From Selaginella moellendorffii (Eukaryota; Plantae; Lycopodiophyta): a stretch of 64,000 nucleotides of DNA. Both the position numbers and the translations under genes were made by a program. The DNA lies in assembly GCF_000143415.4 (NCBI RefSeq), contig NW_003314299.1:730229-794228 (forward strand), read 5' to 3'. Shown piece by piece: positions 1 to 64,000 of the stretch (the stretch's first letter is position 1; each line of letters begins with the position of its first letter). The notes beneath the pieces were generated by a model. The model searched no databases. It worked only from the letters and a program-made list of their open reading frames with translations, and had not been told where the DNA came from.

Positions 1-2930
1 GTCGCTAAACTCCGCCCTTGTCCACTCAAACCTGTGGTCGTCGTTTCTAAGCCGGACAGTTTCGTCACCCTCTGCCTTCTTTGCGTCTAGAGTTTCCTCT
101 AAGCCTTCGCTCTTCTCCTTTCTAGTTACTATACCGTGGAGGATTGGATTGTACTCGATGTTTGGAGTCGACACCAGCAGTACCTTCGGTTGCATTATCC
201 CAAGGATGCTCTTCCCGAACCTTGATAACGGTTCCGGATCCATATGCTCGACCACCTAGAAAATAACCAGCAGAAAGAAAAACTGTGTATAATGAAACAC
301 TTGCATTACCTCTAGGCAAGTTGCAACGTCAAAGTTATGGAGCCGGTGATCTGGCTCCACAATCGAGCCTTCATACAACGTCACGCTCTCCAGGGCACCA
401 CGGAGTTTCGCTAGCTTTCCTTGTAGTGACTACAAAAGCACCAAAGTTAGATTGGAAAAACCAAAACGTAATACGTTTGGTACCTTCGATGCTCTTGTGA
501 GGCTTCTCAAGGAGATATCCACACCGACTATATGCTGCAGGCTGTTTGGCTGTTCTACTATAGCTTCCAAAAAGCTCCCTGATCCACACCCAAAGTCGAT
601 CTAAACAAACCACACTAAGCATTCATCATTAGCAAAATAGAGATGGCTTACCAAGGATAAAGCTTGCGACCGTTGGAAAAGCTCAAGCGCAAAATCGATG
701 CGCTGTCTCGAAAGCGGCGGTGAAAACACGGCGGACTCCATCCTGGCTTCGGCAGCCTCCACATATTTTAGCAACGAGACGGTGTACTCCAGAGACAAGC
801 TCCCTGAAAAAGAAACAAAAAATAAAAAAGTAAAAAACATTCGTATCACTAAAAAATTCAGGGAGCCAAAATTGTCAAAGTACCTGGAAGAACATCGTGG
901 AAAAGAGCTGCGTCGACCTTCTCAGTAGCCAGCAGCAAATCGACGGACGGCAAAGGCGTAGAGAAGCGAGCACTCTGACCAACACACATGCCAGTAACAC
1001 ATGTGTCGAGAAGGCCAAGCACAGCCCCACTGCCCAGTTCGAACTCAATGTCACTTTGCTTCTCTACATTTATAGCAACAGCCCCGACACATAATCTGGC
1101 ACTGTACTCCACATGAACCATGGAGCCGATAGGTGGCCTGTCGCAAGTCTTCTCTTCTCCTTCCGTAACCTCAAAGAGAGCCTGCCTGCTTGTTTCATCC
1201 TCACCGGAGCTTTGGTTCGAGCTACTCATGAGATGAGCGAGTGAAGTGTCGAAGTAGAGCAATGCTTGCAAACAGGCGCTCTGTATTGCGTCGTTGCGGT
1301 TCCTGTATGACCTCTCGGACTCGAATTCCCGCGGTGCACCACACACGAGCATTCTCAGCTTGCACAGAAACGGTCCTTGCGCAGCGTTTACGTTGCCATT
1401 GTTCTCGGCTTGATCTGTCTGGTCCGAAGTATCAGCTGTGCAACCGTGATCTTCATATCCGGCGCATGAGTCGTTTGAGTCTCCTTTGACGGGGTAAGAG
1501 CAGAACGTCGGAGCCAGAAGGTGAGACTGGTGGCAGAACTCGTTTAGCAGAGACCGTGGCGTCGAGCCTCTCCACCTCGATTTTGATGTGAAAGTCGGTG
1601 GAAGTTCAGCCGTCAAAAGAGCCCCTCTCGAAAGCTTGTAGCTTCCAGATGGAGATTTTCCAAGAGCTAGCCTGGTGAAAGTGTTAGTTCACTAAATAAG
1701 TTTGACTTTCAGAATGTACCTGTAGTAGCACCCCAACGACACGTCGTCGTAGCAAAGGCGACCTTCGGACTTCCAGGTAGAGCCGACAGCAGCGAGAATA
1801 GCATTACCATACACAGAATGGCTAGTAAGCGTACTTGCCCGCATATTTACTCCTGAACTCTTATCATCTCTTTCAGCAAGGCGCCAAAACAAACGAGTCC
1901 CAGAGGGAGCCTTGGTAATAGATCTGAAAAACACAAAGTCAGACCGAATAAGGAAACACGTAAGAAAACTTCTATACCTCGAGATTAGTACGCGAGCACC
2001 ATCGTCGATGCCGAGCTGACGTGCTAGAACATCCATGTAGTAGTCACTCGGATCGATATTTATCCGTATAGCAGAAACCGTCCGGTCGAGAGCAAATGGT
2101 ATGTAGACCGCATCAAAGTGAATTTTCTCGGAGGCAACTGAAGCTTCTGTTGTCTGTTCCAGCAGTCCACTCTTAACGTGTGCTGGAAATGGCTCCACTC
2201 TGCTGATCCACATGTTAGCATCACAGGCCAAGACTGACGACCCCTTAGCTGCCTTATAAACAAGCTCTAGTGCGCGGGCTGGATTGCCATCCGAGATGTT
2301 ATCGAGAGCCTTGCACATACTGATGATTTTCGTATCCAGGGATGCGAGAACAGTGGCTGGCACGGGTGCATGACTCTTGCCCCTACGGACAATGGCTGCT
2401 CTAAAGTGCTCCATCAAAGGCTTGTAGTTCAACACACACTGCACTAACACTACAACAGCATAAACCCGGATGCCTCTAAAACGCGTAGCGTAGTTTGAAA
2501 CAGGAGGAAGGACTCACCTCGTTGGAGAAAGCCGTTTCAATCCGAAGCTTCAGTTCGATCCAGACTTCCTCCGACGACTTCATGGTGCTGAAAGCAGCAG
2601 CCACGCTTTCGAAAGGCGTACCAATCTACAAAAACGAAAGCCAAGTCTTTAGAAAAATGAAACAAAGATACAAAGAGAAACGAGAAAACAAAAGAATGTT
2701 ACCTCATGCAAGGCCTTTCGTGCTGCGTCCTGCTCTGCATCTTTCTTTCGCCTACAAGGCTCCGAGACGACGACTGTTCCATTTGGAAGCTCCACTTTGC
2801 AGTAGAATGTGGATCCAGACTGTAGCTTCGGCGTTGGACAACCAGGAGGCCTCCCAGATAACGTAAAATACCGCGGTTGCCCATCGGAGGCACTATAGAG
2901 CTGATTAAGTCGGGCCTTCGGCGTGGTCAT
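1..2930 (-). CDS. HEN1: Small-RNA 2'-O-methyltransferase HEN1, multi-exon, 3' end beyond position 1
   Basis: ATG at 2930 with dsRBD1 (TPKARLNQ...KKDAEQDAARKAL). dsRBD2 (TPRSLLNEFCHQ), FKBP-like domain (EFELGSGAV...GMCVGQSARF), MTase motifs PPLSRQR, DFGCGSGS (~590-605), VGVDIS, LYEGSI, VEHM, VSTPN.EYN and RNDDHRFEWTR (1-50). GT-AG introns, e.g. 2702-2626. Confidence 0.95.
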
Positions 2931-3818
2931 GGCTGTAGTGAAGCCACCTAAACTTATAACACAAACAAAAAAGTTAGCAACTTTGATCGTAGCGAAGGGA
3001 GAAAAATCTTAAGATGAGAACATGAGAAACAAGAACAAGCAATCAAAACAAGTTTTTAAAAAAACGAAAAAACGAAAAAACAAAACAAAAAAATAAAAAA
3101 AAACGCTTACTGCAAGAGAATCAGCTAGAGACCAAATATATGCAAAAATGTGGCAGATTTACTACGCTAGAGCGCTCGATCTAGATCAAAACAATCGCAC
3201 AAGAGCTTGAGAGAAGACAATGAAGGAAACAAACCCTATGCAACAGCACTGGCGGGGAGAATCGAGCTAAATAAATACACAAACGCGCAGGGAAATCGAG
3301 AGACGCGCCACTCAGCCTTACCAATTCCCGCCAGGTGCTGGCGCTTTGCTTCAGCTCCAATCCAGCGCCATTCACGAAACGCTCCAATTCAGCTTTAACA
3401 GGCGTAAAGAGCGGAAGAACCCTAGAAGACCGTACGAATCCAGCGCGTGGTTGTACGGCGACTACGTGGCGCCCCGCCATTGCTCGGAGTTTAAAACGTC
3501 TCGTCTCGCATCAAGGTGATGACCCATCACTTTCGCTTCCACCAAACGGCCCAACCACCGTACGTGGATTAGCTAGCGGAAGATCGACGGCCCAGATTAA
3601 ATCGCTAGTCGAGGAGTGAGAGAGGGCTAGGGTTCTTCAGGGGAACGAAGCGCTCGCACCGCTAGGTACGTGGAATCCAGCTGCCAGCTCGACTAGATCG
3701 AGCAAAATCTCAGGCCAGATTGGAGCGCCAGCAAGAAATTTCTTCCAGATCGAAGCGCTCGACGGCAAGACCGAAGAGCCAGCGGGAAATTCCTGGAATG
3801 GACTAGAATCTAGCCGGG

Positions 3819-6355
3819 ATGGAGGTCCAGCGACGAGAGCGCGACAAACCGGCAGCGATTGGAGCAATGCAGGTGGAGCTGGATGACAAGGAGGATAGAT
3901 CTACCACAGCGAAGCCGGCGCCGATGCACGTCCAGCGCCGCGATCGCGACAAGAGCGATGGATTCGGGAATGGGGTAGCGTACAAGGTCGTGGAGACGAG
4001 ATCCGACGACGATATCAGCGGGATGAATCCAGAGGCGCCTGATACCCAGGCTTCTTCTGTGGGGAGATCTTGGCCGGAGTTCGTGAGCTCTCCAGGGGAT
4101 TTCTTCGCCAACAATCCCACCAAAGCCTTCCTCGTCGCGGCATTCTTTCTCAGTGTGTTGCTCCTGGTGCTACTCAGTCGACAAGGAGGTGGTTCTACGC
4201 TGTGTGACGAGGCCAAGCCGGAGGTTCTCACGTATCCCAGCGTCAACTTTGGGAGAGTCCATCACCTCAAGGACAAGGCTCGCTTTGCTGCCGTGAAAGC
4301 GGAGAATTGGATCGTCCTGTGTGTGACCGGGGCTCCCACGGACGAGGTGAGAGGGATGGTGAAGCTCCAGGGGTGGCAAGTCTTGGCTATAGGCGACACT
4401 GATACTCCAGCGGACTGGCTGGTTCCAGGGGCGATCTTTCTCTCCACCGATTTGCAGACCACCTTCCGGTATAGGATCACTTCGCTGCTGCCTTACAACT
4501 CCTACGTCCGGAAGAGCATCGGCTACCTCTTCGCCATCCAGCATGGAGCTGTGAGGATCTACGACGCTGATACGCACTCAACGTTTCTAGCTGGTGGCCA
4601 TCTTGGGAAGTCGTTTGATATCGAGCTGAGCCCGAGGAAGACGCTGTTGCAGTACAAGGCGAAGAACAGGACGCTGGTGAATCCTTTCATCCACTTTGGA
4701 CAGCGTTCCGTGTGGCCTCGCGGGCTCTCGCTCACGTCGGTTCCAGACATCGCTCCGGAGTTTTACTACGATGAAGTTTCTGGAGGAAACCAGTTCATCC
4801 AGCAAGGAACAGGCAATGGACTTCCCGACGTTGATTCTATCTTCTACCACACCCGGAGGCTTGCAGGGGAGCCGATCAACATTGAGTTCGATCATCTGGC
4901 TCCGGAGGTGGCTCTCCCGCGTGGAACTATGGCTCCTGTGAACTCGCTCAACACTTTGTTTCATGAGCAAGCGTTCTGGGCGATGATGCTTCCAGTTACC
5001 GTGCACACTGCCGTTTCGGACGTCATCAGGGGATACTGGGCACAGAGGCTCCTTTGGGACGTTGGTGGTATCGTCGCTTTCTATCCTCCTTCAGTGCATC
5101 GGCTCGACACGCTTGAAGGCTCGACGTTTGGGGACGAGGAAGATTTACTACATGACTGGGGGCAGCTTATTGATTTTCTCAAGTCGTGGCACTCGAGCAA
5201 GAGTACGTTCTTCGAAAGAGTTCTCGACTTGAGCTACGAGATGGCGAAGAACGGTTTCTGGTCTGGACAGGACTTGGCTCTCACCGTTGCTTGGCTTCAG
5301 GACCTTGTGTCAGTTGGCTACAAACCGCCAAAGCTGCAACCTGTGGAGAACACGATCAAGGGATCAAGGCAGTTTCTACCTCAGATCCTCAAGCCTGTTT
5401 ATTCTGGCGTTACTGATGCGGTCAGTGTCGAGAAAGAGATGGGCCATCTCCTCAAGTGGCGAAGCTCTTCCGCCAATATGGTTTTGATACTGGAGTGCGA
5501 CTGGCCTCGCAGGTCCAACATACCGGTTTGGCGAATGCTGTATGGACGCCTGTTCAAGCACGTCGTGGTGATATCAACGGAGGCTGATTCCACGCTGGGA
5601 ATAGACGTTGGAGGCGGATGGCAGGCATACTCGTAAGTAACTTTTCATTTATTTTCAGTTGTTCTAATCGATGGCTTGTGACGCAGATCGTTCCCTGGTA
5701 TATTTGATAAGTACCCCGAAGCAGCCGGTTTTTTATACCTGAAAGATCACGTTGTTTTCAATTACTGGAACATGCAAGGAAACAACAAAAAGTTGTGGAC
5801 AATGCATGAGGTAAGTAGTATATCGGCGCAAAGAAACGCAAAGAAGAAGCATTGGATTTACGTACTTTGGTGTCATTGCAGGTAAAGTCGTCCTGGACAG
5901 TCCACAGTTTCAACGAGACGGGCACCATCTGGTTTCTCAAGAGCAGCATCAAGAGAACAGTGACGAAGACGATATACAACCTGCCCGACAAGCTCAAAGC
6001 GACCTACCGGGAGACAATGGACGACACTAAATTCATCCACAGCTCCTCCGACTTTTTCTACATTCCCAAGCGACTGGTGGACGATTTCAAGGACCTGGCA
6101 TCCGTGGGCGTGCAGAACAAGCTCGCGCACGAGCTCGCAATGCCGCTCTTCTTCCTGGCCATGGACCGGCCCTCCCAGTTCGACAGCCGCGCCTTCGCTA
6201 AAGTTGCCTACGTTCCAGGCGGTGAAGACCCGACGTCCCACTACTCCATCGACTTGAACGTCCTGTATCCGTGGACGGCCGCGACGGAAGAAGATTTGTT
6301 TCACATCATCAAGGCGCTGTCGGTGGGAGATCACCTTCTACTGGCAGTTTTGTAG
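3819..6355 (+). CDS. STL: STELLO-like (DUF288) probable glycosyltransferase, Golgi type II membrane protein, 3 exons
   Basis: 605 aa ORF with TM helix then GWQVLAIG, YVRKSIGYLFAIQHGA, NPFIHFGQRSVWPRGL, DVIRGYWAQRLLW. Introns ~5633-5687 and ~5811-5881; stop 6355. Confidence 0.9.
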
Positions 6356-6557
6356 TAGCAGCGCGTGCAACAGGGTATTGTATATCACGAACTACGAGTG
6401 CTTCCTCAAAGGTACCTACATATATTTTTTTCACAAGACGGTCTAGACTTTCGTTGGATCGAGCAGCAGTAGCACCCGAGGTAAAAAACGATTTTTTTGT
6501 TTTTGGATGTCCTCTTAAAACTCTCTTTTGCTGCAGTAGTGACAGGGATTTCGCGGA

Positions 6558-7187
6558 TCATGAGATCGTAGACTCATCATCTCTAACGTTTTCACTTGTA
6601 ACAACACCGCTGGCTCCGGCATCCTCCTCGCGTTCTTCCTGGTACTTTTCCTTGTCGCCACCATCTCTCTCACTGTGTTCTTCCTCATCCTCGCTTTCAG
6701 GAGCCGCTTCGTCGGAGAAGAGGTAGCCGAGCCCCTCGACAAGCAGCGCCGGGCCCCCGGACATCCGCCGGACGCTCAGCTGCGTCTCCTGGACCCAGCA
6801 GCGCGGCCACACGTCCCAGTCGAGCCGCGCCTTCTCCGCCTCGAGGAAGTCGTGCGCCCGGCGCCACGACTCCCTGAAAGGCATGGACAGCGCGGCCATG
6901 TCCCTGGCGATCCTCGACAGCCGCTCCACGCCATCGTCGTCCAGGCAGGCGGAGCCGTCCTCTAGAGCTCGCGCCAGGGCGTGCGAGTAGGCCATCTCCT
7001 GGTTCGTGTAGACGCACTCGGCCTGGGGGGGAGAATGCTGGTTGCGCGTGGCTCTTGGGCGGTGCTCGAGCGTGGAGAGGACAACGTAGACGGCGGTGGT
7101 GGTGGAATTGGAGCTGCCGGGGATCGCTGGTGCTTGCTCTTGCCTGCTGTTCGATGATGATCCAAGCCCATATCCATACGAAAGCAT
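6558..7187 (-). CDS. Hypothetical 209 aa intronless protein with acidic C-terminal tail
   Basis: ATG-started, GC-rich coding-like ORF. No family recognised. Clear promoter-like motif cluster upstream. Confidence 0.55.
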   Translation of the reverse strand: MLSYGYGLGSSSNSRQEQAPAIPGSSNSTTTAVYVVLSTLEHRPRATRNQHSPPQAECVYTNQEMAYSHALARALEDGSACLDDDGVERLSRIARDMAALSMPFRESWRRAHDFLEAEKARLDWDVWPRCWVQETQLSVRRMSGGPALLVEGLGYLFSDEAAPESEDEEEHSERDGGDKEKYQEEREEDAGASGVVTSENVRDDESTIS

Positions 7188-7263
7188 TGCAATCGTGCTG
7201 CCAAGACGCTCATCTTTGCCTGACCTAATTCTTCGCGCTTTGGCGCCTTTTTTTAAAACGGCC

Positions 7264-7326
7264 GAATATACTTTTGAAGAATATTCTTAAAGAATCTTAA
7301 CACGAATATTCCTCTCACGAATATCC
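7264..7326. promoter_or_regulatory. Cluster of four P1BS (GNATATNC, PHR1-type) elements
   Basis: GAATATAC 7264, GAATATTC 7279, GAATATTC 7304, GAATATCC 7319, plus AGAATCT at 7291; 77-139 bp upstream of the ATG at 7187. Confidence 0.75.
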
Positions 7327-7482
7327 TTGGAGATTTTTCGATTTCTCGATCGCTTCGAATTCCTTTCCGTCTTTCTATGATCTATGGTGGACTCGAAACT
7401 TGATAAATGAATGAGTCACGACGCATGACGCTCGAAAGAATTGAGTGTAGAGAATAGAAGGGAATCGGTACCTCGCTGGAGA

Positions 7483-9864
7483 TCAAGAGTCTTGCCACAA
7501 GCCGTGGAAGCCGAACGGGAAACTGTATTCTCTTGGAACCTCCACCTTGGCCACGAGAGCGCCCCTTGCACCAATGCGACGCGCGTCCAGGATCACCAAG
7601 TAGCGTCTCTCGTCCACAAACGAGTACTGAGAATGGAAGAGCAAAGCAGAATGATTAGAGCTTGTTCAAGCACTTTGCTTGGGCGTAGAACTTTACCTGG
7701 ACAAAGATCACGTAACCATCGTCTTCGCCACCTTGGGAGCTCTTCCTCTTGACAAACTGTGGCTCTCCAACAGCACACCTTTTCCCGGCCCACCATGACG
7801 ATGCTCGGCCGCTTGGCCCGTGGAGCTTCGTGATGCTGTCCATTGGAAAGCTCGAGAGGGTCTTGCGCCGGCCTGAGTTTGTGGTAGCGTACGTGAACTC
7901 GTTCTTGCCACCCGAAGCTGTGGAGTTTATAACCGGGAAGTCCGTCGCGAAGTTGGCATTCTTGAATCGTTCCGACTTTTGCAAGAGGATGCTGTCATCG
8001 AGATTGCTGACGTCCACAGTCACTCGGTGCATTCTTGGAGAGTGTAGCTGCTCCGGCATGAACTTTGAGGAGGAAGTGTTGTTCATGCAGCCCGGATCCA
8101 TATGCTGTTCTTGCCACTTGTATCCTGGAACAAGAAAGAGAGGAAACTCAGCACTATTTGATATATAAGAGCTTACAAACTCACCAAATATGCTGTTTAG
8201 AGAAAACCACTTGTAAGAGCTGAGGCACGCATCGACGACGAATCTAATTTTGTGGCCCCCCTCCAATGTTTCTTCGCTTGCGTTGGCAAAGTGGGTCACC
8301 CAAAGCTGGCCCGGAATTTTAGCAGGCACAGTCCAATCCCGTCCGTTTCTCTCGTCGAATCGAGGAAGCATATACAAGGGACTGTATGTTGTTGATTCGT
8401 CCACTGCCAAGCAGTTTATCATGGGAGAAAGGCCCGCCATTGCAGTGAGTGAACCTACATTCAAATACAAACAGGATCTTACTTTGTTTCGAATGAAAAG
8501 AAGAATGGACTTACTGCCAACATCGAGCGTCACCCTGTTGCCGAGAATGACATAGTGCTCGTCAGTAAGAACCCAGTCGTGAACCATTAACTGATCGTTG
8601 AGAAGAAATTCCTTACGTTGTATCAGCTTGAAGTCTGCATCAAATTCTACACAAGTAGAACAAAAACACATTAATACCTCTGACAAGAAAGAATGTTTAT
8701 CGTACCATAGGCAGTGAATGTCGCCTTCGGTAGCACCATATCTTCAGCATTCGACGTGATCACCACAAGTCTTTGCCTCCTCTCGTCAATCTTGAAGTGA
8801 GCCAAAACTCTCTCTTTTGGCATGTTAAATCCTCCTGCAGGATAAAAGGTTAATAAGCGATCAGCATGCTAGTATAAAATACCTGTCAGTATGGGAAGCA
8901 GGGCCCTGGCACACAGATCCAGCGCTACAGAGCTTTGCAGTCTATCATCCTTTCCCGATTCTTCAAATGGAAGTCTGCATGGAAACGAAAACATTGGGTT
9001 GGAGCTGCAAAGTTGGTATGAAATCACCTGAAAGTTCCAATGGTTTCGAGGGTGTCCTCGTCGACTTCGTAAGGCTCACCTCCTTCCCAAAGACACAAGA
9101 GTTTGCCTCCCCATTTCAACACGCTGGTATTTGCGACGTTCTTCATCACTTTGAAGTTGCCAATGCGGTGGCCATGTCTTAACAGGGAAAAGGGCCCCCT
9201 GTATTGAAACTTCCATGAGCGAGACTCCTCGTCGAATTCTTCTTTCATCGCTTCCGTTCTCACATATCTGAGGATAAGATCAACACCAGAAAAAAATGCA
9301 ATCCAACGACGAACCTTGCCGAGTATTGCACAAGATCTCCATTGCCAAAGTGAAACTTTCTCAGGTATCCATGACCGTCGAGAGGACTTACGCAGGATCC
9401 ATGATCATCCGCCCTGAGACCCGGACCACAGAGATAGTAGGACCCTTTTAAATCGCTCGGAATTCGTCCCTCCACGACTTTGAGCCGGACTGGATCCTTA
9501 ACTTCAGCTCGTTGCGAGCCAAAAATCCTCTGGTAATCCCAGAATGCATGCACGTCTTCGATTGCTGGCTCTCGAATTGTCACTTCTTTGCTACTCGGAG
9601 GACTCACTGTCCTGGGAAGTGTCATGACACCTTGCGGAGCGGTAGCGAAGGAACCTGCAAGAACAAAAGTTCGTATCAGAGACAATGTGTCCAATCGTTT
9701 GCACAAAGCTTCCACTCACTGCTCGGCTTTGCAGAGTCTACTGACGCCGATGAAGCGGCTGCTGGTCGAACTACGAGTCGTCTCTGCGAGCGTCGTTGCG
9801 AGCAAACCAAAGGGACCTGACATAACAGCTCGAGCGCTCTTAGTTTCTCGAGCTCCAAAGCCAT
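7483..9864 (-). CDS. CCD7: Carotenoid cleavage dioxygenase 7 (MAX3/D17 orthologue), multi-exon, with transit peptide
   Basis: AFWDYQ..F.SQR, YYLCGPG...DDHGS.VSPLDGHGYLR, KVMKNVANTSVLKWGGKLLCLWEGGEPYE, MVHDW, GEPQFV...EDDGY, C-terminal FPFGFHGLW* (TGA 7483-7485). Confidence 0.92.
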
Positions 9865-10328
9865 AGCCTGAAGCTTTTAGCCTCGACAAAGTTTGAGACT
9901 TAGCTTGTACCCGAGGAGACAAGATGAAAGAAAAGACAGTGCAAACTGCGAAGTTAGCGATGCTAACAATACGACGAGCTAAGTCTTTGAGCATATTAGC
10001 ATATTAGCATACATACAGGAATATAGAATCATAAAGTTAGAACCTTCCAAGTCATACAAATCCAAATTTTAACAGTAGCCCGGAGCACAAAACCTTCGTT
10101 CATGCTCGCCAATAACAAACAAGCCAACAGGATCTCCCAAGCCAATATGATTTTATCCTTTTTTCATGGGCGGCCAACTCAACTTGGCCACCTTCTACAT
10201 CAAGCGCCTGTCTACATTATAAAAAAAAAAGAAGAGAAACATAACATAATCCGTGGAAAGAATCGACGAACGAGCGCCAAAATCTTACATCGTTTCGATG
10301 TATCCTTTTGTTTACCTCCTAGTTGCTG

Positions 10329-13293
10329 TTACCACACGTCTCTCAAATAGCGGCCATCCATCTGGAGCTTTTTGACAAAAGCCTCTGTTTTGGAGCTGTC
10401 CAACGAGCCCTGAGATAAAAACGGGAATAAAATCAGGGACAAAAACATTACGAGGAATGAAATCCGGCACCTGTTCCTGGACTATCGTGTGGAGTGTGCG
10501 GTGCACGTCCTTTGCCATTCCTTTTGCATCTCCACAGACGTAAATATATCCATCGCCGGAGATTATATCCCACAACTGGTTTGCCTGAGAAAAGCGCGAC
10601 AGTCACGAAACACTCCCCCATTTACGTTTTCTCATACCTTCTTCATCATGATGTCCTGCACATACTCTTTCGTCGGGCCTTCCCTTGAGAATGCTACGTA
10701 CAAATCTGTGATAACGCCCGTCTCCCGGTATCTTGCAAGCTCCTCCTCGTATATATAGTCCTGCGTTGCAAGGTAGGAATCGATTACAGCTTAAAAACTC
10801 CAGCCAAGCTTACTTGTTTCCGGTTCCTGCAGCCGAAATAAAGAATCGCAGTTCCCAGCTGCTCGCCAGATTCTTGGAGGGCAGCCCTTTCCTGTAGAAA
10901 AACATGGTGCGCTAAATGATTTATGACGAAAGACGCTTGCTCACCTGCAAAAAACCTCTAAAAGGAGCTAAGCCTGTTCCAGGTCCAATCATCACTATAG
11001 GAACAGTGGACTTTGACGGCAACTTGAACGTAGATTGCCTGACAAAAATACGTGACCAACTGCAGTCATTTCCTGTTTCTTCCGACGATTTTGCATGCTG
11101 TCCACATGTAAACACGTGAATAAGAAACAAGAGAGAGAGAGAGAAAAAGACAAAGATCTTACTTTCATCCATGTAGAACAAACACCTCGATGTAATCGAC
11201 CAGTTGGACTTTTTCCATACACTAAAGCAGAAGTGACATGTATCCGACTCGGCGAAAACCTGCTCCAGATCATTAAGACAGTAAAAGTGAGAGAAAGACT
11301 TTCGTACCTGGGAGACGATGAAATGGAGTAGTATCTCGGTTGCAACCGGGCCCCTACCGCAGCAAAGAAGACACCAATGGGCAATTTTACCGATGGAAAA
11401 TCTTGCAAAACTTCAATAAGACTTCTCTGGCTTGCAGCAATATATTGAGAATATTCGTCCTGTAGCCACAAGTTAGTAAAATAAGGAGTAAAAGTTTGGA
11501 AACACACCTTTCCTTGTGGCGACTGCAAGTGTTTCAGTCGCTCTTGCTCCTCCGGATCGGAGGCATAGGCAGCAAGAACGGAAAGTACTGCCTGAAGACA
11601 ATCAACACGTTAGAAGAGAGGCAGAGAACAGGTAGTTACCTTTCGAGGAGGATTTTGCAGATCGGTATGCTGTTGAAGAGCCGCCTTCATTGTGATCGGC
11701 CCCATGAAAGGAGGAGGCACACCTGAAAGGGGTGAGCCATCCTCGTTGTCACCGTGCAGTGTGAAGATTGTGTCTAGCGAATATCCAAGTACTTTAGCCG
11801 CCTCTTCTACAACATCATCTTGGTTTTCAGCAAAAACTCCCACGTGATCCCCAGTGAGATATCTGTTCGTTACAATGAGACAAAAACTAAACCACATATA
11901 TAGGACTTACGTCAAGCCAGTGTAAGAAATATCGAACTCCAAGTGAGTGCACGAGCGATCCGATAAGGGCGTGTGAAGCTCACGCCGGACAGCAACAGGA
12001 GATCTGCAAGTATCGCTAGTGAGAAGCACGGACAAAAACAAACAGTTTGGTAGATTCCTACCTGATAGGATGGCTTATGTCACACAGAGATTCGCCGTTC
12101 CTTGCGACCTTCTCATAAGCCTTTGTGCCTCCTTCGTGAATAACCACACGATATTCAGGAATTGCAGCCATGTAAGGAGTCGCAGAGCCGGTTTCATCTT
12201 CGCTACGCAGTAGCACATCAAGCTCGGGCCACAATTGCTCACGCCTAAGCAAACGAAAAGATAAGAAACGAATGCTAATTCAGTGACATGTTTACCAGGC
12301 CGTAAAATCATCCTCAATACACTGATCATCGTCACCAAGACCGCATTTCAGTAGCCGCTTTGCACCTGCATTGCAGAAAGTTTTGAGGAAAAACTAAAAA
12401 ATACCATCGTATGATATACCTTGCTTCTCCAATGCTTCGTCGACTTCAACTGCAACCTGCAAGGACGGTAACGATAAAGATTATGCTCGCCAAACAACGT
12501 AAACTCGCATACCTTGTTGAAGTGCTCATATTGCCTGTTTCCTAGACCAAAAACCGCGTAACTTAAGTTTCCCAGCCACGGTTCTTTCTCTTCCCCCTGA
12601 AAACGGAACACCAAAATTTCGATGACACGTACGTACAAGGAAGTCTCAAATACCTCGACAAACCATTTGTAAAAGCGAGCAGCATTATCCGTCGGTTCTC
12701 CATCGCCGTATCTAAAATGCATCAACAAGTAAGAACACCTGGCAACTTCGTGGAAGAACTTACGTGGCCAGCACAAAAATCACAAGCGTCTCCTTTCTCA
12801 ACTTCTGCTCGTACATGTCATCTTCTGGAGCGTATTCATCCTGCCAGATAAAAACATCAAATGAATCTCAATCTGATAACACTCGGCCAAAATAATTATC
12901 TCACCAAATCTACAAGCTTGAGCACGACCTTCGAGTTGTCATACCTTGTCTTCGCTTCTTCTACGATAGCCTGCCAAGAGTTCTCAGTCCATCACAACAT
13001 CACAAAGAAAAAAAGAGAGAAAGAAAGACCTTGGCAAAGCCTTCGGCAGTCCCTGTTTGGGTACCGAAGAAAACAGAAACTTTCTTCTTGTCGGGATCGT
13101 CGTCCTCGGGTTCCACTTCAATCGTTGGCTTTTTAAACATCTTCTTCTCTTCCTCCTTCTTGGCCGGAGCATTCCTCCAGAACAACAAAACGATCGATAC
13201 TATCAAGGCACTGGCGGATACCGCCAGCACCAAAACCAGCGACGACACATCGGACAGGAGAACCGGGAGTGACTCGAGACCGAACGATCCCAT
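10329..13293 (-). CDS. CPR: NADPH-cytochrome P450 reductase, many exons
   Basis: N-terminal TM anchor, [92 protein letters not shown]. Confidence 0.96.
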
Positions 13294-13989
13294 GGTGATT
13301 GGGAGAAATTCGCTTCTGGAATTCCGGATCCTGCCTCACAAATCGCGCTAGCAGCTACGCAGCACCGAATTCCACACCATAGAATTGCAGATCGCGCGAG
13401 TCAACAGATCCCGGCCAGAGATTTTCCAAAATGCGCGAGCCGCGCCCCCGCGAAATACCTCGACGCCGAGCCGAATTGTCGCGATTGCGAGCTCCTCCCG
13501 ACGAACCCTAGCTCCGTCACGCCATGAGAACCGGCACAGCGCACGCGCACACACACACAGAGGGCGCTCAGCCGAAGAAAACCCTTCGAGGCGTACGGAG
13601 CGTCGGATGGGAGGGCATCGCACGGACAGCGCCCGGACACGTGAGCGAATGGCGGTGGTAGAATTCTCGGGAATATTCCACGAGCATCTCGTGGGGGGGA
13701 ATCTCTAGTTTATTTGATGGGTTGTTGTGCTCGATTCCCTTTTTGACGATTCGCAATCAAAGTAAACACACAACACTTAGAAAAAATTTTAATTAACTTT
13801 CATGCGGTGAAAACGTCTTGGCAGTAAAGTTAACTCTTTCGAAGCCAAAGCCATCAAACCGAGAGCTCCAAGTAGTATGTACTGCGAAACTAAATCAAAT
13901 CTATACTGCGAAATCTGCGAAAAAGCTTTCGCAGATTAAACACATGACTTTGCGAAAGTTTTCGAGAAAGAAAGGAAAAAAAAGCAGTC

Positions 13990-14312
13990 AACCTTTCGTG
14001 AGAACCTCAACTTCTCCAGTTTCTCGATGTTCGCTGGGATTTGATAACTCGGTGGACAATCGGTATGTCTCGTCCTTGCAAGACGAGATTTCAAAGTTCT
14101 AGAGAGATCGAGAGACTTCCATCGAGGTTAAACACGACGATCTCTCCGGCTCGGAGGTCATGTTCAAGAAAAGCAAATCGCGCTGACAAGATCGCTTTCA
14201 AACGACTTGCAGCTACTCGTCGAAAGGTTCCATGCTTCCAGTTAAGACGACTACTACTGGCGATTCGCTTCCCTTCCAGATCATCAGTGTGGACGTGACG
14301 ATCAGTCCTGGA
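13990..14312 (-). pseudogene. Degenerate tandem paralogue of SEC11 (remnants of exons 2-4)
   Basis: Aligns to 14901-14992, 15061-15110 and 15200-15310. Has a 1-nt insertion in the [12 protein letters not shown] exon, an internal deletion in exon 2, and a donor changed from GTAAGT to GGAAGT. Confidence 0.8.
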
Positions 14313-14489
14313 AAGAAATTTCCAAAAGATCGAGAAATCTTGGCGTATTCAAGGCGATGCTTTGCCCATCGCTACTAAATGTAGGGCTGATGTCATCAGC
14401 CACTTGCTATGACACGTCATCACAAAGGATAAACCATTGTCAATTGTTCCAAAATGCAAATGTTCTCTTCCAACAGTTAGATTTTTTTA

Positions 14490-15491
14490 TCACTCTTTGG
14501 ATGTCAAAACCAGTAGCCCCAACACTCCAATCAGAATGTACTGCGCGGACGATCAAATCGAAAAAACAAAAAAAATCAGCAAGAACATCAAAGATGAGAA
14601 GGAAAACCAGACCTTGATCACTGGCTTCTCGGTCATGATAATTGTGACCCAGCCAACGTAAGGGAGAAACCTGCGAAAAAACGCACGATGAGAACAAGGA
14701 TTTTCGCGAGCAAGATCGAAGCACTCACCCCACAGCCCTGCCCATTATGTGATGCCTTTGCAACCAGAGCTGGCCTTGCGCATACAAGAGTCTATCATCA
14801 CCGTAATTGTTGTCGCCTAGAAAACGAAGATCACTGATTCATGAGAGTTCACGAGACACACACACACACACAGATTTCTAGAAAAGAAATCGAAGAAACC
14901 AACCTTTCGTGAGAACCTCGACTTCTCCAGTTTCCTGGCGTTCGTGGACTTTGATCACGCGATGGACGATCGGTATGTCTCGACCCTGCAAGAACCCCGG
15001 AGCTTAAGTTGCAAGACTTTGCAAAACTCTTCGAGAGAAAATCTCCGAGAGAGATTGGCCACTTACATCGACGTTGAACACCACGATTTCTCCCGCTCGG
15101 ATGGGATCCTTGGTCATCCTCAGGAAGAGAATGTCACCCTGAAAGAAAACGAAGAACACTTCTAGCAAAAAACCATAAACTTGCTTACCCGTTGGAAGCC
15201 AGGCTCCATACTGCCGGACAAAACCACCACAACCGGCGACTCGCTCCCAGTCACGCACATCAATCCCTTCCAGATTATCAGCGCAGAAGTGACGATCATC
15301 CCTGGACAAGCACAATTCCACCGAAACTAAGCACCACATTCACCTCAAAAAAACCCAAATCTCTAGAAATCCAGATCGCCGGCGCCGCGGCGCTGTAGAT
15401 CTGATCACTCACCCAAGCTGATGATCTGCGTCGCGAGCTGCCGGTAGTGGATGCTTCGCACGGAGCGGACGGCATTACGCACCATCTCCAT
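14490..15491 (-). CDS. SEC11: Signal peptidase complex catalytic subunit SEC11, 7 exons
   Basis: [85 protein letters not shown]. Confidence 0.94.
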
Positions 15492-16106
15492 GGCCGCTCC
15501 GCCCCCTTTAGGGCTTTAGCGATAAAATTTAAGCTTGTTATTAACCACATCTTAACTTATCATGCCATAAACTCTGATTAACTAACCTGATAATCATGTC
15601 TATTTTAACAACATGCTTAACTAACTTCGTAGCTCGCTAAAAGTTCCATTTACCTTGATAATGTCGGCCACATTAACCTTCCACTCTAGCCCGCCGTAAA
15701 AGTCAACGCAAAACACCCAGCCCTTGCCGGCATTGAATCTCCACCGCTGGATCAAACCTCGCCGGGCGGAGTTTTCAGAGATTTGGGACTCCATTGAAGC
15801 GTAGCGGCTGTTCCGACTGTAAGAAAGCAAAGAGTACATGGTAAAAATGGTATAAGAAGCTCAACTCTACCGGTGAAAAACATGACTCGCAAAGTCTTGT
15901 GGAGTTGACGATGCTTGTGACGATTCCCAGCAAAACGAGAGAAAAGAGTCCCCATTGATAAGACCTAACTGGTTCCATGCAAAGAGTGGCAAATCCCGTA
16001 AGGCAAAAATTGGCAGTGCCATTCTTAGGTGCATGGTTTTGCATGGAAAATTAACTCAAAGTTAAATCTTCATGATATACAAGATCAAACACTCTTTACC
16101 AATGTC

Positions 16107-19100
16107 ATGGACAGAATCCAATGCCTGTCTTTGATCCAATCCTGCAAAACGCTGCCTGCAGCCAGAGAAACTCACGCTCAAGTAAAGAACACTCGTTCCA
16201 TCCAAGAGAACGATGACTTTGTGTGGAACAAAGTGATAGACATGTATGCAAGGTGTGGAAATGCCAAGCTCGCGAGGGAAGTTTTCGATTCGCTGCCACA
16301 AGACAAAACCATGTTTTCGTGGGAAGCGATGCTCTCCGCCTACACCAAGAACGGGCATCTAGACGATGCCAGGCGCATATTCGATGCAATGCCACGGCAC
16401 ACTGTTCTGTCGTGGACTGTCATGCTAGCTGCTTATGCCCGTGAAGGGGATCTGGTGGAATCAAAAAGAATATTTGAGAGAATGGAAGAGCGGGACCTCG
16501 TTTGCTGGAACGCCATGCTTGATGCTTATGCCCAGAGGGGGTATCTTAATGAAGCTAAAAGTATCTTGGAGAGAATGGCTTACTGTGACGTGATTTCGTG
16601 GACAATTATGCTAAACGCATATTCCGAATCTGGGGACTTGACAGAGGTAAAAGATGTTTTCAAGAAAATGCCGCAAAAGAACTTGGTTTCGTGGAACTCT
16701 ATGCTCACGGCATATGCCCAAAGTGGGTATGTGTTTGAGATTGAGCAAGCTTTTGAGAACATTCCTATGAGGGACGTTGTCTCGTGGAACATTGTTCTTG
16801 GTTGCTATGTCAACATTGGAGATTTTCAAGCAGCCAAGGCTGTGTTTGATGACATGCCTGCTTGGAGTCTGGTGTCGCTCAATGCAGTGCTGTGTGTAAA
16901 TTTTCAGCAGGGAAACTGCGAGCAAGCGCTAAATACCTTCAGCGAAATGCCGGAAAGAGACTTGATTTCTTGGAACGCAATGCTCTCCGGATGTGCCTTG
17001 AACGGGCATATTGCAGACGCTTACAAGATATTCCAGAAGATGCCTCAGCGGGATATGGTGTCTTGGAACACAATACTGGGTGCCTATGCCCAGAAGGGGT
17101 ATGTCGTAGACGCAGAGAAAACCTTTGCTGCAATGCCTCAGACGGATCCAATTTCCTGGAATCTTTTGCTGGGTGGATATACTCAATCTGGAAATTTGGA
17201 GAGAGCAAAGTGTTTCTTTGAATCCAGTTCCCATAAAAGTGTTCTTTCCTGTAACACCATGTTGGCTGCATACACCGAAAATGGCCTTCTGGAGGAGGCC
17301 AAGCAGATCTTTGAAGCCATGCCTGTGGGAGATTCCGTCACCTGGAACACAATGTTGTGTGGATATGCTTCACAGGCTGGGAATCACGACGCAACAAGAG
17401 ATTTCCTTGAGGGAATGCCTGAAAAGGACTTGGTATCTTTCACAACGCTTTTGGGGTCCTTGAATCGAAGCCGGGAGTTTGATCAGGCGAAGGAATTGTT
17501 TGATAAAATGCCCGAGCATGACATTGCTTGTTGGAATTGTTTGCTGGTTTCTTATGCCCAGCAAGGGCATATGAAAGAAACGGCTCGATTCTTCAGCACA
17601 ATGCCATTTATTGACGACATTTCCTGGAATACTCTTCTCTCCGCTTATGCCCAAAACGGGGATCTTCAGGGATCTAAGGCTGTGTTTAAGAATCTCTCGT
17701 CACCTTCTCTTGCATCATGGAATGCAATGCTCTCGGCCTATGCCCAAAACGGGCATCTCTTCTCAGCTGTAGAGATCTTTGAAAAGGTTCCTCACAGGGA
17801 TCTTGTAACTTGGAACGCACTCTTGGGTGCCTATTCCAGAATGGGATCCATAGATTCTGTCAAAGTCCTCTTTGACGAGATGCCAGAAAGAGATCTCAGG
17901 TCATGGAATGCACTCTTAGGAGCTTATGCTCATTTCAACTTTCTCAATCTTGCAAAGGGTGTGTTTGATCAAATGCCCTCTCATGATATAGTTTCATGGA
18001 ACTCATTAATTTCTGGGTATGTCCAGACTGACAAGTTGGCAGAGGCAAGGAATTTGATTGATGCCATGCCTCAGTGGAATCTCGTGACGTGGAATGCCAT
18101 GCTGACTGGATATGCACAGTCAGGGCAAGTAAAGGAGGCCATGCGTTTGTTCGAGGGAATGCCAGAAGGGGACCTGGTGACGTGGAAGGCAATGCTGGTA
18201 GCATATATCCAAACGGGTGATATAAAGAGAGCACATTCCCTGATGGAGAATATGCCACAGCACAGTCTACTCTCCTGGACTGCCCTCGTTGCGGGATATG
18301 CCCGAGAAGGGCATATTCACAAAGCCCATGGCATCTTCCAGGGAATCCCACGGCTGGACGTGGTGTGCTGCAATGTCATGCTGGTGGCATATTCCCAGAG
18401 CGGGGATCTGGAGAACACCAAATGCCTGTTCGATGGCATGGAGCAACGAGATTCCGTGTCGTGGACCTCGATGCTGATGGGATATTCGTCGCTGGGCTAT
18501 GTGGAGGAGGCCAAGCGCGTGTTCGATTCCATGCCCCAACATCAGCCAGTGTCGTGGAACGCGATGCTCGCGGCCTTCTCCCAGAACGGGCAAATCCGCG
18601 ACGCGGAGATTATCTTCGCGGAGATGCCGCAGCGCGATCTCATCTCCTGGAATTCGATGCTGGCGTGCTACACGCAGCACGGACGCCTGGATCGCGCGAG
18701 GAAAACCATGCATCGAATGCCGGAGCGCGACACAATCTCCTGGACGTCGATGCTGGCGGCGTTTGCGATCGCGGGGCAGAGCTCCGCCGCCCTGGACGCG
18801 TTCAAGGCGATGAAGCTCGAGGACTGCATCGACGATACCTGCTTCGTGTCGGTGTTCGCGGCGTGCAGCCACAGCGGCGATCTGGCGGCGGCGCGGAGCT
18901 TCTTCGCGTCCATCGCCATGGATTTTGGGATCCAGCCTTCAAAGCAGCACTACTGCTGCATCCTAGATCTCCTGGGCCGCCTAGGGCATCTGGATGCCGC
19001 GGAGGATCTCATCGCATCCATGCCCTACGTCCCGGAGCTCCTGGATTGGACGTGCTTGCTCGGAGCTTGCAAGAACCACTCGGGCGCCAAGAGCGGGAAT

Positions 19101-19214
19101 AGGGCGGCCACTGGCGCCTTGCGGCTCAACGTACGGCACCCGCCAGTGTACGTCCTCGTTTCAAGTTTGATTGCCGCGCGGGAAACCATATCCACGTCAA
19201 TCGATGTTTGCTGA
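16107..19214 (+). CDS. PLS-class pentatricopeptide repeat protein (about 27 short 31-aa repeats + P2-L2-S2-E1-partial E2, no DYW); organellar RNA-editing factor-like
   Basis: Repeats of DLVSWNAML.AYAQ.G....A...F..MP.R, terminal FVSVFAACSHSG, HYCCILDLLGRLG, WTCLLGACK. True start may be a small upstream exon (ATG 15977, intron 15998-16028). Confidence 0.93.
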   Translation: MDRIQCLSLIQSCKTLPAARETHAQVKNTRSIQENDDFVWNKVIDMYARCGNAKLAREVFDSLPQDKTMFSWEAMLSAYTKNGHLDDARRIFDAMPRHTVLSWTVMLAAYAREGDLVESKRIFERMEERDLVCWNAMLDAYAQRGYLNEAKSILERMAYCDVISWTIMLNAYSESGDLTEVKDVFKKMPQKNLVSWNSMLTAYAQSGYVFEIEQAFENIPMRDVVSWNIVLGCYVNIGDFQAAKAVFDDMPAWSLVSLNAVLCVNFQQGNCEQALNTFSEMPERDLISWNAMLSGCALNGHIADAYKIFQKMPQRDMVSWNTILGAYAQKGYVVDAEKTFAAMPQTDPISWNLLLGGYTQSGNLERAKCFFESSSHKSVLSCNTMLAAYTENGLLEEAKQIFEAMPVGDSVTWNTMLCGYASQAGNHDATRDFLEGMPEKDLVSFTTLLGSLNRSREFDQAKELFDKMPEHDIACWNCLLVSYAQQGHMKETARFFSTMPFIDDISWNTLLSAYAQNGDLQGSKAVFKNLSSPSLASWNAMLSAYAQNGHLFSAVEIFEKVPHRDLVTWNALLGAYSRMGSIDSVKVLFDEMPERDLRSWNALLGAYAHFNFLNLAKGVFDQMPSHDIVSWNSLISGYVQTDKLAEARNLIDAMPQWNLVTWNAMLTGYAQSGQVKEAMRLFEGMPEGDLVTWKAMLVAYIQTGDIKRAHSLMENMPQHSLLSWTALVAGYAREGHIHKAHGIFQGIPRLDVVCCNVMLVAYSQSGDLENTKCLFDGMEQRDSVSWTSMLMGYSSLGYVEEAKRVFDSMPQHQPVSWNAMLAAFSQNGQIRDAEIIFAEMPQRDLISWNSMLACYTQHGRLDRARKTMHRMPERDTISWTSMLAAFAIAGQSSAALDAFKAMKLEDCIDDTCFVSVFAACSHSGDLAAARSFFASIAMDFGIQPSKQHYCCILDLLGRLGHLDAAEDLIASMPYVPELLDWTCLLGACKNHSGAKSGNRAATGALRLNVRHPPVYVLVSSLIAARETISTSIDVC

Positions 19215-19400
19215 CGTGTTTGCCGGCGGAGAAGCCACGTTGAGCTCGCCATGTCAGCTGGGCTAATGACGTGGGTGATACAACGGCTGGAGATGGGCCA
19301 CGTAGAAGAAAAGAATGACACGTAGAGGTACTTTTTCGACGCACCCATCGGTTAGGGCTTACATTTTTCCCGGTTCTTTCGCAGGACTGGGCCGATGGCC

Positions 19401-20552
19401 ATGGATCCGCCCAAGACGCCCAGTGTGGGCTTGGATCGCGCCGCCGTGGATCGCAAGCTCTCGGCGCCCAAGGGTGAGATCGAGAAGGCCGCCAGCGCCA
19501 GGCGACAGTCGTTCATGAAGGCGCCACACGAGAAGCCGGCGATGCAATACGATGCCGATGTGTTGCTGCGAGCTCTTTGCAAGCCCTGGGAAATGGTAAG
19601 CACAGCTTCTTCTGGAGAAAGAAAATTTTCTCTTTTTTACATTGTTTGGTTTCTCAGGGTGGTCATACACACGATTTCCTGCTTTGCCATCGCTCGGCAA
19701 GGAGTACCGATCTATACAAGCACTATGAGACGGACAAATACTTGATCAAGGTAAGTTCTCGTCTGCGATTTCTCGAGTCTAAAAAACTTCTTTTTTCTCC
19801 CCAGAAACATGAAAAAATGGTAGCCGAGAAGGTTGCCTGGAACAGGCAAAGGAAGCTACGAGAGGACATGCTTCATCTCTTGACAAGGCTACATTCCATC
19901 GAGAAGCAGCGACGTCGCTTTATAGGTCTACGAATCATCCGTTGCCTCTGAGCCAACCCTGCCTGCCATCACCACCGTGAATGTGCTGCCTTGAGGGGTC
20001 GGGGTTAGAGTGTAGAGCCATTTAGCAAAGCGACTTTGGCTATGAGGTGACGGATTTGGTTACTTTCTTGTGTGCTGATTCGTGTCTCTTTGCTCTCTTT
20101 CTGTTTTTCCAGAGAAACGCAGAGAGAAACATCCCGAGGATTTTGAGGACATACCCGACGACTTCAAGGAAGAGAATGAGAACATCAAAGTGGGAGCGAT
20201 CAATCTCGCAAACACTTTCTTCGAGAAGAGAGCGTCCCAGCTTGCGTTGCTGCGGCCTTATAAACCAGCCCCGGCTTATCCAGAGCACCCTGTAGTACCG
20301 CCGCCGCCAGCAACCACGACAAGCCTCATCGAGCCGCCAAAGTATGTTTTGGAGCCTTTAGATCCCAAAACAGGTACACGGCTTTTCAAAGTTTGCTGCA
20401 TCTCCACTTTGATCACGTCTTGATTCTCGCGTTTTCTAGTTGCGTTGAGGGAGGAGGTGGAAAATCTCAACCTCTTCGACGAGAAGCTGCAAACTCTATT
20501 ACCTCCGGCACCAGGAAGCGCAAAGTCCTTTCCAAAGAAGAAGAAGAAGTAA
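19401..20552 (+). CDS. Hypothetical multi-exon protein with coiled-coil middle and PKKKKK C-terminus
   Basis: Consistent GT-AG splicing (19596-19657, 19751-19804, ~19926-20111, 20373-20438) gives a continuous reading frame. Family not recognised. Confidence 0.6.
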
Positions 20553-20841
20553 AGGTCCTCGCCAACGGTTCACTTGTGCTTCGGTGCGTCTTTTACCTTT
20601 TCCAAATCAAGTTTATGGTTCTAAGCAAGGCAGTGGATCCAACGGCCGCTGCCCGAGCCACGAAGCTACACTGCGGCCATTCACAACCTTATCTCCAGCT
20701 TATCCACGGTCATCCAATTGGCATCCTTGGCATCGGATGGTGTTTATGAGCAAAACCAAGTGACACAAAAGAGGTGGAAGCCAAAAGAGGTATAGTAGAG
20801 GAAGAGCTACAAACTTAACAGGTACAGCAGTAGCAGCAGCC

Positions 20842-21159
20842 ATGGCGAGCGCAGTGGCCTCCTCGCTCTCCTCGATCGCTAGCACCAAGGCCACTATCAC
20901 GACGAACAGGAACAGGAAGGCCGGGGGAGTGAGCTCGGTGGTGAGGTGCCAAGCCAGCGAGAAAAAGGACGAAGTGATCAAACGCAGGGCCATGGTTGCG
21001 AGTGTGGGAGTGGCACTCTTGTCCATGGTTGCCACTGGAGCTGCCAAGGCTATTCCGCCGGTTCCAGAGGGCGAGCCAAAGCGCGGCACCAAGGAGGCCA
21101 TCAAGAAGTATGCCAACATTTGCCGATCCATGCCCACTGCTGCGGTGTGTCATGGCTGA
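20842..21159 (+). CDS. PsbTn: Photosystem II 5 kDa protein (nuclear PsbTn)
   Basis: Bipartite transit peptide (VRCQA, Tat-type RRAM + hydrophobic + AKA) and mature GEPKRGTKEAIKKYANICRSMPTAAVCHG. I-box CTTATC at 20688 and 20699. Confidence 0.92.
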   Translation: MASAVASSLSSIASTKATITTNRNRKAGGVSSVVRCQASEKKDEVIKRRAMVASVGVALLSMVATGAAKAIPPVPEGEPKRGTKEAIKKYANICRSMPTAAVCHG

Positions 21160-21461
21160 GCTCGAGCAAGCTCGAGTTCCAGCGTGCTACCAGAGCTTAC
21201 TCATTTGGGTGTGTATATATCATTCCTTTCATTCATCTTGCTTGTGTTTTTTGTCTTGATTTCTATGAATGTTTGCAAACAGGTTCTCCAGTGGTCTGGT
21301 CTATGTAAAGAAAAATTTCTTCCATGTGCAATTAAATGGAAAGACTTTTACTGTGAAAAGGTAGTTAAGCAGTAATGTTTAACTTAATTACCTTTTGACT
21401 TAATGCACTATTTAATTTGATGAAGAGTGCACTGCCCTAACTATCCTTTTTCGACCACGAC

Positions 21462-22322
21462 ATGGAAAAATACAGTTTTGGGAGAGTGTTGGGGTGTGGT
21501 AGTGAAGGAAAAGTGATGCTGGGGTGTAACAATCAAAACCATAACAAGGTAGCAATTAAGTATTTAGGACAAGAGCACTCTATTTTGAATGCTATGGTGA
21601 ATGAGGTAGAAATCTTGGAAGAGTGTGCTGGGCATGTGAATATCATCAATCTTCTGGATGTTACAACAAACAAGAATGGCAGCTTCATGGTCTTTGAGTT
21701 GATGGAAACAGACCTAAGACATCATAAGAGGTTTGAAGGACATGAGATCAGATCGTTCATGAGGCAGATCCTTTCGGGGCTTGCATGGATCCACTCCAAC
21801 AAAATTGTCCACCAGGATATAAAGCCCGAAAATCTGCTAGTGAAAGGTGGTGTGGTAAAGCTTGCTGACTTTGGTCACGCACGAAGGTTGTGGGAACAAC
21901 CTAGGGAATGTTTTGGGACACTGTCATATCATTCTCCCGAGCAACTCAAGGGTGAGAGGGGCCTTTACTCTACAGCAATAGACATATGGGCAGCCGGGTG
22001 TGTCTTTGCAGAGATGGTTTTAGAGTTTCGGTTATTTGATCCCATAGACTATGAATTTATGAATGAAGAGGATCGGAAATGCCAAATGATGGAATTAATT
22101 CAAGCATGGAATTCATGGTCAGAATTGGAGCTTATAGTAGGCGATAAGAGCACTGTGGAGCTTATGGCAAGGATGCTAAAGGTGGATCCTTGCAAAAGGA
22201 TTTCTGCCCAAGGGGCATTAAAATCCAAGTATTTTGGTTCTGTGGAGGTGGGCACCCCAAGTATGCAAATGGTTGGTACTGGTGTTTGTAAGAATTTCAA
22301 TTTGGCATGTATTGCTCATTAA
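21462..22322 (+). CDS. Divergent intronless CMGC/CDK-like Ser/Thr kinase
   Basis: GCGSEG, VAIK, VFELMETDL, HQDIKPEN, DFG, GTLSYHSPE, DIWAAGCVFAEM, DPCKRISA. Confidence 0.85.
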   Translation: MEKYSFGRVLGCGSEGKVMLGCNNQNHNKVAIKYLGQEHSILNAMVNEVEILEECAGHVNIINLLDVTTNKNGSFMVFELMETDLRHHKRFEGHEIRSFMRQILSGLAWIHSNKIVHQDIKPENLLVKGGVVKLADFGHARRLWEQPRECFGTLSYHSPEQLKGERGLYSTAIDIWAAGCVFAEMVLEFRLFDPIDYEFMNEEDRKCQMMELIQAWNSWSELELIVGDKSTVELMARMLKVDPCKRISAQGALKSKYFGSVEVGTPSMQMVGTGVCKNFNLACIAH

Positions 22323-22492
22323 AATGTGTATGAAAAAAGAAAAATACATCTATTCACTAATTACGCCAAATGTAAGAAAAAGGGGTGTATCACATTTAAA
22401 ATCCAAAGAAAAGAGAAAAAGGAAATCTATTACTACAGGACGCGTGTCGTGTAACGTGTCCATCACAGTTTTAGGGTTCTTCAGTCTCAACG

Positions 22493-24545
22493 ATGAAGCG
22501 GGTGAATGCGGCGCGCGTCTTCTCCAGGCTCCTCGCCCAGAATGCCCCAGCAGCTGAATCCAGGGGGGCGCCATCCGATCTCTCCTCGTCTGGCGCCACG
22601 GCGCTGGCCGATCGCGGCCCCTTTGCCTCGCGTCTCAAGAGCCGCGCCGTGCTGGGATTCGATGGCGACGACACATTCAAGTTCCTGCAAGGCCTGGCAA
22701 CCAACGACGTTCTCCAGCTCGAGGCCGACGAGCACTCCGCCAAGCTGGGAACGCCCACTCCCAATCAGCCGGGCGTCGTCCAGCCCCCAATCTACACTGG
22801 GATTCTCAACCCCCAGGGGAGGTTCTTGTTTGATATGTTCCTCTACAAGCCTGTGCAGGAATCCGAGAAGCTGGGCAAGGGTGGCGATGCTCCAGGGGCT
22901 GGCAAGAGTGTTCCACAGCTCGTTGCCGATGTGGATGCTGCCAGTTTTGACGATCTCATCGCTTATCTCAAAAGGTATCCAAAATTCGATTTCTTCTTGC
23001 TCAAGTTCTTCCTCATGGTTTTCTAGTGCCTTTTTTTATTTGGTTTGCTTTCATCATTAGTATGTTTCTCGCATCAACTTCTTTACCAGTTGTCTTTCCA
23101 TTCTCCTGTTTTTTTCTTTTTTCTTTGGCTGGGGTGTTTTTGCAAGTTTATTTCATCGCAAAAAAATTCTTTTATGTCATAATGGGAATTTGCTCCGATA
23201 CCTTTTTTTCGTCTTTCCATTCTGCTGTTGCTTCGCTTCTTTATTTTTTGTTTCCTTCTCTGCCTGGGTGCGACTTTGCAAGATTTTATGCTAGTTATTC
23301 CTTGTTTGTATAAAAACAATGAATTTTTATATGTCATACTCGAATGGTTTTCATTTGCTTACGTTCCATCAGGTTTCTTGTTTGTTTTTCCAGATGCATC
23401 TCTTAAATTCTTGTCCAACGTCCGTAAAACTTTTTCGGTTTTTAATCTTCCTCCAGGTACATTTTACGCTCCAAAGTCAATATCGAGGACCTTTCGAAGG
23501 ATCTCTGCGCCTGGCAACGCTTTGGCGGTGCTCTGGCAGGTTCTTCCACTTCCGAGACTGGCGCTGGCAACATCGGCTGGGCTGGAGGCCGGGACTTGAG
23601 TGGGACAACCGCTGCGGAAGGAAATGGAAAAGGCTGGCGATGGTTTAAAGATCCCAGGCTCGACGCGCTTGGATTCCGTGGCGTCTTCTCCTCTGGCATA
23701 ACACGTAAGAATCTGTCCAAGGTTTGTCAGTCACGAGAAGAGACTCACCAAGAAGAAACTTTTGATCAACTCTTGTTTTAGAACAGCGCCTTTGGTCGAA
23801 GCTGATCAAGAAGTTGACGAGGAGTATTACCTTCTCTGGCGACTTGAGCAGGGAGTTCCCGAAGGCCCGGCTGAAATTCCTGGAGGTGAGTTAATCACTT
23901 TTCCACTTACGGTTTCGTGCAAACTTAGAAGCTGTAAACTTCTTTCTTTCTTTTCCCAGGAGAAGCCATTCCACTCGAGTACAACATGGCCGCTCTCAAC
24001 GCCATCAGCTTTGAGAAAGGCTGCTACGTCGGACAGGAACTAATAGCAAGGACGCATTACCGAGGAGAAATTCGCAAGAGGCTCATGCCTGTAAACTTCG
24101 TTCTGGAAAACGGAGAAGGTACTTTTTCTTGCTCTCCATTCTTTTAGTTTCTCTTTAGGATCTCGTACTCGACGCGAGCGTGCTTCCTTCCACAACTCTC
24201 CAAACACGGCAGCTTGTAGAAAGCTTTCTTCTTTAGAGTCTCCAGCTAGTCGTGAGCTTTCATCCTCGGTAGCAGCTCACGAAACTTCAGCTCTCATGGT
24301 TTGCTTGTTTAATCGCAGAAATGCGCGAGGGAGTGGCTCGTGGCACAGAGATTATGGATGGAGAAACCGGGAAGAAAGTGGGGTCAGTGGTCACAGCTCT
24401 TGGCTCGCGAGGATTGGCGATGGTGAGACTGGAGGCGGCAGCTAAAGACAGACTGAAGCTCCAGAGCGTGGACGGTGGCGGCGGCGCTTTCGTGAAGCCC
24501 ATTCGGCCCAAATGGTGGCCCAGTCAATGGGGCACTGTTGACTAA
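22493..24545 (+). CDS. IBA57: Mitochondrial folate-dependent Fe-S assembly factor IBA57/CAF17 (YgfZ, COG0354)
   Basis: [65 protein letters not shown]. Introns ~22974-23456, 23705-23781, 23886-23959, 24119-24318. Confidence 0.92.
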
Positions 24546-24653
24546 CCGGGCCACTGGTGATATGGCCAAGAGTTTAGCCAACAACAAAATGATGGGCATA
24601 TCCCTGGGAATATCGCCTCTACATTTTAGGGTTTATAACAATGAATTTCAAGG

Positions 24654-25008
24654 AGCGAGAAAGAAAACTGGATCATCAACGCGAAGAAGATGAGGGAGGA
24701 ATCGGCGACAAGGACGTGGAGATGGGGAGGGGCCAGCGCCGCGAGCCTGGAGCAAGCAATGCCAGCGACGACGGCGGCAGTGTCCATGGATGGCGGATCA
24801 TCTGAGAGACCCAAGAACACACATTGATGGCGTCCATGGGCATTGGGCATTCGAATCGGCTGCTCGTGAGCAATTCGCCCAGCGCGTCCGACCACAAGCG
24901 ATCGAGCTTTAGCAGCGCCGCCAGCTGCAGCAAGCCTCCAAAAACTCCAAGCTCGACCACCCAAGGCATATCCACCGCAAGAACTACGTGCTCTTCCGAA
25001 CGCGATCC
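24654..25008 (+). pseudogene. Truncated, deleted copy of the SLAC1/SLAH 5' end
   Basis: Colinear with 33403-33808, with multiple deletions. Ends at ...cgcgatcc. Confidence 0.85.
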
Positions 25009-26199
25009 CATACTAATAATCGAACCCGCAAGCAGTGTCCTTGATTCGGACTTAATCTTAAGGTTATGGAGAAGTCCCTAGAGAATACAGAAGCCGCAGG
25101 CGATATGAGCAGCAACACCGACATCCAGGAAGCTGTAGAATACATGGAAATGCTACGTGCTTATTGTGACACACATTCTCGAACCAAAAAGTCAGTGTTC
25201 TCTTCTTTTTCCAGGTTTCCAATTTTTTAATAGCTGCCAACGAGCTTCTTGCCTTATGCCTATGCTTGTTGGAGCTTTGCTATCTGTGTTGGCTTTACAA
25301 ATAGCGATATGAGCAATAATTTCATGTTCTAATGTTTTCTTTTTTCTCACAGGAAACTACGTGTCTTTTCTTGCAAATCTCGTGGTGTTCCTGTATAAAT
25401 GGTAGCCATTTGGCAACGAATACAAAACCAAAGCCGTTTGGAGCTATTGCCTCGACTGCAAATGGTAACAATTGGAGTACACACCTGTCAGCACTAACAT
25501 TTTCTCAGTCCTTTGCATACAGGTTGAACTCCTTTTTAATATCACTTACTCTCACAAATTTCCTTCTCGACATGCCTTTACTCTGGAAAAAGAAGAAGTC
25601 ACTCGGTTGTGGAACTGTGTAGAACCTTTCATCGGATTCATAACTAGAGGTATCCATGACCTGCCGAATTCTTTCTCTTTGATAAAAGTGAGGGAAACGG
25701 CATCAACCAACCTTTCATGAGGTCATTTTGAGCTCCTCTCAAAAGAATGTGAAGCTGAAAAGCAACAAGTAATCTTATGTTCATGCCTACTGTCACCATA
25801 TGACATTCCCCAGTACTTGAGAGACTGACTTATTAGGCATGAACTCCTATATCAAACAACCACTGTGACTCATTCTGAATATAATAAACATTTGTTTCTT
25901 GAAATGTGACCCAGCACAGCTAGATTATTTGGGAGGCCTGGAACAGAATTGGCGACAATCCTGGCGCTTGCTTGGCAGACACTCCAATTATGATCCAATC
26001 TGATACTCTCCTTCTCTTCCAAAATTAAAAGTAAGATTTACATGAGCCAAGGAGGGAATCCAGCCAAGTCATGGTAATGAATTCACTGCTCCAGCCATGG
26101 GCCTTGATTGATCGCCAACGCACGAACTTTGTTTAATCCCACAAAAATTTGTTTAATTGCGTTTGCTGGGAAAAAGTATAACATTCTCATGTATGTCCG

Positions 26200-27263
26200 A
26201 GATCCATCCCTTCACGCTCCAGAAAGAGAAGCTCTTCTTTCTCGCAGGCAAGTTGGTCTTTAAATGTGGAAAGCTATATATATGTGTGTAAAAGATTCTG
26301 AGAATCCACATTATTCGAAAAGTGTGCAAAGTCTGCGCAACTTTAGCCTACTGTTGAAGATCCTATCCTACCTATCGGCAACGACGGACTCGATGCGTCT
26401 TCTCTGGCCTGGGATTGATGGGCATACAGAAGAGGAACAGCCAATAGAGGGCGACGGAGATTCGTTGATGTTCATTGGACGCGAAGCTGCTAAAGACCTA
26501 TACCGGCGGATCTTACAGTTGAAGAGGGGCAGGGTCATTGTGATGGGTTCCCAAGGCTCGGACAGTCTTGGTTCATGCAGTTTGCAACCACATCCAGCAG
26601 TCGGGCTTGAGGAGGAGCGTGTTCCTTGATGTATCAAGTTTTCACTGCTTACCTTGTGGAGGAGCTTGCTTCTTGCATTCTGTGAACAAACCGTTGAAAC
26701 GAAGGAGATCCGTAAAGTGCAAGACCTTGATATGCTTATCGCTTGGTGCATTCTGAAGAAAGGTCTCGTGTTTGTGGTCGATGACAGAGACAAAAAGCGA
26801 AGATTCGGAGCAACTAAAGAATGCTAAGGAGACCGCCAGAAGCTGCGTTGAAGAGCTTGTCGAGCACCAAATCCTGGTCCAGATTCCGTCGGTTGACAGC
26901 AGAGAACGCCTCGCCATGGAGGCTAATCCCAAGAAGAAGCTACGGCTCGAGTGCGACAAGTTCATGGTGAACGGGCCTTTCAATGCAGCCAAGCTTTCAA
27001 CATGGAAGGGCTTGTCGTCGTTGCCTGACTCTGTGAAGCAAAGTACAAGCTTAACCTTTCTAACTGGGGGGATGCCGAGACTCTTGAAATTCTTTGAACG
27101 TGCTGGCGGCGACGTGGCGAAGTATACAAAACTAATTAGTTCTGTTACGCACAGGCTGTGGTCCGATTTCATCGGCAACTTGGAGACTGAGGAGGAAGTG
27201 CCTGCAGGTGTACTCCTTGTTGCACGATTCGTCATGGAACCCGTGCTTCTAGGGAAGATCTAG
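26200..27263 (+). pseudogene. Frameshifted P-loop NTPase of Crinkler/RHS-type (CR) or STAND-like architecture
   Basis: MFIGREA, Walker A VIVMGSQGSG[K]TVLVHA broken by a ~5 nt deletion at ~26561, Walker B LVFVVDD (26765-26785), TGGMPRLL (~27063). Possible upstream exons from ~25105 and downstream exons to ~28800. Confidence 0.6.
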
Positions 27264-27276
27264 AGCACGATCTAGA

Positions 27277-28111
27277 GCAATGCAATTCACCACCATTTTC
27301 ACCTGAATATAAATTTTTTTTAAGAGTCTCGTTCATATAATACTGTCTCATCTGGGAGGCTGAAAGGTGGTTCATGTGTTAAAAAGTATTTCGACATAGC
27401 TTGTCAGCGCTCCTGCACAGAAAATGAAGCAGATATAATTTACCCCAGGTGCTCGCCTTCAGCTGCAACCGTGTTTCCGCAAGGAGTCTTCCCGTCTGCG
27501 TTTCTGGCCACACAGCAAGGCAAATGCCTGTGGCAGTAAAATCCTCTTTTGGAGGCATGGGAGCAGCAAGCACTAAACAGTCCATCATCATATGTAAAAG
27601 AGGAAGTAAGGAAGAATAAAAGACTTAGACAAAGAGTTCTCTAGATTCCATCTAGACAATTGGTACTTGCCGACTTCTTCATCGAAGTAAGATGGAACAC
27701 AATTTAGAGCAGGAACTCTTTGTCAAAGCATCTTTTATTTTTCTTCACTTCCTCTCACCCTAACACTGACGTGGTAGCAGATGGAATATTCCCTCGGTTC
27801 TACAGATAAGTACTCCAGAAGAGGATTTTACTGCCGCAGGCATTTGCCTTGCTGTGCGGCCAGAAACGCAGACAGGAAAACTCTTTGCGGAAACACGGTT
27901 GCAGCTGAAGGAGAGTGCTGCAAGCAGCACCTGGGGTAAATTATATCTGCTTCATTTTCTGTGCAGGAGCGCTGACAAGCTATATCAAAATGCTTTTTAA
28001 AAAGAGCAGACACATGAACCAACTTTCAGCCTCCGAGATAAGACGGTATTATATGAACGAGACTCTTAAAAAAAATTATATTCAGGTGAAAATGGTGGTG
28101 AATTGCATTGC
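27277..28111. repeat. Long imperfect inverted repeat (foldback)
   Basis: 27277-27554 is the reverse complement of 27813-28111. Inner arms 27599-27653 and 27690-27756 also pair. Central loop ~36 nt. Confidence 0.95.
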
Positions 28112-28819
28112 GTGGAGCACTGCCGAGCCCAACTGCGGCACGGCAAGCGCACGGAATCCTTGTTGCTCTCGTAGATATTGATATGAGCAGAAGCTCCCAG
28201 TGAGCTCCTCAAATTGATGAATGCAGGGGCTCTAAGCTAACATATGCAAGCACTTCATGCACATCCTAGAATAAGCTCGCACATGTGACATAGAACACTA
28301 TAAACACGAAGATCATAGTGTGTGCTCATTTTAGACGGCAAGCTTGTCCATCTCGAGCTTATCAGAGATCAATAGCAAAGGTGACAAGGGGAAAGTTGGC
28401 GCTCTAACTGTACAGCCTACGGCATGTAGGAGCTCGTCCGCGGGTGAGGAGTGCTGGACATGGGCTGCTATATCCAGGAAGCTGAGCTCTGGTAATGTTC
28501 CTGGGAGCCAACATAAAATGCTTGTTTAGTGGCGTCGATCCGCTGAAGCTTGAAACTCGCCCTGGCTGGCTGGCTGGCCTTGCTCCATCTGATTGACAAG
28601 GACGAGCTCGAGTCAAACCGAGGTTTCTACGCACTCATTTGAATCAAGTGGTTCCACTCATTCTATTTTTTCGTTTCGCTATGGATGCTTGATTGATGGC
28701 AAGAACAAAGAAAAAATCTCCTTGAGGACAGGTAGATTGTTGTTGAAACTCTTCATGAAACGCTTGGATGACATTTCGTGGTGCTTTCAGCTGCTGTTGG
28801 GCGGACCACTTTTGTTTTA

Positions 28820-31690
28820 AAATTTTAAATAATTTACTGTGCTTACAGCATGATCAGAAAAAAAAAAATCACAGTCCATAAAATTCATTAAAATAAATTT
28901 TAACATACTTCTGAAAATTGAAGCAAGCTGTAATAAAAGGGCACAAATTCTAGGTCATACAGATTAAATCTATATATTAGTATAATACATATCTCACCAA
29001 AACTTTCAACTGAATCTAATCCATCCAATATATTTATATTTTAGTAGAGCTAAAAATACACCAAAACCCTATAAAACTAAGTGGTAGATCTCATAGAAGA
29101 TAAGAAATGGGTTAGATCCTATTTCCTTTACATGAAACATTTTAGTTATCTTTTAGAAGATTAGTCTAGTGAAAAAAATCAATGGGAAAACTGGAAAGAA
29201 GTTGAAATACAATTAAAAAATATAGTTTTTTTTAGAGAACTAAGCTTTAGTTATTTATATCCAGAGTTTGTTTCTAGTGTAATGTATAAATTCTAAAGCA
29301 TAGGTAGAATACATAAATTCGATATTAAGGCCTTCTTTATTATCTAAACATGGAAAATGTGTACAAACATTATTATCTTGGCAAATGATAGCAAAGTTAA
29401 AGTTCTTTCTAGACAAAGTAAATACATGTATAATCATGATCTGCTTAAGAAGTCCCATCTAGTCAAGCTTGTATTAAATAAATTATACATGAAGTGTTAA
29501 ATTCTATAAAAGCTTTGAGTTTTATTACATTTTAAGCTTTATCCACTCAAATTTGGTAGCAACATTTCAAATTTTAATAATTAGCAAGAAGAATAAATGG
29601 AAGTGATGACCAAGAATTTTCTCTAAGAAAACAAAAAGCACTTATAGGCCACTATTCCTTCATACATCAAGTAGATAATTTGGATGCATAAAGAAGTTTA
29701 TATAGTTTACAAACTCATGAAGTTAAATTTATATTTTTTTATATTGGATAGCTCAAATTCCTTCTAACAAATAAAACTTTTAAAAAAAAATAGTATAAAT
29801 TGAGTTCTCTTTGCCTTTTATTTTTTTTTCTAACCTTTTTTTATTTTCTAACTTTTGCCACCTCCTCATGTTTCTAGTATTTTTTCTTCATCTCTATACT
29901 TTTTTCTTCTGATATATTGATCAATTTAGACTTTTGTGATTTTCATTCTTTGTCAAGTGTTGACTTGAGTGTTATTTGCCTTTTTCAAATTTATCCATAT
30001 GTTTAAATTGTGTTCATGGTCAAGAATCTTGTTTTTGTCTTGTTGGTGAAGTTTTTGATTAGTTTTGTTAAATATTCCCTTATTTAAGGGGTTTTACTTT
30101 TTCTAGAATTTTATCTTGGCAATTGTTAAAAATATTTATTTTACCATTTTTGCTAAGAAATTCTTTATTTATGTAAAGTTTTCTTTAATTTTTTTTTTGT
30201 CTCAAATGCTAAGTTTAATATTGAATAATGTCAATATTTTACTTATCTTATATTGTTCAAAGTATTTTATAGCAAAACATCCGCTATTACCCAACATTGT
30301 TTTTGACAAAATTTGTTATATTATAAGGTTTATTATTATCTAAGCCTTTCTCACATTTTATTCTTTGATGTTTTTCATTTTTATATTGATAATTGCTAAA
30401 AGTTCTTCTTCCTATACTTATCCATTTTTTTGTTTTCTATAATATTCTTTACTCAATATTTTTACTTTGGCTCAATACTTTAATTCTTTTTGTCTAATAA
30501 GATGGGGTAGAGGGGATGAATGAAAGTTCAACCCTAATGATGGAATAAAAATGATTGATAAATGATATTAAAATGAAGTTGAATAACATATATTATGAAG
30601 TGAAGATAAGTGTAATAAGTCCAAATGAAACACTTAATCAAGAAAGAATATATTTGAGATAATATAATAATGGAATGAGGCCAAATATAAGTAACAAAAT
30701 AAGAATGAGTATAATAAGTTTAAATGGAGTTAGTGCTTTAAATTTTTTCTCCTTTGAGGGTGAGGATATGGAAAATGAATGAAGTGAATTTAGCCTTTAA
30801 TTTGTAATGTTAGACAAAAATGATGGTTGTTTGTCTAAGTTAACTTAAACTTCAAAGGGTGATTTATAAAAAAATGCAAATATAAATTGTGTAGCACTTA
30901 TATTATCATTGTGGATTTTTAGAACCTTAGGGAATAAATGGAGATATAATAACCATTAAAATGTTTTTTATTAAGTAATTAAATTTTTTTCAATTGGCTT
31001 AAAGAGAGAGATAAAATATATTACATGTGGCATTAAAGAAAATGTCATAAGTTCAATTTTCAATAATTAATAGCTATTTTAAATATTTTTCTATCTCATG
31101 AGATAAGGTGCACTACAGGTTCAAATTGTTATAAATTTGAGTTCAAGATGGTCTCAAAAGTAAATTCAAATGATGGTTGTAAATTAATTGAAGGGCAATG
31201 TAAAAAGGAAATTTATCATTTGCTATGTAGTGGATTGCAATTGCCCTCAAATTTATTTTTTTTGGTTTGACATTGTAACTTTTAGATTTACAATTTCTCA
31301 ATTCTTTAAGATTTCATAATTGACTAATATTTGTGCTATAGTTATAATCTATTTTTATTATAGTTGTTAGCAATTATATTGTATAAATTGCTAATCTAGT
31401 GGTGTTTCAACTTCTTGAAGCTTACTTATTTTCTAGTGAGGAAGGTAAACTTTCTCATTTTCTAGAAATTTTCTAAAGGGGAAGATAGTAAATATATATA
31501 TTACTTTACCTTAAATAATGAATATAGCTATTCTAAGTGAAATTTAAACAACCTTTAATTCACTTAAACACAATCTTTTGACCATGCTTTTTACAAAAAT
31601 AAAATTATGAAAATAATGCTCTGGGAGAATAACCTACTTTCTTGGAGAACTGATATACTCAACTTCTACACCATTGTTGTGGAGCTACTT
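28820..31690. other. Very AT-rich tract, probably an ancient eroded transposon
   Basis: Abrupt composition shift, no long ORF, CG dinucleotides almost absent. Element type not identifiable. Confidence 0.45.
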
Positions 31691-31879
31691 GTTTGTTTGC
31701 AACAGTCACCAAGGATTCACACTGCAGCTTCTCGAGATTGATTGATGCTCAAAGATTTCCATGAACACGAGAGCAAGGATTTTACATGATAAAAAAGTAA
31801 GTTGCTCATAGGTATGGGTTAGCAACACGACGGGTGTCGGGGTGTCATCACATTTTAAAGGTTCTTCACTCTCTCTCTC

Positions 31880-33169
31880 TAGCGCGCGCCTCTCCTCGCC
31901 CAGCATGCCCCAGCAGCTGAATCCAGGGGGGCGCCATGCCGGGTGCTCACCGATCGCGGGCCCTTTGCCTCGCGTCTCAACAGCCGCGCCGTGCTGGGAT
32001 TCGACGGCGACGACACATTCAAGTGTGGGATTCTCTGCGACTTTGCACGATTTTATGCTAGTTTTTCCTTGTTCAACGGTATTTTTATATCTCACGCTCG
32101 AATGGTTTTCAGTTGCTTGCGTTCCATCAGCTTCCTTGTTTGTTTTTCCAAATGCATTTCTCTTAAGTTTGTCCAGCATACTTAAAACTTTCTCAGATTT
32201 TAATCTTTCTTCAGGCGCTCCAAAGCCAACATTGAAGACCTTTCGAAGGATCTCAACGCTTTGGCGGTGCTTTGGCAGATCCTTTCACTTCTGAGACTGG
32301 CGCTGGCAACATCGGCTGGGCTGGAGGCCGGGATTTGAGTGGGACAACCGCTGCCGAAGAATATGGAAAAGGCTGGGGATGGTTTAAAGATCTCAGGCTC
32401 GTCGCGCTTGGATTCCGTTCTGGCATAACATGTTAGAATCTGTCCAAGGTTTGTCAGTCACGAGAAGAGACTTACCAAGAAGAAATTGTTGATCAACTCT
32501 TGTTTTAGAACAGCCCCTTTGATCGAAGCTGGTCAAGAAGTTGACGAGGAGTGTTACCTTCTCTGGCGACTGGATTCCTGGAGGTGAGTTAAACACTTTT
32601 CCTGTTACGGTTTCGTACAAACTTAGATGTTGTAAACTTCTTCCCAGGAGAAGCCATTCCACTCGAGTACAACATGGCCGCTCTCAACCCCATCAGCTTT
32701 GAGAAAGGCTGCAACGTCGGACAGGAACTAATACCAAGGACGCATTTCCGCTCATGCCTGTAAGTCTCGTTCTGGAAAACGCGGAAGGTACTTTTCCTTG
32801 CTCTCCACTCTTTTTTATTCTCTTTAGGATCTCGTACTCACGTGAGCGTGCTTCCTTCCACTCGCATCACAACTCTCCAAACACGGCACTTTAGAAAACT
32901 CTCTTCTTTAGAGTCTCCAGCTAGTCGTGAGCTTTCATCCTCGACAGCAACTCGAAGCTCTCATGGTTTGCTTGTTTAATCGCAGAAATGCGCGAGGGAG
33001 TGGCTCGTGGCACAGAGATTATGGATGGAGAAACCGGGAAGAAGTGGGGTCAGTGATCACAGCTCTTGGCTCGCGAGGATTGGCGATGGTGAGACTGGAG
33101 GCGGTAGCTAAAGACAGACTGAAGCTCCAGAGCGTGGACGGTGGTGGCGGCGCTTTCGGGCACTGTTGA
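31880..33169 (+). pseudogene. IBA57/CAF17 pseudogene (duplicate of 22493-24545)
   Basis: Colinear including introns. ATG lost, exon 1 largely deleted, KGCYVGQE changed to KGCNVGQE, several frameshifting deletions. Confidence 0.92.
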
Positions 33170-33448
33170 CTAGAAAGTGAGTGATCATACGGTCGGGAGA
33201 CGTGTCAAATTCCTAGGAATATCCCCCATAGTTTAGGGTTTATAACATGGAGAGCTTAAATTTGGTTGTGTGGCTCAAGCGCGGCCACTGTAAGTGCCAC
33301 TGCGCCCGTGACAGATCAAAGCAGCACGGATCTCCACTGGAACAATCGCTACTTAAGCCGCGCCTAATTCGATCGATCGATCCATATCACGCAAGCGCTC
33401 GGGAGAGAGAACACTGGATCATCACCACTCACGCGAAGAAAGGAAGCA

Positions 33449-35300
33449 ATGGGGGAGGACGAGGACGTGGAGATGGGGAAGAGGAGCAGCGCCGCGAGCT
33501 CCACCGATCTGGAGCAGGCAATGCCGGCGACGACGGCAGTGTCGATGGATGGGGGAATATCGGAGAGACCCAAGAACAGCCCGGCCTGGATGGCGGCCAT
33601 GGGCGCCGGGCATTTGAATCGGCTGCTCGTGAGCAATCCATCGTCGCCCAAGTCGCGCTTCGCCCCAAAGGATCCCGCGGACCAGAAGCGATCGAGCTTT
33701 AACAGCAGCGCCAGCGGCAGCAAGCCATCGTCTCCAAAGACTCCGAGCTCCACCCAAGACATCCACCGCAAGGACTCCGAAAAGTACGTGCTATTTCGGA
33801 CGCGATCCTCCAAGATCGAGAAGCAGCTATCACGCCTCCGCGAGGAGGAGATCCAGCAGCAGCAGCAGCAACACCACCAGCTCGATCCAGGCGATCATCC
33901 AGAGCAGCAGCAGCAATCCAGCAAACCGATCCACCACGAAGATCACTCCGCCCAAGTTCCCGCCGGGCGATACTTCGATGCTCTCCAAGGCCCGGAGCTC
34001 GAGCAGCTCAAGGAATCCGAGGAGGCGCTCCTCCCTCTCGACCAGCGATGGCCATTCCTCCTGCGCTTCCCAATCTCATCGTTTGGAGTGGCGCTGGGGC
34101 TTGGCAGCCAATCCATTCTCTGGAAGAACCTCTCCACGGTCCCAGCGATGCGATTCCTCCACGCCCCGGAGATCATCAACACGGTGCTGTGGTTCCTGGC
34201 CGCGATCGCGCTCGCCGGGATCTTCACCACCTATCTCTTCAAGGCGATCTTCTACCTCGAGGCGGTGAGGCGCGAGTACTACCATCCTGTGCGCGCAAAC
34301 TTCTTCTTCGCGCCATGGATCGCCGCGATGTTCTTGGCACTGGGCATCCCTCCATCGGCGGGAGTGACGCTACATCCCTGGATCTGGTGCTGCCTCATGG
34401 CGCCAATCCTCGCGCTAGAGCTCAAGATCTACGGGCAGTGGCTCTCGGGCGGCCAGCGCAGGCTGTCCAAGGTCGCGAATCCGTGCACGCACCTCTCCGT
34501 GGTGGGCAATTTCGTGGGCGCGCTGCTGGGAGCGACCGTGGGATGGATCGATGGCGGGATCTTCTTCTGGGCGATCGGGCTCGCGCACTATCTGGTGCTC
34601 TTCGTCACGCTCTACCAGCGACTGCCCACCAACGAGGCGCTGCCCAAGGAGCTCCACCCGGTATTCTTCCTCTTTATCGCCGCGCCCAGCGCTGCCAGCC
34701 TCGCGTGGGAGAAGATCACCGGAGACTTTGGCATTGTCTCTCGGATCGCCTTCTTCATCGCCCTCTTCCTCTTCTCATCACTGGTAAGAACCCTAAAATT
34801 TGCTGCGTGGTCTCTTTCCAACGGTACTAACGATGGATTGGAATCTCTCTTTCTTCCAGATCGTGAGGATCAATTTCTTCCGGGGCTTTCGATTCTCGCT
34901 CGCCTGGTGGGCGTACACGTTTCCCATGACCGCCATCTCCATCGCCAGCATTCACTACTGCCAGGAGGTTTCCACGCCCGTCACGCAAGCGCTGGCGACG
35001 ATCCTCTCCTCCGTCTCTAGCGCCACTGTGGCGCTGCTCTTCGTGGCGACGATGTGCCACTGGCTGGTGTGGAAGACCCTCTTCCCCAATGATCTCGCCA
35101 TCGCCATCACCAACCGGAGGAGGAAGAGGAAGAGGCATTCCCATGGCTCCGAGGAGGATTTCTCCACGAGTAGCGGCAATGGCAGCAGCAAATCCAGGGA
35201 CGCCACGAGCACCAGCACGGATTGGAGCTGCGCGATTCTTCCCAGCGTCGAAATGAGCACCTCGTCGTGCTTTGGGACGAAGACGAAGGTGATCGATTAG
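33449..35300 (+). CDS. S-type anion channel, SLAC1/SLAH family (one intron 34784-34859)
   Basis: WPFLLRFPISSFG, EAVRREYYHPVRANFFFAPW, LELKIYGQWLSGG.RRLSKVANP, LPKELHPVFFLFIAAPS, FSLAWWAYTFPMT, LFPNDLAIAIT. Confidence 0.95.
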
Positions 35301-35380
35301 CCCTAAAAGGATATGCTCTTGGTCAATGCTCGTTTGACTTTCTTTGACCAAAGTTTTTTGCGATGCTTTGGTCGGAGAAG

Positions 35381-38324
35381 CTACTTTGACGATGCCGAAG
35401 CAATCAACCCTGCAACCAAGCGTGGATCAGACCAACTGGGAATGTAGACAGGGAAGGAAAGTTTTTCGAGCTACCAAGAAAAACCGGTGATGGCTTTCCG
35501 GGGCGAGACTTAAACTCGGGATGGAATTGCACGCCAACATAGAATTTGTGCGATGCCAGTTCCACGATCTTAGAAAATTTCGTTAGCAAGATTATTGTCT
35601 GCAATAAGAAAGATCAAAGAGAGAGTTCTTACCTCCATGCGTCTTCCAGTTTCATCTCTTCCCACGAAACAAAGCCCCGCATTCTCGAGCGAGCTCACCA
35701 TCTCCGGATTTACCTGCGCAGAAAACAAGGCTTGAAAACAGTATACTTAAAAAGCTATTGTCTGTCTAGATTCCAGATCGAAGTATATGACAAAAAGCAT
35801 GACACTCGAAGCTTAGTTTTCTCGACTCTACTGTTACGACAAGAAGCGTGGCACTGGACTGTAATTGAACATGACAAGCAGCGAGTGACACTCGATCAAA
35901 AACTCTTTGTTTTTGGCTGATGAGTTCCAGCGCAGGACAAGTAGCATGTTCATACTGTAAATGAAAAGTGCGTTCTGACATACCTCGTACCGATGGCGAT
36001 GGCGTTCATCCACAAACATTGCATTCCCATAACTAAAGCACGAAAAACAAAACAAAAGAAAAGAGCTTCTGTTAGAAAACAATCTTGCCAATCGATCCAA
36101 AAACAAAAGCTTACAGTTTGGCAGTGATGCAGTTTGTCGTCTGGAAGAGCGTTCTCCTCGCACCCAACCTCATTGTCCCACCTTTATGTGTTTTTGATAT
36201 CTATGTGAACGAACAAGATCACACACACACATTCAAAAAGAGATAGATACCTCAGGCATGTACACGACACAAGGATGTGGTGTAGCCGGATCAAACTCAG
36301 TGCTGTGTGCTCCGTCCAATCCAAGCACCTAAAAATCGAACCAAGAAGAAAGGTTTTTAGAACTTTTCACTAGATGATTGATCGACTTAACTGAGCGCGC
36401 AAATTCGATCACGGCGATTTGCATGCCCAGGCAGATTCCCAAGTAAGGGACGTTGTTTTCACGAGCATACTTCGCAGCCAAGAGCTTCCCTTGTATTCCT
36501 CGGTCTCCAAATCCTCCAGGAACTAAAACGCCATCGACATTCTGGAAAATCAATTAACCATAAGCTTGAAAGCTAGAACAAAAAAATGAGTTCCGTGCCT
36601 TTAGCTTGGTCCATGCGGCAGTGCGTAGACTTTGCGGGGCATCGTCTTCCAGGTCTGACGATGCCACCCATTCAATCTCCAGCTTTTTCTCGCACGAGAA
36701 TGCTGCGTGTTGGAGCGCCTGAAAGCGAAATGAAAAAAGACCGCATGCGGCAAAAGTAAAGCAAAAGGTGAACAGACCTTGATCACGGAGAGGTAGGAAT
36801 CAGCCAAGCCTGTGTACTTCCCAACCATTCCAATTCTTATTCCCTATGCGTGAAAAACTAGTAAGCTTGCGCTGGTGAGCTCCAAAAAGTCTTACAGAAG
36901 AAAGTGTATCGAGTCGCTGGGCTCTTTGCTCCCATTGTGATAGTTCTGGCTGTCGTGCGGTGCTGTGAAAAACCAACAAAGTTAAACATTATATTTAAGT
37001 GAGAATATGTAAGAAATCAGACCTGAGGTTTAGTCTTTCTAGTATAGCAAGATGAACATTTTGATCCTGGAGTGGTGGAAAGAGTCAGAAAAAGATTGAA
37101 GAACTTTAAGTTATCCTACTCGGAGCAAAAGCGGGACATGCCAAATGTTGGAGACGTCGTGGATGCCGAAGATGTGATGAGCCTGTCTATGCATCTTTGT
37201 TACTTAGAAAAAAATATAAATAGAAAACAAGACCAAGATGAAAGAAACGTACCGGGACATGACAAAAGAGCGCAAGTTTCTCCCTAGTACTCTTTTCCAA
37301 TGGCTGCGCAAGAAATTGGAGAGAGAGGAAAAAAAAAAACTCGTAAGATGAATCAAATGGTAGCACGGGCTTAACTTTGGCACTCCTGCAAGCAAGTAGT
37401 GTGGGTGTTAATCCCAAGGCTCGAAGCGCTTGGACGCTGTGCTGTGTGGGCTTCGTCTTCTGAAAACACATTGCAAAGAATGCTGAGAAGAGCTGTAAAT
37501 TCGACAGCTTTGTTACCTGTTCGCCCACGACTCCAAGAACAGGAACAAGGCTGACATGAACGAGGCAAAAGTTCTCTCGTCCCAGACGGAACTCAAAGTC
37601 GCTCAGAGCTCGAAAGAAAGCTTCTGACTCCATGTCACCTGGACAATATTATCAAATCAACAAGCAAGAAGAAACAACAAAGAAAAACACTCACAAACAG
37701 TGCCTCCAAGCTCGATCAAACACACATCCGCTTCACCCTCCTTCCCGTCGACAGAAACTTTGGAAGCGCGTTGGATCCAATCGTGTATCTCATTGGTGAC
37801 GTGAGGAATGGCCTATACCAAAACACACAAACGAAACAAGTCTTTCGAACGACAGAAAAACCAAAACCATGCTCACTTGAACAGTCTTTCCCAGGTAGTC
37901 ACCCCTCCTTTCCCTATCAAAAACAGACTATGATCACAGCATCCACAAGCAAACCTTCAGTATTCACAGGACTTGGATCGATCGATAAGTCACATACCTG
38001 ATAGATCTTGCCTGTAGTGATGTTGTTATCTCTCGTCAAAGTGATGTCCAGGAAGCGCTCGTAGTTCCCGAGATCCAAGTCGACCTCGCCACCATCGTTA
38101 AGCACGAACACTTCTCCGTGCTCAAAGGGCGACATTGTTCCAGCGTCCACATTAAGGTATGGATCTGCGAGCGATGGATGGGTGTTACAAAAAAAAACGA
38201 GCATACCAATTTTGATGGCAGTAACACGCAAGCCGCAAGCTTGGAGGAGGACTCCAATGCTGCTGGCGGTGATGCCTTTGCCCAGGCCACTCACAACGCC
38301 GCCGGTTACCACCACGTACTTCAT
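35381..38324 (-). CDS. CTPS: CTP synthase, many exons
   Basis: [86 protein letters not shown]; stop TAG 35381-35383. Confidence 0.96.
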
Positions 38325-38424
38325 CCTATAAACCCTAAACCCTTCCACCAATATTTAAGCTTGGTAGTTCGCAGAAAAAAGAAGAAGATTGGATTCCAAT
38401 ACCGCTCGAAGAACAAGTTTTCGA

Positions 38425-39312
38425 TTACATCTCGTCATCGGTCCCATTATCATCGTCGTCGTTGTCATCGTCACTGGTACCAGGCTGCAAGGCAAAGGAA
38501 ACGCTAAGTTTTTACAGGAGAATTCTCGAAATCTCGCAGTCTCTACCTTGTCTTTGTCCCAGTTCTTGAGTTTGGACTTCCCGAGCACAAAATCGTTTTG
38601 CAAAACTGGCCATCTAGATTCAGTATCCTGTCACAAAGCAACCCAAAATCACACGACGAAAACCTCGAGTTTTTCGTTACCTCCGGTTGAGATCTCGCGT
38701 TGTTTATCTCTGAGAGGAACGCTGCTTTGCTTTGCTTGATCACAGTCTTGGCATCCCGGGACTTGAGAGACTCGGAGTCGGCCTGGAGCTTCTGTGCCTT
38801 GGTCACCGCATTGAAAAGAGTTACCACTGTTTTGGACAAAAGCTCGTGAGAAGAAACGCAAGGAATTCTATTCAACTAGAGAATCCTCGTACCTCCTCTG
38901 GTGGCCAGTTTGATCAGTGCCATCTCCTTGGCATTCACAAACGATTCTGGAAGCAAATGCCGCTACTAGAGTCGTAAGTTTTCCTTCTTCCATAAGCATA
39001 GAAACTAATATTTCATACCTCTTGTTCTTGCTTGCTTGGCTTCTTCTTCTTCGCCGCCACCGCCCCATCCTCCTGCGCCGCCAATTTCTTGGCGACGAGC
39101 GTCCTCCGAGCAGCTAACACTGGACCCTAGGACAGCGAGAAATCGATCGATCGAATCGATCAGAGGAGGCCGAGGGAGCGGCAAGAGAGCAAACGTACCA
39201 CTGCGCTTCCAGGCGAGTCGCTGTAGGACGATTTGATGATCTTGCTGAAGGCCCTGCTATAGGCATTCTCGTCCTGGCCAGCGTCATCGTCTTCCTCCCG
39301 CGCCGTTTTCAT
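38425..39312 (-). CDS. RRP15: RRP15-like ribosome biogenesis protein
   Basis: Spliced product includes AFSKII, PVLA, LIKLATRG|VVTLFNAV, SKAAFLSEI, WPVLQNDFVLG.SKLKNWDK and an acidic tail. Confidence 0.85.
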
Positions 39313-39362
39313 CGATTCTATAGCTAGGGTTTATACCACTTGAAATATTAGGGTTCTTGACA

Positions 39363-39746
39363 ATGGAGGTAGAACCAGTGGAATCGCGGCGGCAGCGCCT
39401 TCTCGCAATCCGGCAGGCCGCCGCTGCGCAAGAGTCGAATCAGGCAAGCGATCCCAGCTCCAGCGCCACAAAGAGGAAGGCCTGCGAAGAAGAAGAATCT
39501 GATAGAACGGAAGAAGAGGAATCGCACCCGGCGGCTCCATCGCCGTCGCCATCGCCATCGAGGTTCTACAGTGGTGCTAGAGGAGGAGGACGAAGGCAAT
39601 GGGGGCGAGAAGGGCGCGGGCGTGGGCGCGGCCACTATCACAATGCGCAAGATTCACAAGGGGCGACCATCGATGCGCGGCAGTATTTTCGAAAGTGGAT
39701 GCTCCTTGATCCTTGGAAAGATCTCTCGCCGCTGCCACTCCCGTGA
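39363..39746 (+). CDS. SIC: SICKLE/MPLKIP-like small protein
   Basis: N-terminal ESRRQRLLAIRQAA, RGG-rich middle, C-terminal YFRKWMLLDPWKDL matching the MPLKIP/SIC 'Y..SM.EDPW..L' motif. Confidence 0.7.
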   Translation: MEVEPVESRRQRLLAIRQAAAAQESNQASDPSSSATKRKACEEEESDRTEEEESHPAAPSPSPSPSRFYSGARGGGRRQWGREGRGRGRGHYHNAQDSQGATIDARQYFRKWMLLDPWKDLSPLPLP

Positions 39747-39959
39747 TTGGAATGGAAATGCTTGATGGAAATTTTAGAGCCAAGAAGAAAACATCGCTTC
39801 TCTCTCTCTCTCGCGCTCGCTCTAGCTCTCATGCTCCATAGCTCGAGCCATGTAGAGCCAACTCGATTTTTTTTTCCTCCGCCAAAGAGCTTCGTCCGGC
39901 AAAGAAGAAAAAACTTCACGGCTCCTCCCGCGAGTGTTCTCCTTTTCGCAACTTCTTCT

Positions 39960-40858
39960 TCATCGCCCGGATCCTTCGCGGCTCTGCTTGATCATCACTT
40001 TCTTGTACTCTGCGAGAAAACGAAGGATCGTTACAAGTTCTTGGCTATGGAATTCGTGGAAAACTTACCTTCCTGGTTTGGCCACAACGTTGCCGCATAG
40101 CTGTTGAGAGGACTGTTGTTGTTTGGCTCTGTAGAAGCGAGAGATGATCAAAACGATTCGAGAAAAGATCGCATTACCTCCAAGCAAGCTTTGGATCGAT
40201 AGCAGAACGGTTCTAACATCGTAAGCCGAGGACCATTTATCCTGCGCCAGCCAGCCACAGCATAGAGAGATTTGTGTGAGAAGAACATCATCTCAATCCC
40301 AGCAAAACTTCACTGGCGCGTACCTGCAAGATGTCGAGGCAAATGTTGCCGTGCTGATCGACGTTGGGATGGAAACACGACGTCTCAAACTTGACCAGCG
40401 GTGGCTTGAATGGATAATCCGTGGGAAAGCGCAGCGAGAGCTTGAAAGAGAGACCTTCATAGACAGTCGCCTCGCCTCCTTTGATGGTTCCAATCCATGT
40501 AAAGATGTTGTCACCGTCTGGAAACGCTGAAATTCCCGGATCCCCGCAAGTCTATAGCAAAGAAGGAAGGATTAAACGAAGAACACACCACTGAGACCAA
40601 CGGAAACGTCGAGAAGAAAAACGAAGCTCTTACCATCAAAGCCATGAGCTCCGATTGCAACCTGGAAGGAGAAGGAAGCTCAGCTCGCGTCAAACCCTAG
40701 CGAGAGGGGAAAGGAACCCTAGAGAGCAAGAACACGCACCTCCTGGTCACGGAATGGCTGTCCACGGGCTGCAAATTCGGCTTGCTCTGCTTGCTGCTGG
40801 CCGGATTGTTGGTGGCTTGCTGCTGCGCGATCGCATCCACGCCGCCGTTCATATTCAT
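39960..40858 (-). CDS. UBC19: Ubiquitin-conjugating enzyme E2-C (UBC19/UBC20 type)
   Basis: [76 protein letters not shown]. Confidence 0.94.
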
Positions 40859-41018
40859 GATCACAGAGCGCCGCCGAGGAGGGAAGAGGAGAGGTGAGAT
40901 TGGCGCCTTACCCTCTCGCTAGAACCAGACCTAAAATGCTAATGGAGAGGACTCTGGAAGAGAAAAGAACTTCTCGCTTTTGTGCTTTCCACCAAAAGCA
41001 AATGCGTTGTGGGGATTC

Positions 41019-41150
41019 AACGGGATTGGAATACCCAGTGGCGTCCGTGCAATACCAAGCGACGCGCACGCCTTCGTGGGCCCAATTTGACCGTTGCGTG
41101 AATTTAAAAGCGGGCCGGGATCCGGGCCGTTGAAGCCACAAGGATCCGTT
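41019..41150. promoter_or_regulatory. MSA-like (AACGG core) cluster plus site II element upstream of UBC19/20
   Basis: AACGG 41019; CCGTT 41091, 41127, 41146; TGGGCC 41077. Confidence 0.6.
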
Positions 41151-41927
41151 AGAAGAATTGCAATGCTTAGATCTTAAAGGTTTGCAATCGATAGTTTGTT
41201 TCTATAGTTTGCAAGAATCAAATTATAGTACAATCTATAATGTGTACCAAATTGCTGTGAACTTGTTTTATAAGGAATTTGGTTTGATTAGAATTTGGAA
41301 GGTGACTAGATAGATAGATAACTATGTTTAATCACTGTTAACTTGTGAGAGCATGGGACTTTAGAGTAGGAGATGTGATAGAAACGGGATCTCATTTTAG
41401 CTATGTCTTCTTGATCAGTAGTTTGTAAAATTCCCAAGCTTTAGCCGCTTCGAGTTTTTTAACTGCTGGTTGTAAGTCGTGCATGCCACAATTCCTGCAA
41501 TAAAAATATTCTCTCATAGATTAACTGTATAAGAACAAATTTTATTTGACTAATTTTTTTTTTGTTGTTGGTCAAAGATATAGAGAACATAGAGATTGGA
41601 ATTTGGAGGAACAAGGAGCATAAAAGAGCTTGGAGCGTGGAAGAACATAGAGCGCTTCACTAAAGAATATCTAGTATATTCTTATATATGCCTTTGCAGA
41701 GTATCAGTATATTCTCATGATCAATACTAAGAAAAACATTCGCAGTAAGACTCTTAACTGGTAATTTATGAATATGGTTTTAACCGAGCAGTGACTGTGT
41801 CGGGGCTGTGACTTACCTGGAGTAATAGTGGCAGGGGCGGTGAGTTACCTGGTTTTAACCGGAGTAATTTTTCGGACGTAAGGGGTGAGAAAGGAGCGTT
41901 CTTTGGAGAGGCGAGAGGCGAGAGGCT

Positions 41928-43189
41928 ATGGCGACGGAGAAGCGCGCATTGGTTTTTCTCGTTTTAGCTGTGTTCTTGATCGGCAGTGGGAGTAGCGCAT
42001 CGATTCTCGACAGCCTGTGCCTCCCTGCTGCGCGAGAAGTCGCAGCCATTCTTGCAAATCTGTGCTCTGGACTGGATCTGCCGCCTAGTTCTAGCGCCAG
42101 CGACGCCGATGTGGTTTCAGTGCCTGGTAAGTCGTGCATGTCTCTGATCGTTCATGTGAATTTTCTTCTCTTTCTTTCTTCTCAGTGCCAGGCTCGACTC
42201 CTTCGAATTCTACCGCTTCCTTGTCAGGGAAAGATTCCGCTGGTGATCTCCAGAACGAGAGTGAGGCAAGAATCCAGGCGCCAGGTATTTAGCTCTTGTT
42301 TCGCAGATTTGGCAGCAGGGGTGTCTTTAACATGGCTTTCTGTAGAGAATGGAGGTCCGGAAGATGAGCTTGAAACCAGGGACGATGACGAGCAAGGTCG
42401 GTTTTAGATTAGTTCAAGTTGGATGCGCCTACTAGCTAGTGATGCTAACATATGTTCTCTGTCAGGGCGTGATTCTGGTGGCGATCGCCCCGACGAACGC
42501 ATAGCTGACCAAGACATATCAGGTAATGGCGTCCAGGACGAAAAATAAAGTATGACTCACTGTATCCTTGCAGCTGCTGAGCCTGTTGAGGAGCAGACCA
42601 CCGAAGGTTGCCACCTTTAACAAATTCACTTGAAAGGACTTTTTGCTGTCTGATCCCAGCACCGGAGGAAATGGAGCTCAAGGGGGGATTGCGATGCCGG
42701 GTATGTAATTTACCCCGCCTGGGCAATTCCATTCTAAAATTTCTACCGGATGCCGCAGTTTCTACCTGGCGAGTGCATTTCGATCCCGCGTTCCGCCACC
42801 CTGACGGCCAGGGCGAAAACCTGGTTGCCGTGGAAGGCCCAGATGACATTCCTCACCTCGTTGCTTACCTTCAGCAACTCATTCCACAGAACCTGCACGC
42901 CCAAGTCTGTGGAAACGGAGACGAGATGCACCTCTACCTGACTGACATGCGGCGGAGAACAATCTTTTTCCTGCCTGTTGCAGTGCTCTGGTCCGACTCC
43001 AACTACAACGAGGTGTATGGGATGCTTCGCTTTACTGCTGAGGCTTGTGACGTGCAGACAGGCATTGATGGCCGCCATCCTCGGAGGCTGCCAGCCACGG
43101 GACTAAGCTGCGAGATTCGACTTGGGACGGGATACCGATTGGAGACTGTTGAATCGAGCTTCAGGCTCATCGGCTGTGTCGTCCGTTGA
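41928..43189 (+). CDS. Secreted protein of unknown family with acidic micro-exon linker and Cys-containing C-terminal domain
   Basis: Signal peptide MATEKRALVFLVLAVFLIGSGSSA. Exons 41928-42126, 42186-42284, 42346-42396, 42466-42522, 42574-42606, 42660-43189 splice in frame. The last exon may contain further introns. Confidence 0.65.
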
Positions 43190-43755
43190 ATGACTTGCTG
43201 GGCGAATTGGTTTGATTTCAATTTCAACGTAAAAGGTGTGTAGGAAAATCCGAAAGTAAAGACGAATTGACATTATCTCTTGTTAACTTACAGGCCGCTC
43301 TCAGAACAGACAAGGATTCTACTGAAGTTCGAAGCCAATGTTGCAAGCTATTCCTGAGATAAACTTTTGCCTTTTCCCTAAGACTTCAATCTAACCAACA
43401 AGTTGCCTTTGTCGTTTGAACAACATCTTCACCAACAGCTTTCTTAATGGTTAGAGTCTAGTGTCTTGAAGGATGGATCAATATGTCTTGTGGTTGTTTT
43501 GTACTGCGAAACAAAGCCCAGATTAATAGCATGATACAATAACATGGATATTCTTATTCTCCACTTGCAATTCTCTGCAGCATTGAAAGACAGCTTCTTG
43601 TCCATCCGCCCTGAACATGAATCTGTGGCCCAAACCGCGGCTCCCTCCGAAAGTCACCTCCGCTCCATTCTTTAGACCGAATATGGTAAATATCAGTCTT
43701 TTCTTGTGTTTTCTACACGCGTACCCTTTTTGACGAGCGAATAAACAAATAGCTC

Positions 43756-46688
43756 TTAAAATCTAGCACAATTAGTAGGATCGCCAGTTATGTGATCCAC
43801 CAAAACAATCTGGGTCGCATTGCAAGGCAATACATCCTGCCCCAGCTTTGCTCCAGCCGCCTTGAGTCCCTTGATGCTCACTGCCTGGTTAAAGAGGTTG
43901 ATCACCGGCAGCTTTGAAGGTGGTGGCATCCTCTGTGCCGGAAGAATCTTCCAAAAGTCCTCCTCCATCAACGGCACAGTGAAGTCCTCCCTCTTGTGGC
44001 TTAGCGAGTTATCAACGGCCGCAATGTGGGCACCTGGCTCCATGTGATTGGTCGAGAAGCTCGTCTGGTTGGGGAAGTTTGGGTACAAGCTCACGTAGCC
44101 ACGGAGGTACATGAGATCAATGAGGAACTTCTTCCATGACGCTTGCCAGCCGTTGGTCCGGGATCTTGGAATCTGTACGGGATTCGCCTTGGCATCTTCC
44201 GTATAGCGGCTGCCCATGTACTTGTAGAACTCCCTCCAGTGTTTTGGGAAGAAGAGCGCGCCCCAGGAACACGGGAGCTGGTGTAGATACGGCGTATTCG
44301 GGTGGAGTGCCTTGAAGTAGTCCGTAGCGTTCCATTTTGGCCTCTCCTTGACCACTTCCACCAGCCTTGGCGTGTAGAGAGCAATGGAACCCAGCTCTGG
44401 TATTGGAACCGTAGGCCCGGTCGTAGAATATACGTACGTAAGTAGTGCGTACTTGAGCCACATGTAGTAGAACGGAGAGACCTCGATGTCGTCCTCGAGC
44501 AAGAGGCCGTATTCGTGGTCGTGGGCGGGATACCAGCTCTCACTCACGGCTCTGATGAGGCCACCTGGGATGATCCGACGGCGTACGATTTTTCTCCCGT
44601 GTGGCCATTGGAATGCATGGACGAGCTCTAGCGTTGGAGCATCCACTTTGCTATCCATGTTGAATGTGATGTGGATTTTATCTCCCAAGTAGTGGGCCGA
44701 CGCGAGGGATTGGAGCAATCGATTGAGCGATCCAACACGGTTCTGGGTGATGATATTTACCACGATGGTCATCTTGTTCCATTCTGGAAAATCATAGCAA
44801 AGATTGACAAATCGATCAAAATCCAGTGGATCATTACTTACGCTGGAGAGAAATGGGTTTTAGATCGGCCATCCACAACGCATGCTGGATCGACGGTCTG
44901 GGCAGCTCCACGAGTGTTGCATTGCCCCGTTTCGCTGCAAGATCAACGGCGTCCCTCACACCACGCTCCAAATCAGCGACGGTCACGATTATTGCCGGGG
45001 AATGTATCCTCACCAGGCCTCTCATCGCGCCGTAAATCTCCTGGAACTGCCCCGAGAATCCACGGTCCCCCTCGTCCGCTTTCCACGTGGCGGCGATGCT
45101 GCCCATTTCCAGGTCAAAGATCTTAAACCGGCGTTCATGGCATGCTTGCGCGGGCAAGCCCAGCAGTGACGCGGCCTCCTCGCACGGGCAGTGCACGCCA
45201 CCGGCGACCGCCACGTAGGCCTTCTTCCCTAGCGTGGCACGAAACCGCGCGATGAGTGGTGCCAAGTCAGCGACCTGGTCCAGCTTGTGCGCGTAAAAGA
45301 TGACGTCACTCTGCTGTGGATTCATCCTCGCCCATTGCGTCACGTAGCCACGAGAGAGCGCCCGCCACCATTGATCGTCCCGTATTTCGACGATATCCTT
45401 GTGTATGACAGTCGTCTCGGATACGTATGCCAGACGGTGTTCCTTGTCCCCCCACGTCGCCGAGTCCGTCGGATCAACTGGGAGCACGTATGAGCCGGCG
45501 TCCCTATACTTTTGCATCTGATAGCTGGAACATTAAAAAGAGCGCGTAAAAGAAAGTTTAAAAATTCGAAAAGATTCTAAAAGATTCGCACCTGAGATGG
45601 AGATCTTCCCCTGTTGCGAATGTGAATGGCGTCTCGATGAAGAGAGCTTTGACATTCTCGGCGGACAGGAACCACGAGCTTGAGAGGAAATCTACTTGAA
45701 CGATCCTCTCGATCACAATGCCGTACGCTGGATCCGGGAGATAGATCCCAGCTTCCTTTGATCCGAATTTGCGATAGCTTGGGAAGGAGAAATCCTTCTG
45801 GCGGAATGGGAGGATCCGGCCAATGCTTCCAAGAACTGAGTTGCGGTACTTCTCAGTCCCCGCGACGTGCGAGAGGATTTCCAGCATTCTCCTGCCCGGG
45901 ATCATGTCGTCGTCGAGGAAGTAGACGAAATCGCACGAATCGGCCTGGAGCGCGACCTGGAATCGGCCATAGTACTTGAAATCGAAGGTGGAGGAGATGA
46001 ATTGGATGCGCGAATCGTTGTAGGCGTCGACGATCCGGCTGAGGGCGTCGTGATTGGGGCTGGCGAATGCGAGCACCCAGATGGATTGAGGGGGCAGGGA
46101 TTGATCGAGGAGAGCGTCCAGCTGGGCGCAGAGTGTTCTTCGCTTGAAGTGATTGAGCACGACGGTGATCCTGGTGGAATTGGAGCTCGATGATGGAAGA
46201 TCCAGCAGCTCCTGGAGCGTCTCGCTGCCGGAATTTCGCTGCTGAAAGGCCGTGATCTCCTGGAAAAGCTCCGTCTTGAGCTGGATCATGCGTGTGTTGT
46301 TAGATTTCTTCTGGGGGAAGGCAAGGTCCTCGATCTGGCAGGTGCCCTGTTTTGATAGCGGAGAATTAGGGTTCTTGAAAATCCCCTGTGAATGGCTACC
46401 TGTCGGCCAAAGAATGTGCTTCCACTGCTGCGCGATGGCGATTCTAGACGTCCATGGCGTGTGACTGACATCCACATTGGGGCTCATGAAATAGAGAAGA
46501 AATGTAGCATACATTGCGAAGATGAATTGAAGGAGCGTGAGACCCGCCGTGAGCTTCAATCCCTTGACGATCCGGGTCTTGGCAGCGCTGGAAATGGGAT
46601 TGGAATTGGAATTCGCGCTGGATTTGTGATCCCACAGCAAGCTTTGCGTGATATCGGCATTGCTGCCCGGGTTTCCCAGTGCGCCCAT
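43756..46688 (-). CDS. Large glycosyltransferase family 2 protein (At5g60700-like), 3 exons
   Basis: TM anchor, ITVVLNHFKR.TLCAQL, FKYYGRFQ.ALQ, DDDMIPG, GEDLHL; second GT domain GLIRAVSESWYP, LLEDDIEVSP, QLPCSWGA, FSTNHMEPG. Confidence 0.88.
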
Positions 46689-47516
46689 TTGCGATTAGAT
46701 GGATTGATGGATCAGCTCATATATGTGTCAAAAGAAGGAGAGCAGACCCACCAATGAACAAGACGAGAATTGGATGTCCGTGAAGCTGGACTTTTAGTTT
46801 GGCACGCATTCTTTGAAAGATCCGGGCGATAGCGATTGATTTTTCTGCGATGACAAAGCTGGGACAAAAATTTGGCAGCTAGATCGCTTCGTTTTGGAAT
46901 GATCGAGCGCCCTAAAACGATGATCAAGGAGAACATCCCATTGATGGTAACGTGGGGGAAGTTCCTTCTTGGCGCATCTTCCGCGTCGTAACGTCCACCT
47001 GGCTGCTCCAACGGCATCCGGAGTGTACACGTAGACACGATCGAACGCGCCTCCGCCGACCGTTAGGGCATTCCCCCTCGTGGAATGCCGGGGCCGTACA
47101 TGGCCGACGTCGGTGGGCCTCAAACGCTTTGGGCCGCGCACGGCCGTCTTTCACGCCCCTCACGTCGTGGGAAAAGATTCTTTCTTTCATTCCCAGTCAC
47201 CGAATGCTCTGGTGGTAAACTCACATGGACTAGAAGTAGTTAGCACGATTTTAAACCAAGCCCTAAAAGCCACAGCAGTGAATATTCCTTGTTTCCCCGT
47301 ATATTCCAGGGCGAGTTTTTAATCCTTTTATTCGAGGTGAGAAAACCTAAACCCTTGGCAGTCATACATTGTGTGTGCTCGTTTTCTAGGGCGGAAGCCG
47401 GCGTCTCTTTGCTGCTGCCGGATAGCGTCCTTACAGCTCAAGCGCGCTCTCGCTCCGGGGATTCTAGGTCGGCATCGGCTCGCGGATTCTGGAGTTTTCA
47501 TGGCGCCGCGCAAGAC

Positions 47517-49473
47517 ATGATGGATAAGGTGCGCTCTTTCCCGATGGATTGCGATGGTGTCCAATGCCGCATTCTCGATTCCGATCGAAATTTCGTTGCA
47601 TCGAGAGGTTTCCGTGCTTGTTTGATCGCTTCTTTCGTTCGTGGGCCTGGATGATTGACGAGTCTGTGCTGTAGATACTTCTCTCTTGTCTCGAAATCCA
47701 TTAGCTTGGTGGCCTGGTAAATATTTCTCGGATCTTCTCTCAAAATTCATTTACTTTCTCTGTCTTGGATGAATTCCCGTGAATGCTTTATCCAGTCTTC
47801 ATGCCCGGAAATCTTCTTATCGCGAGTTTTTCTTGCTTGACAGTCTTCTTTTATCGTTTCAGGTGATCTTGTTTGGATCTTTCAGTGAAGATGAGGCGCT
47901 GTCGTTTCAAGAGTCCAAGTCCGCTTCGAAGCCAGTGGTTAAGAACGTAACTCCTGAGAAGAAGGCACCGGTGGACACAACAAAGACGAACGCGGGGCCA
48001 ACAAAGCCTTCCAACGGTGTAAAGCATATTGCGCCACCACCACAGCCGCAATCGCCGAAGGTTATCGCAGTAACTCCTATCAGGAACGTCGCCAGCCAGT
48101 TGGAGCGTACGTCCCTGAACCCCGAGAGACAACGCGAGCGTGATCCTGGCGCCTCGAAGACAGTCGCAAAGTCATGGGCGTCGCTGGTGCAACCAGCAGC
48201 TATCACGCCACGGGGGCTCGTGAACACCGGCAACTCTTGCTACCTGAATTCGACGCTCCAGGCGCTGTTGTCCTGTCCACCTTTCTTGCAGTTGGTGCTG
48301 ACGCTAAAAGGGAAAACACCTTCTCCGGTCAGTTAATTCACCTTCCTTTTAGCTCGTGATATGATGTTTTACGTTTCAGGAAAGTTTTCCGGCTCTGCAT
48401 GGCTTTGTCAGTTTGATCAGCGAGTTCGAGAAGGGCCCTTCATCAGAGACTAGATCCGACTCGTACTACCGAAAAGGAGAATCTGCAAACAAGGATGTTC
48501 AAACCGGAGTAGCGTTGGTACCGTCAATGTTCGATCCGTGCCTGGCAGCGTTCCGTCCAAACGAGCCAAGGAGGTTGGTTTTCAGCAATTGCTTGGCTTA
48601 GCAGAATTGACGTCCGTATTGTAGACAGGAGGATGCGCCAGAGTTCCTCTGCTTCCTGTTGAATCAAATACACGAGGAGCTTCTTAAACTGGATGGTCGA
48701 ACCGTTTCCGAGGCGGGTGTTGCTGTTGACGACGAGTGGGAGACAGTGGGTCCGAAAAATCGAACTGCTCGAGTCCGGACATGCAGTCGCATTTGGTCGC
48801 CTCTCACCGACATTTTTTGTGGACAGTTGTACAACAATGTCAAGCCAAAAGGTTCGTTGCATATAATCTAAGTTAAGATCGCTGATAGCTTTTAGGCAGG
48901 TAGCAAGGCCAGTATACAGGTCGAACCGTTCTACGTGTTGACTCTGGATATCAGTTCAGGAACAGTTCATTCCGTGGAGGACGCTTTGAAGGTTTGTCAA
49001 GTTCTCACCAGGGAAGGTATGGGAAGGTACCGACTCCTTTTATATTTTGCATTCCAGGACTCTAGCAGAGGCACCAAGGTGGTATCGCTGCCGAAGGTAC
49101 TCATTCTGCAGCTGCTGCGCTTTGGCTATGGGAACAGTGGAACGCGTAAGGTTTCCAGAGCTATCGATTTCTCCGAGCAGCTGACAGTCGGCAAAGAGCT
49201 CTTGTCTCCAGGCAACGAGGTTATACTAGTTGTCAAGATGCACTTTTATGTTACCTTACATTACATTTGTTTTACGCAATGCAGGCCACTTCGAGGTACG
49301 AGTTGATAGCAAGCATAATGCACCACGGCAAAGACGTGACAAGCGGGCACTACACAGCCGATGCGAAGTACGGCGATTCGTGGCTCCGATTCGACGACCG
49401 AATGGTTGACAAGGTGAGCGTGGACATGGTCTTGAACAAGCAGGCGTATGTTCTCTTCTACCGAAAGCTTTAG
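47517..49473 (+). CDS. UBP24: Ubiquitin-specific protease UBP24/USP10-like
   Basis: MMDK|VILFGSF start, Cys box GLVNTGNSCYLNSTLQALLSC, QEDA.EFL, DEWETVGPKN, His box HHG....GHY, WLRFDD, AYVLFY. Confidence 0.88.
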
Positions 49474-49609
49474 GAGGTAAGGGGATTTGTCGAGACTACA
49501 TTTTGACGGAGTTTTTTTGGAGACCGTGTGGGTCTGAGATACTACAAGACAGGAACTACTTCTAATCAACAAAACTTTTTTCGGCGACGCATTATCGGGT
49601 TCTATCTCT

Positions 49610-50576
49610 CTATGTAGAAGCGGCAGCAGCCTTGGCATCGAAGTCGTCAACATAGAACACATCCGGGTGGCCTTTGAAGTGAGCAGCGACAGCATATAGC
49701 ACGGTGACAGCACCGAGAACCGAGACGATGAGGAAGTTGAACTGGGAGTTTGCAAGTGACTGGCCGCGGGTCTCATACGCGGGGGCATCACACTTGATAC
49801 CAGTTTCGGAGCCTTTGCAGCCCAGTGGTACCCAGGATCCATAGAGTGCCATGGCGACGACGTAGAACCAGAGTCCCTGGAGAGTGATGGAGATGCCGCT
49901 GGCTAAGTCGACGATGAAGCTCTGAGGGAAGGCTGCCCCGAGGCACGAGAAGAGTATGCAGAGGCCGATGAGGTAGACGAGGAGCTCATGGTATCGTCCT
50001 TCCAGGCCGGCGTGCGTGGTGGAGTGGAAGTAGAAGAGCAGGAACTCGGCGGTGAAGGCCATGCCGGCGATGATGTTGAGAGCTCCCAGTGGAAGATGGA
50101 GCACCCTGCGCAAGCAAAAGGCTTTCGAGGTAAGTGAACTCGTCTTTCTCGATACAGCTTTTTCTCTTTTTGACTAGCTGCTGATTGGATGAATCGTGTC
50201 GAGCAGGGAAAAAAGAGGGAGATACGTACCCGGCAGCTTCGGTGAAGAGCGCGACGGCGCCGAGCACGAAGAACATGAGGAGCATTGCCGAGTGCTCGAA
50301 ATTGTTGAGGTGCTTGGCGTTGAGGGCTCCATCGACGAAGTACTGGAAGTGGGGGGAGTAGAAGAACTCGATGCAGAGGTCGAGGAGGGCGCCGAGGGTG
50401 ATGATGTAGAGCTCGAGGAAGCGGAGGGAGCCTGTGACCCTGGGGAGGGCGTGCCAGACGCGGCCCTGGAAGCCCTTTGGGTTGGAAACGTACTTGAGGA
50501 GGGAATTGAGGGTGTGCCAGATGCCCACGACCAGGAAGAGCGTGCCTGGGACTGCATGGCCTCGGAAAGATCCCAT
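49610..50576 (-). CDS. DUF716 / TMEM45-like membrane protein, 2 exons
   Basis: MGSFRGHAVPGTLFLVVGIWH, NNFEHSAM, EFLLFYFHST.H.GLEGRYH.LL, LQGLWF. Confidence 0.9.
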
Positions 50577-50941
50577 GGATTCCAATTGGGCGGGTGGCAC
50601 AGCAGGCAAGGATTGTGATTTGCGCGGACCAAATGATGGACCCAATCAATCCTGATCCGCGTTGCGCGCCGCCGCCATCATCACTTCCACACCGGCCGCC
50701 TTTTTCTTTTTTTTTTCTTGTTCTTGTTGCTGACAGAATATACTATCTTAGAATATTCTTTTGTATATTAAAAGCATTTTAGGGTTTTACAGGTGGACCC
50801 CATCCTGGTAAATTGAAAATTCTTAGATAAATAACAAAGTTATTGCTAATTTAAGTTTCTAACTTATTTGTGCCTTTAGTTTTATTAATCATAAAATATA
50901 TGTGAAATAGTAGGTTTTACATTATAATAGGTATATATATG

Positions 50942-51115
50942 TGTGAGGGCCAAGTGTACGGCTACAATGCCATATACTAATATTAGCGTAGTGGATTTTG
51001 GTAGCCGTCGGATTGGTTTCAATCCGGACCACTCGCTCTTGTATATAAGCTAGGGTTTTTGGGCTAATTGATATGCACATTTCTGTATTCCCTTTTCATA
51101 TTCCATGCACTCACA
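50942..51115 (+). repeat. 5' LTR
   Basis: Direct repeat of 55755-55928; contains TATATAA and TAGGGTTT. Confidence 0.95.
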
Positions 51116-51348
51116 TTGGTGGAGTTGAGGGGCACCTTTGATTGTCCCTGGGGAGTGCTTGGATTTGGGATTTCGGTTTAGATCTAGCTTTTGCATTGTC
51201 TAGATCTAGTTTTTTCCATTTCCTTTCTTTTGTTCTTTCCTTTCAGGATTTTGGTTTAGATATAGCTTTTTGCATTGTCTAGATCTACCATTTCTTTCCA
51301 GCTTTTTGTCATTTTTCTTCTTTTGCTCTTTCTTTTTCATTCATTTTC

Positions 51349-52281
51349 ATGGCCGATCCGCAATCTCCTCCTTTGACTCTAGAGCAGCAGTTGGTTCAAT
51401 TGCTTGATGCTATGCGCTTGCAGTTGAACAACCAAACTCAGTTGATGGCGGCGTTCACGGCACATGGTACAACTCCTCCTGCTTTTGGTGCCAATCCTCG
51501 CGTTCGGCCGGAGTTCTTTCGTGGGAATCCTGGGGATGATGTGTACCATTGGTTCGATCACTTCACGGTGATTGCCACATATCATTCTTGGGATGATGCT
51601 CGACGTTTGCGTGAGTTCCCCACATGTCTCCAAAGGATGGCATTGCAGTGGTACAATGGATTGAGCGTAGCTACTCGTGGCGATTGGAGTGTTCTTCCGG
51701 ACGTCTTCAAACGCGCCTTCAGACACGCCGACGATTGTGATGATGCCTTCCAACAATTGCATCGTCTTCACCAAGGGCCATCTGAGTCGGTGATGCAATT
51801 TGGCGTTCGTTTCCGAAGTCTTTTGCTTCGTGCGGAGCCAAATATGTCGGAGCGGATCAAGCTAGGAATGCTGTGGCCAGCACTTCGTCAAGATCTTGTC
51901 GGACTTGTGCATGCACTTGCTCCTGCCACTCTTGACGATGCTCTTCGCTTGGCACAACGTTATGAGACGTCGCCTCTTCCACTTCTTGCTACACGTCCTT
52001 CAGCTCCACTTCCTATGAGTGATGGTCCTGTTCCCATGGAGGTTGATGCTGCTGCTACTCGAGTCCAAGGACAAGGGCGAGGACGTGGTCGTGGCCGTGA
52101 CGTTCGTTGCTGGGTGTGTGATGAAGTTGGTCATACTTATCGGCGTTGTCGGCGCTTTCCGGATTGGCGACCTCCATTTCCTGGGTGGAGACCTTGGCGT
52201 CAGCAACGTCCCGTTGGTGCTGCTGCGGTGGAAGGTTTGGATACCGAGGTGCATTCGGGAAACGAGGAGTCGCGCGAGTAA
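51349..52281 (+). CDS. gag: Retrotransposon Gag
   Basis: Intact 310 aa ORF with LHQGPSESVMQF (MHR-like), PVPMEVD and CCHC knuckle CWVCDEVGHTYRRC. Confidence 0.92.
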   Translation: MADPQSPPLTLEQQLVQLLDAMRLQLNNQTQLMAAFTAHGTTPPAFGANPRVRPEFFRGNPGDDVYHWFDHFTVIATYHSWDDARRLREFPTCLQRMALQWYNGLSVATRGDWSVLPDVFKRAFRHADDCDDAFQQLHRLHQGPSESVMQFGVRFRSLLLRAEPNMSERIKLGMLWPALRQDLVGLVHALAPATLDDALRLAQRYETSPLPLLATRPSAPLPMSDGPVPMEVDAAATRVQGQGRGRGRGRDVRCWVCDEVGHTYRRCRRFPDWRPPFPGWRPWRQQRPVGAAAVEGLDTEVHSGNEESRE

Positions 52282-55200
52282 TGGAGGAACCTTGCGCGAA
52301 TAAGTTAGTGACCCCTCCATCTTTCTTTCGGGAGTATCATCAAGGGGTTCACTCGGCATCGGTTCATCCAGTGTTTACTTTCCAAGCTCGTTTTTATAAC
52401 AAGAGGTCTCCTATTCTTCTCTCCGTGTTGGTTGATACAGGTTCGAGTTTATCTTCTATTGCTCGACCTGTTGCCACACGTTGTCGTCTACACTTGCGTC
52501 GTGCGGCGGATCCAGTTTTCATTCTTTATGGCAACGGCCGTACACATGCATGTGCACGAGATGAGGCGGACCTGGTTGTGCGTGTGGGCGATCTCGAGCT
52601 TGAGTTGTAGTCGTTGCGGGTGGTGCCGAGTCAAGCTTTTGACCTCATTCTTGGTATGGATTAGTTGCAGCACAATCATGCCAAGTGTGACTTTGAGGCT
52701 TCTCCCCCTTGTCTCATACTTCCTTATGTTTCATCCATTCCTCTCACTTCCGTACCTCTTCGTCCCTCTACTTTTACCTCTGCTTCCATTACTTTTGTTC
52801 CCCCATTATTTCCTCTTGTGTTTCCATCTTGTTCTGCTCTTCCCTTTTCCGATCCCTCCGATGATCTTTGTGTTGCAGCTGTTGACCAGCTCATGAAGGA
52901 GTATTCTGATCTCTTTGAATTTGACCTATCATCTGGGGCCAAGATTGCCACACGTCATCCCATTCCAACCGGGGATGCTCGTCCAATCAAGGTTCCTGTT
53001 CGTCGTCGGTCACCCAAGGAGATCAAGATTTTACGTGCAAACGTCAAGGAGATGTTGGAGAAGGGTGTTATTCGGAAGTCGCGGAGTCCTTGGGCATGTG
53101 AATCTCATCTTGTGACGAAGCCTGATGGGAGTATTCGTTTCTGCATCGACTATCGTCCGTTAAATGAAGTGACGATCCCGGACGTGTACCCTCTTCCTCA
53201 CACTGCTGATCTCTTGGATCGTCTGGGGCGAAGTCGTTGGTTCACCAAGCTAGATCTTGCTTCTGGGTATTGGCAAGTACCGATGGCTGAAGAAGATATT
53301 CCTAAGACTGCTTTTCGTACACCATTTGATTTGTACGAGTTTTTGGTGATGCCGTTTGGTTTGAACAATGCTCCAGCAACTTTTCAGCGGATGATGGATG
53401 AGGTTCTTTGCGATATGCCGGAGGTGACGGCTGACTTCATTGATGATGTCTTGATCCACTCGGAGGGGACGTGGGAGGAGCATGTTCGTGATGTTTGTAA
53501 AGTGTTGGATCGGCTACGCGACGTTAGTTTAAAGCTGAAGCGGTCGAAGTGTGTGTTTGGGTCCAAGGACACAACTTATCTTGGGTACCGTATTTTTCGT
53601 GAGGGTTTGCAAGTTGATCCTGACAAACTTGTGGCTGTTCTAAAGTTCCCTACTCCGAAGTGTGTGAATGATGTGCAGCGCTTTTTGGGTAAGGTGCAGT
53701 ATCTCGGTCGTTTTGTGGATCATCTTTCCGATCGCACTATACCATTGTGAGCGTTGCTGAAGTCATCAACGTCATCTTTCATCTGGTCTCCCGATTGTGA
53801 GTGGGCGTTCGTGAATCTCAAAGAGCTATTGACGACTCCTCCGGTTTTGGCATATCCTGACTACACTCGACCTTTTATTTTGCACGTGGATGCTTTTGAC
53901 ATTGGTCTTGGAGGTGTGTTGATGCAAGAGAGCTCGAGTGTGCCTGGTCAACGCCATCCCATTGCATACATAAGCCGTACATTACAACCAGCGGAGATGA
54001 ACTACTCCACGACGGAGAAGGAGTGTTTAGCAGCAGTCTGGGGTTTCGAGAAACTTCATGCATATCTACATGGTTCTCGGACGTTACTTGAAGGTGACCA
54101 TGCTGCTGTTACTTCATTATTGAAGCGGAAGAACCTGGTTGGTCGTACGGCTCGATGGGCTTTGAAGCTTCAGATATATGATTTCGATGTTGTTCATCGC
54201 CCAGGGAGTTCTATGGCTGATGCTGATGCCCTTTCTCGAGCTCCTCTTCCTTCTCCACTCACTTCTCATGTTTCTGACGAACCTGTTGTTCCAGCATCTG
54301 TGGATTTTCTAGATGAGGATTCTGTGCCGTCGGCGGTTGCTGTCCTTGACGTTCAGTGTCCACAGGGCGTAGAGCAAGATCTACCTTCTCTGGATGAGGT
54401 TCGCGAGGCTCAAGCTTCGAGATGGGTTTGAGAATCCTGCATCACTTGCTGATGACTTGCCTTTTCGGCATTTACATTCTCAATATCGCCTTGAAGATGG
54501 CCTTCTTTATTTTGTGGGGACGGATCCTGATGATCATTTACGGCTGATGGTGCCTTTGGTGTTTATTCTGCGGTTTCTTCATGCCTACCATGATTCTCCT
54601 ATTCTAGGTGGGCATATGGGACACCGTCGTGTCACCGAGAAGCTGCGCAGATCTTTCTATTGGCCAGAGATGCGACGTGATATTATCCGGTATGTGTGTA
54701 GCTGCGTTTGGTGCCAAGCTCGTAATACTCCCCCTTGTGTTGCGGAAGGACGGTTGGAGTTAATTGCAGTTTCTCGTCCGTTTGAGTTGGTGGCGTTTGA
54801 TCTTATGGGACCTTTTCCGCGATCGACTGCTGGCAATGAGTATGTTATTATTGCTTCTGACTACTTGACTCGTTGGGTGGAAGTTGGTGCTCTTGCTAGT
54901 GCCTCTGCAACTACTGTTGGATACTTCCTCCTCAATCGAGTGGTGTTCCAGCATTCTTGTCCAAAGCGGATTCTTTCAGATAATGGTCCTGCATTTATGG
55001 CTGAGGTATTTCATGTTTTGACATCTCGGTTGGGGATACGCCACACTTTTACGAGTGCTTATCATCCACAATCCAACGGTCTGGTGGAACGGCTCGTTCG
55101 GACATTCAAAGGGATGATTGCGAAGTATGTGAACTTTCAACATTCGGATTGGGATGGTTATTTGCCGTCTCTTCAGTATGCTTATGTCACAGGGGTGCAG

Positions 55201-55722
55201 AGTTCTGTTGGTGCTTCACCATATAAACTTCTATATGGTCATGATCCAATATTACCAACAGAGCTGGGTTTACCTTCGCGATTGCCACGAGCTCCTGATG
55301 CTAGGTCATGGGATCAATATTTGACAAGCATTCTTCCACTTGTCCGAGTAGAGTCTGCTGAACACTTAGGCCGCGTACAAGTGGGACAATAACGGCGCTA
55401 CAATTCCCATCATCGTCCACCTGCGGAGTACAAAGTGGATGATTTGGTGTTAGTCCGTTTTCCCCATCTTACGGTACGTGGTTTATCTAAGGGGCTCCTT
55501 GTGCAGTGGAAAGGACCGTATCGGGTGTTGCGGCAAGTTGGACCACAAGTTTATGAGGTTCGGCATGACGTTCAGCAGGCCGATCCTCCGGAGATTGTGC
55601 ATGTGCAGCGGTTAAAACGCTTCATACAAAGGGATCAGGAGCAATTAATACTGTCTATAGATCCACCGATGCCTCCTCCTGACGTTCCTCCAGATCCCGG
55701 CCCATCTACAAGAGAACCCTGA
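52257..55722 (+). pseudogene. pol: Retrotransposon Pol (PR-RT-RNase H-IN) with premature stops and one frameshift
   Basis: LVDTGSS, RFCIDYR.LN, LDLASGYWQ, MPFGL.NAPATFQ, FIDD, NYSTTEKE, GH.G...CxxC, SDNGP, YHPQSNG.VER, GPY. Stops at 52608, ~52662, 53748 and 55390; frameshift ~54420. Confidence 0.92.
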
Positions 55723-55754
55723 CGGCCTTCCATTATTCTGAGAGGAGGGGATGA

Positions 55755-55928
55755 TGTGAGGGCCAAGTGTACGGCTACAATGCCGTATACTAATATTAGC
55801 GTAGTGGATTTTGGTAGCCGTCGGATTAGTTTCAATCCGGACCACTCGCTCCTGTATATAAGCTAGGGTTTTTGGGCTAATTGATATGCACATTTCTGTA
55901 TTCCCTTTCCATATTCCATGCACTCACA
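55755..55928 (+). repeat. 3' LTR
   Basis: Direct repeat of 50942-51115, preceded by a polypurine tract. Confidence 0.95.
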
Positions 55929-56049
55929 TATGTACTTTTTAAGATTAGAAGTTGGGAGTGACATTAGATTCACTTACATTAAAAAATCAATTCATTGGGA
56001 TGGATTGTGAGAGGCACTCAAAGATGCTAAGATGCTAATATATATACCT

Positions 56050-56098
56050 TGTGAGTGCATAAAATATGGAAATGAAATACAAAAATGTGCAAATTAGT
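56050..56098 (-). repeat. Decayed LTR end of the same family, inverted
   Basis: tgtgagtgcataaaatatggaaatgaaatacaaaaatgtgca is a diverged reverse complement of the LTR 3' end. Confidence 0.75.
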
Positions 56099-56375
56099 CT
56101 GTTGAACATTATGCTAAACTTTATAAATTTATGGTTTAACTTGCCACAACACTTGATATGGTCTCTTGCATTGAGCTAAAAGCCTTATGTAAGCAACCAA
56201 AGAAAACAACTTAAGAAACGATTTATAAAGTTTAAATATATAAAGAAAGGGCCTATGAATAAAAGTGCACCCTTTTTTCCAATTAATTAAAAATATTAAG
56301 ATACTTAAGGTTAAGTGTCCTTGGGTTTAAATAATACTAAGTTGAATAACCTTTTAGGAAGTCCACACTTAGGAG

Positions 56376-56679
56376 CTTACACCCCATAAATAAACCATAT
56401 ATTATAAAATTGGGAAAATAGACTAACACTAAGTTATCCACTTTGTACTCTGCAACTAAATGATGATGGGAATTGTAATATTATTGTTGTCCCATTTATA
56501 CATGACCTAAGTGTTCAGAAAGTTTAAACTCAAAAACTTACACCCCATAAACAAACCATATATTATAAAATTGAGAAAATAGATTAACACTAAGTTATCC
56601 ATTTTGTACTTTACAACTGGATGATGATGGGAGTTGTAACACCATGGTTGTTCCACCTATACATAGCCTAAGTGTTTAG
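56376..56679. repeat. Two-copy ~161 bp tandem repeat
   Basis: 56376-56518 matches 56537-56679 (cttacaccccataaa...cctaagtgtt). Confidence 0.85.
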
Positions 56680-56972
56680 TAGATTCCACTAAGATAAGTG
56701 GAAGAATGCTTGTTCAATACTTTGCATCAGTAGTTTATAGTAATTATGAAAGTAAATTCAACTTTATTGGTAGTATCAAATTATAACTATTTAGGAGTTT
56801 ATATGATGAAGCATCAACAAAACTCTGTATCCCTGTGACACATGTATACTAAAGAAATGATAAATAATCATCCTAATCCAAATGCTAAAAATTCAAATAC
56901 TTTACAATTATCCCTTTAAAGTCCAAACAAGTTGTTTCACCAAGCCATTTGTATATGAATAATAAACACTTA

Positions 56973-58796
56973 TGAACGTGTGCTTTAGTAACTTTCCAAC
57001 AGATGATGGACGAGGTTCTTTATTTATAGTAAAGATGACTATTGACTTTATCAATGATATCTTGATCCACTCAAAGAAGACATGGGTGAAGTATATCTAT
57101 GATGTTAGTAAGGTGTTAGATCGACTTTGAGAAGTTGATTTAAAAGTTAAAGTGGTTGAAGTGTGTATTTAGGTCTAAGGACATAACTTATCTTGGGTAC
57201 CGTATTTTTTATGAAGGTTTGTAAGTTGATTATAACAAATTTGTAACTATTCTAAAATTCTCTACTCTAAAGTGTATGAATTATGTGTAACACCTCTTAG
57301 GAAGGGTGCAATATCTCAATTGTTTTGTTGATCATTTTTTTGATCGTACTACACTATTTCCATCATTGTTGAAGTTATCATCTTCTTTCATTTTGTTTAA
57401 TGGGCATTTACAAATCTTAAAGAGTTATTGACATCTTCTTTAGTTTTAGCATATTTTGACACACTCAAACTCTCTTATATTAACACACCTCCAAGACTGA
57501 TATTAGAAATATCTACGTGTAAAATGAAATCTTGAGTGTGTTTAGTCAGTGCCATCCTATTATATATATCAACTGTATATTACAACTAGCAAAAGTGAAT
57601 TACTCCATAACAAATGAGTGTTTAGTAGTAGTTTGAGGTTTTGAGAAGCTTCATGCATATTTGTATTACTAAAAGGTATTCATGCTACAATTACTTCATT
57701 ATTGAATGGAAGAACTTGATTGCTTGATCTAAGGTTGTTCATCACCCAGAGAGTTCTATGGCTAATATTAATACCCCTTTTTGAGCTCATCCTTTTTTCA
57801 AGAGTACCATCAAATGATTCACTTGGCACCAGTTTATTCAGTGTTTACTTTTCAAATTCATTTTTGTAACAAAAGGTTTCTTATTATTCTCTCTATATTA
57901 GTTGATATTAGCTCAAGTTTATCTCCTATTTCTCAGCCAATTGTCACACATTGCCATCTATAGTTACATCATGTTATAGATTTAGGTCGTATATATGCAT
58001 ATGCATAAGATGAGGCAAACCTAGCTGTGCATGTGGGAAATTTTAAGCTTGAATTTCAACAATTATAAGTGGTGTTAAGTCAAGCTTTTAACTTTATCCT
58101 TAATATGGATTAGTTGCAGCAAAATCATGCCAAATGTGACTTTGAGACTTCTTTTCTTGTATTATGCTTTTTATATCTTTTCCATTTCTTTCACTTTTGT
58201 TTCCCTTTTTCCCTTCATTTTTACCTTTGCTTTCATCATTTTTGTTTTCCCATTACTTTTTACTATATTTCCATCTTTTCCTTTTTAAATCCCTTTTTTA
58301 GTCTTTATGTTGCAATGGTGGACCGACTCAAGAAAGAGTATATTGATCTTTTTGACTTTGACATGTTATTTGGGGCCAAGATTTCAATACATCATCTTGT
58401 TCTAACTGAGGATGTTTGTCCAATCAAAGGTCCTATCTGGGTGTTAGTCACAAAAGGAGATTAAGATTTTATGTATGAACATTAAAGAGATGTTAGAAAA
58501 GAGTGTTATCCAAAAGCCTCAAATGAACCTCATTTTATGACAAAACTTGATGGGAGTATTTACTTTTGCATTGACTATTATTCATTGAACGAAATGACTA
58601 TTTTGGATGTTTACCTTCTTTCTCATACTACTAATCTCTAGAATCATCTGGAGAGAAGTCATTAGTTCACCAAATTATATATTATTTCTAGGTATTGGGA
58701 AGTGCTGATGGTTGAGAAAGATGTTCCCAAAATTGTTTTTCATACACCATTTGATTTGTATGAATTATTGATGATGCTATTTGGTTTGAACAATAC
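56973..58796 (+). mobile_element. Eroded, circularly permuted pol fragment of the same gypsy family
   Basis: 56973-57787 aligns to 53362-54243 (RT C-terminal half, RNase H); 57788-58796 aligns to 52318-53371 (PR, RT N-terminal half). Confidence 0.88.
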
Positions 58797-59199
58797 CATA
58801 GAGATGTTAAAACATGAAATGCCTTAGCCATAAATGCAAAACCATTATTTAAGAGAATCTGCTCTAGACAAAAATGTCAAAACATCACTCAATAAAGGAA
58901 GAAGTATCTAACATCAATCACTAACACACTAACAAGAGCTTTAACTTTCACCTAGTGAGTGGAGTAGTTGGAGGCAATAATGATGTACTTATTGCCAAAA
59001 GTCAATTATGGAAAAAGCCCCATCAAATCAAATGCTATCAACCCAAATGAATAAGAAATTGTAATTGACTTTAATTGTCTTTCTATAGCACAAAGGGGAG
59101 TATTATGAGCTTAGCACCAAAAACAATTATGCATATACTGAATAACATCACGTCATATCTTCGATTAATAAATGCAACTTTTTAGTCATACACCGATGT

Positions 59200-60380
59200 G
59201 TGAGACACAAATCCCAGAGCCCCAAAAGTAGAGCTGAAAGGGAGCTACGTGGTAGTGGCCGAAGCGGAAGCCAAACGAGCATAACACGTTTGGACTAAAA
59301 GCTCTGACTTGAAAAGTTGAGAGTGGGAGTGGAACTCTCAACAAAGTGCTAAAGAAACAAGCAATAAATAAGTCTCTAGAAAAGGGACACAAGAGGACCA
59401 ACACATGATATGTGGAAGTGTCGAGATTGACCCAAGATGAACCCAAGATGGAGTCTAAGATGGACTTGAGATGGAGTTTGAGATGGAGTTTGAGACAGAC
59501 CAAGATAGAGCCTAAGATGGACCCAAGATGGAGTCCGAGATGGACCTGAGATGGAGTCCAAGATGGAGTCTGAGATGGAATCAAGATCAAAACCATGTCC
59601 GAGTCTAAGTTTGAGTTTGAATTTGAATATTAATACAAGCTATTGGGTGAAAGTCCAAAATGATTGTCCCCCCGGGGGGGGGGGGGGGGGTTGTAGGGGA
59701 TTCCAAAATTATAGTAGAGAGAGTGTAGGGGTTGGACCTTAGTGGAGTTAATTTGGCTAGAAAAGGCCAGTGTGACCCAAGAAAGCTATACCCACGTGTT
59801 GGGTGATGATATATTCACTAAGGATTCCATGACTAAAGTGACAATGCTCCCAATCTACATATTTGGATACTTGGCATGGCTCAACAGAACCTCACTATGA
59901 AACACAAAATCCCTAGGCCCCAAAGTGGAGCCGAAAGGGTGCCATGTGGTGGTGGCCAAAGCAAAAACCAAACGAGCGTAACACGTTTGGACTAAAAGCC
60001 CCGACTTAAAAGGTCGAGAGCAGGAGTGGAACTCCCAACAAAGTGCTCGAGGAACAAGCACGAAGCGAGCAATAAGCGAGGCTCCAAAAAGAGACCCAAA
60101 AGGACCAACACATGACACGTGGAAGTGTCCGAGATGGACTCGAGTTGGAGTCCGAAGTGGAGTCCGAGATGGACCCGAGTTGGAGTCCGAGATAGAGTCC
60201 GAGATGGACCCGAGATGGAGTCCGAGATGGAGTCCGAGATGGAGTCCGAGGTGGACCCGAGATGGACCCGAGATGGTGTCCGAGATGGAGTCCGAGGTGG
60301 ACCCGAGATGGACCCGAGATGGAGTCCGAGATGGAGTCCGAGATGGAGTCCGAGATGGAGTCCGAGATGGAGTCTGAAGT

Positions 60381-60412
<32 letters not shown>

Positions 60413-62070
60413 GGACCGAGACTGAGACCGAGGCCGAGGCCGAGACCGAGCCCGAGCCGGAGCCCGAGCCGGAGTCCGAGTCCGAGTCCGAGTTCGAGTC
60501 CGAGTCCGAGTCCGAGTCCGAGTCTGAGTCCGAGTCCGAGTTCGAGTCCGAGTCCGAGTCCGAGTCCGAGTCCGAGTCCGAGTCTGAGAGGGTGAAAGCC
60601 CAAAGCGTTCGTCTCCCAGACCCTGGGGGGTTTGGTGAGCTCCAAAAGTATAGTAAGGGGGAGGACTGCAGTGGAGCCAGTTTGGCCAGGAAAGGCCAGT
60701 TTGGCCCAGGAAGGCCAGACCTAGTGTTGGGTGATGAGCTGCCCACTGGGAAGTCCAAGACTAGAGTGAACACGGACCAACAAGCGGGGTAGCTTGGTGA
60801 AGTGTTCAAGAGCCGGCTCTAGTTCCCCCGGGAGATCGACTGGCCGATGCTCCCAGTCCAAGTGTGGGTGGCACTACCTACTTGGATACCTAGCGTGGCT
60901 CAACGGAACCTCGCTCTAAGCCCATGGCTAGAGCACCTAAAGGCGAAAGGCGGGGAGAGTACCCATGAGGCTTGCGTAAGGCCACGGTGTTCCGAAATGT
61001 TGTCCCAAAATCCCTAACGGTGAAAGAGAAGAGGAGTAGGCCTTTAATGCAGTGACCAAGGATACGGTCACATGGTGAGGAAGTCCCAAAGGATAGTGGG
61101 ACTTAGTGGTCGGGCCTGCGGGCCTTGATCCAGTGGCAGTGTTGATGAACACGGCCATGGACAGAAAGGGACTTGGTGGGGACCAGAAAGGAGATATTGG
61201 GGAAGGCTATTTCCCATGTCTGTGGGCATCCTAAGGATGCTAAGGAGTGGATTGGGGATGACCACTCATGGACGGATAGCCCAGTCTTGGAGAGATGGGA
61301 TTGCAATGCAGGTGGTGTTGGACCACCGATGTGACCAAGGTGATTGGGCATGGCCTAGCGTAATGGGCTAGTATGTTGGTGGTGCCTTGGGGTGTCGGTC
61401 ATGGGATCAGACACGTGGAGCACTTGGACCAAGTGCAAAGGTGGAGTGGCACGGAGGCCATTCTCGGGGCTAGCAAGCCCCAAGTCCTAACTTGGACTTA
61501 TGGAGGTTGTGAATGAGACTCCTCCAAGTGGTCGGAGGTGCGGTTAAGTGACTAAAGTAAAATGGAAAATTTAGTCGCCTACACTCACTCTAACCCCATG
61601 ACCAAAGCACCCAAAGGCAGAAGGTGGGGAGAGTACTCATGAGGCTCACATAAGGCCACGGTGTTTTGAAATATTGTCCTAAAATCCTGCACTGTTGAAA
61701 AGAAGAGGAGTAGTCTATAAGGAACCAACTCTTTGAGGTGTCGAAGGCTAAAGGAAAACCGAAAACATGACCAAAATGATAAAAAGTTTATTAAATGAGA
61801 CAAGTCTGAGATCGAGTCCAAGACCGACTCTAAGACTGAGTTTGAGACTAAGTCCGAGATTGAGTCTGAGACCGACTCCGAGACCGAGTTGGAAACCGAG
61901 TCTAAGATCCGATATCGGGTCCGAGACTGAGTCCGAGATCAAGTCTGAGATAGAGTCCGAGATCAGGTCTGAGATCGAGTCTAAGACCGAGTCCGAAGTT
62001 GGTTGTGGGTGAAAGCCCAAAGCGTGTGTCTTCCAGGGGGGGCTATAGGGGGTTCCAAAAGTATAGTAAC
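59200..62070. repeat. Composite repeat units containing GAGNNN hexamer/12-mer arrays
   Basis: 59200-59897 approximates 59899-60915; 60921-61045 approximates 61594-61720; arrays at 59425-59620, 60128-60588 and 61797-61996. Confidence 0.85.
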
Positions 62071-62678
62071 GATAGTGAGATCCAGGAACTAGTCTTGAAG
62101 GAACTCTTTAGTGGTGCTTCCAAATTGACTTAAGGTTGAGACTGGGGCTGAGTGGCCTTGGGTGGGAGTGAGCATGGACTCGGGTGGTTCCGGAGGGGCC
62201 ACCCAAGGAAGTGCTTAAGAGCAGCTCCCACTCCCGAAAGGGAAACCGACTGCGGTGCTCCCGGCTCATGTGGAGTGGTGCCCCATTTGAGTACTTTGTG
62301 GCTCATTAGTCCTCGCCCTTCCTAGGGGCTTGGGCAATGGAAGTGGGGTGGGGGGGTAGAGATACCCATACTAGGGTATTAGACCACAGTGTTTCCCGAA
62401 GCAAGTGTTGCACCCAAGGCTTGGGATTTAGAGGGTCTCACGATTAAATTTTGTTGTACCAAGGGATGTTAGGAACCTGGAGGCTTGGTGTGCTTGGTTG
62501 TTTGTGCCTGCGGGGAGTGTAGCCGAACCTTAAGTCTAGTCTAACTTGGGGAGGGGGATTGGGAGAGATTTGGGAATTTGTGGATAGATAGTTAATGCTT
62601 CGTTGCTCGTGACAAATCGGGATCAAAATAGCGGACAGAACAGGAAAACCCTAATGTTTACGTGGTGAGGGTGTGTTG

Positions 62679-64000
62679 TGTAACACTCCCCTCCAAACCA
62701 AACCCACTCACCAAACCAAATTTATCGCGTAAGAGTTGAAACTTGTCGCGAATGTGACTTTAGGTATCGAAAGATACTTGTCGGCCAGTCCTTACGGACA
62801 CTCTTTCCTTACTGCCATGACGGCAGAAGGTCGGTACAGTTGGTTCCCTTTATTGTTCCCACTTGAGCTAGTTGAGAAACTGGTCAATGACCGTGTACTT
62901 AAATCGGATAAACATAAGGTAAGAACCCTATGTGTTTCTTGCTGAGCATACTCGGCCTGGTTTGAGAAACTCCTGTCATTAGCTTGCACTTGCTAGTGTC
63001 AAGAACCCCCGCGATATTGATACTAGTCCCTCAATACTCGTTAAGTGATAGCTTACCGTGTCTGCCAAACACCCTCGCTATCATGCCCTTTGTGTTGGTC
63101 TCATTTCGGTCCCAAATGCTATTTATGGAAAGTGTCTAGATTAGCTCATTTGGCATATCTACGGAATGTAGAGATCGGCCTGAACACAATGGTGTTCGTC
63201 CCGTGTCCAAATTCGCAATTTAAGGACATTCCATATTTAGTAAGTTTCGGACTTGTCCCAGAGACTAACTCCTGGTACTAAGGGAGGCTTGGGGTGAAAG
63301 CCCAAAGCGTGTGTCCCTCAAGGGGGGGGGGGCTGTGGGGGGTTCCAAATGTATAGTAGGGATAGTGGTTGGAATGCATGTCCGACCACCTGAGACATTA
63401 GTTTGGCTCCCGCTGGGCTGTGTCGCTCCTTGTTCTGCATCCGGCTTGGGTCTAAGCCCAAGCTCCACGCTGCTTTAGTCGGTGGAGTACCCTCCTCCTC
63501 GCGTTAGGCCACCGGTATGCCAAAATTGTGCCAGACTCCGTCTGACACCATTTTGCGTGCAGGTGCTGGATACGGGGAGCTGGTGCTCGTGGGATTGTAC
63601 CGGACCCTCGTTTCGTAGCGTAACGGGCTTGGAGTTCGGCTCCAAATTCAGGTGCGCTACATTTGGTATCAGAGCAATTGTCTCAGCGATTCCTATCCAA
63701 CTTTTGTCGGATTTTCTGACTCAAGTTGCATACGCAGAGACTTTTCTAGTAGATCCGAAGCGACCTGTGTAGGATTAGTTGGATTGCACCATTCGGTAAG
63801 AACGTTGTATGCATGTTCAGTTACTGATAGAGGCATGCATGCAGCTAGCAGGATGGTGAAGAGGAACCGTGCTGATGATGCTGAAACCTCTAGACGGGCG
63901 AATCGAGAGGAGGAAACTCCTGCTAGAGATGCTGCGGAAGAGGCTGAGGCTGAGTCAGAAGAGGAAGAGCTGGTTGCTGCGGCGCTGCAGCGTACGGCTC
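62679..64000 (+). mobile_element. 5' end of a second LTR retrotransposon (LTR ~62679-63661, PBS for tRNA-iMet, start of an ORF)
   Basis: TGTAACAC at 62679 ... TACA at 63661; TGGTATCAGAGC at 63664-63675; ORF from ATG 63853 open to the window end. LTR start is inferred because the 3' LTR is not in the window. Confidence 0.7.

What the first reader, a model, noticed from the sequence alone, without database searches (positions are those of the whole stretch)
27277..28111. 835-nt foldback built from the NTPase locus's own exons: candidate hairpin-RNA silencer of the family
Seen: ~280 bp outer arms plus ~55-65 bp inner arms and only a ~36 nt loop. The right arm carries plus-strand exon/intron-like signals (gtaaat...tgcag, gtatta...ttcag), so the left arm looks like an inverted gene copy. 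The junction has a small GATCTAGAGCA duplication (27257, 27269) exactly where the NTPase frame stops. Most arm mismatches are transitions. Known: inverted gene duplications give rise to plant hp-siRNA and young miRNA loci. Inference: read-through from the pseudogene yields small RNAs that silence intact paralogues in trans.
Basis: partly seen in the sequence, partly recalled or inferred. Interest (0 to 1): 0.78.

Follow-up and report, generated by a model that had tools for sequence, protein, structure and literature searches.

The report
Hairpin scar in dead spikemoss gene
A dead gene in the spikemoss Selaginella moellendorffii carries its own tail end twice, face to face, as an 835-base hairpin-forming repeat; it is most likely a DNA-repair scar, and no gene similar enough for it to silence was found.

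Summary
The foldback at 27277-28111 is real. Its outer arms are 278 and 299 nt, 95% alike, with 11 transitions and 3 transversions. A 41-43 nt inner pair is 90% alike. Predicted RNA hairpin energy is about -563 kcal/mol, z about -45 on either strand.

The genome is Selaginella moellendorffii. They hold the last ~40 codons, the stop codon and ~170 nt of 3' UTR of a Selaginella P-loop NTPase-nuclease family gene. The right arm lies in gene orientation and the left arm is inverted. The tail of the closest relative (P0002) scores best in the whole six-frame window on exactly these two arms, above all 100 shuffles.

The gene is dead: Walker A lysine lost, an in-frame stop, frameshifts, and the ~250-residue nuclease middle missing.

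The silencer idea is not supported. The nearest family member found is 47% identical in protein, and shared residue runs are at most 5. The arms decay neutrally (5 of 7 tail changes alter the residue). Neither strand keeps pairing better, and CpG sites decay about ten times faster, as in methylated silent DNA.

An ordinary endogenous inverted repeat; low interest.

The parts
26264..27263 (+). Remains of a P-loop NTPase-nuclease family gene (pseudogene). Pieces 26264-26626, 26630-26824 and 26757-27260 lie in two frames; the frame ends at TAG 27261-27263.
   Evidence: Family HMM hits cover positions 26-98, 134-185 and 186-323 of 634. tblastn to P0002 gives E=1e-27 at 45%. The Walker A region reads GSQGSDSL where relatives have GAKGSGKS/T, there is an in-frame stop at 26627-26629, and a frameshift near 26800.
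27257..27280 (+). Left junction: a 12-nt tandem duplication (GATCTAGAGCAC / GATCTAGAGCAa). Its last 3-4 bases overlap the first bases of the inverted repeat.
   Evidence: Read directly from the sequence. It resembles templated filler at an end-joining junction (inference).
27277..27554 (-). Left outer arm: inverted copy of the 3' UTR (27277-27439), the stop codon (27440-27442 on the - strand) and the tail coding sequence.
   Evidence: the repeat finder, alignment, BLASTP of 27443-27640(-) to P0002 466-496 with E=4e-8.
27443..27640 (-). Left copy of the family C-terminal Cys/His tail. It keeps the upstream CC..SK..YC.RH part and lacks 12 nt (4 codons) near the end.
   Evidence: Smith-Waterman score 76; shuffle maxima 42 +/- 4, highest 54.
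27555..27598 (.). Patch of the left half that aligns poorly with its mirror at 27756-27812. The left version keeps homology to P0002; the right version does not.
27599..27639 (.). Left inner arm, pyrimidine-rich on the gene-sense strand and possibly intron-derived.
   Evidence: It pairs with 27713-27755, 37 of 41 matching with one 2-nt indel (pair I5).
27640..27712 (.). Central loop, with small local hairpins.
27713..27755 (.). Right inner arm.
27778..27939 (+). Right copy of the family tail in gene orientation. It ends ..CCKQHLG followed by stop TAA 27937-27939, the same position as the end of P0002 (..CQKHSA stop).
   Evidence: BLASTP E=5e-4. Second-best score in the whole six-frame window (61, above all 100 shuffles). 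Top hit of the tail HMM.
27813..28111 (+). Right outer arm: the end of the tail coding sequence plus about 172 nt of AT-rich 3' UTR-like sequence (27940-28111).
28113..28120 (+). Octamer TGGAGCAC, a 7-of-8 direct match to TAGAGCAC at 27261-27268. It may be a target-site-like duplication or a chance match.
   Evidence: GC rises from 0.28 to 0.63 at this boundary.

Best explanation
The foldback is a local DNA rearrangement scar in a dead gene. A Selaginella P-loop NTPase-nuclease family gene lost its nuclease-coding middle. Its 3' end (about 100 nt of upstream, probably intronic, sequence, the last ~40 codons, the stop codon and ~170 nt of 3' UTR) is now present twice, head to head. The right copy lies in gene orientation and the left copy is inverted and abuts the truncated NTPase exon. 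The left junction carries a 12-nt templated duplication and 3 nt of microhomology, as end joining or template switching leaves (inferred). Since then both copies have decayed neutrally, with a large excess of CpG transitions, which points to methylated, silent DNA (inferred). If the locus is transcribed from either side, the RNA would fold into a ~280 + ~40 bp imperfect duplex, a substrate for Dicer-like enzymes, which would make it an endogenous inverted-repeat (endoIR/hpRNA-type) locus. The only sequence known to match such small RNAs is the locus itself, so any effect would be in cis, reinforcing its own silencing, and not on paralogues.
For: The repeat and its fold are shown. Species and family: P0001 is the public model of this locus in S. 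moellendorffii, and the relatives P0002-P0010 are all from Selaginella. Gene origin of the arms: BLASTP to the P0002 tail gives E=4e-8 (left) and 5e-4 (right). Window-wide tblastn gives E=0.004. Smith-Waterman scores of 76 and 61 are the two best among 2402 six-frame segments, against shuffle maxima of 42 +/- 4 with a highest value of 54. P0002 is also the closest relative of the NTPase exon (47%), and the stop codon falls at the homologous place. Pseudogene status and the missing family-HMM positions 324-577 are shown. Neutral decay: 5 nonsynonymous against 2 synonymous changes in the true frame. No strand bias: 5 G:U wobbles on the + strand against 6 on the - strand among 14 differences. CpG decay: 7 of about 24 CpG positions differ, against 7 of about 253 others. 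Lycophytes lack angiosperm-type gene-body methylation (PMC5410703), so CpG decay here suggests silencing-type methylation. No close paralogue was found. No Rfam family matched.
Against: There are no expression, small-RNA or methylation data for this locus. Only annotated or predicted proteins could be searched, so an unannotated close copy, or a parent copy, elsewhere in the genome cannot be excluded. The palindrome is flanked by a 7-of-8 direct octamer, and GC content jumps at its right end. These features fit capture or insertion of a ready-made palindrome better than an in-situ fold-back. The poorly matching ~45-nt patch between the inner and outer arms is not explained by one clean fold-back event.
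Confidence: 0.6

Rival explanations
1. One reading: read-through transcription from the pseudogene makes a hairpin RNA whose siRNAs silence intact NTPase paralogues in trans (an hp-siRNA or proto-miRNA locus).
For: The arms are gene-derived and the hairpin is long and stable on both strands. Plant endogenous inverted repeats are diced without an RNA-dependent RNA polymerase, and inverted gene duplications are a proposed origin of MIR genes (PMC10827316; PMC3237417). DCL1, DCL3 and DCL4 orthologues are reported in lycophytes (PMC5569507).
Against: The closest family member is 47% identical over the NTPase exon and about 42% over the tail. The longest identical residue run to any frame of the foldback is 5, too short for a 21-nt match. 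Word searches found no closer fragments. There is no excess of pairing-preserving changes on either strand. More than half of each outer arm is 3' UTR, which diverges fastest between paralogues. No transcript evidence exists; the only public model is a chimeric protein prediction.
Confidence: 0.07
2. A mobile foldback or MITE-like element, or a palindromic fragment captured at a staggered break, inserted into the exon and made an 8-bp target duplication.
For: The direct octamers TAGAGCAC (27261) and TGGAGCAC (28113) flank the palindrome. TRGAGCA is enriched here, with 4 on the + strand in 860 nt against about 0.18 expected. Both flanks are GC-rich and exon-like while the arm ends are AT-rich. 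Another foldback inside a decayed NTPase gene was noted elsewhere in this genome (s1-418913; not checked here).
Against: The inverted repeat does not reach the octamers: 8 nt intervene on the left and 1 nt on the right. The termini do not look like known TIR ends. There is no second copy in the 64-kb window. The arms carry the tail and stop codon of the same subfamily as the host pseudogene, which a foreign element would not be expected to do. The right flank shows no family homology above chance, so it is not shown to continue the interrupted exon.
Confidence: 0.15
3. A cis-acting silencing trigger: the hairpin is transcribed at a low level and its siRNAs direct DNA methylation of this NTPase cassette and its surroundings, as a form of genome defence against a possibly selfish gene family.
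For: CpG sites decay about ten times faster in the arms, which fits long-standing methylation. The cassette sits between old duplications of its neighbours' junction, an architecture noted elsewhere for this family (s1-421616). Endogenous inverted repeats can direct local methylation (PMC10827316).
Against: Methylation was not measured. S. moellendorffii shows no obvious 24-nt small-RNA peak (PMC5569507). A dead gene needs no silencing, so no selective benefit is evident. CpG decay would also follow from methylation that has nothing to do with the hairpin.
Confidence: 0.15

Closest known systems
Plant endogenous inverted-repeat (endoIR / hpRNA) loci such as Arabidopsis IR71, and the inverted-duplication model of MIR gene birth (Allen et al. 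2004, as cited in PMC10827316; PMC3237417)
   Same: A long imperfect inverted duplication of genic sequence that would fold into an extended RNA duplex without needing an RNA-dependent RNA polymerase.
   Different: No small RNAs or transcript are shown here. No target gene with matching sequence was found. The founder gene is itself dead, and the arms are mostly 3' UTR plus about 40 codons.
Pseudogene-derived small-RNA loci (the rice survey in PMC2708354; from my own knowledge, mouse oocyte inverted-repeat pseudogene endo-siRNAs)
   Same: A pseudogene with an internal inverted repeat that could yield siRNAs related to a gene family.
   Different: In those cases the small RNAs were sequenced and a closely similar parent gene exists. 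Here the nearest relative is 47% identical in protein.
Fold-back inversions / deletion-plus-inverted-duplication rearrangements from break repair or replication template switching (own knowledge: fold-back priming, FoSTeS/MMBIR, polymerase-theta end joining with templated insertions)
   Same: An inverted duplication next to a deletion, an asymmetric centre, and a junction with a short templated duplication and 3 nt of microhomology.
   Different: The palindrome is also flanked by a 7-of-8 direct octamer, which these models do not require. The mechanism is inferred from one locus only.
MITEs and foldback transposons
   Same: Compact, non-coding, almost wholly inverted repeat, with short direct repeats nearby.
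   Different: The arms are gene-derived, the inverted repeat does not abut the direct repeats, and no other copy was seen in the sequence available.

Membership tests
Endogenous inverted-repeat / hpRNA siRNA locus | A long near-perfect inverted repeat with a short spacer that folds into an extended duplex | tested here: met
Endogenous inverted-repeat / hpRNA siRNA locus | Both arms transcribed on one RNA | not testable with these tools
   No RNA-seq access. The only public model (P0001) is a chimeric protein prediction.
Endogenous inverted-repeat / hpRNA siRNA locus | Small RNAs of 21-24 nt from both arms of one strand | not testable with these tools
   No small-RNA libraries were available.
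Trans-acting hairpin silencer / proto-MIR from inverted duplication of its target | An intact target gene with extended near-perfect complementarity to the arms | tested here: not met
   Tested through protein as a proxy only. The best relative is 47% identical, nothing closer was found, and identical residue runs are at most 5. Unannotated copies and UTRs could not be searched.
MITE / foldback transposon | Terminal inverted repeats reaching the element ends, directly flanked by a target-site duplication | tested here: inconclusive
   A 7-of-8 octamer direct repeat is present, but it is separated from the inverted repeat by 8 nt on the left and 1 nt on the right.
MITE / foldback transposon | Multiple dispersed copies in the genome | not testable with these tools
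   There is no second copy in the 64-kb window.
Selaginella P-loop NTPase-nuclease family (STAND/NACHT-like NTPase + nuclease-like domain + Cys/His tail) | Homology to the NTPase core, including the Walker A and Walker B regions | tested here: met
   Pfam gives only sub-threshold NACHT/nSTAND hits for the relatives.
Selaginella P-loop NTPase-nuclease family (STAND/NACHT-like NTPase + nuclease-like domain + Cys/His tail) | An intact reading frame that includes the middle (nuclease-like) domain | tested here: not met
   An in-frame stop, frameshifts, loss of the Walker A lysine, and HMM positions 324-577 absent from the window. It is a pseudogene.
Selaginella P-loop NTPase-nuclease family (STAND/NACHT-like NTPase + nuclease-like domain + Cys/His tail) | A C-terminal Cys/His tail ending just before the stop codon | tested here: met
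   The tail is present twice, once in each arm.

The most novel reading that the evidence does not exclude
Foldbacks made from the genes' own ends could be a recurrent fate of this possibly selfish NTPase-nuclease family in Selaginella; a second foldback inside a decayed family member was noted elsewhere in the genome. They could act as heritable hairpin triggers that keep the cassettes, or still-unannotated close copies, silenced. On this reading the TRGAGCA motif at all three joints would mark a site-specific breakage step.
Probability: 0.07. Interest if true: 0.65.

Novelty: new member of a known kind. Interest (0 to 1): 0.25.

Why it matters
As it stands this is an ordinary by-product of genome rearrangement: a gene-fragment palindrome in a pseudogene. 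Its practical value is as a correction. The public protein SELMODRAFT_418478 is a prediction artefact stitched from an NTPase exon and out-of-frame pieces of both hairpin arms. It is also a dated, well-delimited example of a deletion plus inverted duplication in a compact lycophyte genome. It would matter more if small-RNA data showed that such hairpins are a regular means of silencing the expanding NTPase-nuclease cassettes of Selaginella.

Tried and rejected
1. The homologous frame is a different one, which ends at TAA 27937.
2. Rfam at permissive thresholds over 26000-29500 gave only chance-level miRNA hits (E 0.1-0.55, far below the gathering scores).
3. The bacterial-type promoter and terminator scan is not informative for a plant.
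4. The right flank resembles family tails in two places (NCGTASARNPCC on the + strand, RLPCRSWAR on the - strand). Both are within shuffle noise and were dropped.
5. No remnants of the nuclease domain were found anywhere in the window.
6. Word-index protein searches were blank or nearly so: P0002 gave 1 distant hit, the 66-aa tail frame none, and the 168-aa exon none. The length limits on these searches mean full-length relatives were seen only through the exhaustive search.
Therefore no paralogue DNA, second haplotype or empty site could be fetched.
8. The search of earlier findings by sequence was blank.
9. The collections of metagenome, prokaryote-genome and viral contigs were not scanned, because they do not hold plant genomes.
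10. The pieces of the broken gene were searched apart, by reference.

Full report
**Observation**

The sequence at 27277-28111 is a genuine foldback.
- The repeat finder reports four collinear outer blocks (93-98% complementary) and an inner pair.
- A gapped alignment of the left half against the reverse complement of the right half shows outer arms of 278 nt (27277-27554) and 299 nt (27813-28111). They have 263 matches, 11 transitions, 3 transversions and three indels of 1, 10 and 12 nt.
- Next comes a ~45-nt patch that hardly aligns (27555-27598 against 27756-27812).
- Inner arms 27599-27639 and 27713-27755 match at 37 of 41 positions, and the centre is 73 nt.
- As RNA, either strand folds to about -563 kcal/mol, against about -220 for shuffles (z -48 and -43).
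- The arms have no other copy in the 64-kb window.
- Five per cent divergence plus indels rules out an assembly palindrome.

**Where we are**

An exhaustive HMMER search with the 168-residue open frame 26757-27260 found nine proteins.
- The best, P0001 (99% identity over its first 89 residues), is GenBank EFJ20120.1, SELMODRAFT_418478 of Selaginella moellendorffii.
- All the close relatives (P0002, P0003, P0005-P0010) are Selaginella hypothetical proteins of 500-700 residues.
- They share a Walker A motif (GAKGSGKS/T), a Walker B motif (LLFVVDDWD), a middle nuclease-like region and a short Cys/His tail.
- Pfam gives them only sub-threshold NACHT/nSTAND/AAA hits.
- Earlier notes of this scan call the wider family Crinkler-like NTPase-nucleases. 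I did not test that label.

**The upstream gene is dead**

Against relatives and a family HMM, the window holds family positions 26-98 (26264-26626), 134-185 (26630-26824) and 186-323 (26757-27260), and nothing for positions 324-577.
- Walker A reads GSQGSDSL, so the lysine is lost.
- There is an in-frame stop at 26627-26629.
- The frame shifts at least once near 26800.
- Homology ends at 27260, where relatives continue into a conserved ..TCFY.. segment.
- I searched these pieces apart, by reference.

**What the arms are**

P0002 is the closest relative of the NTPase exon (47%).
- Its last 40 residues align to the minus-strand frame of the left arm (27443-27640; BLASTP E=4e-8).
- They also align to a plus-strand frame of the right arm (27778-27936; E=5e-4).
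- I scanned the last 45 residues of P0002 by Smith-Waterman against all 2402 six-frame segments of the window. The two arms scored best (76 and 61) and the next segment scored 42. One hundred composition-preserving shuffles had maxima of 42 +/- 4, with a highest value of 54.
- The right copy ends ..CCKQHLG and then TAA (27937-27939). P0002 ends ..CQKHSA and then its stop.

So each arm consists of the end of the coding sequence, the stop codon and ~170 nt of AT-rich 3' UTR. The right arm is in gene orientation and the left arm is inverted.

They are what led the public gene model to read on: P0001 is a chimera of the NTPase exon and out-of-frame pieces of both arms.

Each copy has decayed differently. 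The left copy lacks four codons near the end but keeps the upstream CC..SK..YC.RH part. The right copy keeps the end but has lost similarity upstream.

**How it arose (inferred)**

The simplest history is one complex rearrangement of the gene itself, in which the nuclease-coding middle was lost and the 3' end was copied in inverted order.
- The left joint has a 12-nt tandem duplication and 3 nt (GCA) shared with the arm end. Junctions of this kind are left by end joining with templated filler, or by template switching.
- Two facts fit less well. First, the palindrome is bracketed by direct octamers TAGAGCAC (27261) and TGGAGCAC (28113), and the heptamer TRGAGCA also sits at the edge of the loop (27705). 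That is four copies on the + strand in 860 nt where about 0.18 are expected. Second, GC content jumps from 0.28 to 0.63 exactly at the right end of the repeat.
- These two facts would suit capture of a ready-made palindrome at a staggered break. However, the repeat does not abut the octamers, and the right flank shows no family homology above chance.
- I could not tell the two histories apart.

**Does it work as a silencer?**

Nothing supports action on paralogues.
- The nearest family member in 1.84 billion cluster representatives is 47% identical over the exon and about 42% over the tail.
- Three word-index searches found nothing closer.
- No known member shares more than five consecutive residues with any frame of the foldback. 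No 21-nt match is therefore possible in coding sequence, and 3' UTRs diverge faster still.
- In the true frame, five of the seven differences between the two tail copies change the residue.
- Of the 14 arm differences, 5 stay paired as G:U on the + strand and 6 on the - strand. Neither strand shows selection for pairing.
- Seven of about 24 CpG positions differ between the arms, against 7 of about 253 other positions. Lycophytes lack angiosperm-type gene-body methylation (PMC5410703), so this suggests silencing-type methylation.
- Background from the literature: plant endogenous inverted repeats are diced without an RNA-dependent RNA polymerase (PMC10827316). Lycophytes have DCL1, DCL3 and DCL4 but no DCL2, and S. 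moellendorffii shows no clear 24-nt peak (PMC5569507). The hairpin could therefore be processed if it is transcribed, but the only known match for its products is the locus itself.

**Limits**

There are no transcript, small-RNA or methylation data. Only proteins, not the genome, could be searched, so unannotated close copies and genome-wide copy number remain open.

**Context**

The pseudogene, the foldback and an AT-rich stretch lie between two old direct copies (72-84% identical) of a CAF17/IBA57-like gene, at 22529-25008 and 31892-33808. This is the architecture that note s1-421616 described for other NTPase cassettes. Note s1-418913 reports another foldback inside a decayed family member, and note s1-341428 reports a similar silent hairpin scar in an O-methyltransferase gene. 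I did not check those loci.

**Verdict**

The trans-silencing function is not supported. This is a new example of a known kind, an endogenous inverted repeat from an inverted gene-fragment duplication in a pseudogene, and it is of low interest unless small-RNA data say otherwise.

Noticed in passing
window 22529-25008 and 31892-33808: An old direct segmental duplication (72-84% identical) of a CAF17/IBA57-like gene brackets the NTPase pseudogene, the foldback and an AT-rich stretch (28500-31800, GC 0.29-0.34). The layout is the same as the 'cassette between duplicated neighbour junctions' architecture noted elsewhere in this genome.
   Followed up: partly
window 26781-28529 (public model P0001 = EFJ20120.1, SELMODRAFT_418478): The public 323-residue 'hypothetical protein' is a prediction artefact. 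Its first 88 residues are the NTPase exon. The rest is out-of-frame pieces of both hairpin arms plus an unrelated downstream open frame.
   Followed up: yes
window 27261-27267, 27273-27279, 27705-27711, 28113-28119: The heptamer TRGAGCA, in direct orientation, sits at the left junction (twice), at the edge of the central loop, and 2 nt past the right end of the repeat. About 0.18 copies are expected in this span. Its role is unexplained.
   Followed up: partly
window ~16029-19211: A long intronless pentatricopeptide-repeat gene with a clear 93-nt (31-codon) periodicity.
   Followed up: no
window 59400-62000: Arrays with a 12-nt period (units like GAGTCCGAGATG, shading into GAGACC/GAGTCC hexamers) in several blocks, G-rich on the + strand. 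Not examined.
   Followed up: no
window 21462-22322: An intact 286-residue CDK-like protein kinase open frame just upstream of the CAF17-like gene.
   Followed up: no
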